A DNA stretch of 61,866 nt, filler included, from Choristocarpus tenellus KU-1152 (lineage: Eukaryota; Protista; Phaeophyceae): NCBI GenBank assembly GCA_964200185.2. It is 7 parts of 7 records of this genome, joined end to end, with 100 filler letters (N's around TTAATTAATTAA, not from the genome) between each part and the next. Parts side by side here need not be neighbours in the genome. Positions count along the whole stretch, not along the records: positions 1 to 15,068 come from CAXNAD020001068.1; 6 more parts are not named here. One strand, written 5' to 3'. The position numbers and the translations under genes are program-made. This document shows positions 1 through 61,866 of this stretch, piece after piece. A model generated the notes under the pieces. The model was not told where the DNA came from and searched no databases. It was given only the letters and a program-made list of their open reading frames with translations. Numbering within the stretch: position 1 is the stretch's first letter; the number at the start of each line of letters is the position of its first letter.

Positions 1-378
1 CCTACCATTTCCAACAAAAACACCCCAAAAAAAGAAAAAAAAAAAAAAGGGTGAAAAACGGCGCTGCCCCCCCCCCCCCCCCCCCCCCAGGTACTTTGAC
101 CCTAGGTGGCTTCGTCCCAGGGGTCAGGAGTTGGATGCGGTAAAGGCGTTAGCTGAATGCATGTGTAGTTGATGTGGAAGAAGGGGGGGTCGAGTAGGAA
201 TGATGATGGCAAGAGTTCAGCAGTACAATGCTAACAAAAACATTTCCTCAGGTCTCTTCAGCCGCCAACACAACATTCCTTCTTGTCTTCAGTAAGGAAG
301 GGTTAGGGATACTAGAAGCCACAAAAATGTAGGCAGTCAACCTAAGATAAGGAGACCATTGACGTGGAGGATGATAGA

Positions 379-1830
379 GTTAGGGTTGGGGTTAGGGTTA
401 GGGCTAGGGTTAGTTGAGACAAAAAAAGTGTTGAATGATTTTAGGAAGGGAAGGGGGAACCGATAAGGTTTGAACTAGTTTTCTCATTTTTTTTTTCATT
501 TGATGAGGTTTTTCAGCAAGGAGGCGTGATGCAGCGTTGAGGGTTAGGGTTAGGGTTAGGGTTAGCCAGATTGGATTGGGGGGATAGGTGCCTTGCAGAT
601 GAGGTAGAGCTCACATTCACAGGGTCAAAAGGGGATCATGGGACGAAGGGCATGGTGCTCACAAGGTACAAGGTATCAGAAATAATGGGCGAAGGAGGGA
701 TGGGAGGTTTTAGGGTTAGGGGTGTCAATCAATAACCCTAACCCTAACCCTAACCTGACGGCCCCCCCGATGACATGAAAGGATGGGGAAGGATAGAAGG
801 TGATTAAATGAAATCAGGCATCATGCGTCCTTAGGAGAATAGTAAAGGGTTAAGGCTAGGGCTAGGGCTAGGGTTAGGGTAATACACGGGGAGGAACAAG
901 GGTGGCAATTAGGGTTAGGGTTTTGGCGATGCAGGGGGAGGGGAGAGTTAGGGTTGTTAATGGTATATATAAGAGCCAACTAGAGAGACGCACTTGTGTG
1001 GGTGTCAAGAGGATCAGCAGAGAGTAGCAAGGATTGGGTGCAACCAGGGTTAGGGTTAGGGTCAGGGCATTAGGTGCACAAGAGTGACCTAGAAGTTGGG
1101 GTTAGAACTAGAGGCAGACATCAAGCAAATTGGGAGGAAAAGCTTGGGCAGGGTAGATGTCTTCTAGCTCAAAGGCTCGGTATGGCATGGGAGGGGGTGT
1201 TTGGCGGGTGTTCTGGAATGAGTGTGGAGTGAGTGTTGTGTAGTGAGTGTTGTGGAGGATTGTACAGTGTCAGGGACGGAGGTATTGGTGTGAGCATGGA
1301 TTCAAGGAAATTGGCTGTATTGTTTGGTGATTGGATACAACTGCAGAAATTGACCACACTAGTTGACAAACTGGATTACTATTATTATTATTATGCGATT
1401 GGAAACCAGTTGTGGGAATTAGGGTTAGGGCTAGCTTGCAGTGGTGAGGGTTAAGCCGAAAGTGGCTACAGAGTCGGTGACATTGGTTGAGGAGGAGTGT
1501 GGAGTGGATAATAGCATGAGAAGAAGCCAATTAAATATTCTCACACGATTTGTCAGCAAAGCAAAACAGAACGAGTTGTCTCCCCAATTGTACCAACTAC
1601 AACACTACCCCTCGAGCCTATCGGCAGGACTAACCCTAACCCTAACCCTTCATGAAATTGTGCATTTACTAGTGAAAGAACAGTTGAAATGCCATCACAT
1701 ATGGCTGGATACAAGGTATTGCATCAATGCCCATCAAATTCATCAATGTCCTGGATAAGAGACCAGGACAATAATCCCAGCATACTATGCAACAGTACAT
1801 GCTGCAAAAAGTAACCCTAACCCTAGCCCT
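379..1830. repeat. Cluster of short interstitial telomere-like (TTAGGG/CCCTAA)n tracts in both orientations
   Basis: Tracts near 379, 541, 733, 845, 1047, 1630 and 1812; others at about 19335, 21061, 21873, 49426, 51195, 51527 and 52551. Confidence 0.85.
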
Positions 1831-2356
1831 AACCCATGTGTAAAATGAAGAAGAAAAAACAACAGCACAATAACTCCAAAATACTTGAAAACTCAACAGC
1901 CTCAGCAATCAACACGCAATTCAACAATCGACAGCTGTGTCCTCTAAGCCACAAAACAAACATTTAAAGCCAATCGAGATACAAATGGCTTAGTAAAACA
2001 TTTCCTCATCAGGCAGAGACTCTGAAATTGCTGCAACCAGGTACTAACACATATTATTAAGATCATAGAAATTCGATGTTCTCTGGATCACTGTCAGAAA
2101 TAACACAGAGGAAAGTAGAGCATATACTACACAGTCATACAGTAATAAAAAAAGTCTGCAATATGAATGAAATCAACACATCAAAGATGCATGTATCAAG
2201 ACTATCCGTTTGGCAACACGGATCTCAGTGAATAATCTACAGAACCTCCTAAATCAAACCCAATCTATTGAGAGGACTGTACTAGAATGACACTAACCCT
2301 AGCTCTAACCCTCCTATTGTCCTTAACGAAGTTGTGAGTTCCACTTGTCTACGTTA

Positions 2357-2683
2357 TCATTCCCCACCCGCACCATCATCCACCAGTGTCATCACATCCT
2401 TGAAGTCAACATCTGCCTTTCCTTCCCAAAGCCTCTTCTCCAGTTTGTCCTCCTGCTTGTTCATGAACTCCCTTAGATCCTCATATGATTTCCCAACACA
2501 CTCTTTAACCCCAGCTTCCAGGTCCCCCTCACTGCCCATCATTCCTTGAAGAACTTCGTCAGTCACTACCCTATCCGAGATCTCCACAGCAAGTTCCTCC
2601 TTGAACTTGTTAATTAAATCACTCACAGGTATCTCTACCCCACCAGCAGTCTTGCAAGCCGCCACAACAATGACAGCTGTCAC
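2357..2683 (-). CDS. ROCO terminal exon
   Basis: cag acceptor at 2684-2686, phase 0; VTAVIVVAACKTAGG...GKSYEDLREFM...DFKDVMTLVDDGAGGE-stop. Confidence 0.8.
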   Translation of the reverse strand: MTAVIVVAACKTAGGVEIPVSDLINKFKEELAVEISDRVVTDEVLQGMMGSEGDLEAGVKECVGKSYEDLREFMNKQEDKLEKRLWEGKADVDFKDVMTLVDDGAGGE

Positions 2684-5600
2684 CTGGTTGAGAAAAATTG
2701 TAAATTATTCAAGACATGGTGTTGAAGGAATGTCGATTACTGATATCAACATAACCTAGAAAGGCTGGTACTTAGGAAAGTTGCAAGTTCCCAACATACT
2801 TACTTCTACAAAATAATTTTAAGTGACCTCGTGCAAATTTCAACCTAGCATTCGTAGTGAGAAGATTAACCATCGGCTAATAATCGCAAAACCTTTGCCA
2901 CCCAGAAGACACTGGTTTTTTACAGGATTAGAGTACAAGGTGATGCACACCCCCAAAATAAGACATCCTACAACACCATACCTTAGGGTAGATTACTTAC
3001 AAACCATACAGCCTTAACAGTTACACAGGAGGCTACAACAGTATACTAACCCTATGCAGACAATGAAGCGAGGGAAAAGACAACACCTAGGATAGCCAAT
3101 GGGTTGGGGTTGGAATTAGGGTGTCAATTTGGAAAAAGGGAAAAGTATCTACAGCAGAGATCAGGAGTGTTTACCTGCACAACTGGGTACAGCTTCTTTA
3201 CCCATTCTCGAGTGCCATGGAATGGATACCCATTACCATCCAGACCACATGGTATCACCTTACCATCATAAGGGCACAAGAAGTGAAGTCGCTTCTTTGT
3301 CCTGAACACTCCTTTGAAGCATTTACATACCCTCTGAGCCCAATTCTTGACAGAATTACCAGTCACAGCAGACTCTCTCTCATTGCGAATGGATATAAGG
3401 CTAGGAAATGGGTAGTCTTTACCTAGAATCATATTGAGCTTCATCATCATTCCCAGAATGTTCATTGCGAGATTCTCCACTTTCTCTCCCACCTCCTCCA
3501 CTTTCTCTCCCACCTGCTTCAATCCTTTGTCTACATGTTGCTGCAGTGACTCTATGCTCTTCACGAGTGGATGCTCTCCTTCAACAGTTCGTGGATCATC
3601 GGTCCTTCTCCTGAGAAGAAGACCTGGGAACTGATCGTTGAAGAGTTGCTTTATTATCTTCGATAGCTTCAACTCACAATCAGTAACTTCTCTGGACAGT
3701 GGCACACCCATCACATGAAACTCAATGAATGATGGTTTGTCCAAGACAGCCTGAGGGTGCAGGTGCAACAGTACCTCAGGTCCCCCCATTCTAAATGAAG
3801 CTCCATACCTCCAGCACACATGGAGCTGTAAATTATGCTGAATGCACCGAGCCATTAGCAGCCCAAGAAGACCCGCTGGCAAGTAAGATTGTTCCAATAG
3901 ATAAACACTCTCAAGCCGCCAGCGATTGTTCGGTAATTCAAACTTCTTCAGGCTTTCCAGCTTGATAGGTAGGCGTACCATCACCATCAGGTTGAGGTTG
4001 TTGTCCAAGACACTTGTATCCTCACACTGTGTTAGTGGAGCACTTGCAGAAACACTCTCAAAAATAGCCCCAAACTCTGACATAGTGCGCAGAAGTCGTT
4101 TGAAGACAACCTCATCCTTGTCCACATCCAATAAATATAAATACATAATATGTTGTATTAAAGGGTACGTCCTCTTTCGTAACAAATTAAAAGTACCAAA
4201 AAAAATATGGAATCTTCCAAGACATATAAACCCTAACCCTGACCCTAACCCTATACCGAAAAGATATATAGAATCTTCCAAGACATTTTAACTCTAAACC
4301 CAACCCTATATATGTATCTTACGATAAGAGTAGTTTATCCTTATAACAAGTTAGAAATCAAAACAAAATTCACCATATATAGTAACCATAACAGAAACGG
4401 TTGCATACCTTCAGATACTTGGTGACAGCAGCATCTTCTGCACCACCATCCCAATTTCCCTTATTCCAGATATCTTTCCATTTCACAACAGCATCCTCCA
4501 AATGCAAATACGGCAACATCGTTTGACCTTCACCCTTGGCATGTGACACCTCACCCGGCTTGAGTGCTGCCATCAAGGGGTCCAACCCATCACGTAGAGC
4601 AACCATCACAGCAGATGCCCTTGCCCATCCCATTGGGATAACCTTACCAACAGTGGGAAACAAGCGAGTTCCATCTGTGCCAGGTCTAACTCCATGCATC
4701 ACAAGCTCCACAATCTTCTTTCGAACGGCATCCATCCTTTCTCCTCCTGACTGACACGATACAGCCATCACTCCTAAGATGTGAAGATTCGCAGGTGGTT
4801 GAACCTCCACGTTTTCCGCACCCAACTCCCCCTGCCGCTTAGAACAGATTTTTTCCATCTCTTCACGTTTGACTCTCAGGTGCTTACCAATCAAAAGATC
4901 AAGCTTCTTCATCGCATATGCAACCTCATCGTCACCCTTCATACAGTCGATATGCGTCCCAACAACCAAAACAGATGAACCAGGCACCCTGCAGAGCAGC
5001 AGATCAAGCCAGCCGTAGACCAGCTTACCTCCCTCTGACTCTTCATGATAGAACTTGTTGAGGTCAACCACAACAAGGTTTAAGGCGCCCGTAGAAAGAA
5101 AAAATGGACGCATAGAGTCGTACTCCTTGTGTGCGCCAAAGTCCCACATCATCAATTCTAACAGCTCTTCACCATTCGGCTTCCAGGAGTGTACATCCAC
5201 TCCACTAGTGCGATCTTCAAGAGCGGTCAAATAAGGGAGTCCATCCAATATACTCCGGGCAAGGCTGGTCTTGCCTGCACAAACCTCGCCAACAAGAACC
5301 ACCTTCAGCCTGTAGGACTTAGTCGACCCAGAACGTTCAAGAGCCTCGTAATATCGAACAATTGCCTCCAAACCACGCGACACAACCTCTGCTGGAGGAC
5401 TAACCCATTGGTTGCGTAAAGAATCATGGTATTCCAAATGAATGCATGAACTAAGCCGTAGTGCTGCCTCCTTCAAAAAAACTGATACGAATAAAATGAA
5501 ATATAACCGACACGGAAGGAAGAAACATTAGGAGTTAGATAAAGATTGTAAAGCAATGCCACAAAACAAAAAGTAATGAAATGAACTTCCACCACATTCA

Positions 5601-8600
5601 ACATCTTCCCAACTTCACCTACTACATAATATATTACTTAACTGCAGAAATATTATAAGTAGCAAGCATCACTGACAAAACATTGTCAAACTTCGAAATT
5701 ATCACAAATACCAATCAGGAATGAATTGATAAGGCATTGAAAACGAAAAACACAACCACTCTTACAATCAAGAATTCTCAATCACCTTCTATCCTCAGAC
5801 TAACCAACCTATCCACAACAAAGCCATACACAAACGAGAGCAAAAGAGACCCCTAACACAAAATCAAATACCTCCTCAACTATCCTGCCCTGACTAATAC
5901 AACCATAACTAATATGCCTCTACATTATTGTTCACTACAAACATCACCTCCAGGTACACAACAACCCTCATGTGCACTACATACATCACTCTCCTGTCAA
6001 CACATCTAATTGTCACACTAATCAGTATCAAACCAATAATGGTCTTGCTCTAGTACTGATGCGAAATTGGATTCAATCATCTCTATATTGCACCAGTCAA
6101 ACATTCCTAGAACACACACCAAAAATATACATTTTTGACAACACTAGGGTACTTTAACAGGAAACCAAAAAAAGGTACCTTCCAAATTCAACAAATATCC
6201 AACTCCACACTCACCACTGAGTTCATTGTTGTCCAAATCTAGGTGCATGAGAGCAGAGAGATTCCCCAGTGACTCCGGTATGTTTCCTGTGAGAAAAAGA
6301 ATTGATTTACGAAAGCCATTCAGGTTTCACAATAAACAAACAACCATTAGTCAAAAGTGCAGTAACAAAGCATGCAAAAAGAAAAATACAGTAAATCTTA
6401 CAATCAAAAATTCTCAATCACCTTCTATCCTCAGACTAACCAAACATCTTAGACCAACCTATCCAAAACAACGCCATACACAAACGAGAGTAAAAAGAGA
6501 CCCCTAACACAAAACAATATACCACCTCAAATATCCTGCCCTGACTAATACAACCACAACTAATATGCCTACACTCTTGTCCACTACAAACATCACCTCC
6601 AGGTACACAACAACCCTCATGCGCACTACATAAATCACTCTCCTGTCAACACATCTAAATGTCACACTAATCAATATCAAACCGACCATCTTCTTGCTCT
6701 ATTACTGATACGAAATTAGATTTAATCATCTCTATATTACACCAGTCAAACATTCTTAGGGCACACATCAAAAATATACATTTTGACCACACTACGGTAC
6801 TTCAACAGGAAACCAAGAAAAAAGAGATACCTTCAAATTCAACAAATGTCCAACTTCACACTCACCGCTAAATTTATTTCTTCGCAAATCTAGGTACGTG
6901 AGAGCAGAGAGATTCCCCAGTGACTCCGGGATTCTCCCTGTGAGAAAAAGAGTTGATTTACAGAAGCCAATCAGGTCTCATAAACAAACAACCATTAGTC
7001 AAAAGTGGAGTGACAAAGCATGCAAAACAAAAAACAAATCTATTCTTACCATCAAAAATTCTCAATCACCATTAATCCTCAGACTAACAAAACATCTTCA
7101 ACCAACCTATCCACAACAAAGCCATACACAAACGAGAGCAAAAAAAGACCCCTACAACAAATCAAAATACCTCCTCAACTATCCTGCCCTGACTAATACA
7201 ACCACTACTAAAATGCCTACACTCTTGTCTAATACAAACATCACCTCAAGGTACACAACAACCCTCATGCGCACTACATACATCACTCTCCAGTCAAAAT
7301 ATCTAATTGTCACACTAATCAGTATCAAACCAATAATCGTCTTGCTCTAGTACTGATACGAAATTGGATTCAATCATCTCTATATTGCACCAGTCAAACA
7401 TTCCTAGGGCACACATCAAAGAAATACATTTTTGACCACACTAGGGTACTTTACCAGGAAACCAAAAGAAACGAGATATTTTCAAATTCAACAAATATCG
7501 AACTTCACACTCACCGCTAAATTTATTTATTCGCAAATCTAGGTACGTGAGAGAGAAGAGATTGCCCAGTGACTCCGGGATGGTCCCTGTGAGGAAGAGT
7601 TCATTTACAAAAACAATTCAGGTATTACACTACACAAAAGTGGGGTGACAAAGCATGCAAAACGAAAAACACATCTATTCTTACCATCAAAAAATTTCAA
7701 CCACCTTCTATCCTCAGACTAACCAAACATCTTCAACCAACCTATCCACAACAACGCCATACACAAACGAGAGCAAAAAGAGACCCCTACAACAAAACAA
7801 AACACCTCAACTATCCTGCCCTGACTAATACAACCACAACTAATATGCCTACACTCTTGTCCACTACAAACATCACTCTCCTGTCAACATATCTAATTGT
7901 CACACTAATCAATATCAAACCAATAATGGTCTTGCTCTAGTACTGATAACAAATTGGATTCAATCATCTCTCTATTGCACCAGTCCAACATTCTTAGGGC
8001 ACAAATCAAAAATATAAATTTTTGACCTCACTAGGGTACTTCAACAGGAAACAAGAAGAAACGAGATACCTCCAAATTCAACAAATGTCCAACTTCACAC
8101 TCACCACTGAGTTCATTGTTGTCCAAATCTAGGTGCGTGAGAGCAGAGAGATTCCCCAGTGACTGCGGGATGGTCCCTGTGAGGAAAAGAGTTGATTTAC
8201 AAAAGCCATTCAGGTTTCACAATAAACAAACAACCATTAGTCAATAGTAGGGTGACAAAACATGCAAAACGAAAAATACAGTAAATCTTACAATCAAAAA
8301 TTCTCAATCACCTTCTATCCTCAGACTTATCAAACATCTTCTACCAACCTATCCACAACAACGCCATACACAAACAAAAGCAAAAAGAGACCCTTACCAC
8401 AAAACAAAATACCTCCTCAACTATCCTGCCCTGACTAATACAACCACAACTATTATGCCTACACTATTGTCCACTACAAACATCGCATCAAGGTGCACAA
8501 CAACCCTCATGCGCACTACGTAACTCTCCTGTCAACACATCTAATTGTCACACTAATCAATATCAAACCAACCATCATCTTGCTCTAGTACTGATACGAA

Positions 8601-11600
8601 ATAGAATTCAATCATCTCTATATTGCACTAGTCAAAACTTCTTAGGGCACGCATCAAAAATATACATTTTTGACCACACTAGGGTACTTCAACAGGAAAC
8701 CAAAAAAAAGGAGATACCTTCAAATTCAACAAATGTTCAACTTTACACTCAACGCTAAATTTATTGTTGTCCAAATCTAGCCACGTGAGAGCAGAGAGAT
8801 TCCCCAGTGACTCCGGGATTGGTCCTACAAGGAAAAGAGTTGATTTACAAAAGCCAATCAGGTTTCATAATAAACAAACAACCCTTAGTCAAAAGTGGGG
8901 TGACAAAGCCTTCAAAACGAAATACACATCTATTCTCACAATCACGAATTTTCAATCACCTTCTATCCTCAGACTAACCAATCTATCCAATACAAAGCCA
9001 TACACAACAACGCCATACACAAACGAGAGCAAAAAGAGACCCCTAACACAAAACAAAATACCTCCTCAAATATCCTGCCCTGACTAATACAACCACAACT
9101 AATATGCTTTCACTCTTGTCTACTACAAACATCACCTCCAGGTACACAACAACCCTCATTCGCACTATATACATCACTCTCTTGTCAACACATCTAATTG
9201 TCACACTAATCAATATTAAACCAATCATGGTCTTGCTCTATTACTCATACGTAATTGGATTCAATCATCTCTATATTGCACTAGTCCAACATCATTGGGC
9301 ACACATCAAAGTTATACACTTTTGACCACACTAGGGTACTTCAACAGCAAACCAAAAAGAAACGAGATACCTTCAAATTCAACCAATATTCAACTTCATA
9401 CTCACCGTTAAATTTATTTACTCCCGAATATAGTTTTGTAAGGGCAGAGAGATTCCCCAGTGACTCCGGGATGCTCCCTGTGAAGAAAAGAGTTAATTTA
9501 CAAAAGCCAATCAGGTTTCACAATAAACAACCATTAGTCAAAAGTGGAGTGACAAAGCATGCAAAACAAAAAACACATCTATTCTTACAATCCAAAATTC
9601 TCAATCACCTTCTATCCTCAGACTAACCACACATCAACCAACCTATCCACAACAAAGCCATACACAAACGAGAGCAAAAATATACCCCTACCACAAAATC
9701 AAATACCTCCTCAACTATCCTGCCCTGACTAATACAACCACAACTAATATGCCTAAACTCTTGTCTACTACAAACATCACCTCCAGGTACAAAACAACAC
9801 TCATGCGCACTACATACATCACTCTCCTGTCAACACATCTAATTGTCACACTAATTAATATCAAGCCAATCATGGTCTTGCTCTAGTACTGATACGTGAT
9901 TGGATTCAATCATTTCTACATTGCACCAAACATTCTTAGGGCACACATCAAAAATATAATTTTTTGACCACACTGGGGTACTTCAACAGGAATTCAAAAA
10001 CAGGAGATACCTTCAAATTCAACAAATGTCCAACTTCACACTCACCACTCAAAATATTGTATTTAAAATTTAGGTGCATGAGATCAGAGAGATTCCCCAG
10101 TGACTCCGGGATTGGTCCTGTGGTGAAAGGATTTGATTTACGAATGCTATTCAAGTTTCATAATACACAAACAACCATTAGTCAAAAGTGGGGTGACAAA
10201 GCATGCAAAACGAAAAACAAATCTATTCTTACAATCATAAATTCTCTATCACCTTCTATCCTCAGATTAACCAAACATCTTCAACCAACCTATCCACAAC
10301 AACGCTATACACAAACGAGAGCAAATGGAGAGACCTACCACAAAACATGATACCTTCTTAACTATCCTGCCCTCACTAATACAACCACAACTAATATGCC
10401 TACACTTCTGAACATTCATTAGCAACAAAAAAATATTAATGAAAACTAAAAAAAATCACAAAATTAGTTACTGGGACATGATTTACTTACCGCATAGTAC
10501 ATATGAAAAAGTGACACTACTCACAATATATATTCCAGAAACACCAACAACGGGAGTGTATTACCTCAAATAAAAAGTTTTTTACACAAATTATAACAAA
10601 AAATAATCGTAAAATGACTCCAATATGCATTTTATTATTCACAAACAAGAATTCATGGGTGTTCTATTTGTTGTAATGTTTAGCTTTCACTACACACTAA
10701 AAAACAGTTAATCATACCAAGAGCACCTTTGATCACATATGTTACAAAAATATGTTGACTAGAAAATTTAGTAATCTCTCTACAGAAAGCTAAAATGATA
10801 CTATTTAACCTAACTTTTCTAAACTGTATCAATCGATATTAGTGCAAATCTGTATGTACCAACAACTCGACCACTTCAGAAGCACAACCACACTTGTCTT
10901 GTTCCTCTATTGGTTTTGCAATCTCTACCAGCCTTGTTATATTTAGCAACACCCTCCATGATGCCATTTCTCAGCATGTGGTGTCAGTGACTTAACAAAG
11001 AATACAGAAACTATAGAACAATTTATGTTGGGAGACAGAAGTTCAGAAAAATATCATATTTTTCTACTGGGCACTACAGTGTGGGGTTTAAACGTACCAA
11101 TGCTGGTCTGATTCTCAATTGCCAGCCATAAACATTCGGTTTGCAATCACATTAGGGTTTATAATAAAGAAAAAATAATCAAATCAATTCATAGAGATTT
11201 CAAGAAACTTGAAATATGACAAATCAAAACGACAAGCCATTGATAACTGACAATCAATGCCTTCCAACAGGTGCTCTAAAAGATTTAATCTTAAGTACCA
11301 ATCCCCCGGAAATGATGGTATGTTTTTGCTCATTGACTGATTTAACAAAAAAATAATTGATATTTTGCCTTCAGCAATATATTATGTACACAGAACATTT
11401 TAAAGTAGAAAAGGTTGTGTTGCGGGAGATTAGCAGAATTTATCTCAGGAATTTACAATTTACACAGAAATATGTTTAATCGGATTTTGAATACATGTGC
11501 GAACATATTTTTCTTCTAAACATCACATAAAAACAAACAAGATTAAGATTGGAACACCAATCTACCGGTACTGCATGTTCTGTCCGAATCATTCTGGTCA

Positions 11601-12622
11601 CAAATACTTTAGTGCAAGAGGTTACTTGCGATCACCACTTCATAATAGGGTAATCTAAAGCATAAACCAAAGCCTGACGGACGCTGTTCAGAGGTAGATG
11701 TCAAAGCTGAGACACACCCAACCAATCACAAAGACAAAATGGTCCAGTTCTCGCACAGCTTCACTCTTGTACAGTTTTGTATACCCCACCTCAAAAGACC
11801 TTTCGATATAGGTTGTGTTCCATCTCCCTTCACGAGAATCTCCAAAATCAAACCTTGGAAGACGAGCCCTTGCGTCATTGTAAAAACCAATTTCTTGTCC
11901 CTTCCAAAAGGAGTCGTGGTGTCATATTCCCCTACAAATGTTAACGCACGCCTCATCGTTGACCTTCTAAAACGGCAGAAGTCAAATATGACCTCATGTA
12001 CACATACCACATTCCTTCCTAGGACCACTAATGCGGACAAAACCTCGACCAATACTATTTGATTTTAACCTCACAGCCACTGTCCCATGTGTCAACACAC
12101 ATGCACGAATGCTCAGTGTAAACTCCTTCATCATTCACATCTGTAAAAGACCTCCATGAGCGAGTCAACACTATTGCGCCCTTCGATATACACATCACAA
12201 ATTTGAAGCCAACCATACAAGAAGCCACCAGGAAATGGACGTGCACCACACAAAATTGGAATGTAAAACACCACAGTCAAATCTTACCCTTGAGGTTGTT
12301 CTTGGGGAGGTTGATCTTCACCACGTACCCTTCATCATCGACTTCAACCCCGTACCACGTTGGCAGATCATCAGCATTGGAGTTCCACCCGGTATTATTC
12401 TTCCACAGATGTCCATTCGTGGAGACATAGAATTCAAGAAGAATCTCCCGTTGCGCGACTGTAGTCGAGAATCGAAGGGCAACAAGCGACAAATGCGATA
12501 CCAAATTTATTAGTTGCTGTTCTCTGTTTAGCATTTTCATTCTCAACCTATCACCGGAAACACCACGAAAACAACTCACCTGCTCTCCGGGATGATTCCA
12601 ACCTGCTAGTCGCCATCGCCAT
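2357..12622 (-). CDS. LRR-ROC-COR (ROCO) GTPase gene, brown-algal candidate immune-receptor type; ~12 exons; possibly partly degenerate
   Basis: Hand-spliced model: exon 12580-12622 (MAMATSRLESSRRA), LRR N-cap exon 12288-12458, seven 72-nt LRR exons in 6215-10117, ROC exon 4409-5481, COR exon ~3175-4130 (acceptor unclear), last exon 2357-2683 ending TGA. Phases agree at every junction that could be resolved. Confidence 0.9.
3175..4130 (-). CDS. ROCO exon: COR domain and downstream helical/C-terminal region (5' boundary uncertain)
   Basis: Long ORF (VFKRLLRTMSEFGAIF...LPAGLLGLLMARC...CWRYGASF...FPGL...LHFLCPYD...CGLDGNGY); gtaaac donor after 3175; no clean acceptor seen. Confidence 0.8.
4409..5481 (-). 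CDS. ROCO exon: LRR C-cap, ROC GTPase domain and start of COR
   Basis: NQWVSPPAEVVSRGLEAI cap; P-loop LKVVLVGEVCAGKTSL; RTSGVDV; WDFGAHKEY; VVGTHID (G4); cag acceptor at 5482-5484, gtatg donor after 4409. Confidence 0.93.
6215..6286 (-). CDS. LRR exon, last before ROC: GNIPESLGNLSALMHLDLDNNELS
   Basis: 72 nt, cag/gtgag, phase 1-1; joins in frame to the ROC exon acceptor at 5482-5484. Confidence 0.9.
6866..6937 (-). CDS. LRR exon: GRIPESLGNLSALTYLDLRRNKFSG
   Basis: 72 nt, cag/gtgag, phase 1-1. Confidence 0.9.
7515..7586 (-). CDS. LRR exon: GTIPESLGNLFSLTYLDLRINKFSG
   Basis: 72 nt, cag/gtgag, phase 1-1. Confidence 0.9.
8105..8176 (-). CDS. LRR exon: GTIPQSLGNLSALTHLDLDNNELSG
   Basis: 72 nt, cag/gtgag, phase 1-1. 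Confidence 0.9.
8753..8824 (-). pseudogene. LRR exon with mutated donor (TT instead of GT): GPIPESLGNLSALTWLDLDNNKFS
   Basis: 72-nt open LRR with a tag acceptor. The plus strand reads ctcaac (8748-8753) where the six sister exons read ctcacc, so the donor is ttgag. Confidence 0.75.
9406..9477 (-). CDS. LRR exon: GSIPESLGNLSALTKLYSGVNKFNG
   Basis: 72 nt, cag/gtgag; Ser at a consensus Leu position of LxLxxN. Confidence 0.85.
10046..10117 (-). CDS. LRR exon, first in transcript: GPIPESLGNLSDLMHLNFKYNILSG
   Basis: 72 nt, cag acceptor, gtgag donor, phase 1-1, 24-aa plant-specific-type LRR. Confidence 0.9.
12288..12458 (-). CDS. ROCO exon 2: LRR N-terminal cap plus first partial LRR
   Basis: cag|..|gtaag, 171 nt, phase 1-1; AQREILLEFYVSTNGHLWKNNTGWNSNADDLPTWYGVEVDDEGYVVKINLPKNNLKG matches the W..W...W.GV.....V..L.L..NNL.G cap pattern. 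Confidence 0.9.
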
Positions 12623-12879
12623 GACCGCCCGTGAACGAAGACAATCACACGCCCCAGGACGACAACAAATGCAATTTGTGTATAATCTACTTGTTGGATT
12701 TACCTCTTTGGCACGTGATAACCATCTACCATCGATGAGTGAGTGTCGTGTGATAGGTAAGATGAAAAATTCGTCACTGAAAGATGAATTGCCAAGACAA
12801 AAATTATATATTAAAAATAATAATATTTCAATCCTCCAAACTCTCTACAAACACCTCACCTCTCCAACCAAAGGGAAAG

Positions 12880-13830
12880 TTTATGAAGTAATAAGAGTTT
12901 TGTCGAATATATCAAGGAGGGAAGGAAGAGTTCAGATTGAGGGGTTAAGAAAATAGGTGGCAGATGGAGGCACAAGGGGAGAAGGAATGAACAGTATTGA
13001 ATTGAATGAGGAATCCTGAGGCTGGGGGACAAGACGAGGAGGGCTAGATCAAGAGGACCCCCGAATAAGCTTTCGTCGGAATGGATCAAGGAAGAACCAG
13101 AGAAATCTTCCCTACACTTGAAAGAGGGAAGGGCCATGTGGAAAAGACGGGGATGCGTGAGAACAAAATATACAAATGGTAGGGAATAGCTCACAAGGTA
13201 AGGAGGGCGATGACAGTGACGATGAAAAACATGGTACATAATTGTTGGGCAGGAATGGGACATGTGTAGTAAGTGAGAGATTCAGAAACAATGTAAGGGG
13301 TACCCGGGAAAATCCATAGAAGAAGAAATTACGAAGGACGGTCCACGATGTTATCGATGTTATGGTGGAGTGAAACAGGATAAACGCGTAAATGACGAAT
13401 CGGGCCGATTCCGACGGTAATGGTCTTGGCAGAGAGGGGAGTACATGTTAATACTGCAGGATACAAACAATATTTTATAGGTTGGTGCATATAGCAGGAC
13501 GGGAAACGGTTGAGGGCCCTGCCAGAGTGACAGTGTAAGGGTAGTTGAGGACGAATAGTAGAGTTCGCCGTTTATGTCGCTAACATGTTTATCCCATGAA
13601 GTTCACGACAAAAAGAGAAACGATAATGGGTCAGGGTAGATGTAGTGTACCTGCGACAATCGGGTAAAGTACAGTTTAGATATGGCTTGAAATGTAGAGC
13701 TGGGGCAGATATCAGGTCTATATCGATCGGCGATGAAGTACGTGGGTTGTCTTCCGCTGCCGATATGGGCCAACCCAACCCATATGGCAAGAAAAATAGA
13801 ACAGCGTGGGTGCATTATAGGATGATGTAG
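12880..13830 (-). mobile_element. Probable degraded DIRS/Ngaro-type retroelement fragment (RNase H end followed by tyrosine recombinase)
   Basis: Frameshifted motifs in the expected order: AHIG...IADR (RNase H end), PSSTFQAISKLYF, STIR, WTVLRNFFFYGFSR (cf. W.A...AFFGFLR), PSLFQV.GRFL, HSF, YIR. Many stops and indels; recognised by eye only. Confidence 0.4.
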
Positions 13831-15068
13831 GGGGGACCACCCCAGACAAGGGTCACGCACGGAAGGTAAGAGGCTAGTAATGAAACATTTAATTAGGCAT
13901 AGATCCCTGTGAATCAACGGTTATGTCAATATGAGTAGTCACATATATATATATTATGTAGCATAGCCACAAGTTGGGAGAGGATTTGGTACAAAAAATA
14001 AAGAAAATTGAAAACCTGTATAGATAGGAGGACTGAATGAAGGACGTGGTAGTTGGGGGGGTTTTCTTAAGTGTAGTGACCGCCACGAAAGTAGGTGGAG
14101 ATAATTTCAAAGTACTGAAGGAGGACACGTTGTAGGTGGGGTTTGGAAGTGGAGTGAATGCTACAAAAGTAAGAATTGGGGATTGTGAGTAGATGTTCAG
14201 TTGGAGAGATGATTAAAAACGAGGTGCGATGGTTAAAAGGGATTGGGAGAGAGCATCATATTGGAAAATACGGAGGTAATGAAGAGTACACCAATATAAA
14301 GAAGGGGGGAGAGGAATGATTAATCGTAGCTCCTGCACAGCCCTGTGTAAAAATTTGAGATGACCTTGTGAATAAAGGGCTACTGCTCACAAGCGTAGGC
14401 ATTTGAGGGCTAACCCTAAGGAAGTTTCGGGGGCATCGTTCTACATTACTTATCAAATCACCACAATGAAAGAATGTGATTAAAGAAGGGGCAGTGCCTA
14501 ATAGTGGGATAATCAGTTTAAGTCAATAAAAGGGGTGGGGGGTGGGGGGTGGGGGAGAAATTCAGGTCACATTAGTGGGGAAACCACCCTGCTTAAAAAT
14601 GTGAGAGGACCTTGTGGATAAGGCGCTACTGCTTACAATGGTAGCATCAATTTCTACATATTACAAAAAAAAATCACCATAATGCAAGAAAGTGAAAGAA
14701 AGAAAAAAATAAGAGAAGGGTTCATGGCTTATGAGTAGGATAATCAGTTCAAGTCAATAAAAGGGGTGGGGGGGGAGAGAGATTCAGGTCGCAAAAAAAA
14801 AGCAGATATGATGGTAGGGCATGGACGTCTCCAACAATTTGAGTTGCGCAAGGAGTGGAAATGGATGTGTTCAATTGAAAGGAAGATATATGAACAATAG
14901 GTGGCAGGTCTCTCATTATAAATTTTCTTTTTTTAAAGATACGTACTTGTGTATTCATTTTTTTATGTTCAGGAAGATGCAGATTACTTAGATGAGACCT
15001 GAATATATCAGAAAAGTGCGCACCTTGTTGGTCGTAAGTACATAATGTAGCGATGAATGTCCCATGTC

Positions 15069-15168
15069 NNNNNNNNNNNNNNNNNNNNNNNNNNNNNNNN
15101 NNNNNNNNNNNNTTAATTAATTAANNNNNNNNNNNNNNNNNNNNNNNNNNNNNNNNNNNNNNNNNNNN
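15069..15168. other. Artificial contig linker (also 29212-29311, 38996-39095, 46121-46220, 48933-49032, 55061-55160)
   Basis: Identical N44-TTAATTAATTAA-N44 spacer with stops in all six frames. Confidence 0.98.
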
Positions 15169-15948
15169 GGGGGGGGGGTACATATGACTTCAAGGTAAGT
15201 AAAGTGGGAGGGTGTAGAGGCAGGGGAAGGAGAAGGATGGCACAATGTGAACAGACTGGTTCAAGAACTAATTTCATGTACATATTATATTTATACTTAT
15301 ATTTGTAGACTCTGTACATAAAATGCTCTTTGTCTAAGAGTCTTGGACAAGAGTATTGTCACAGTCCAAGGTTGAAAAAATCGTGTAATATAATTATTTT
15401 GCTCAGATATTCTTCGACAAGAATACCATCTAAAAACAGCCCTAGATAAAAAACAGGCCATTGCTGTCTGAAGTATGGTTAATTCAACAGCACCAACAAG
15501 ACCAAAATAATATGTTCAAAATGATATGTAACGCTTACTGGCAGCCATGAAATGAATACAATTGGGCAAGGTCAGTTGGCGATTGCCACCATGAAAAACC
15601 AACAAATTTACACAACACTACAACATTGTAAAAAAGGGGTTTTCAAGAAATATCAGGCATGTCCCCTCATTGCGCCCACCAAAAGTAACCCAGTGAGACA
15701 TTGCTTCCTGAGGCGTTTTTGGTGGCTATCATGTCAACTTAAGAGCTTAATCCAAGGGAAGTATTCGTAAGAACATTGACATACACAGCAAGTCTTCTGT
15801 TGGTGACAACAGCTCTCATAAAGTAAACTGTGCCACATCACCATAGCACAGAAGACGAAATGAATGAGACCTGTGAAGGTCATACGCCTCCCTCAGCTTG
15901 TGGGAGGAGCTGACCCTTTACTATGTATCGCTTGTCTGGCTCACTCAC

Positions 15949-18900
15949 CTCAACACTGGTCGAGGAGGAGCCTTACGCATGCTTTCCATTCGAATGCGTT
16001 CCCTCTCAATCAACTGTATACAGCATGTAAGGACTAGGGTTAGGGCTAGGACTGGGGCTAGGGCTAGCTAGGTGAGGTTGAGGTAAAAAAAAAAATGAAA
16101 TGTAGAGGATGTGTCTGCATAGTATACTGGGATACTAATGCTTTATTTCATGTTTGCTGTAATTTGAAAGTCCAGTATCAACTTAGATGGAGTGAACCCA
16201 ATGTACACAGGGCAGTCAAGGTCAAGGTCCACAATGCATACTCAACAATATAAACAATGATAATGTTGTGTTCATAGGAAATGTTACAAAAGAAATGGAT
16301 GCATCCCATTGGCTCACTGCAACATAGAGGCAAATCCATCCAATTGGTCGAAATGTTGCTTTCTTGTAGTGTCATGGATCGTAGCAATTGAATAGCAGTG
16401 ATTTGACTAAACTGCAACGAATCACTATTGAAAAATGAGGGACAATCCTTAATCGCTTCTTTTTTGCACAAGCACATGGTACACCATATATTCACAGAAA
16501 TAACCAAATAAACAAGCCTCAATTGGTGCACTGGTTGTACATTTCAAGAAAAATCGAGTACAATGAAGTTTCTTGCATATTTATCTTTTTCTCACAATTG
16601 CTCATCACTCACAACCCTAACCCTAACCTTTGGATACTACCACCCTCATTAATACAGCATCAACATCACTACTGTAAACTATGAATATGCATGTATGTAT
16701 AGAAGGAGAGATCTAAAAAAAAAGTTATTTTTGGAAGTACATTGCACCTGAGCCTGCCCCCAAGCCCCTCTCCCCATATCCGTCTTCCTCCTAGCCTTTG
16801 CCCCTGCCCCAGACTCCTCAAATGGACGGGGGAGGGCAGCAACCTCCTTGAGAAGATTCAGGTTCACATTCAGGTCAGAGCTACCTGACACATGATAGAG
16901 CAATTGCAAGCAAAGACAGCAAGGAGGAAGGCGTGAGTAGAGTGTCAGTGACAAAAAAGGTACTGTGTATGGTGAGGATAGATCCTGTCACTTGAGTTGG
17001 TGGGATGGTCCGAGGTTCGGAAGAAGAACTGCTCCTGGTCCAAATAACTCGCCTCGTACTCATAGTAGCCTGGTCCAAACAAAGGACCACTATGGATTGA
17101 AATCTTGAACATAGGTACACACCCCCCACCCCCCTCAAACCACCATGAGTGAGAACTTACACAGATTTTTCTAAAGTAGGAATGTTCTCCCTCAACAATA
17201 ATGCTACGAGGCCTAGCTTGGCTGTCATATTTTGTCAATATATGCGGTATATGTGGTATATGTGGCACACCATGAAGTGCTGCAATGTGTGTAATAGTAT
17301 ATTGTGTTCCAGATTTTTTAAATGCATGAGTTTTCATAAGAATTGCTTGAAACAATTCCATCTATTCCACTGAACTCAAATCAACCTGTGCGCTGTGAGG
17401 AGGTTCAAAGCAAATTATGCAGCATCAATACACACAAGAGAAACATGAAAAAAAAAGCTTTTTATTGTAATTTGTTGCTCAAGCTATTTGTAGGTAGGAA
17501 ATATGACTGACTTGTCACAAGGACAGTGCATGCTGCTACTCTCTCTAGACAGATTTTTCCACACGGCAGTACTATGTCATTTTGAAGGGGTACTATGTCA
17601 TGTTGAAGGGGTACTGTGTCATTTTGAAGGGGTACTATGTCTTTTTGAAGGGGTAATATGTCATTTTGAAGGGGTACTGTCTTTTTGAAGGGGTACTATG
17701 TCATTTTGAAGGGGTACTATGTCTTTTTGAAGGGGTACTGTGTCATCTTGAAGGGAAAATTTGTGAACACCCTCACCCTATGCTTCTCTTTCATGGAGAG
17801 TGTTATCCTCGGTTATTTGCCTTACCCCTACTAAGGTTGAACATGAGGTACAGTCGAGGTTATTGAGAGAATAGTTGCTAATTAAAAAATTAACCTGACT
17901 GAAGAGGTGTGGTTGACATCATTAGTAATTTACATTAGTAAAAAGCAATCTATGTAACAACAGCAACTACATGCCTTCCAATCCCCTAAAACCCCGAATC
18001 ATTTTTTTCTTCAAGAAACTAGATAAACCACATATATACATTAATACTATACACAATAATAACAGCCCTACACCAGTATTCAAAAGAAGGTGCTTTTGGG
18101 GGTGGGGTAAGTTGTTCATGCCTATCCAAGGACTATATTCCCACTTTCCACCAAGAAACTGAAGATTGAAGATTGAAGATTGCACAACCTAATACGACAT
18201 CTACGACAGTGTCAAAAAATATTTGAGTCAGTAATATGCACATACCAGGCCACCAACATCAAATATCATAACCATACTTGTCCAGCACCAGATAGCCAAG
18301 TAAACCACAACTCTATAGTACAAACTCCCAGACACACCTACCTTTAAATAGTTGCTGCGCCCTCTAAAAAAGTCATTGTTCCTAGAAAACCTTCCCCCAC
18401 AAAACCCACAATACCAGAAATGACATCTCACATCTCATATCCCACCCAGCACAATGGAATGCTTGCATAACACAACCTTCTCATCTTGGGGTTTTGCACA
18501 ATGAAGGATGTTTTGGACAACAAATGGCATAAGATAAATGACATAAACTCAACCATTTTCTGAGCAAGATTTGTTATAGAGCAAACAAACTTGGGAGTTA
18601 CATGGACATCAGGCCTTACGGAGTAACTGGCCTCCAAACCTTGTGATAGATAATGTCTGATAGATAATGGAGATGTTATAGGCTGCATATGTTTGGTCAA
18701 ACATTGTACTGGAATGCTAGCATTGAGTGTAACATTGTCTGAGGTGTGATAGGTGTGAAGTCATACGCTGTTGCCAACAGAACTCACCAGTTGTGTCCAA
18801 ACATGCATCAACATCCTTCTCCTCAAAACCCATCTCCATCAATTTTCTCCTTGCTACCGATGTCCCATCTAACCCCACATCATCATCTGTCCGTTCCGTT

Positions 18901-21900
18901 TTGGATAGCAGTATGGGTGATGCCTTCACAGACTGCAGACTGTTGCTAACAACATCCAGCAAGTCACTCACAAACCTCACCTGCTCCTGTGAGTTCAGGG
19001 GGGGAGAAGAAGGATATACCAGTCACAAATGTTACAGTCCCTATCTTAACTTCAAATTTCTATTGATCAGAAAGGGTATATAACATGATAAAGGATACTC
19101 CATGGCACTCTGCACACTACAGGGTCATCACGTAGTTGACTTTGAGCAGACATATCAAACTTACTTATCAAACTTGGTATCCATTAAATGTATATCTTAT
19201 CACCAGAAATATGTAGAAACGTAAGCACGGATCCTTTGAGTCCTGCCCAGCAGATCAAACAGTGACTTGTGACACCATGTCTATGTACCCCTCTAACAGA
19301 AACAAATGATTAACAACGGTACCATGTTGATCCTCTAACCCTAAACCTAACCCTAACCCTAACTCCTAGCCAATACATGTCTGACCTTTCAAAATCAAAA
19401 CACTAACTCTAACATCTTAATGGGTGCTTGCAAAAATAGAAAAAAAGAGAACCAACTACCTTGGGTATATGGCATCACGTATTTTGTGGTGATGAAAAGG
19501 ACTGACCAATGAGAAGGCTCCACATAAAAAATCTTTCTCCTGACCTATTTCAAATGCCAGATATAGCTCCACAAAGAAAGCACCCAAACCAAACCAAGAC
19601 TAGAGGCATATAATGTGCTGCAGTCATTTGTCTCATCTCGTACTTGACAAAACAAGGTACAAGTAACATGCATATAACGTACACGACACCTCCCTCTGCC
19701 TATGCCCTCATATAAATGGATGTCCTCATTCCCATTAAAAAAGACTTAATGAAGAGCTTGCCTCCAAACGTCGCCTACTCCATGAAACTCATGTCAAGTG
19801 TACACTTGGTAAAAATGTACGTCCTGATGTCCTCATGCAGAACCAACGCCAATATATTTGAATCTTTCCTCTTACTCAAGTTCAAGCAGTCCTCATCCAA
19901 TTTTGTTCTCAATAAAGAGAGGCATCATTTATCTCTCCTCCTTGTCGGGTTGATGTCTCTTGTCCTTGGGAAATGCCAGCACACAACATCAACATCAACT
20001 CCCAGGGCTGAACCTCTTATTCATACAACATTCACACAAGATTTAATTTTTTCTATACAGAAAATAACAAAAATATCTCAACAGCAGAGAATAGGAAGAG
20101 TTCCACACCATTTTGAAAAACAGGTGAACACTAATAAAAAATGAGGTACAAGAAAAAAACTCTCTTTTTTGTAGACCATGGAAATGTTTTTTAAATCAAT
20201 ACTACTGCACCTCAGATCCAATCGATGATTTTAAAAAGCAGGTCTAATAATAATGAAAATCAATCAATAGATAACAAAAGGTTAGTACAGGATAACAAAA
20301 GCATTGAAATATATTGCATCACAGTAAAAAATAGGTTCAAAAGTTATGTATCTTATGTGTCTATGTATTAAATTACAAAAATAATCTCTCATTTCAATAC
20401 TCAGCCTACAGTTCAGTGTAGAGGTACACTCAAACCCTACAAAGGGTCGGTCTTTCATTGGGGAGCAAAAAACATCTTCATTTTAACCATTTGAGAAACA
20501 TACTGAAACCATTGCTGTTGATACCATCATTACAAGTGCTTCTAAGAATTGAAAATCTGAGAAACAAAAGAAGGGGTATATAATCAGTGTCCTGAAATAT
20601 TGTAAAATGATAACTGATAAAGATTTGATAAACCTACTACCATAATTATTACTATTATTTTGTTACTACCACATTTATTACTATTCTTATTATTCCAAAA
20701 TGGTGAAGATAATGACAAGCATTGTCCACATTCTTTTTCATATATATATATATTTTATATTTCCATCGACAAGAACAACCCTAACCCTAAACCTAATGAT
20801 TACTCTCACAAGAAAAGCCTACGGGACCCACTGAGTGAATGACCATCTTCATCTTCATGCTAGTCTGCCTATCTGACTGACCTCTTTTGAGATGGCGGTG
20901 AATGGAGGAATGTGCACAAACAGACAATGGTGCTTTGGTCCCACTTGGTTCTGACCATTGTCTCCCTCCTGCACCCCCTTGTGTTTTGATGACTCAAACT
21001 TGTGGCATAGTAGGAGCGACTTGTAGTACCTGAAACATGAAAATAAAAATAATACAAGAGGGGTTAGGGTTAGGGTTAGGGTTCGAGGTTGTGCAAGGTA
21101 CAGTAGAAACACTAGTTTACTAGCTACTTTGACACAAATCCTTGTCCTGACACTCATCCAGGTCGGGTACCACAAAAAGAGTAACAAAATTTGAAAAATA
21201 AACCCATCCATCCATCCATCCCTCGCAATTTTGATCCAAAAGAATCAAAGTTTATTAAAAATAAAGGCATCATTGCCATCGCCCCTCTGCTCAAAATAAC
21301 AAAGTGATACAGTTTGGACTCTTGAAAAGACAAGAAAACAAAATATAAAAAAGAAATACCACATTAACAAAAAGTTCTTCAATAAGTGTGTCCATGTACC
21401 TCATAACTACCCCTAACCCTACCCATCAAAAGTAAAAGCTACCGATACACTCAAGGCTACCACAATTAGCTGTATGTCATTGTCAAAAACTTAAAAAAAA
21501 TGTCAGGAGAGATCAATCAGCATGGCAATAGAAAGAGAAAGGGATTCAGTCAGAACATTCTTGACTGGCAACAAACGGAGCTCAATTACTGAAACTGTAT
21601 TACCAATATGGTCACATAACCACATGTAACCACATTAACCACTTAACCACTGATGCATGACGGAGCTATTTGTCATCCTTACACTCCTCACAGCCAAGAA
21701 ATGCGTTCAGGATTAATGGAATATCAGAAGAATATTATCTTCTGAAACAAGACAGAATGGCAGATACCATGGTTGACACACATCAAAAAGGTTCAAAAGA
21801 GGAACCATTACATACCATACCTTGTAAGGTAAGAAAGAGGTTTATCACAATTACCACTATCAGTACTCTAAAGTTAGGGTTAGGGTTAGGGTTAGCCTGA

Positions 21901-24900
21901 CAGCAGGAGGTAAAACCTCACAAGCCTCTCTACTGTACTCCACAAACACCCCTCAAATCTAGATCTAGAAAGGGAAAACTATTGTAAGGGTTAGGGGTAC
22001 ACTGACAAAAACAGCAAATACAGAAAATCATCATCACATTCCTGGTCTTAAAAGAAGACAATTGCCAAAACCCATCACAGGCATCCCCTCCAACACCACC
22101 AAATCAAATTAGGGTTAAAATCAAATTTAGTCTATCTATTCTACTCTATACCGCCCATTGTAAAACTGTCATAAACACCTTCCCAATGTAATGCCCTTTA
22201 CGTATGTCCTTTACATCCAACAATCTGCTTGAACAGCTGCTGCATGTTAACAGAGGAACCTCTATAAAACTATTATAAAACTGGGCCAACGGGTTGATGT
22301 ATGTTAGAGCTCTGCTCACAATGCTCATAATGCACATTAAAAAATTGACAAAACTTTTCTGCCAGAGCTAGATGGTCCTAATTTCAACAATTTCTTGGAT
22401 GTGGCTGAGAGAAAAAAAAGTTAAAAAACATTTCATACTAAAAAAATGAGTGAAAAGTTCCAAAAGTCACATGTACAGAATGAAGTAGGTCATGAATCAT
22501 CAAACCGCAGAACTCAGAGACATCAGACAGTGACAAGCAACAAGTTACCACATCATATTTATATCAATAAGTTATCACACCACATTTATATCAATAAGTT
22601 ATCACATCATATTTATATCAACAAGTTATCACATCATACTCATATCAACAAGTTATCACATCATACTCATATCAATAAGTATCACATCATACCCATATCA
22701 ATAAGTTATCACATCACCTTTATATCAATAAGTATCACACCACATTTATATCAATAAGTAATCACATCATATTTATATCAACAAGTTATCACATCACCTT
22801 TATATCAATAAGTATCACATCACATATATATCAATAAGTTACCGTGTTCATATGCGTAAGGCATATTGAGTAACATATATATATACTCATGCATTGCACT
22901 TGGTATTATGAGAGCAAAGCAAAACAAGCACTCTTGAATTACTGTACTTGCTTACATTCTTGTTCCAATAGCATATCAATACTATCTGAAGTATTAAATG
23001 TTCAGAATAAGCATTCATATTTTCTTAGTTTAATAACTATTGTTCTTATTGTTCTTGTAATTATTATTTTATTTATTATATTAACATCGCCAACCTGCAA
23101 TAAAACTGCTTTCAAGGACAAGGCTAGAGTATGTATGATGCACTCACTGCAAAAGATAAGATACTCCAAAGGAAATCAACAAATCACACCATTCTCGGAA
23201 GTATTTTAAAAAAACATATTCACAAGTTCAACTTCAAGGGGGAGGCTAGCAGTGTACACATATCCATACATACACATAGACACATATAGATACATATATT
23301 GTTATATTCATAGAGCTTGTCATGATTGTCGAGTGGTTTGTGTTAATACAGTAATCACAGCAAATACCCCAAGTTCAAAATGTTGAGGACTGCAATTAGA
23401 GTGAATGTATCTTAGGGGGTATGGGTTTTTCCCTGTTTGTTCGTTTGGGGCTTGACTTCCCACAGGGTTTTTTTTTTACAACATTTTACCTACTCCGAAA
23501 TGTTTTGGAGTAGGTAAATTGTATTTGTTATGAAAAGTGTGTCCGGAACAAGGGTACTGACACATCCTAACAAATATGATAGCTAAAATTACATGAAAAA
23601 CGCAATAATGGATTTTGGCCCCAAACGGACGCAGCTGTACCCTCTAAAAGATACTTAGGGTTAGGGTTAGAAAAAAAGATACATTGACTCATATACAGAA
23701 TAAAATTACTACTTAGAAGTAGTAACGCCATTCTTAAATAATACCAATGATATTCATAGTATTGATAGGAGGATAAACAAGTATAAACTACAAATGTTGC
23801 TCTAAATTATAAAATAAATTATACATAAAACTATAGTCCCAGTATGTCTGTCTCACTTATCACAAAAAAAAATGTACTGTAAATTAAATTTATAAAATTA
23901 TTATTTACTATTATTTACTATTGACTGTACTATGATAATAAAAAGGATACCCTGAAAAAAAACAATCAGATATGATTACTACTGTTTGTCAGGTTAAGAA
24001 GTGCAGCACTCACTAACTAATCACTTACAGGAAATTACAAACGTAGCGACCTGGATCATCCGAATCCTCAACCCGATCACCCCAACCCAGTGTCCTCAGG
24101 CTGTCCAAAACATCCGTCACATTGAGATCTGTAGTCTGAGCAAAGGGGGGGAAAGGTCATGTGGCACACAAGAACACTCTGTTTTGTTGATATTGCCAAA
24201 AAACATCATCATAATTTTCATCACTAGATTTACTCTTTTCATTATCTTTATTAGTATTACTATTGTCATTACTATCATTAATATTACAATTGTCATTACT
24301 ATCACTAGTATTACTATTATCTTTATTTTTAGTATCATTACTATTACTATTGTCAATACTATCATTACTATTACTATATCTTTATTATTATTATCATTAG
24401 TATTACTATTGTCATTACTATCACTAGTATTACTATCTTTATTATTATTATCATTAGTACTACTAATGTCATTATTGTCATTATTATTATCAGGCACGAT
24501 ACACTAATGGTAATTATCTAAAAAAGTACTCATGGAGGGGGAGGATAGGAGAGGGTGACATGAGTATCTCTTGTTGCTTAGAAAAAATAAATGCCTTGAT
24601 TGTTTTGTTAGGACCCCCATTGCCCACGTAGGAGGCTCTATGGTGACTGATAAATCAATCTTACCAGCTATCACCCTTCCCAAAGAGATACCTACAACCT
24701 GATAATCCACTACCTATGTGCACATAGTGTATGTATGTAAATATGCAATATATATATAACATAATGGTCAATGAACTACTGTTCTCCATTACATGTACAT
24801 TGCATGCTTACAGTTAATTGAGGTCAAGGTTAGGGCTAACCTTAACCCTAACCCCTAGTGTGCATAGAATGTAGTGTGTGTGGATGCACTGAGTATCAAT

Positions 24901-27135
24901 GTACATTGCCTACTGTGTATTAAGCAATAGTGCATTTGACATACTAAATGCTTTTGGCTGCACTATATAAATAAATAATAACATTAACGATTACACTCAC
25001 TTAGTTTTTATCCAGGAGTGTCAGGATCTCCTACTAATATGTAGATTCAAGTCACCCTTCACTTAGGGTCACCATATATAATGCCAAAATGAACACCAAC
25101 ATGCTAGTTAGCATGTGGTAAATATCCAACGTAAGTGATGAGTAGCAATTTCTTATCTACAATAAACAGCCTTCAATATATACATAGATGTCTATACTGA
25201 GGGAATACGAGACCAAAAAGATGGCATTATATAGGGTTAGGGTTAGAATATATTCAAAGTGTGGCAACACTACACTAAATAAGGTATAACCCCACTGATC
25301 AAACAGCGTAGAGGACCCTCACACATTCAACAAACATCACAAATAAAATACCTTATTAATCACAGGCCACACAAATCCTTTTTATCAAAATAGCTACTAT
25401 TATTATCATCACATCAATGTCAGGTACACAACTTTCCTCTTCTACCTTTCACTCTGCAGGTGCTACTGTGTGCATATGAAAATAACATTAAAAAAAAGAC
25501 TAAGAAAAAACAAAAGAAGTGAAATCCAATTACATTACAGTGAAGAAATAAATGCTATACACAATCAGCCAATCAACTGCCTGAATGCACAAAAGCGATT
25601 GGCCTAGTTTTATCAAATCTCACCAGATAATCATCAGAGGTAGTTTGAAAAATTGAGAAACAAATACAAAAAACTCCTTTCTTCTATAGGATCACTACCC
25701 TTGATATTGCTTACTAAATATCTTTCCATCTATATATACACCATACCAAACCCTACCATTCGCATCTTTCCTTTCCAGTCCCCCTCCCAAAAGAAAGGAC
25801 ATGTACCACCTCAGCATCAATATATGCACAGCATTTTCCTCCAGGCTCAAAAATATTTTTCGTCTTCTACTCTCAATATTGACATTTTCTTCTTTCTGTA
25901 TCCTACCTATTTCAAATCCTCTGGCACATTCTAAGAATCTGAACGGGATTCAACAAAAAAAAATTAAAACTAACAGGTATGCTCTTGATCAGTCAATGAC
26001 ATACATAGCATCTTGTTCCTCGTAGTTCCCTACATTGGCAAAACCTCACTGTACTGTTAAAAAATTGTGTCATAAAGTGTGTCATAAAATACTTTTTGCT
26101 TTCTCTTTGCTAATTCAGCAGAAAGTTCTCTCACCTTTCAAACATCACCCAACTCCACCTTCATTGGTCTACTGTGCACTGGGTCTCTAAAAGTGTATTG
26201 TGCAAATAAAAAGGTCTTAGATCTTTATCCTCGCAAGCAAACAAGTTAATTCAGCATCTAGTAGATTCAATCTGCTCATTGTGTTGCCAATAAACCTGTC
26301 AACTTGATACCAGTATATGTCACCACTGGTTCAATGCTCATGCATAGACACATAGACACAAAAATCATAGCAAAATAGTCTTAATGACCTTTGAAGTTCA
26401 GTTTTCCTGAACGCGACTTTGCACCTCTCTCTTTCTGACCCATTCCATTCATAATCGAGTCCCCATTTCTTTTTTGTACAATACTCTCATTGACTAGTAC
26501 CTCTAACTCTCTCTCCACACCCAATACAATCCAATCAAATGAGATATATCGTATCACACCTATATATATTTTGCATTCTAAAATTCCCGTTTCACATTTG
26601 CCCTCCCCATCTACTTTCATCTATACCCACATTTCACATTTGACACCTTCATCTATACCCACCACAATATTTTGTTCTTTTACACACCTGATCGGGTTGC
26701 CAAACACCATTTGAGAAAGAAAAAAAAAACTACACCTCCAACCTTAAAACACTAAGGATGCCTATGTATCATGGAGATTTGGAATCACTTGCACAGGCAA
26801 GTACATGATATGATAGAGGAGGTCACGTTCATGACAGCTGCCAGAGGATGCCAGGAGGCTCTGTCTGACCTCAACATCAAAGCTAAAAAATAGCGTAAGA
26901 CACAATGTTTTTCAACCCCCCGCCAGCAACAACAAACTGACATGAAGGATTGCAAGTAAGGACAACAAACAGCGATTTGCCAAGGACATAGTATGACCTA
27001 CCAGCGTATGAGACATGTTGGGAGTTTCTGGGTCCACCGGAATGTTGCAAGGCTGGTAACCTTGTTGATCAGGAACTCGGAAGATAGCAACGTTGTATGC
27101 ATACCTCTCCTGTAGGCACATCAGGACAACCATAC

Positions 27136-27166
<31 letters not shown>

Positions 27167-28507
27167 GCACAGAAAAAGAGTTCAAAATCCTTGGAGGGTG
27201 GAGATAAGAACAGTACGATACTTCTGCATGGGAATGCAAGAAGGGAATGGACTAACATGTTTGATTTGAAGACAGGTAAATGACGGACACAAAACTTGTT
27301 GTCATTTCTAGAGTGAAACTAACGTTCCTGAGTCAGGACAGGGAATGTGGTGATGAGGCAGGTTTATTGCAAGGGTTACTTCGGAAAAATTAGAGTGTTT
27401 CACGCTGTAACTATTCTGGAATAACTCCAGGGTGGGGTGGGGGATCGTTGAGCTTTATTGGAGGAGGGGCCAGAGCACTTCCAACTTTTCATTCTCAATA
27501 TGAAATATCTCTAACACAGGATCTGAATACCTCGCTGCAAGTGATGGGCTGCGCGGAGCACCAATACAACCAAAAAGTAGAATTTCAACCAACTTTGCCC
27601 GTCGGTGACAACTGCACACTTGACCTCAGGTCTAAACTCTAAACCTTCAAGACTCCACAACTCATACCAGCCCACCACCTTCACCCTGTCTCCAAACGAA
27701 AAGCACAGTGCGTATCAATGCGTGAGGCAGCATCAATGCAATCAACTAAACCGAAAGAAATGAATTGTGACCGATACACACCAGCTTAAATTTAGTGCTA
27801 CTGGCACAAACGCCAAAGTGCACAAAGACCTCTGACACAGATGTGTCATCAGCGAGGCTCCCTTCTCCACCATCGCAAGGGCGAGCATGGATCTCAAGGA
27901 GCTGTTTCCCTCCCACTTCTGCAGAAACCTCTAGCTCCGATATGGACCGCACCTCGTACTTTCAGATAGATGGGTAAGGAGAGAGGGAAGGTGAAGAGGG
28001 TGGAAGGCGAGGGTGTTACATCCGTAGTTAGTAGCTGAAAATTGATATGGATGTGGGGGAATTCTTGCTAACCGGATGACAATTGCATGGTGAAGTGAAC
28101 TGAAGAGGATTCTCTGTGCATATACAAGCTATCATAATGCAAGGGTGGTGTCCGGTCTGTGTTGAAGACTCTGGCAAAAAAAGAAGGTACTGACAGTTAT
28201 CCTACAGAATAACAGCAAAATTTGACAAGTTAAATCTGCAATTCGAGCTGGGGGAAATGTTCATGGACGAACATGCGCCAGGGGAGAGTCCCTTATCACA
28301 GCCGCTCACCCTCTTCCTTAGCCCCTCCTGCTTGTGCACATTGGCATCTCCAAAGGATTTCGTTAGATGTGTAGTTGGATTGTCAGGAACCCCGTTGAAC
28401 TTGCCGAAGCTGGTGAGGTGGAATAGCACTGGAGTACAGGACTTCTGCTCTTCCACATTTTTTTCTTGTCTGGGAATTTCAGGTCCATCTCTTATCACAG
28501 ACATCAT
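15949..28507 (-). CDS. PGPEP1: Pyroglutamyl-peptidase I (peptidase C15) with C-terminal UBA-like domain; 3' end not found
   Basis: Exons 28310-28507, 27782-27958, 27002-27109, 24029-24135, 20882-21029, 18788-18986, 16748-16884 and 15949-16013, all GT-AG with matching phases. Motifs: HLTSFGKFNGVPDNPT, FVHFGV, LERYAYN..FRVPD (Glu), SDDPGRYVCNFLYYKSL (Cys), LFVHIP (His), then KLMEMGFEEKDVDACLDTTGSSDLNVNLNLL. Confidence 0.88.
17569..17755. repeat. 21-bp intronic minisatellite, ~9 copies
   Basis: Unit gtactatgtcattttgaaggg with minor variants. Confidence 0.9.
22538..22841. repeat. 26-27-bp intronic minisatellite, ~11 copies
   Basis: Unit atatcaataagttatcacatcatattt. Confidence 0.88.
23399..23656 (+). 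mobile_element. MITE family 1 copy; right end runs into TTAGGG repeats
   Basis: gagtgaatgtatcttagggggt ... cctctaaaagatactt then agggttagggttag; internal sequence homologous to the other copies. Confidence 0.8.
24235..24492. repeat. Degenerate (TAT/CAT/TAC)n trinucleotide low-complexity tract
   Basis: Visible attact/atcatt repeats; explains the spurious I/T/L and N/D ORFs. Confidence 0.85.
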
Positions 28508-30919
28508 AGTTATTGGTAGCTTCTATATATATTTGCAGTGGCGACCTGATATTTACTAGATAATCCAATCTTATATGGATTATGTGCTCTCGATTTCCGC
28601 TCTGTGCTCAGTGCCCCGAAATATTTCCCTCTCAGGTTTATGTCGGTGCCAACTATTGTTGAATCGGTTCAAGACATGTGGTCTAGGACAGTCCAGGAGA
28701 TTCAGTTGTTGAACATTGTTACGCCACCTTCCCCTTGAACTTTCCGTGAAGTCCATTATTCTCAACAAACCATCCATAATATATATAATGTTACAGAGAA
28801 GGTGTTGAACGGTCTGAATTCTGTGAAGAGAATTCGTGACGTCATGATACAGATTGATTGAGGGATCATACGATACGTGGGGTACATACAAAATATGTAA
28901 GAATGGACAGCATGGCAAATAGGATTCGATTCTACTCTTTCTGGACGTAATTGGCTGCCTTATCTGACGAAGTGGAACAAGGGAAGGAAGGTTCTCCGCT
29001 AGCCCTGCCCCGTCACCAGAGTGTTGCTGCTGTGGGCCTTGAAGGAGTGAAGGGATTATGGGGTGGAAGTCCAGGGTCCAGAGTGCAGTGGGCACTCTTG
29101 GATATTTGCAATGCTCAAAGGAACAGTATAAGTAGCAGTGATAGCAACAATGTTTTAGTGGTGAGACATCGAATGCGATGCCAGCCCTGCCCAGGGTGAT
29201 ACCTCCTTCAGNNNNNNNNNNNNNNNNNNNNNNNNNNNNNNNNNNNNNNNNNNNNTTAATTAATTAANNNNNNNNNNNNNNNNNNNNNNNNNNNNNNNNN
29301 NNNNNNNNNNNCCCTATGCGTCGTCACATGGATTTGTCGCCCAAACTGCAAGTAGGAGACTTACCACAAAAAAAAAACACAAAAAAAATGCTGCATTACT
29401 TGTAATGTTCACCTCCATGGATGAGTGGAAACATGGAACTTGGGAAGGATCCCCCCTACACACTCCGTTCTTGCCAGCTATTGCAATGCCTGCCTGAGAT
29501 TTCTTGGGTCAGAAAGGATTGAAGTTGTAACAGGAATGCCTCGAGCACTCTGGTGAGGTATTACAATTGAGGCATTAAAATGCAACGCAAAATACCTAGC
29601 CATACTTCCTATTGAGTATTTTTAGAAATAACTTGCATCAAGCTTCAGCAGAGTACTGTCTGCGAACACAGCACTCATGTACTTGAGTGTAGTCCAACAT
29701 ATAAAATATTGAGATGTCAAGGGTGAAATGTGTCTCGAAATTTCAACATTCCTTTATAGTAGTTGGTATGATAGGCCCACAAAGGCTCAGCATAGATAGT
29801 TGAACGAGGACTAGAATCCACTGAATAATGACACACAAGGTCCTGCGTATGTACTCATACTAAGTGAAGCATACGAACCATATCAGATCCACCACGGAAA
29901 ACTGTTTATGAGGCTGCGATGTGACGAAGTGTGGGGAGGGTCACTAATACTGTTATTATATAAAGGGTCTGATTCCCTTCAGTCCTAGAGTAGTCACAAG
30001 GACTTCTTCCTGAATTCCAACCTAAACACTACTCAGAGTATGTGTGTAGGGTAACTCAGACTATGCAGGTAGGGTATAGAACTGGGGTGGTTCTATCCAA
30101 CAGCTATTGATCTTCTTTGCAGGAGGAATGAGCGCATAGGATAGTGACCGTTGGATTCCTCGTGCAAAATAGGGCAGGTGAGAGCTTTCAATCCCCCACA
30201 ATCCATCGACCAAAGCCACTGCAGGGAGGGAGAGAAAAACAAGTTGTGTAAGCTGTATAGTGAGACATCTCGTGGATCAACTCTCTACAAGGAAGGGTGG
30301 AGTACGTATTTTGTGCTGTATACTCGAGCATTCCACACTCATCCCTTATGCTGTGGTTCTAGTACAGCCACTTACAATAATCTAGGGATATGAATAACTA
30401 AGCCATAAAAATAAATTGTGTTACAAAATTGGGGGATTTGGGGGAGACTATAAATTCAGTGTGAGTTTTTCTAAGGTTGGGGTGGTAGTAAAGTGCACTT
30501 GCGATCTTTCTTGAAAGATCCAATCCCGCTCTGAATGTTGTCAAGCACATAAGTCAGAATTTGAGTGAGCAAGAGCCACAACCTACCCATGCTATAATTA
30601 AACACTACGTAGTACATAGTTAGTTGACCCCAGAAACGCTTTCAAGCCAAGATCTCAGGTCAGCAATGCGTCCATTGCAGTCCTTTTTTGGTAGAAAAAT
30701 CAATGCAAATGTAAAAGTGAACTTGCATCTTTCGCGCTGACCATTTGAAATGTTCTTCCCTAGGGAAACATTTCTCTAAGGCATCGAGATAACTTGGAGG
30801 AAAAACATTTAGGAACATCTACATACTCTGATGACGCACAAGCAACGAAAAGGGGGGGGATTCGGCCAGGATGACACCAGCAAAAGTTGGCCCATACACC
30901 TACGTGCAATACCCATGGT

Positions 30920-33900
30920 CTAATCACTATCATCAGTCATTACTCTATTCTCGACATTTTGCATCTCCAATCCTGTGGTTTCAATATTTTGAGATGTCCC
31001 TGAAAAATCTTCCACAAGAGTTCCATCAGTAACGATTCCGCCTGAACCAGGCCCTCCGTTCCCTCTTCGTTTACCCGCCATGCCCTTTGCCACCACATGT
31101 ATTTCCTCGTCCGGACCCTGAGCTTGTTCCTTCTTTTTGAGTAGTGCTCCCTCATCGGGTTCTATTCGAGTCCGTTGCATGCCATGAATGCCAAACAGCC
31201 AAGTAGCGAAGCAGCTGCACAACCCCAGACACGCTAATATGAGACAGCAGGAAAACGTGAAGGCTGAAAGAGTGGCAGTCAAGGTTACCACCACCTTGGT
31301 GGATTTAAGAATGGGTGAGGAAGGATGTGGGGTAGGATGTGTGAGGAAGATGGAGATTATACGTATGTGTCACATGGAATATATACCCTAGATACGAAGT
31401 TCAAACTGGTAGATGAGGGATTCACCTCTTGCATAGATCCAGGGAGAGCCCTGTGCAGTGATTGAGGAGACGCCGATGTGCAATCAAGGGAGGAGGAGGG
31501 AAGAACTGCAACCAAAACTACATATTAGGTTCCACATGGTGTTCACAACCGGAGGAGGCAGTTTATGTTCTAACGGTTACATACGTACGCTATGGGAAGT
31601 GAAAAGTGTTCATTATACTTTTTCCTATGAACAAGTAAGATGTTGAACCCTCCACGTACTTCTCTGCACTTATTTGAAGCCGTAGAAGAGAGGATCTTTG
31701 GTCATCTGACAGATACATCGCCGACATAGGGGATTGTTAAGGTGTATACATATGAGTTGCACTGGGTTTGGCATATGTGGGCACAAGAATTCGTACTCCA
31801 ACTCCACAAAATGTGGAAATTGGGTCGAGGACAGGTGAAAATTCGATCGATTGCCACAGTTTTCGCCTGGACCAGAAAAAACATGTTTGTCCGAGGTAGA
31901 TGACCAAGAATCTTGATTTGGCACATATTGAGAGTAACGTACAAAACTATTGAGTACGTACCCATGGGTAGTCAAGGTAGTCGGTAGGAGACCTAACTAG
32001 CTAAGATACCCTTGAGACACAAGACAAAGCAATCACCACGATGTTTAGACTGGAGAAGCGATGGCAGCTATATGTAGATAACTCTTACGCCTTCTTTTAC
32101 AATGTTCGCGACATTTCCGCCTCTTGAAAATTAGAATCGGGAAAGCAACCGCTGCTTATCTACAAAATGCTGAACGACCAAACCTAGGGTCCACTGTGGT
32201 GAGAGATGATTTCGTACACCCAGGGACCATGCCAGGCAACGCAGCCTTGTGCGGAAATACCGCCGGTCAAATGTTTTCAGCTGCGGTGAGGACAGTTTTG
32301 GTGGTCCTTCCTTCCGTGGTTGGAATAGCCCACTTTCCCGTTTATTGACGATTTGAATTCTCTAACCTGGACGGTGTGGACTGGAGGTGGCCTGAATCCC
32401 CCAACCTCGCTGATAAGCTGGAAGAGGCCACGGTTGATGGACACCTTGATAGACTGGTGAATCGTGGAGGGGGGAATAAAAAATAAGCAAAGAAGGACTA
32501 GTTACAAGGAGGAAAATGGACTAGATACATTGTGTGTACAACAATTGGCATTGACTACTCCTCCCCAATCATCAACAGGATATCAAGGACAAGAACCGAA
32601 ACGGAGTTTCCTTCGACCTTCTCTTTGGGCATGTTAAGGACCCTCATCATGCCAAGAGACTTCACCAGGTAGTGGAATTTTTTCTGGGTGTAGCTAGGGC
32701 CCTGTGTGTCACGCAGAAACTCTGAGCATCAAGCAGATTGAAAAAACTTTCTGGAACATTCGGCATGCAGAATACGATTCGCATGCATTCAAGGTATGGA
32801 CAGGGGAGGGAAAAGGATGTTGATTGAAGGGCATTGTTTTTGGGCATTTTGGACCATTATCAACAAATGGGGAGTAGTGTTGTGATTAGGTCAACAAAAA
32901 TATTCTTGTGTGCTCTAATACCTTTCACTAATATATCAACTTGATCGAAGGTATTGTGTACAAATCACAGCCCAACAAAGTTAATGACCCATCCCCCGCT
33001 CTCTCCTTCTGTTACTTACCTGAAGCAGCTAAGTAAACAAACCATTCTACAGGTATACCTGAACGAAATAATATTTGTGGTTTTAGTTGATCAACAAAGG
33101 CATATATATTCAAAGTTCAACTATGAATCGAGGGTAAAATCACTTCTGCCACACAGTAGTAGTCTTGAAAGGTTTTAACTAATGAAAGGGACCTTGTGTC
33201 AAAGTGGACGAGAGGTACCCAGGGTTGCATTATAAGGATGCCAGGAAATATTGTATAACATTCGGCATCTTATAAAAATGCATATAGGATTTATTCCGAA
33301 TTGTGTCAAAAAGTATCAAACAATAAGGAAATCAATCCTCTCAAGTCGATAGAAATACACCTCGAAGTAGGTGAATCACAAGAGATTGAAAAACTGACCG
33401 ATATTGCAAGACAGTCGAAATCTGGGTACATCTCATTAACTTTGGCTCCTTAACCCAGGAAATCCCTAATTTTTTAGTTTCCTGTACCCCTGTTGGCACC
33501 ATTGTCCTTGAAATATGGGCTCCCTGCCTGAGTTGAGCAATACTTGGCCGGTCTACAGGTACAACATTTTACGCACCAACCACCCACCTCACTCCTGAAC
33601 CTGTGCCAGTGCAACATGGTTCGCCAAGATGAAGGAGGTATAGTTGTACAGGAAGGTCCAGGGAAAATCTGACCTATTTTCCGGATGTCCGTGTGTATAC
33701 ATTGGAAAAATTAGGGGTTTTTTGCCATGGTGCAAATAAATGCTGGGTCTCGTGTCATGTCTCCCACCACCAGAATATGTACATCAATTCTATATTTGCC
33801 ACCCATTTTTCATTTAGAGTTTAACCGGCATATTTGGATATTGCCTTTTTTTCATCATCACTTAATATATCTTTGCAGCAACTCATCCTCCCCTAGAGTA

Positions 33901-35299
33901 TACAGAGGGTGCTGGGATATATATGGACACGTAGGTTGGACATACACATCCTTTGTACTCCCTAGACTAATTCGAGGCACCAGAGTCGTTTTCAAGATTG
34001 AGAGGGTAGAGCTACGAGGTTGGTCGTGAAGCAAATTAGTTCTATTGGTTTAGCGTGACGTACATGATACTCTATCGGTACCAGAAATGTTCTTTGTATC
34101 ATTTCTAATCGCATTATTGTTCCAATTATAAATTTCTACTATTTCTTAGAATATTAGCACTACCATTTATTGGTATTAACGTAATACTTTCAACGCTGTT
34201 TTTAACGTTCTTGTAGTCAGAATCATTACGACTTCTCCCTGTTCCTCACTCCACTCCCTGCAGTCAAGACACTGCCTCATGTCATGATGTACAACCACTG
34301 CTAGCATACTCTTGAGCAAAAACATGCCTAAGATGGGCTTGACCCACTGGAACACGCTCCAGCTGTTGTGAATTAGTATGAGATCCACCCTACTCCCTGT
34401 GGGACATACATGGAGAACACATGCAGGCACTTTCAGTAGTAGTAGTTGTACCTTTTATTTTTATTTTCATGTCATTTTGTGATACTCGTGATATGCCGCC
34501 AACGTTTGGACTAATTGACCTACTCTTAAGAAGAAAAAGAACATGCATACTCCTCCTTCACACTCCATCTGTACAAACAGACTTGGGTATCATGATCACC
34601 ATCTATTTGTTTCTACACTTCACATGGCAGCATTGATGACTGCACCCTGCACACCCTAACCCTGTACATGTTCTTCAACCAGAGATAAGCACAGCAATAG
34701 AATATGAGACCTGTGTCAAAAACAGTCAGGCGTATGCACGTGCTCAGGAGTAAACAATCTCCTACATGACCTTACCTAAACATGGTGGAAAGCGAACCTG
34801 CCCTCTTCTGTAGATGGATGCTACACGTATGTGCTGCAAAGATGCAGCATTTCTGTGTGTCCCGACATCTATCTCTGAACCTTCTCAATAGCTTGAACAA
34901 AAACCCACTGTTAACAGAGACACGCCGAAAAGGTCTATGCAGTGCCTACAACAAAGATCAAGGATTGACTACACTAGTGGAAGAACACCCTGAGAGTGAA
35001 AGTATCTTAGAGGGTATGAATTTTTCCCTGTTTTTCCGTTTGGGGCTTGACTTCCCATATATTTTTTTTAATGACATTTTCCTACCCCAAAAATGTTTCG
35101 GAGTAGGTAAAATGTGTAAGTTATGAAATGGTGTGTCCAGAACAAGGATATTGACACTTCCTAATAAACACAATAGTCAAAATTACATCAAAAATCGCAA
35201 CATTGAATTTTGGCCCCCAAATGGACACGGCCCTACTCTCTAACATACTTTGGCTCCTGAGTGAACAGACACAAACATGCGCAAACAGCAATGTCATGG

Positions 35300-35339
<40 letters not shown>

Positions 35340-37130
35340 CATTAGAGCACTTGTACAGCATTACACCATCGAACGGATAGGTATACATACACATCCACTC
35401 CGCAAGATCAAGATCGTTCAACCACAAGACAGATTATACAAAACGCCTGTAACATCTGCAACACCCTCGTCTCCCTCTCGCCATTCCCAAGGACCGTTTT
35501 GTCACAACCAGTTGCCAGTCCTACCCTGCCACGCGCCTAATGTCTGAGACAGTGCAGACCGGCTCCGCACGAGCACTTACGCGCTGTACCCGGGAGCATC
35601 TCACAATGATTGCAAAGGAGAGACGAGATGCTGTATCACACACCACTGCAGCCCGACTTCAAGGAGCAAGGGCGGGAAAGGTACTAAATAGTGGAGTCCA
35701 TCACAGCTGAAGCGACACAAAAAGATGACGCAGTTGCCGTGTTTGACTGCAGGGTTTTCGACGTCGCACATTTGTGCAAGATTGAATCTCCCTACCTACG
35801 GTGCCGTTAGTGTACATCCCAGCCGTGGCGCTAGTTCTTTGCACAATGCACACCTTTGCACCAATTACTTCGAGTGTGCATGGTGTGGAGTACTCTGACC
35901 TTGAGTGCAAGCGTTGTGTTGGATGCCTGCTTTACTCTTCGAAGTACCCCAGTTTGGTGCTCCGCAAGAAAGAACATAACTTATTGACTGAGACGACAGA
36001 CATAAACACCATTCCAGCCATGATGGAAGTCAACAACAATGTCAACAACAATACTCTAGACAGGGATAGGAAGGCAACTTTAGTCTTTGCCTCTGTCGCT
36101 TAACAAATGACTAATCCTTCAAAATCACCTGTTTGACAATGCCCCAACCACGAGCTGAGATTCGACACATACATACGTGTAGCTGTACCCTAACCCTAAC
36201 CATTCCTGCACTGATAGTTACAGACAAATTGCCAAGCCCGGTCTGGAAAAGGTGGGAGGAGGATTTGGGATGCTTGAAATCTGTGACGCATGGAGAGACC
36301 TCTATACAACTCCCTTCTTTACCTGGCACCACCGTCCATATTCATATCTAGTGTTTTCCTCACACATATGAGCGAACTTGTCATCATCACACAATTGCCA
36401 ATGCCTCCCAACCTCAATCTAGACCAGCAGCAAGGAACGCCATGCCAGGTCTTGGAGCTATACCCAACAGCAGGATTGCCTCAAGAACTGTTGAAACAGA
36501 TGCCGATTACGTGGCAGAGACCATCACACATTTATACAATACAGAGCACAGTGCCAGTACAATATCAAACAGAAAACGTTATCTAGAACTAAACGCTACC
36601 GAAGGCCGAAAAAGCCATCCAATGATGGGCGTTCTAACTCTTGCAACGCACCAAGAACCGCAACAGTTGGAGCAAATAGTGCCACTTCCTGCATCTATCA
36701 TGCACTGCAGTGAAAAAAAGACTTAAGACAAACATGCTCGGCATTGGAATCACCCCAGCCTTGGCTAGACACAATTCACCACTTCATGTACTCACTCATC
36801 CCTCTCTGCCTCAAGCCTGTGGGGGTCCGTGTCTCACCACCATCTTGCCCATCGGAACTGTTCAGCATGAGGATGAGAGAGCCCTAAGTAGCAGGGTCAG
36901 TAGATGTGTCTCCGCCTATCCATACCAAACACCATGCTAAACACCAAACATGAAGTAAAAGTCACAATCCCCTATACCGCCCCCCTCAGCTCTTTGGAAG
37001 CAAGGCTCGAGAGCGATCAGTGCTGATTGTTGTTCCCACCAATGTCGCTAATAATCTCCCCATCCTCACCCTGGTCCTGACTATTCTTGAGCTCAGACAA
37101 CTGGTGCATGAGGAGCTTGCCCAACTTAAC

Positions 37131-37193
<63 letters not shown>

Positions 37194-38905
37194 GTGAGAG
37201 GTTAAAAGGAAAAAGAGGGAGGAGGCGAGGAAGAGGAGGAGATGTGGGGAAAGGTCATTGCCTCTGGTTCAATTCGAATAATGGAGAGAGATACAGGACC
37301 ACGGGCATTTTGCAGGAACGAGCAACACAGGGACTTATGAGGGGGAAAAAGTGGCCTTGAGATGTGAGCACTCAAGAGGAATGGAATTCCAGCAGTTGAA
37401 GTGCTGAATGGAAGGGGGTTGTGGCCAGGTCAATGAAATATGTCACCAAATAACGCACCGCACCCGGGGGATAATATAACACGAGGACAAAGCTTTATCG
37501 ATACCTCCCAATCAATTGAAATGGAGTGCAAGCGGCGGCTTAACAGGCAGAAACAGCATCAAGCAAGAAATGACTCTCTGCGAAAAATTAAATTATGTCA
37601 GTGTCCCCCAAAATCCAGTGTGATCTAGAGCACATTAAGCAATCACAGTGCGAAATGCCTTCTACACATCAGATACAACACAGCAAACTCCGTGCCTGAC
37701 AAAAAATAAGTCAAGTTACCTGCTGAACCTCGTCGAGCTCAACATCATTGTCAAGGTTTTCCAGTGGTACAATGCGTTTTGTCATCAGCTCCACATTCTC
37801 CTGCGGGTGTGTCAAAGGGGCACAAGAGAGGGGTTTGCATGGAGTTGTTATTCAAGATTCAGTTCTTTCCCTCCCAGAAATGGCCTCAAACGCCTACCAT
37901 TACAAAAGATAGGTTAATACACAATATATCAACTGCAGAAGAAACTACCAATAAGGTCTAGATACGTTCTGAAGATCAGGGATTTTTTTTATTATATTAC
38001 CCTTCTGTCGTATATGATGGGTGCGGCTATGGTTCTAGGGTTCGTGTCGGCGGTGGATTCCCTAAATTTGAAGAGTGGTAGTCAAGGATGCTATACATTA
38101 GCCTTTGAAATGTGTGGGAGCAAGAAGTGTGTTTCCTTCCCCTCGCCAACAACGTAATACTCCAACACTGGGTGGCACAGGCGCTAAGACTGCCTCAAGG
38201 GTAAATCAACTGTCATATGCCTCCCACATCATCCTCTACTAAGTTACAGGCAGAGAATATAAAGGTAGAAAACGAAAGACCCCCTGCTCCACATTTAATT
38301 AAGGTCCGAAAAGCCAACAGAGCGTACAGCCAATCAAACTCCTTGTATCACAGCATCTTAACCCTCCACTTACTGCAATATTGTAATATCACAAACATCT
38401 ATGCTACATTTTAATCACGGGTCACCTGCAATACTTTTGCCCATAGAAGAGTCTCCGTCCTTGATCGAGCCTGGAGAATTAGGACGTTCCTATTGCAATT
38501 CCATCGACTATCCTCCCCACCGGTACTTTTTCTTGTTTCGTCCCTGTCTCCATCCGAAACCTCAACGTCCCCTCTCGCATACATGTCTTCTTGGAGTCGA
38601 AGTTCCAGAATGTTTGGAGGCGATTCCTGATCGGAGGGGTTTGAGGGAGGGGTCGCTTTATTTTCTGCACTGGCATCACACTAGAAGGGGGGGAGAATTT
38701 AGTGCAAAGATTAAAAATCTTTATCAGAAGTATCAATACATGACCTGGCGCTGGGTCATGTGAAATGGTCTATGCTGTTGCACTAGTCAAGATTGTAACC
38801 CTTACAAACTCACCTGGTCTGGAAGTACACGAATAGTCTCCACTTCCCCTAACGGTATCGACCTCAATAGTTCTCCTCCTCTTCTGCTCCAAATCGATAG
38901 CGCTT
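30920..38905 (-). CDS. Multi-exon gene of unknown function (5' end beyond the contig; frame of the last exons ambiguous)
   Basis: AG/GT-bounded open segments at about 38814-38902 (LSIWSRRGGELLRSIPLGEVETIRVLPDQ), 37720-37800 (ENVELMTKRIVPLENLDNDVELDEVQQ), 37070-37124 (LGKLLMHQLSELKNSQDQ), 34310-34362, 33020-33058, and a last exon starting at 31294. Confidence 0.5.
32550..32860 (-). mobile_element. Highly degraded Ty3/Gypsy-like RT fragment
   Basis: STSFSLPCPYLECMRIVFCMPNVPESF resembles KTAF.TP.G.YE..RMPFGL.NAP..F, followed by SVLVLDILL (cf. VYLDDILI). An integrase Zn-finger-like piece (WCVKCCTCRPAK) lies near 33545-33620. Confidence 0.4.
34994..35256 (+). mobile_element. MITE family 1 (~260 bp), 4-bp TSD CTGA
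   Basis: ctga|gagtgaaagtatcttagagggt ... tctaacatactttggctc|ctga. Confidence 0.9.
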
Positions 38906-39106
38906 TGTTTTCCACATTCACATACCGCCAAGCCCATTTCGTGTTCACTCCCCCACCCTCATGCCCACTTCGAACCCTAAGGTAGTGGGTTGGGGNNNNN
39001 NNNNNNNNNNNNNNNNNNNNNNNNNNNNNNNNNNNNNNNTTAATTAATTAANNNNNNNNNNNNNNNNNNNNNNNNNNNNNNNNNNNNNNNNNNNNACACA
39101 CAGCAA

Positions 39107-39193
39107 CGCAGGTGAGGCAAAATCGAACTGCTGCGGCGTCAACCGCCCACGGGTTTGAAGCCCGAGCCCCACACCAGTGAGGATCACCCCTGC
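39107..39193 (-). tRNA. tRNA-Sec: tRNA-Sec (anticodon UCA), copy 1
   Basis: GCAGGGGTGATCCTCACTGGTGTGGGGCTCGGGCTTCAAACCCGTGGGCGGTTGACGCCGCAGCAGTTCGATTTTGCCTCACCTGCG, 87 nt. Folds 9/4: 6-bp D stem with TGGT loop, CTTCAAA anticodon loop, long variable arm, TTCGATT T-loop, G discriminator. Confidence 0.92.
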
Positions 39194-39251
39194 CAGTCAC
39201 AAACAATATTGCACATGCAACAATAAATACAAGGCAAAACAGACACAGCAA

Positions 39252-39338
39252 CGCAGGTGAGGCAGAATCGAACTGCTGCGGTGTCAGCCGCCCACGGGTT
39301 TGAAGCCCGAGCCCCACACCAGTGAGAATCACCCCTGC
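39252..39338 (-). tRNA. tRNA-Sec: tRNA-Sec (anticodon UCA), copy 2
   Basis: 87 nt, 4 substitutions relative to copy 1; perfect GCAG/CTGC T stem; TTTT 13 nt downstream (39236-39239). Confidence 0.92.
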
Positions 39339-42300
39339 CTCGACCACGTAAAAAAATGTTAAGAACGAACTGTTTCAAAAATCGATATGGCTTGAATGTA
39401 AAAGGAGAGAAACATAAATAACCCTTGTCTCACTTGATGCTGTCTGGAACGTCAGGTGTTGTTGGGAGTGGAAGATAAGTGTATCATATTTCTCGTTGAT
39501 AAGGTTTTGGTCAAGTAAGAAGTTGGCCTAGACATAAGTTGATCTTTATAATTGATTTAGAGATGATAAGATATGTTGTGATGAGTGGTGGTGGTGGGGT
39601 GGGGAGGAGTTGGTATATGTGGAGGTATTTGCATTTGTTAATACACCAATCATTACAAAGGTAAGTAATACCGCGAGCACCAACTGAATTGACGCGCACG
39701 GAGTTCATTTCTATACCATTCATAACTCTTCACAAACAATTTGCCCTGACACTGAATCAATCTGAATTGGTGGAGGAGGCACTATCCAACCGATACCTGG
39801 TAGCTGAATATAGACGAAAGGGTATAGACACGAGTCCTACACGTACACGCCCCAGGGCTGAAGGACGTGTACAGCAACACTCGCCTATAAACAGCCGATT
39901 GAGCACCGTCTACAGGCAGATGGGTGTCCGTCCCTGCACCCTGGAGGATGGAAGCCTCTTCACCTTTGATTGGAATGCCCATGTGGATGCGACATTCCAT
40001 GCCGGTACACTACTGAATTGTGTGTGGCTTTCACAAAGGTCCAGATGGATAGCCATCTCCAACAATCATAATTGAATAACAGAAGCAATTGTTGCTGCTG
40101 CATCTGAGGCCAGGAACCGTAACTACTACGAGGGATCTTTTGACCCTCGTAGTCCAACATCAACATGTTCGCGGTGGAAAGCTTCCGCCTTCTAGGCACA
40201 TAGGCAAAGCAATTTCTCGATGAAATGGCAACTCATGTGGCGCCAGTTCAGATCAGTTTCAGTTAATTATCATAGTTTTCCTAATAGTCTTCTTGATTTC
40301 AAGTACACTGCATCTATTGCTTTGATGAATCCAAAGGACTTTCCTGTAAGAAGCAGCACAGACTCTGTCGCTGCTATGTCCGTTGCATGAACCTTTTTTT
40401 CTTTAAGAGTCTGGGTGTTGCTGCAAGAGGCCCCTATTTGAGAAAAAAAAGGTCATGGAAGGGGGAAGGGGCTGGGTGCACCGTATCATTGATCAAGGAA
40501 TGCATTCAGTAATGCAATCATGTGGGCAAGGATGGTGCACACCACAAGGAATTATGCTAGTTGGAACATGTAGGGCTGGTGGGATGGAGGGGGGTTGAAG
40601 GAGGTAGCAAATATGAAAGAAAGTGCTTGAAGCAAGGAGACATGTGTCTACATTTATTTATATGTAAGCAAGGTAAAACCTTCCCTAAGGTGCTTTGGTT
40701 GGGTCAATCATGGGAACATGGCCAACATGGTAGCAGTGATTGCGCTCAGCATAAGGACATTGCAAGTGCTCATGGTCAAAAGGGTCTAGTTCCCCTCTGA
40801 AAATCTCGACGGACTAAAGCCCTGTATTGAATCGTGTGCAGTCAAGTTATTATCATTGTGTTGTGTGTAGGGGTCAAAGTGTGGCTACTGGGCAGCTTTG
40901 AGTTAACTTAAAGAACTTGTGCATGGAGTGTGCAACTCATCTTGAGGCACCTCGCTATATATATTACTCTGTGGAGGGGTATCCAGTATATAGGGAAATT
41001 TCACCTGTGTGGAGAGGGTTCTGCAATAGCAAGGATGTCGCCATCATGTCAGAGTCGCTTTCAATGGGTGTTGTCCTTATCTGAGGACTCCTCACTGCTG
41101 TCAGGGGGGCGTGTGGAATATGGAGCCAAAGATAGAGCTCACTCTGGACTTGCTGGAGCTTGGGCCATCACAGCTGGCGGATGTGCCATTGCTGCTCGCA
41201 GCACTGGAAGGATATGCAAAGATAGTCATTGAAACAGTGAAAGTCGAAGTTTACCTTGCAGCTTGTCAAGAACGGTCCTCCTTAATGTCTCTCTCACTGC
41301 TACAGCCTTCGTTTCTTGACCCAGATTCGAGTGTATCAGTTGGTTGTACCTATTCTCGAGTATAGCAAAAAGATGTTGTCGTCCATCATAGCCTCAAATG
41401 CCTTAGTAGCCAGGAGGGCAATTGTTGTCCATACCAGACTCTGTCCCAATATTTCTGATCCTGAACAATCGAAGTTTGTTACAGACTCCCCCCTGGAGGG
41501 CCTTGAGGCCAAGAGTCCTGGAAACCTCTCCTTGTTGTAAACAGGCTCAAGTAAAATTAGTGGCAGCACCTGGCTGGCCCTGCCCAGGATCAGGAAAAAT
41601 AGGGACTGCTAGCACATGGTTCACGTTGCCCCATGCTTCTAGTTCTACTTCTGTTGTAATCTGGAGACTCAGCTGTGATTTCTCCAGGGCTCCACAGTCT
41701 GCTGTTCGCTGTGTACCCATCTATTGCTCATGACGACTGACTATAGGTGCACCACGTGTGTCTGCTCATTAAAAGTGAAGTGGCATCTACTAGTTGCAGT
41801 TTAGTGTGTATATATAAATGTGTGTGTGTATGGGAAGAATACCTTGTGTATCTCTTCTTATTCTCTACAATGACACACTCCAAATGTCTTCTGTGAGGGT
41901 AATAATAGTTCACACAATACAAGAGAATTGACCAAAAATTGGCAGGTTTGGGCTCTTTATACAAGTAATCTTTTTTGGCCCTGCACAATACACTATTTTT
42001 ATTTTTTATGTGCACAATAGTGCACGCAAAATTGATATTCCCTCTTTCTACACACTAAGTGACACCACAATTCACCAAAGACTCTTTCTCCCATTGTACA
42101 AAATATTTTCGCCCTTTCTCAGGGTCCTTAAAATGCAACGTTTCCTACCTATCGGTTGTTTTGACTCATCATTATATAATACATCTTTTTTGCACACTAT
42201 TACTGGACTCTTGCCTTGTTTCTAGATTGCCTTCATGGCACCACGTTAGGAGAGCAGTTTCAGCTATAATACTTATTCAAGAACTTTGACGTAGGTTTAT

Positions 42301-43770
42301 TTTTTCCTCGTTTAAAATACACTACAATTGATTCTTGTTGGCAAATCCGTATGACTTTCTTGGCTGCCACACAGACCCTGTATGCTGTTGTTTATAGTTG
42401 TATCCTTTCCCTTTGGTTTCTTCTTGTTCCCTCCACGATAACATCTGTAATAAAATGTCAGTTGAGCGTAATAATCCTACGCGTACAACATACGGAGTAT
42501 ACATACGTAAACACTTCGAAATACCAAACACACTGTTACAGATATTGGAATATATCACTGGACGTGAAATGGTGGATATTTGTAATTACTCCGAAACTTC
42601 TTCATGCCCACTGGTATTTCGCAGAGATTTTAATGGAGGGAACAAGAAGAAGCATGAAGGCAAAGAGTACAAGAAAAACGACAACATCGAAATATATATG
42701 TAGATTGCTTGGAGTAAACGCCTTCTAATTTGTAACTATCGTCCTCCAACACCTATCCCCTCCTGTCTACCTGTTGCCCCAAAAAACTTTTGTTGTTGAA
42801 CATTGTTGAAGGGAGGATGGTTGGTCCAGATCATTATTGATATTTATGCTGTCTGTTGGGACCCTGACCTGTGAAGCGTACATTATTTGTTAGGAAATTA
42901 ATGTTTGCCGCCTCAAAGTTCAAAGTGTTACGCACAAGCCCCCATCTAGCTACACACCTTTGCTTACCTTTATCATAAAATTTGGCACAGGCAAGCACAA
43001 TCAGGCCACCCCTGGCACAACCACCACTTCAAAGAAGCAGCTCATCCCAGCTACCAAGGAAAAGCACCCCCTGTGTCTTTCCTTCTGATGTTGCTGAAGC
43101 ACTGTAAGAGTATAGAGACAGATATTTTCCTTCTTCGTTTCACTAAAGCACTTGAGTACATTTGCTCTGTAATGTCCAATGTCCAGCCAATGCTCGGGGG
43201 GTTTGCCTGTATAATATATTTTTCACATGAATGCTTAGCTGTGTATACTGCCAGATCGTTGAAAGTTGTGTTATGCACGTTGCTCCAGGTATGCTCATTT
43301 GTTTCTTGACGGTTAGCTAAAACGCCTCAAACTCTATTATAACCTGGGATGGTCACCAACCCTATACTAATATTTCCTTTTGTAAAATCATCTGATTTTA
43401 GGCTCCTGCCGTCATCGAATTGGGACCCTTGGAAAGATATGTATGATATATAGATAACCAGTCTTCTGAATTGTATTAATAAAACTAGAAAGCGGGAAGG
43501 TCAAAAGACGTGGATATTGCTTCTTGCTCTTGCTTCCTCGCCTTATTTTTCTTCTACAATAGTATCAAGTAAAAGCTAGGTACATACACCTGTAGTTCTA
43601 TACATAGTTATATGATGTATTGATAGTAACTACCTTAGGAACGGGGAATCTGGATCAGGGGACCCTCTTGCAGTACAAAGTTTCCCTTTTGGCATAGAGA
43701 CTCCACGAGGTCAGCTTCCTGAAACCACAAGACGGTGATATTAGCCTACTACGCACAAATTGTTACAGTT

Positions 43771-44029
43771 GAATGAAAGTATCTTAGAGGGTAGAGCCGC
43801 GTCCATTTGGGGACCAAAATGCAATATTGCAATTTTGATGGAATTTTGGCTACCGTGTTTGTTAGGGAATGGCAATATCCTTGTTCCAGACACACCTTTT
43901 CATAACATACACATTCTACCTACTCCGAAACATTTTGGAGTAGGTAAAATATCATTAAAAACTCATTGGAAGCCAAGCCTGAAATGGACAAACAGGGAAA
44001 AACGTGTACGCTCTAAGATACTTTCACTC
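43771..44029 (-). mobile_element. MITE family 1, inverted orientation, 4-bp TSD AGTT
   Basis: agtt|gaatgaaagtatcttagaggg ... ctctaagatactttcactc|agtt. Confidence 0.9.
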
Positions 44030-44316
44030 AGTTCATGGCTCTAATTTTTTTCATTCAAGCAATTCCGAACTTGCAATACAAAGGCACCATCTATTGGACT
44101 TACAGACTTTGTATGTATGCTAGGCGGTCACAGGTCGGTCCACCTTTGAGTATCTAAGTCTGTTCTTTGACTGAATTATAGACCATATTGAATAATCGAA
44201 GTCAGTGATCTAGATATTGTGACTTCTCCATCAAGACGCCTTCTTCCGCCAGCATATTTAAGCATTGAGCCCAAGAGGTCATCCCAATGAGAGGAGTTTA
44301 ACTCAACACCAATACA

Positions 44317-44574
44317 GAGTGAAAGTATCTTAGAGGGTACGATTTTTGCCCTGTTTGTCCATTTGGGACTTGGCTTCCCATGGGTTTTAATATATCATTT
44401 TCCTACTCCAAAATGTTTCTGAGTTGGTAAAATTTATACGTTATGAAAAGGTGCGTCGGGGACAAGGATATTGAAACTTCCTAACAAACACGATAGCCAA
44501 AATTACATCAAAATCGCAAAATTGGATTTTGGCCCCAAATGGACTCGGCCCTACCCTCTAAGATACTTTGGCTC
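44317..44574 (+). mobile_element. MITE family 1 copy
   Basis: gagtgaaagtatcttagagggt ... accctctaagatactttggctc; flanks share only aca. Confidence 0.88.
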
Positions 44575-47500
44575 ACACATCAATGGCACAACCAATTTAA
44601 TATTAGAGTACCTACTTCACAACTCTCAAATAGTTCCCACCGGGCTAAGAGTTCAGATTCCCAGTTCCTGGGGTCATTTAAAAATTATGTTATCAAAGTG
44701 TTAGTATACAAATAACTTAGTAAAGGTGTATTCAGTCCTGTTTCAATTTGTGTTTTTATTGACCTGTTCTTTCTCTTTGTCATACCTATCTATCGTTACT
44801 GTATCCCAACACATTTTGCTGGACACATATCTCTCACCCTGTCAAATTTCTTCCTGCAAACGAGAAAGGTACTCGGCCTTGATGGTATTACTGTTTTCTG
44901 TACTTATTGAAGAGGATGTCGTCAATACTTCGAAATTTTTTAGTAAGAATTGTATTTTTCATAACATAATTAGTGGAGTATTCAATATCGTTGCAGAACA
45001 TACACACAGCTTTAGTTTATCAAACTATATCATCGAGATAATCCAAACCTTGACATTCGTACATTATGGCTCACCAATAAAGGAAAGAATAGTTGTTACA
45101 GAACGATAACAACATCTCAAACCAAGTCCTTTCAATCCACACCATCCACATAATACCTTCACATATTTGAATTTGGGCATGTGGGAAAATTTTGGCCACA
45201 TTCCGACGGATCGATACCTACTCAGATTATCATACACAGTGATAGGAGTAAGTACATGTATACACAGTATTATTAAATCATGTGTCAGTTGTATTAAGTC
45301 TAGCAAGCCGCGACCTTAAACGCATGCATGTTCATCTCATACGTAATCGTGCACCCAAATATTGATGTATGTTACCCAACACCAACAGAAACACGTTGAT
45401 ATATTGATATCACACAACTGTATTGTTTAACACCTCAGGTATGAACATAGCTGGAAAAAACATCTACCACACATACCGTGTTGAAACTGATAACAAGAGG
45501 CAATTCTGCGAGACCAAAACAAGGAATTATTGATCAAAAACAAAGTAACCAGAAACTAGTTGCTGGAGTATGAACCCTAGATAGGAGGTAGAAGTGGGAT
45601 GTGCTATTACTTGTACTCTGTGGATAGTCAATATCTCCTAGCCTCCTCCACTACTTGCACTACTCCTCCATGACACTTGTCAGATTTTTCCACACATATC
45701 AGTTGTGAATATACTGTCCGTTCCGCTTCCTCGTGGCTGCAAAAAGATATTGTAAAACTGCTCTGTTGTCTTCCCACTAATATGCATAATTGATCCGGGC
45801 ACAGAACCACACCGAGAGGGGACACACCTGTCTGAAGAGACAAGCAAAAGGGTAAGCAAGCTTATCGTCCAAAAACATACCCTGGGCATCGTCCCTACAC
45901 CTGCCAGTACAGCTGTCCTGGTGCTGGATCATTTTACTTGGACTAGCACTACTTTAAGCCATGATTCCCACACCTATCAGCCAAAAAACACATTGAAGAA
46001 CGAGAAAAGACCCAAAGTATCTGGGAGGGGGGGGGGGGGGGGGGACAACAAAGGGGGGTCCATTGGGGAAAAAATGAGAAGGGAGGGGGGGGGGGGGGAG
46101 AAGGAGGGGGGGGCGGGGGGNNNNNNNNNNNNNNNNNNNNNNNNNNNNNNNNNNNNNNNNNNNNTTAATTAATTAANNNNNNNNNNNNNNNNNNNNNNNN
46201 NNNNNNNNNNNNNNNNNNNNAGAGGTACCGCTATATAAAACGTTTACAAAAAAGATAAATAGATCAGCTTTTACGAGGGGGTCCCTCGAGGAAAGGGGGG
46301 GGGGGGGGGGTTGTTGTGTAAGGCCTAGGCCCTTAACAGAAGAGTTGTTGGGATAATGGCAGATATAGTGCCCTCCTACGTTAGCTCACGACAATGGGAG
46401 AGCAAAGGATTGTTCCCTACCTTCATGATTAACGTAATGTAATATCGGGGAAAAGTTTTGCTTGTAACGTCATCCAGGGAGGGCCCTTGTTTCCCTTGCT
46501 TGTAGAGTAAAGGATATTCCTTGAAGGCATTGTGCTTCCACCTTGATAAAAAGGATCATTTTCGTTTTTACTATTTTTTTATTTGTACTCTTATTTTCCA
46601 CTCTCTTCTTGTATTGTTGCATGGTGTGTATCTCTTCGAGTATTATTGTTCCTCCCCCACATATGTGACTTGTTTTCAAATACCGTTATTCGGAGGTTTG
46701 GCTCGAGATGATTGTCAACTATAGTTACGAGTATACTCGAGTACGACTCATCAGGTGTATTTCATGCTGGGAGGTATGTTGATGATGTCTGTTATGTGGT
46801 TTTTGTGTCATCACAGATATATATAGATAGATAAATGGTATGATGGTTTGAAGCTCCTATATTTTTTGTTCAGCCTTTTCGACCTCCTTCTACAAGCATG
46901 AAATAGCGATGCACATAGTTCATGTTAGGGGACATGTTGCAGGGCGATAGTGTTACATTTGTGCTCAAGTATTATTTTTCATTATTTGAGTTTGTTGTTG
47001 TTGAGTGTTACTGTTTTTGTGTTATTGGGGGTATTCTAGGCCGATTTTGGAAATTTGGTGTTTTTTAGCACTAATTTGTTGTTGCATTGTATGCTCTTCT
47101 ACACGTCCGAGAAAATGTGTGTGTGGACTTGCAATATGTCCATTCTTTGATTCATGTTTATAAGTCCTCAGCTGAAATAGAATTGGTGGTGCCTATAGCT
47201 AAGGGATTTCAGAAGGCGAGAGGTCGTCTGAATACTATCAATATTTCGAAATACATGATCATCACCAGCCCATTGCGGTGCAACCAAATCACATGTTGAC
47301 AACCTCCCATACAAAGCATTACCTCTTACAGAGCACTTTCTGAGACCTACACCACTTGACATCTGTTCATCAGCACGTGCAATTCAACATTGAAGCCACT
47401 ATCACACGTGAACTCGGGCTGAAACAATACACAAGGAAAATGCCTTGCCCAGGCATCCATTTTTGAAGTTGAATTTAGACTTTTGATCTGACTTACGGGT

Positions 47501-48116
47501 TGTGAAACTCGGTTGTTTTGGGACAGTATACCTTATCCTGAATGCTTCTGAGGGGTCACCTGTAGGTTCGGTCCATTCTAGGATATTTGAGACCTGGAGG
47601 CATCTCCTCTATGACTCGAGTGGGCGAAGTTTAAACATTTCTACGATTTAGAGTGACGATCTGTTCTTTGGTGTTGATGGTTCTGCTTTGCCTGTCTCAG
47701 ACTGTTTAAATCACCAATATTCACGTCGTAGGGGAGATGTCCCTGAAACTCTATCATCGCGCTGAAAATCAGTAGGTTTAATGGAGGCTGAAGGTCCAAA
47801 AAAGGGTTCCACATAGGGCATTAGATCCTAAAGCAACCTGATCCTTCCTAGCTCCCATTTGGATCAACCCAAACTCAACTACACACTTCAAACATTTGTA
47901 GGCAGCACATTAGTCGCATATACATCCCATTACCAAGGTCGCTCATATGTCACTCCTTTTTGTCTTTGGCATACGTAAGGTAATAATCTCCAGGAAATTT
48001 CCCAGAGGTCAAATAGACTACTATCTACTCAATATACTCCAGAAAACATATTATGCGCCCTCTGATATATTGTTTGCAGATGGAAAATACTGTTAACACC
48101 ATTCAGAACACGAAAA

Positions 48117-48295
48117 GACACAAAGTATCTGGGAGGGGGGGGGGTCTACGCCAGGGTATCCATTTGGGCTGTTACCAGGAAAATTGCACTTACATTATCC
48201 ATCTAACACAAGCAAACAAATTCAACCAAAAATTACGACATGGAAAAATGGGCCCCAAATGGACAGCCACCACTCCCCCTCAGATACTTTGAGTC
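48117..48295 (+). mobile_element. MITE family 2 (~180 bp, poly-G next to the TIR)
   Basis: gacacaaagtatctgggaggggg ... ccccctcagatactttgagtc. Confidence 0.85.
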
Positions 48296-48659
48296 AAACA
48301 TTGTACTGAGTAGGCGTAAAAACCAAATACAGACGCTATTTTCTACACACTCTAGAACTCTATCATTTTAGAGAGTGTGAGAGGAACGCTCACTACCAAT
48401 TTTTGAAGCATGTTTTTAGAGGTATTGCTAGCAACTGTGATGGGTGGGTGCACTCGCTAAAAAAAAAATGCTGAGGGAAGATTGAAGTCGTAGTGATGAC
48501 GTAGGTGTAAATATGCCATAGCAAGACATGTTTGCTTTCAGGTTGTATCAACTGTGCAATATAGACTAGTAGTCTGTATGATTTATAGTATAAAAGTGAA
48601 TGAAGTAATTTAACTTGAACTTATATGTGACTGGCGTAGTTTAACTTGAACGTATAGCC

Positions 48660-48932
48660 CCAGAACTCACTTACGACCAGCTCAAGAACGCCATCATATC
48701 ATCCTCGTCTTACATGACCACGGAGGTCATAGGAGACACACCTAGGAGATCTGGGGCGATGGCGTTTCACACAGGAGCAGAAAATCAGAATAGAAAACAA
48801 GGGTCCAAGAAAGGCTTCGATCCCAATCAATGCACATTCTGTTTAAAATATAATCACTGGTGGCGAGAATGTCCCTTATACTTGACTGGCCAACCTCCCG
48901 CTAAGCGCCGCTATGGGATGCCGAAACCAAGA
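48660..48932 (+). mobile_element. LTR retrotransposon (probably Copia) gag fragment with zinc knuckle
   Basis: LTYDQLKNAII...AMAF...CTFCLKYNHWWREC (CX2CX4HX4C); truncated by the linker. Confidence 0.7.
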
Positions 48933-49032
48933 NNNNNNNNNNNNNNNNNNNNNNNNNNNNNNNNNNNNNNNNNNNNTTAATTAATTAANNNNNNNNNNNN
49001 NNNNNNNNNNNNNNNNNNNNNNNNNNNNNNNN

Positions 49033-49260
49033 CAGGAGGCAGAGGTTGGTGAGGAAGGGGGGGGGGAAGAGGGCAATGACGAGGGTAATGATGAGGGGGA
49101 AGGGGAGGGGGAAGAAGAGGAGGAAGAAGAGGAAGAGCAGGGTGAGGAGGGAGAGGAGGAGGAGGGAGAGGAGGAGGAAGGAGAGGAGGAGGATGAAGAG
49201 GAGGAGGGGGAGGAGGAAGGGGAGGGAGAGGAAGAAGAAGATGCCGGGGAGAAGGGGGCT
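49033..49260. repeat. GA-rich (GAG/GGA) low-complexity tract; could encode a Ser/Pro-rich exon on the minus strand
   Basis: Nearly pure purine run. Confidence 0.7.
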
Positions 49261-51582
49261 ATTGCAACACGGCTGGGGGGACGCACACGAAAAGCGTGAG
49301 TCAGGACTTTCAGGTTGAACAGGGGAGAATGCGGGGGTGGATTGGAACGGATTTGATGAAAAAGGCTTAGGGACTTGGCCCATGTGTATTGAAGGGGGAT
49401 TTGATGAAAAGAGTGAATTTGTCAGGTTAGGGTTAGAGTTAGGGTTAGGCTTAGGGTTGAGGTTGGAATGGGAGGAAGTAACTTGTTTGTTTCAAGTTTA
49501 GTTTGTTGTCGACAGGTTGTAGTAAGGAGCTTACCTTGCAACAATTCTATTTTTTTTTTTTTTTTTCCGTAACCTGGTTGCTATAGTCGGCGTTACGATA
49601 CTGCTGCGAGCCATATCGCTACGATTTAATCAGATTGAAGATAATAATTGACTGAAAAAAATTGATTGTGTAGCTTCAATGGGTTGTTATTTCCTCTTGT
49701 GTCTGTGTGTTATACTATACACCCAGCTGAAATTTCCTTTGGTGCTTGGCGTCTTGCGCTTCTCGCCTTTTGCCCTGCCGACATGATCTTTTTGTTCTAA
49801 TCTATCTCACTAAAACCTCTTGAGTCATTTTCATATTTTACTTGCCAAAAAAGCATTTTGATTGGCAACACCAACCGAAGGAATAGTGATTGTGAATACG
49901 TGTGGATTGTCATCCTCTTATTTTTTATTATTGTTTATTGTGATGTAAACGAGTGCATTAAACTGCTAGCAATTGTTTAGTGTGTGTGTGTGTGTTTTAT
50001 TTTTATTTTTGAACAGCGATGCAACAACCACTGCGATGGAAACCACCTGTTTCTTAGCTTGATCAATCACCTCCACCTTGGGACATGTTTTTCATTAGTG
50101 GCACTAGCATACAAATATCTCTAACCCTAACAATGTAACAGAAGTGGATATCATGGATGAATATAAACATTGAACCGAGATCGAAGCGTGCTGTTACTGA
50201 TTCTGTTTGTTGCGTGTGAAATTATTTTTTCTGTTTTTTTGGTGACCTGTCTGTGCTCATGTGAAGGTCTCTCCCCCAAGCTCGAAGGCATGTGTGCATT
50301 CATAGACATAGTTGATGTACATGCAAATACAAGCTATTTTTTCTTATTATTAATGTACAAAATGTTGTGATAACAAGACCTGGAAAAATTCCCATCCATA
50401 GATCTATTTTTGATAGCAGCTGTGTGTAGTATATGCATCCCTTGAATGCTTCATCCTGTTTTGTACCCTTTTTTTTATGGTCTTGTGTGATTTCCATGAA
50501 AAACTGATGCACTAAGTTATCTTCAGAAATCAATTGAGGGAGTTCTTCAACACAGTTTGCGGGTGCCCCCTCTCTCTCCACGAAAGCCCCCCCCTGCTAG
50601 TTGTGAGAAGCAATGTATTTTTATATACTACGGAGTAAACCTACTATGTAGTGAATATGAAAAAATCGCTTTGCAACTTATGTGAAAAAAGAAGGATGAG
50701 AAATCATTTCAGTTCCAAGCACTGTGATTATGTGAGATGATTACATTTTCGGGATGTATTCAGTATTGTTCAGTAGGGGAGTGGGAGATCAGATAGTGAT
50801 ACCATCGATTTTTTTGTTCCATTTTTATGAAAGTAGATTTTTTTTTTCCAACAAGCATTTTAGTAGTGATTATATTTCCATGAAATAGGCTTGTGGCTTC
50901 AATAGTGGGGAATCACATCCATCCTCAGAGAGATTGTGGACTGTGCATATCTTGACAATAAACAGTCACTTCATCTCAGACTGTATAACCCTCTAAACCA
51001 TGGTTTGAATCCGTATTAGCTACATTGTGTTACACTCCTGCACAAACCCTCAACTCAAATAGAGGAGTGCAAGAGAGCCCTGGCTGAGTATAGAGATTGG
51101 ACTGCACATTGTGACAACTAAGTCAAGACTCTTCCCCACCCCCCACCCCCCACCGCCCATAACTATTGAAAATAACTTTAACCCTTGAAGCCCTATCCCT
51201 AACCTATCCCTAACCTATGCCTAACCCTAACCATATACGTGAAGGAGCGCAAAGTATCAAGAGTTCAAGCAGGTGCAGCGTAAATCTGTCCGGCAAAGTG
51301 GTGAGCCCCTGCACTCGAGGGGACCATCCAGACTATCCAATAGGGCTACATCTGGCCTGTCTGGGGTTGGACGTTCTGCAGTGCAGGTGTGATGTGGTAC
51401 TTGGTTATTGGGGAGGGCAAGTGAGGTTTGAACTGTACTTTGGGTGGTGGCCTTGTAGGTTCCCCATGATTTTTGTTTTGATTACAGTGTTGATAATTTA
51501 TCTTAGGGTGCTTTTGTACATGTATCCCCTAACCCTAACCCTAAACACTCAATCTTGGTTTGACTCGCTAACCTTAACCATA

Positions 51583-54500
51583 ATGGTTGAGCAGCGCTCA
51601 ATTGTGAAGCGTTCAGTGGGGAACGGAGCAGTTGCATTGTCTGGGGCTGGGGCAGGGGCAGGGGCCTCAGCTCTAGTGCAGAGAGGGGTTGCTGGTGAAC
51701 CTTGGGAAGTAAAGGTGGACACAATTGTGCTGGCCAAGTGCAGGAGGAAGAGCCAGACCATGTGGCCAGCACGTGTCTGTTCTAGGCGGGAGGTGGGTCC
51801 AGTGACTTCTTGGTCTGCATGAGGGAGTTGCATTTCCTCACACGGTGGAGGCGGTTTGAAAGTGATGAATGTTCATGCTTCCAAGTGTACGTATTTTGAG
51901 GTTTATGTTTCTGAAGTGTTTTCCTACATCTAAATATTGCTTACGTTCATTTACCCATATTTCTCGGCACAAGTTTGTGCACATGTACTATAGCGCTAGG
52001 TGCCTGATGTTGGTCAAACGTGCTCAAGAGGATTGATGACCAATCCCCCGTACATTTAAATAATTAAATTATGATGTTAATTGAAGTAAATTAGGGTACG
52101 TGCAACAAAGAATGGGCGGGGAGGTTTTCGAGCGCCGGACTTCATTTTTTGTTTTTACAGATGTGCTGACCCTGAACCTTTCCTGAACCTTTCCTGAACC
52201 TTTCCTGAACCTTTATTATTTGGCGACCCTTCAATCCCCTACTGGCGAATCCGAATCCTGGTTCTGAATCTTTGAATGTTTTGCAATAACAAAAAACGAA
52301 AAGGTATTGGAACGCCTGAAGGAGGCGCCTGCATCTGATGATGGAGTGGACCCACGCAATGAGTGCTTAGTCATGTTCCTGTGTGAGGGTGGTCACCACG
52401 TCATGGACTGGGTATCTCCCGGGGTGATGCGGCCCTACCAAAGTCATGCCTCTGCATACCCTTACAAGAAGAGGGCGTATGTGGGAACTGCTCGACTGCA
52501 GGTACACAATATATATGTGTATATAAATACGTATACATTACTACATTTTCAACCCTAACCCTAACCCTAACCCTAACCCTAACCTTAACCTAAATCTTAG
52601 TCCTACAGAGAACGCAAGAAAACTGTTCTTTGTAGGGACTGCTTGACAAATTGGAGGGTATGCATGATCGGTGTTTTTGACACAGATCAAACTGAACACT
52701 GCAGTAATAAGAAACTGCAATGTTGATTGCTTCTTGACTCTCACATTTTGCAACCCTGGCCCTATCCCTTACTTACCCTAAAAGGAGACTCATGTTTGAT
52801 AACTCATGTTTGATGCCAATTACTTTTTGTTACTCTTATCTATGCCATAGAAATACTAATCCTGCCCTTCCTCTCCTCTCCACCCCCAAAACGCAACAGC
52901 CTGATTTTGCTGCTGCAGAGGCATGGGCAGATGGTCTCAAGTCCATTGTGAAGTCTATTCGTGCGGAAGTGAGAGCTGCGCGGCGCCTTGCAAAGGCCAA
53001 TGCAGCGTCCGGACCTGAGAAGGAGGCCCTCCTACTCAAGGCTGCTGAAAACCAGGATGGTGCAATAACGCCTGCACCACTTGCAGTGAAGGAGGAGAAG
53101 GAGGGGACTGCGCTTGTTGTTGCTGGGGAAAGGTCTGGAGCTGGCGATTGTGATATTGCCATGGCAGTTACAGGGAAGAAGGAGGACGTGGAGGGGGGTG
53201 TGGCTGGGGTGTTGGTAGGAGGAGGAGGAGGAGGAGGAGGAGGAGGAGGAGGTGGGCAGATGGAAGAACATCGATCTTCAGCCTTGAAGGAGGTTACTGT
53301 TGCCATGGAGAAGAACAAGGAGGAACAGTCCGTGAAGAGAATGGGAGTGGAAGGAAACAGCAATAGCCAAGGGGCGAGCTCGAGGGCAGGAGGGGTTGCT
53401 ACAGTAGAGTCAGGGTTGAAGGAAGGTGTTGCTGCATCAGCCGTGGTAGATTCATCTGTTGTCAAGGAGTTGTCAGCACCGAGGGAGGGGAAGGGGGCTG
53501 TTGAGGTGGGGTTGGTGTCAACTTCGATTGAGGAAGACAAGGGGGTCCATGAGACTGGGGCTGGTAGTGTGTCTGGTAGCAGCTACGGACCCAATAATGG
53601 CTCTGTATTTACCAGTCATTGCAAGGTTGCAAGTGAGGGATCAGCTCTTACCTCAGGACCAGTGACGACAGATAGTCAGAACCAGCTGAAGGAGCAGGGA
53701 CAACAGGACCGGAGGGAGGCACAGGTCCAGTCCCAGTCCCGAGATAGGGAACTGAGATTACCCATATCCATTAGTATGGATGTGGAAGGCAGGGGTGGTG
53801 ACTGCAACATAGCACGAACTGATGTTCGTGTTAAACAGGAGGATGGAGAGGGGCAGAAGCGAGCAGGGGTTGTGGAAGAGATTAGTGTATCTGGTGGGGG
53901 GTTGACTGGATTGACACGTGGTTTTCCTCTGGTGACTGCTGTCAAGGAGAGGGTTTCGCTGGAGAGTGGGGGAAGGATGGGTCAGAGTGGTCCGTCCAAT
54001 CAGCTAAAGAGGTGTATGTTTGTGTGCATTTGTATCTTTGGGTACAACTTTGAATGCTAGTTGTTTGCTAGTGCTGTTGAGGCATGTTTGTGTATTTGTG
54101 TGTATTGATACCTCTGTGGTACCAGATTCCTCTCGTTTATTGTGACATTTGTGCTCATATATATTTTTTTCAGTGTCTTCGGGATCATTTCAAAGTTTGA
54201 TGCTGTTTTTTCCTAGCACACACCTCCTCAACCCTGGCAACAACCCTTACCCTAACCCTAACTTGACACAAGACTACATCCTCACCACTACTTCCTCACT
54301 TACCTTTCCCCACCTACCCATGAAACCAGGCCTCTCCCTTCCTCAGCCACCCAGCCAATTGATGAAGGGATGCCAAGCAAAAGCCAACGTACACAGCAGA
54401 CACACGCCGGACCTTTGCCCAGTCTTGTCCAGCATCAGATGTTGGGACAGGGACAGGGGCAGGGGAAGGGACAGGGACAGGGACAGGGACGGGACTTGGG

Positions 54501-55060
54501 GCACAGCATGACACCCCAGGGTTCAGGGTCGACCAGTCTCAAAGGGAGCCAACAGCAAGGTGTCTCATGTATGAGCAGCAGCAGGGGACTGGTAAGAGTT
54601 GGGGAGGATGGGACCAGGTTCAAACCAGTTGTTGTAGATGATGGCTCTATGCCTCCTGCCACTGGGTCAGGCATAGTGGGCCAGGGGCGGCCAGTTCAGG
54701 CTACACACAGTCAGGGTCAGGGCCAGGGACAGGTGCCATCTCACTCACAGCCGACCCAAACTATATCACAAGCCCAGATTGTGGCTTCGACTGCTGGGCA
54801 GAATTTGTCGCCCCAAGTTCAGGCTCAGGGCCAAGCTAGTAATACCAACTCCCACAGCAGCAACCAACAGTCTCAGGCTCAAAGTCTGGGGCAGGGGCAA
54901 GGAAGGCACCAATTTCAAAGTGGGGCAAAAGTTCCGAGTCAGCTACAGGTCCGGGAGCAGCCAGGGAGCAGCCCTTTGAATAGAACTCGTATTCAAGGGG
55001 ATGATTATAAGTACAGACCGAATGGCGTGAGTGTGACTGGGACTGGAGCTGGGGGGGGGG
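51583..55060 (+). CDS. PWWP-domain protein with long low-complexity (G/E/Q/S-rich) region; 3' end truncated
   Basis: Exons 51583-51792, 52304-52501, 52900-54011 and 54330-55060, GT-AG and in phase. IVLAKCRRKSQTMWPARV...CLVMFL...MDWVSP..MRPY...FAAAEAW fits the PWWP pattern. Start codon uncertain. Confidence 0.78.
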
Positions 55061-55823
55061 NNNNNNNNNNNNNNNNNNNNNNNNNNNNNNNNNNNNNNNN
55101 NNNNTTAATTAATTAANNNNNNNNNNNNNNNNNNNNNNNNNNNNNNNNNNNNNNNNNNNNCCCCCCCCAGATACTTTGGGTCCTCTTTGTCAGCAAGTTG
55201 TAGTGTAGTAGGTATATACTTCACTGTAAAACTACCTTGACTTACATACTTCCTTGTGCATTTCAGCGTTATGTTCACATTTCTTGTTCTTCCATTGAAC
55301 CTCTCAGTTGTCCCTGCTTGGATTGCACCTCGGTTGTTGCCATACCAAGTCGTAATCCCTTGAGGTATGCCAAGCTCCCCCAGGATTCCTCTGAGAAAGA
55401 TTGCATGTCTCATTCCATGTACCATCGCTATCTACTCTGCTTTTTTCGAGGAAGATGTGGTTACAGTTCCTTACAGCTTTGATTTCCATGCAATGGGTGC
55501 TCCATTCCTGAGTATTAGATACCCCGTCACACTCCGCCTTAAAGCAATGTGATTGCCCCGGTTTGAGTCTCTGTATCCGATCAAACCCCCGTTGTCCAAT
55601 TTATTGCCAGCAGGATAGTGTATCCCCACTTTTATGGTGCCTGCAAGGTACATAGAACATGTTGCAGCCCGTTCCAGTGTCGGTTGCAAGGAGATTCTGT
55701 GTATCTTCCTAGCTCCTGCACGCTGTAGCACGGGTCTGATCACGCCATGCCAGCTAGGAACACCCTAGTCAATGAGTTTCCCCAAAATGGTGCAGTAAGG
55801 TCTGTACCTCTGGTCCAGCTTCT

Positions 55824-56083
55824 GAGCCAAAGTATCTGAGAGGATACTAATTTTGCCCTGTTTGTCCATTTGGGGCTTGGCTTCCCACGCGTTTTTAATG
55901 ACATTTTTACTACCCCAAAATCTTTCGGAGTAGGTAAAATGTGTACTTTTTGAAAAGGGAGTGTCCGGAACAAGGGTATTGGCATCCCCTATCAAACATG
56001 ATAGTCAAAATTACATCAAAAATGCAACATTGGATTTCGACCCCCAAATGAACGCGGCCCTACCCTCTAAGATACTTTGGCTC
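55824..56083 (+). mobile_element. MITE family 1 inserted in the Copia RT
   Basis: ttct|gagccaaagtatctgagagg ... ccctctaagatactttggctc|tcct (TSD with 1 mismatch). Confidence 0.88.
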
Positions 56084-57538
56084 TCCTCCTCGCCAGTTCT
56101 CCTCCGGGTCAGGTCCATTCCTAGGTTTAAGGGTGATGAGGTATTCTGTACCTCTGTCAATGCCATTCCCTCGCAAGCAATGCTCTCTGCATAGAAACGC
56201 TGGTCCAGTGTGATGCCAGCCCCGTCCCGGTTGATTGCCACCAAAATTAACTTGTCTGAGGTCCCTAGGTCCCGTCCCTTGTACTTGGCCAGCAGACTGG
56301 TATTCATCCACTCTGTTTCCCCATCGAAGACTCTGGTCAACGAGATGTCATCCACATAGTGGAAGAGGATAGCAATCCGACCATCCTCCCTCCTCTTCAC
56401 GTACAGGCAAGCATTGAAGTCGCTGACACTCCACCCCTCATCTAATATTGACCCCTTGAGTTCCCTGTACCACTCCATTGCTGATTCCTGAAGATCATAG
56501 ATAGTCCTAGCAGCTTTCATGATGGACCCATTGGGCAGTTGTAGCCATACATCCTCAGGGAGTGTTGCGTTCAAGTAGACTTGAGTGAAGTCTAGGGAGT
56601 TGACAGCCCAGTTTTAGTCGGCCACTGTAGCCAGGACTGCCCGAATGATGTAAAATACCACCACTGGACTGAACGTGCTGAAATAGTCGACCTCTTCTTG
56701 CAGGGAAAACCTCATGTCACCACCCTGGTCTTGAATCTTTTAATTTCTCCATTGGCCGTCCTTTTTGTCTTGAATATGAATTTGGTTTTGATGGGTCTCC
56801 TCCACAGTGGCAGACTCTCTGCGTCATGGAAGGTTCCTTAGCTTCATTGACCATTCATTTCCTGCGCCATTGCCCCCTTCCAGCGCTTGCATCAGGCCCT
56901 GCAAGGGCTTCTCCAATAGTTGGTGGTTCCTGGTGACCTACCGAGATTTCACCTGCTGTGCCCATCAAACAGTGAGCGTCGTCCTTGTTTGTTCGGAGCA
57001 TATTGGCCATATTCTCACCCAGTTCCTCGGTATCTCCAGTGTGTGAACCCCTGTAGTCCACCCTCGGTTGTTTAACTATCCTGACTGACCTCCGTTCCTC
57101 AGGAGGTGAACTTGTCGAGTTCTTGCTCACAACTGTTGCTCCCCGTATTGGATGAACGGCTGCACTATTGAAATCTCCATCAGAGTCTTCATTACTATCG
57201 GATATATCGTCATCATCGGTCAAAGTCATGGTTTCTCGCTCCCCCAAGAAGTCCATGGTGTATTCATCTGACTCGAACGTCACTTGGGCTGAGGTCACCA
57301 ACTTGGCCTCTTGAGGAAACCAGATGTACCTACACAGTGATGTACGATCGTGTCCCATGATGATTCCTCGCTTAAAGTACGCGTGAAACTTTGAACCAGG
57401 TTCCCCCTGTTGTTTTTCTTGGTGGACGTAGCCCTTGCTCCCTCAAGCCCGAAGTCTATCATAGCTGAAGATTTTGCACATCAGACACTCACATGGTGTT
57501 TCTCCTCCCAGATATTCACGTGGTATGCCTTTAGTGTT

Positions 57539-57803
57539 GCGTGAAAGTACCTTAGAGGGTACGAGTTTTACCCTGTTTGTCCGTTTAGGGCTTGACTTCC
57601 CACGTTTTTTAATGACATTTTCCTATTCTAAAATGTTTCGAGTAGGTAAAATGTGTACATTTTAGCGTAGGTATCATGTGTATGTCTGGAACAAGGATAT
57701 TCACACTCCCTAACGAACATAATAGCCAAATTATATCAAAATTGCGACATTGGATTTTGGTTCCCAAGTGGACGCGAATCTGCCCTCTAAGATACTTTGA
57801 CTC
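57539..57803 (+). mobile_element. MITE family 1 inserted in the Copia integrase
   Basis: tgtt|gcgtgaaagtaccttagaggg ... ccctctaagatactttgactc|tttt. Confidence 0.85.
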
Positions 57804-58158
57804 TTTTGAAGGTGACGTCCGTGATAGCATACAACCAGTACTCATCGCCCAGGCCAGCCTTCACCAGTTAACTCCTTTCTGCTCCCATGAGTTGTTTTAT
57901 TGCCCTTTCCATGATCCCGTTGCTCTGTGGTGTTCTAGGTGGAGATCTGGTACCGTTGTTGGCCAGCATCCTTTGGAACTTTACCGACCTCCCAAGCTTG
58001 CCAGTACCATCCCCACTGATGCATTGAACTGGTATGCCTTCCCTAGCCATCTGATCGATATAGCCAGTGGTTGCGTCCACTGCTGCATCTTTAGTTTTCA
58101 ATTCATAAACCCACTTGTCTCAGCTACTCTCGTCAATGAACACCTGGAAGTATTTGTG

Positions 58159-58335
58159 GACCCAAAGTATCTGGGAGGGGGGGGGGGTCTACACAAGGGT
58201 GTCCATTTGGGTCAAAATCAGGAAAGTGCATTTACAGTAATCATCCGACGTATGCAACCAAATCACCCAAAACTCGCAACATGTAAAAATGACCCCAAAT
58301 GGACAGCCGCCACCCTCTCACAGATACTTTGAGCC
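58159..58335 (+). mobile_element. MITE family 2 copy
   Basis: gacccaaagtatctgggagggg ... ccctctcacagatactttgagcc; internally homologous to 48117-48295. Partial ends of this family also occur at 67-102, 46009-46120, 55161-55182 and 61848-61866. Confidence 0.85.
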
Positions 58336-58587
58336 TGAAGACCCTATGCTGTACTCTTGCACTGGGATGAAAGGAGAATATTTTGCAAGAAGATAAATCA
58401 TGATGTAAAGTCCATGTGTCTCCAAGGGACCGCCTGTATATAAATAAATTATACTGTGGAGTATAATATAATCGGCTTCACACAGGGAGAGCAATAATTT
58501 TCCATGTGAAGGTATCATAGATCAGCTGCTATAATCATGTGTATAGTGCTATAAGACACAGGTGAAGCAACATTAACAAACATAAAC

Positions 58588-60560
58588 CTGTGTCTGTGCC
58601 TCTCGAAGGTAGCCAAGGTTGGCCTGGCGGTTGAGGTGATCTATGTGATCTTGCTTCTCTGCTGCCAGCCGCTGTAGGCGGTGAACCTTCACAAAAAAAT
58701 GAACAAAAAAAAACATGAAGGAGGTAGGTACTGGGGTAGATGAGCATACAGACACAATCATGTCATCTTTGGAGGGAATACCCCAAGCCCATCCCAGCCC
58801 TATCAGTGCTCTATCTCAATCTTGATTGCTAACCTGGGTTAGATATGAGAGGATGCAGCAAGGGGTTCACCAACTACCATGAGGTTGTCTGCTCTTAATT
58901 CTAGCCTCTTTGAACTCTATTTGAAACTGATTCAGAATCATAGTATCCTAGAGAGGGGTCGATTCTTAGGCATTTAGCCCTTTGAGAAAAGGGACTCATG
59001 AAAGCTCCTGCCTGAACCATGCCCGAAATACAGCTAATCCCCATCAGGAAGCTGTGGATATGGAAAAGGAGATGAATGTGTATCCATGCAAGCATGAGAT
59101 CCCCCTCCAAAGTGCTAGGAGCACATAGTGCCTGAAGGCAGTCATGGGCACTTTACGATCAATGACACCTCTCCCTCTAAGATACTATGTCTCATCCCTC
59201 TTGGCAATCAGTTTAAGCAAGGCACTTCAGCGTGACAAGGATTGTTGCACATAGGCACGACATTCTAGGTTTTTGTCTTTGACTGGAGTACTAAGTTATG
59301 CAAGAGATGTAGCTCACCAGAAGGCGATGGTGACATGGGAAATGGGGAGGAAGTTTCCCAAATATGAAATGTACTCTGATTCAAGAGTACCTGCAGTGTG
59401 AAAATGACATCTAGAGTACTCCGCCGTTCTTTCAAGTACTACACTTCAAAGTACCAGTAGTACCTTCGGGTACAACTTTGAAAGTTTGATCATGAGTGGC
59501 GGACAAGTACCTAGTACTCCAGAGTAAGCAACTACTAACGCTCTATATTGTTGCTATTGAGACTTGTCACACAGTATGTTACCAAGACTTGCCCCAATGC
59601 AATCATACTCCGGACTACATAATAGTATTTCCCTCTCAAGGTATGGTCGTACTGACTCTACTCAAAACCAATATATCCTTCCACCTGTAAACGCAGCCTG
59701 AAAGCAGGAGCACCCTCCTGCAGCCATGTCTGCTTGGGTGGTGGAGGAGCTTTCCCTGTCAGGCACATGACCTGTTTACGTCAAGGAATGAGGGTAGGAA
59801 CTAGTTTAAGTAAATATTAGACTTATGATAAACATTGCATTAGCTAAGGCCCCTGGCATACGTCACATTGTTGATTTTTTTCCTCGATGAGGACAAGATT
59901 TGACCGCTGACTGCATCACAACAGTTCTTACAATCACACAATACATACTCACTCGGAGGAGATGCTAAATTTCTATGCTGCAGTAGTAGAGCTATGGGAA
60001 GATGTGGGGCATGATTTCAGATATGACGAGACTCATATAATCTAAATTTCCAACTCAGCGAATCCTATCTCGTACTGATTCCAGTGAGTATCACGGGCTC
60101 CAGCATACCTGCTTTTCGATCTCGTCGACTTACAGTTTCCTTAAGCTCCCTTTCCCTCTGTGCAAGGGCCATCTCAAGGTGCACCACCGCTGCCCGAAGC
60201 TTGCGAGCCTCCTCATCCCTTGCACCAAGTGCTTGCTTGACCTGATGAAGAGTCATTGCCAAGCCTTCCACCTTCTCTGCAAGTGCAGATTCCGAAGTCT
60301 GAGGGTGAGGACAACAAGCAACAGGCGCAGATTGTGGGTGCAGATGTTTGTCGTCTAGACAGACCGAGAAGGAAAATCGTAGCTTGTAGTGGACACGATG
60401 GTAAAGGTGGTCGACTTCTTGCAGCGCCCCTTCACAAGTCAAATCTGGGCTTCCACACCTTGATGCTGACCCCACCGACTGGCCCCAGTCCTGGAAATAT
60501 CGGAGTTGTCCATTCCTGCCGAACGTGCCTAGATCCTGGGAAGGCACCAGGACTCCAGAG
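58588..60560 (-). CDS. Exons of a coiled-coil protein gene of unknown function
   Basis: Exon 60109-60298 (TSESALAEKVEGLAMTLHQVKQALGARDEEARKLRAAVVHLEMALAQRERELKE) and about 58588-58686 (VHRLQRLAAEKQDHIDHLNRQ), both with AG/GT ends; full model not resolved. Confidence 0.55.
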
Positions 60561-61866
60561 GGTAGCTGTCATGGCATGTGTCACACGATTGTTGATATGG
60601 CCAATGCTCAGAGCATCCCATCCCCAAGCTGTGTGTAATCGATCGAGTTTGTTGCTTCGAAATATATCAATCGAGCGTGTTCGATCTTCTAAGAGGGTGG
60701 CTTCAAGAAGTTCAAATACTTAGACCGTTTCGCGCTGATAAAAAAGCCTCCAAAAATATCGCTAAAAGTGTAAGATAATGAAGTTATCTCACTTTTGTGG
60801 ACGAGATATATTTCCAAGTGGTGATTAGTGAAATGTTTGGAATTGTGGGTGGTGGAAGTGGAAAGGGGGGGGGGAAGAACAAGCAATGATGTATTTACGA
60901 ACAAAGGTAATGTTGGGTGGAGGTGTGGAGGGGGGATTTGTGGCTTGAAGAAAAGATATGGAAACGGACTATTAGTATGGGATTGATGACTTTGGGTACG
61001 TCCTGAAGTAGGTTCTTGTTGAACATTTGGGCGAGAAGAAAGTATAGGAAAGAGGTGGCACGCTGAAAATATTTTGAGCAATCTTTCCCTCCCACTCATC
61101 CCCTCAACTGCCCACGATTGACCGGGATGATGGGGGGGTGAGAGGTCAAGGTTGGGCGCGTGGTAGATATATGCCTTCTAGTTTAAAAAGTTCAGTGTGG
61201 TAGGGAGTTGATGGATGTGGTGTGGACGAATGTGAGTGGACGAATTTTGGTGTGGATAGATGTAGAGTGGATGAATGCGGAGTGGATGAATGCGAAATGG
61301 ATATGCTGATGGCCGCATGGTTTTGTGTGGATATATATGTGGGTGACCACATTGTATTGGATGGTGGATATACTAATGGAAGAATGGATTGCTGGTATTG
61401 TTAGAAACACAAGGTTTAGGAGTGGGTGGGAAAAGGAGTTGGCGGAATGACCTTGAAACAAAGTAAGGAGTGCTATTCATGGTGGTGGTGTGAAGTGTGG
61501 AATATGATTGAGTGGAAGGGAAGCAGGTTACAAGTTGATCCAGAAGTTCGGGACCAAAACAAAACATTAAGAAGAAATATGTGTTCTACAGCACAATTAA
61601 GTAACACAACTGATGCTATCAATGAACTCAATGCTCCTGCTATTTCTTACCGCCTGGTCTGTGTGCCTTTTCAAGACGACTTAGGTACACCGTATACCAT
61701 CCCCTATAATACTCAAAAATAGACTAGAAGATTCCCCTGACACATCTACAAAATGTCAGAGGGGGCATAATAATATAAACATAGGACCTGATGACTAACT
61801 CCCAACAAAAATAACAACAAAAGGCGATATTCATAGTGGTAGTTAAAGGGTCAAAGTATCTGAGGG

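Follow-up and report, generated by a model that had tools for sequence, protein, structure and literature searches.

Our results reveal that a region of the Choristocarpus tenellus genome encodes the LRRs of an LRR-Roc-COR (ROCO) GTPase of brown-algal type, in which the COR assignment is a probable one; the gene is on the minus strand. The region lies in the window, that is, the whole stretch of 61,866 nucleotides that was analysed. On the minus strand, a tandem array of exon-plus-intron units of approximately 648 bp spans positions 5727-10462, in agreement with an earlier note that had described closely similar units whose introns were duplicated along with their exons. We consider it highly probable that this is a germline-evolved, constitutively spliced exon array that is shaped by duplication, deletion, and conversion of units together with selection on exposed x positions. 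Ordinary constitutive splicing would put the LRR domain together from exon 1 (N-cap and LRR1), the array, and the Roc exon, with each 72-nt phase 1-1 exon supplying one plant-type LRR of 24 residues. The array would have expanded, and would still be changing, in the germline as the 648-bp unit is duplicated, deleted, and partly converted, with unequal crossing-over and gene conversion acting between homologous introns. Finally, residues at the x positions of LxxLxLxxNxL, which are exposed to solvent, would be driven apart or kept different by selection.

Features of the ROCO gene, in order of transcription; positions count along the window
Feature	Position	Strand	Description and basis
Exon 1, coding part	12288..12540	-	LRR N-cap-like segment and LRR1; reading frame and donor read directly
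Intron 1	10118..12287	-	2170 nt; between exon 1 and c1
Cassette c1	10046..10117	-	72 nt, AG/GT; encodes (G)PIPESLGNLSDLMHLNFKYNILS; c1-c2 joint 9477>10046
Cassette c2	9406..9477	-	72 nt, AG/GT; encodes SIPESLGNLSALTKLYSGVNKFN; joined to c1 and also straight to c4
Cassette c3	8753..8824	-	Pseudo-exon; frame open, PIPESLGNLSALTWLDLDNNKFS; donor TT, not GT; skipped in RNA
Cassette c4	8105..8176	-	Encodes TIPQSLGNLSALTHLDLDNNELS; splice sites and spliced contigs
Cassette c5	7515..7586	-	Encodes TIPESLGNLFSLTYLDLRINKFS; splice sites and spliced contigs
Cassette c6	6866..6937	-	Encodes RIPESLGNLSALTYLDLRRNKFS; splice sites and spliced contigs
Cassette c7	6215..6286	-	Encodes NIPESLGNLSALMHLDLDNNELS; joined to the Roc exon, joint 5481>6215
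Last LRR intron	5482-6214	-	733 nt; between c7 and the Roc exon
Terminal partial unit	5727..6214	-	Homologous to the inter-cassette introns; within the last LRR intron
Roc exon	4409..5481	-	Last degenerate LRR, Roc GTPase domain, and start of the post-Roc region
Post-Roc exon, probably COR	3173..4170	-	Borders predicted from the ORF 3124-4281
Probable terminal coding exon	2357..2683	-	TGA stop at 2357; predicted from ORF and sequence

The identity of the gene is clearest in its Roc exon, which matches the Roc domain of Pfam (PF08477; 1.7e-13, 51.3 bits against a cut-off of 27) and carries the P-loop GEVCAGKTS. Its best PDB matches are the Roc domain of LRRK2 and the bacterial and archaeal Roco proteins 4wnr, 3dpu, and 6hlu (2e-14 to 1e-7). 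The LRRs lie N-terminal of Roc in one transcript, in which a series of GT..AG joints runs from c1 through c7 into the Roc exon, and the motif LxxLxLxxNxLsGxIPxxLGxL was found in every cassette. The post-Roc exon has its homologues among LRR-Roc proteins, which align with it at the post-Roc position; one of them has COR-A and another COR-B (6.8e-5). The nearest named ones, from Ectocarpus sp. 6, Cladosiphon okamuranus, and Hapterophycus canaliculatus, have only 24-36% identity over the post-Roc region. In addition, atlas leads to COR-A and COR-B for this exon had scores of 0.82-0.90, and its Pfam hit to COR-B (E 0.012, 15.9 bits) lay under the cut-off of 27. The post-Roc ORFs gave no match in Pfam at default thresholds, the post-Roc ORF gave none in a PDB sequence search, and no contigs encoding the gene's post-Roc protein were found on record. 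Together, the Roc domain matches and the post-Roc homologues uphold the earlier assignment to an LRR-Roc(-COR) gene. Exon 1 ends in phase 1 (…CTC AAG G/gtaaga), probably starts with the codon at 12540, and has 95-96% identity with exon 1 of paralogues on contigs C3396 and C945; the probable terminal coding exon is 88% identical with C945. The 5' end of the Roc exon at 5481 is supported by an RNA joint, and its 3' end is predicted to have a donor at ~4408. A scan of the whole contig against Rfam returned no match.

Within the array, unit spacings are 640, 653, 648, 590, 649, and 651. All seven cassettes are 72 nt long and encode G-x-IPESLGNLS-x-L-xx-L-x-L-xx-N-x-L-S, and the six intact ones have canonical AG/GT borders and strong polypyrimidine tracts. 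The cassettes start and end in phase 1, as had been proposed from the first reading, which is consistent with the donor of exon 1 (12288) and the acceptor of the Roc exon (5481); the variable residues that had been listed for each cassette were exact. Units differ from one another by 9-16%, and the long inter-cassette introns (~576 nt) are 87-91% identical. The array is bounded by incomplete units. Specifically, the final ~290-345 nt of intron 1 (10118 to ~10406-10462) form an exonless partial copy of the repeat unit, and at the other end the homology of the terminal partial unit stops short of the expected site of an eighth exon. Cassette c2 has S in place of the third L of LxxLxL. In the variable half, c4 and c7 differ at 1 of 36 nt, as do c5 and c6, so that the array holds about four distinct expressed binding-face types rather than seven.

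Contigs of the public run X1 contain GT..AG joints exactly at the predicted borders, which link the exons in the chain Roc-c7-c6-c5-c4-c2-c1. The joint between c4 and c2 (8176>9406) bypasses 1229 nt that include c3, and no listed joint enters or leaves this cassette. The c2-c4 junction is not present in the genome assembly, and the sequence therefore comes from RNA and not from a retrocopy; run X1, which also contains unspliced pieces, was taken as RNA from its GT..AG joints alone. This evidence on splicing covers c1 to the Roc exon, with the junction of exon 1 to c1 lying outside that stretch. Because c3 has lost its splice donor, the mRNA carries six cassette LRRs, and one cassette is a pseudo-exon. 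The seven 72-nt exons of the earlier note are thus seven cassettes, not all of which are exons. The idea that symmetric exons and homologous introns allow cassettes to be changed in frame held for loss and skipping, in that c3 is skipped and the frame kept. Loose ends in run X1 and a record that goes back along the array (9478>6898) were considered as isoforms and rejected; they decode as spliced transcripts of the C6580 paralogue that cross-map on the shared scaffold.

Differences among cassettes are concentrated in the xxLxLxxNx residues, where they had been predicted to lie. Nucleotide diversity was 0.435 at exposed codons (x of LxxLxLxxNxL), 0.125 in the co-duplicated introns, and 0.053 in the scaffold, and none of 10,000 intron resamples reached the exposed-codon value. 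Duplication of each intron together with its exon makes the intron a neutral measure against which the ligand-facing codons can be judged; on this basis exposed positions evolve ~3.5 times faster than the introns, a neutral rate that is perhaps understated if the introns are homogenised by conversion or weakly constrained. Variation peaks at codons 2, 14, 15, 17, 19, 20, and 22, and entropy peaks include codons 15, 17, 19, and 20. Furthermore, all five β-face positions defined a priori fall within the six most variable of the 24 codons (chance 6/42504, our own calculation). At the four core sites, pN was 0.50 and pS 0.29, while pN/pS was 0.32 in the scaffold. Between the positional homologues c1 and C3396_1, 15 of 36 nt differ in the variable half (42%), compared with 8.9% in the flanks. 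Judging from the LRR motif and from published work (Teng et al. 2024), the variable sites probably map to the concave face, and selection on them may reflect recognition of ligands or pathogens.

An argument can be made that the x positions vary through relaxed constraint only, that is, by neutral drift on a tolerant surface with no diversifying selection. Relative to exon synonymous sites, the excess at exposed codons is indeed modest, with pN/pS of 1.0-1.7 at very few sites. Nevertheless, drift cannot outrun the neutral rate, and we regard it as improbable given the pace of the exposed codons relative to the co-duplicated introns, the divergence of c1 from C3396_1, and the positive selection on four matching sites in other brown algae. 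The near-invariance of the scaffold is not an additional signal. IPESLGNLS is almost invariant even at synonymous sites, as originally described, but third-position diversity in this segment (0.095) is close to that of the introns (0.125; P=0.38 in the window, P=0.095 over 23 cassettes). With synonymous sites no more conserved than introns, the near-invariance points to young duplications and not to extra constraint. A conserved intronic block was also sought over 23 units, where the lowest 30-nt window had a diversity of 0.056, compared with 0.059 in the coding scaffold; it was rejected as a clear outlier, with typical well-aligned intron windows at ~0.08-0.15.

The same unit recurs elsewhere in the genome. 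Related units that are 83-90% identical are arrayed on C3396 (five cassettes), C6580 (four), C945 (2+1), C12444 (at least three), and C20879 (at least one). Complete paralogous loci have 0, 2+1, 4, and 5 cassettes, while this locus has 7. The zero-cassette locus, C11170, aligns colinearly with the product expected if the partial units on either side of this array had recombined, and it looks as though it may have lost the whole array by intron-intron recombination. In a four-gamete test, 53% of informative site pairs fail, and incompatibility grows with distance (P=0.0008). In addition, trees built from the upstream and downstream flanks are discordant. Such mosaic relationships indicate unequal crossing-over and gene conversion as the probable mechanism. 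The Roc exon has 22 matches in the genome on ~12 contigs, many with in-frame stops. The locus belongs to a young birth-and-death gene family with arrays of 0-7 cassettes and several pseudogenes, and our results support birth and death in the germline.

Other uses of the array must be weighed against this reading. In the model that Teng et al. (2024) favour for Ectocarpus ROCO genes, cassettes are used combinatorially by alternative splicing, such that one gene yields many LRR domains, and some of those genes have up to nine annotated isoforms (PMC11378527). Here, any skip would be in frame given phase 1-1 in all cassettes, and the omission of c3 shows that a cassette 1229 nt further on is within reach of the spliceosome. 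Yet the listed joints run from neighbour to neighbour, splice-dead c3 aside, all six intact cassettes retain strong splice signals, and no alternative junctions were found in spliced contigs of the array. An inverted-repeat search for Dscam-like docking and selector pairing uncovered no such complementarity, only one AT-rich 19-mer of chance quality. The earlier note had expected a repertoire generated by recombination and/or splicing, possibly somatically, but of one made by splicing or somatic change in an individual there was no sign; the sole spliced chain follows genomic order and includes every intact cassette, and we think it unlikely that the cassettes are used combinatorially. The read data are de Bruijn contigs from which rare variants are dropped, such that minor isoforms and rare rearranged cells are invisible. 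Regulated skipping, for example upon pathogen challenge, is one of two ways in which near-identical introns and symmetric exons could be exploited within an individual to create a receptor repertoire, the other being frequent mitotic unequal recombination whose products are clonally propagated, the alga being modular. Mechanically, both routes are feasible, as the zero-cassette paralogue and splice-dead c3 demonstrate, and that either is in use seems very unlikely.

Lower still is the probability that the array is a substrate of programmed or frequent somatic recombination, leading to VLR-like receptor diversity among cells of one thallus (Zambounis et al. 2012). The long homologous introns and the evolutionary recombination between units are compatible with such a process, as is one low-depth DNA-like joint (7114>10170) in run X2. 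We rejected this joint as a rearrangement: it has a depth of 4 and a shorter side of 24 letters, it connects non-homologous unit positions, and with a paralogue-like loose end at 10171 it is most likely a paralogue or chimeric contig. Reliable rearranged DNA joints were not seen in the run contigs, which cannot reveal rare events, and according to Teng et al. (2024) neither somatic ROCO recombinants nor a dedicated recombinase have been reported (PMC11378527). Furthermore, the germline gene is complete and expressed colinearly, unlike the incomplete VLR gene. Finally, we find it scarcely credible that the array is an artefact of a fragmented short-read assembly in which paralogous units were mis-chained or collapsed. 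Despite an assembly in 27,310 contigs, with the unit on many of them at similar identity and no single public-run contig spanning the array, independent spliced contigs, taken pair by pair, place the cassettes from c1 through to the Roc exon in exactly the order of the assembly. Differences of 9-16% between units provide enough unique sequence for assembly, and unique intron-exon pieces are reproduced in the run contigs without a single difference.

To our knowledge, the NLR and RLK repertoires that are classical in plants are missing from brown algae, whose leading candidates for immune receptors are the LRR-ROCO genes. Comparable designs exist in animals. Like this gene, the VLRs of lampreys and hagfish have single-LRR cassettes and variable concave-face residues on an invariant scaffold. 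A germline VLR gene becomes complete only through somatic copy-choice, which draws on flanking cassettes, whereas here the germline gene is complete, splicing is colinear, and no somatic joints were found. Arthropod Dscam1 shares with this gene tandem duplicated, frame-compatible exons in a recognition protein. In Dscam1, RNA pairing of docking and selector elements restricts each transcript to one cassette out of a mutually exclusive set, in contrast to the six that are joined in series here with no docking/selector complementarity found.

The closest parallels are in brown algae, and the locus is a further example of their published ROCO exon shuffling, not a new kind of system. Exon shuffling, positively selected sites, alternative splicing, and the somatic hypothesis have all been described previously (PMC3341825, PMC11378527). 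In Ectocarpus, "type I LRR exons" encode one LRR per 72-nt exon of symmetric phase with the motif GxxPxxLxxxxxLxxLxLxxNxLx (PMC3341825). In common with this gene are the LRR-Roc order, probably continued by COR here, the 72-nt single-LRR symmetric exons, the occurrence of inactivated exons, paralogues that are almost identical except in the LRR domain, where they are recombined, high rates of birth and death, and hypervariable concave-face sites (PMC3341825). The C. tenellus array differs in that it has no reverse-strand intronic cassettes, its introns could provide a neutral standard within the locus itself, and one of its paralogues has no cassettes. It is thus a clean, internally controlled example, with RNA evidence for the in-frame skipping of a cassette with a dead splice site, and these details reinforce the published germline exon-shuffling model. 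Tandem 72-bp LRR exons are also present in further brown-algal ROCO genes, including those of Saccharina japonica and Undaria (Teng et al. 2024, PMC11378527). Multiple splice variants were reported there for some genes, whereas one chain was seen here. The selected sites 14, 16, 18, and 19 of that study (23-residue numbering) correspond to our codons 15, 17, 19, and 20, which are among the most variable (PMC11378527). Its "phase 2" is a matter of convention: the intron interrupts the Gly codon behind the first base, a position normally termed phase 1 (PMC11378527).

The gene's contig, C1068, is contained in full in the window (positions 1-15,068) and belongs to an assembly of 164 Mb and 27,310 contigs. 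Its tandem array of ~648-bp units extends over 5727-10462, with each segment present in seven to eight copies at spacings of 590-653 bp, and the units align cleanly (MAFFT). Every cassette encodes one plant-type 24-residue LRR (G-x-IPESLGNLS-x-L-xx-L-x-L-xx-N-x-L-S); its first two bases complete a Gly codon and its last base, G, is the first of the next Gly codon, so that the frame is phase 1-1 by the standard convention. The earlier note had described seven 72-nt phase 1-1 exons with a list of variable residues. Number, length and phase hold, and the list agrees exactly with the cassette sequences. The observation was essentially right, except that one cassette, c3, is a pseudo-exon whose TT donor (…AGCG/ttgagt, versus …G/gtgagt in the other cassettes) had been overlooked.

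Features of the ROCO locus (cassettes c1-c7 numbered from exon 1 towards the Roc exon), cassette joints in contigs of the public run X1, and paralogous loci on other contigs of the genome
Feature	Position	Strand	Details
Exon 1	ends 12288	minus	donor …CTC AAG G/gtaaga; encodes LRR N-cap-like segment and first LRR
Intron 1	after exon 1	minus	2170 nt; final ~290-345 nt form an exonless partial unit
c1	10046-10117	minus	72 nt; canonical AG…GT borders
c2	9406-9477	minus	72 nt; canonical AG…GT borders
c3	8753-8824	minus	72 nt; donor TT
c4	8105-8176	minus	72 nt; canonical AG…GT borders
c5	7515-7586	minus	72 nt; canonical AG…GT borders
c6	6866-6937	minus	72 nt; canonical AG…GT borders
c7	6215-6286	minus	72 nt; canonical AG…GT borders
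Intron after c7		minus	733 nt; first 488 nt are unit-intron sequence again
Roc exon	starts 5481	minus	Pfam PF08477
Joint Roc to c7	5481>6215		X1
Joint c7 to c6	6286>6866		X1
Joint c6 to c5	6937>7515		X1
Joint c5 to c4	7586>8105		X1
Joint c4 straight to c2	8176>9406		X1; 1229 nt including c3 skipped
Joint c2 to c1	9477>10046		X1
C3396			5 cassettes; complete gene; exon 1 96% identical to window's
C6580			4 cassettes
C945			2 + 1 cassettes; extra cassette with AT donor; inverted exon 1 + intron 1 copy inserted in array
C12444			at least 3 cassettes; runs to contig end
C20879			at least 1 cassette
C11170	2020-5320		0 cassettes; Roc ORF intact

The exon that follows the array carries a Roc domain (1.7e-13, 51.3 bits against a cut-off of 27), and its best PDB matches are the Roc domain of LRRK2 and prokaryotic Roco structures. 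The next ORF (3124-4281) matches COR-B at E 0.012 only, which is sub-threshold. In an exhaustive HMMER search, its homologues were LRR-Roc proteins matched at the post-Roc position, one of them with COR-A; those named come from Ectocarpus sp. 6, Cladosiphon okamuranus, and Hapterophycus canaliculatus. Judging from the Roc domain together with these homologues, the gene encodes a ROCO protein of brown-algal type, LRR-Roc-(COR), in which a COR domain after Roc is probable. A search of Rfam gave no match. The post-Roc ORF also contains a perfect 21-nt tandem duplication (3475-3515), which doubles the heptapeptide VGEKVEE.

Sequence of the locus is present in three public runs, all from one 2024 study, and we compared these over window positions 4900-10700, a range that leaves the exon 1-to-c1 junction outside. 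The runs were used as assembled contigs, in which rare variants are lost. The library type of X1 is not on record; we took it as RNA from its GT..AG-bounded joints, which fall at exactly the predicted borders. Among the joints listed for this range, none enters or leaves c3, and there is no other alternative joint at the resolution of such contigs. Joined cassettes could in principle derive from a retrocopy, but the c2-c4 junction sequence is missing from the genome assembly, and the joined form is therefore spliced RNA. The same chain of joints disposes of the possibility that the array is an assembly artefact, because it independently gives the cassette order of the assembly. Some loose ends, along with a record that goes back (9478>6898), are explained by the paralogue on C6580, whose spliced transcripts cross-map on the shared scaffold. 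The sole DNA-like rearranged joint seen, 7114>10170 in a single contig of another run (X2), links intron positions 3055 nt apart and has a paralogue-like loose end at 10171. With a depth of 4, a short side of 24 letters, and non-homologous unit positions, it was rejected as evidence of rearrangement and judged to be a paralogue or chimeric contig. Within the introns, a 30-nt block preceding every cassette (-150 to -121 nt; 7058-7087 for c6) could be a splicing element; its diversity across 23 units is 0.056, versus 0.059 for the coding scaffold and ~0.08-0.15 for ordinary well-aligned intron windows, and so it is no clear outlier.

Variation is concentrated in the second half of the cassettes. 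Among the window's units, introns diverge pairwise by 0.113 on average, and the two exon halves by 0.127 (nt 1-36) and 0.286 (nt 37-72). When the window's seven cassettes were combined with 16 further intact cassettes that belong to this subfamily but lie elsewhere in the genome (n = 23), entropy was maximal at codons 2, 14, 15, 17, 19, 20, and 22. The five a priori β-strand x positions (14, 15, 17, 19, and 20) all fell within the top six most variable of 24 codons, for which we calculate a chance of 6/42504. Nucleotide diversity was 0.435 at the seven exposed codons and 0.468 at the core four, compared with 0.125 in introns, and 0/10,000 random intron-triplet sets reached the exposed-codon value (maximum 0.32). 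By the Nei-Gojobori method, pN was 0.50 and pS 0.29 for the core four; the corresponding values for the scaffold were 0.07 and 0.22. Between c1 and its positional homologue C3396_1, the variable halves differ at 15/36 nt but the flanks by only 8.9%. Conversely, the variable halves of c4/c7 and of c5/c6 differ at 1/36 nt in each pair while the flanks differ by ~10-12%, which suggests either conversion over short tracts or a partial duplication of recent date. The scaffold had been described as almost invariant even at synonymous sites. Low diversity of IPESLGNLS (27 nt) was borne out, since its value of 0.053 falls among the lowest 5% of intron windows, but at third positions (0.095) it is not significantly less diverse than introns (P = 0.38). 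The near-invariance therefore reflects young duplications and not extra constraint at the nucleotide level.

In the four-gamete test of the seven units, 53% of informative site pairs fail, and incompatibility is lower between neighbouring sites (P = 0.0008). The upstream and downstream flanks give conflicting trees that are largely star-like; in these, first-position units cluster by position, and those inside the arrays tend to cluster by locus. Such mosaicism looks like the signature of unequal crossing-over plus gene conversion between units. The exon+intron unit, at 83-90% identity, forms arrays at paralogous loci as well. The locus without cassettes, C11170, aligns colinearly with two stretches of the window, 4307-5926 and 10187-12072, and the alignments overlap on a 220-nt shared unit segment, which joins intron 1 directly to the last LRR intron. 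Had the two partial units flanking the array recombined, exactly this product would be expected, and the frame is kept if exon 1 is spliced to the Roc exon. Roc-exon homologues occur on ~12 contigs, many with in-frame stops, and the paralogues constitute a birth-and-death family. The evolutionary part of the earlier note's interpretation, that cassettes can be added, dropped or swapped by recombination, is supported. At C945, the inverted copy (9441-11459), 92-95% identical to the window's exon 1 and intron 1, sits between the AT-donor cassette (11828-11899) and two intact cassettes, and the Roc exon has an in-frame TAG; this structure may mark a rearranged pseudogene, or else an error of assembly.

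The present locus shows every structural trait that defines the brown-algal exon-shuffled ROCO family. Ectocarpus ROCO genes have 72-nt single-LRR exons with the same motif, inactivated exons, recent duplicate loci with recombination confined to the LRR domain, and diversifying selection, and somatic recombination has been explicitly hypothesised for them (Zambounis et al. 2012, PMC3341825). Work on four brown algae extended this picture with positively selected sites that are counterparts of codons 15, 17, 19, and 20 here, with alternatively spliced LRR exons, and with no somatic recombinants found to date (Teng et al. 2024, PMC11378527). A within-individual repertoire is thus an existing hypothesis, for which the present locus provides no positive evidence. 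The locus is not like a lamprey-type VLR because its germline gene is complete and colinearly spliced, nor is it like Dscam, since its cassettes are used in series and no docking/selector complementarity was found. To published exon shuffling in brown-algal ROCO genes it adds detail and no new principle: a co-duplicated intron that serves as an internal neutral yardstick, the skipping of a splice-dead cassette without loss of frame, verified in RNA, and a paralogue with zero cassettes.

The introns and 3' flank of the gene (window 300-4310) contain many short telomere-type blocks (TTAGGG/CCCTAA, 2-6 units) in both orientations, for example at 375-413, 540-565, 846-879, ~1040-1075, 1630-1660, 1820-1845, and 4194-4308. 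The intron following the Roc exon includes a 61-nt tandem duplication containing such a repeat. Long homopolymer runs at the contig end (1-130; poly-C/poly-A on the plus strand, seen as runs of G and T on the minus strand) are probably an assembly-end artefact.
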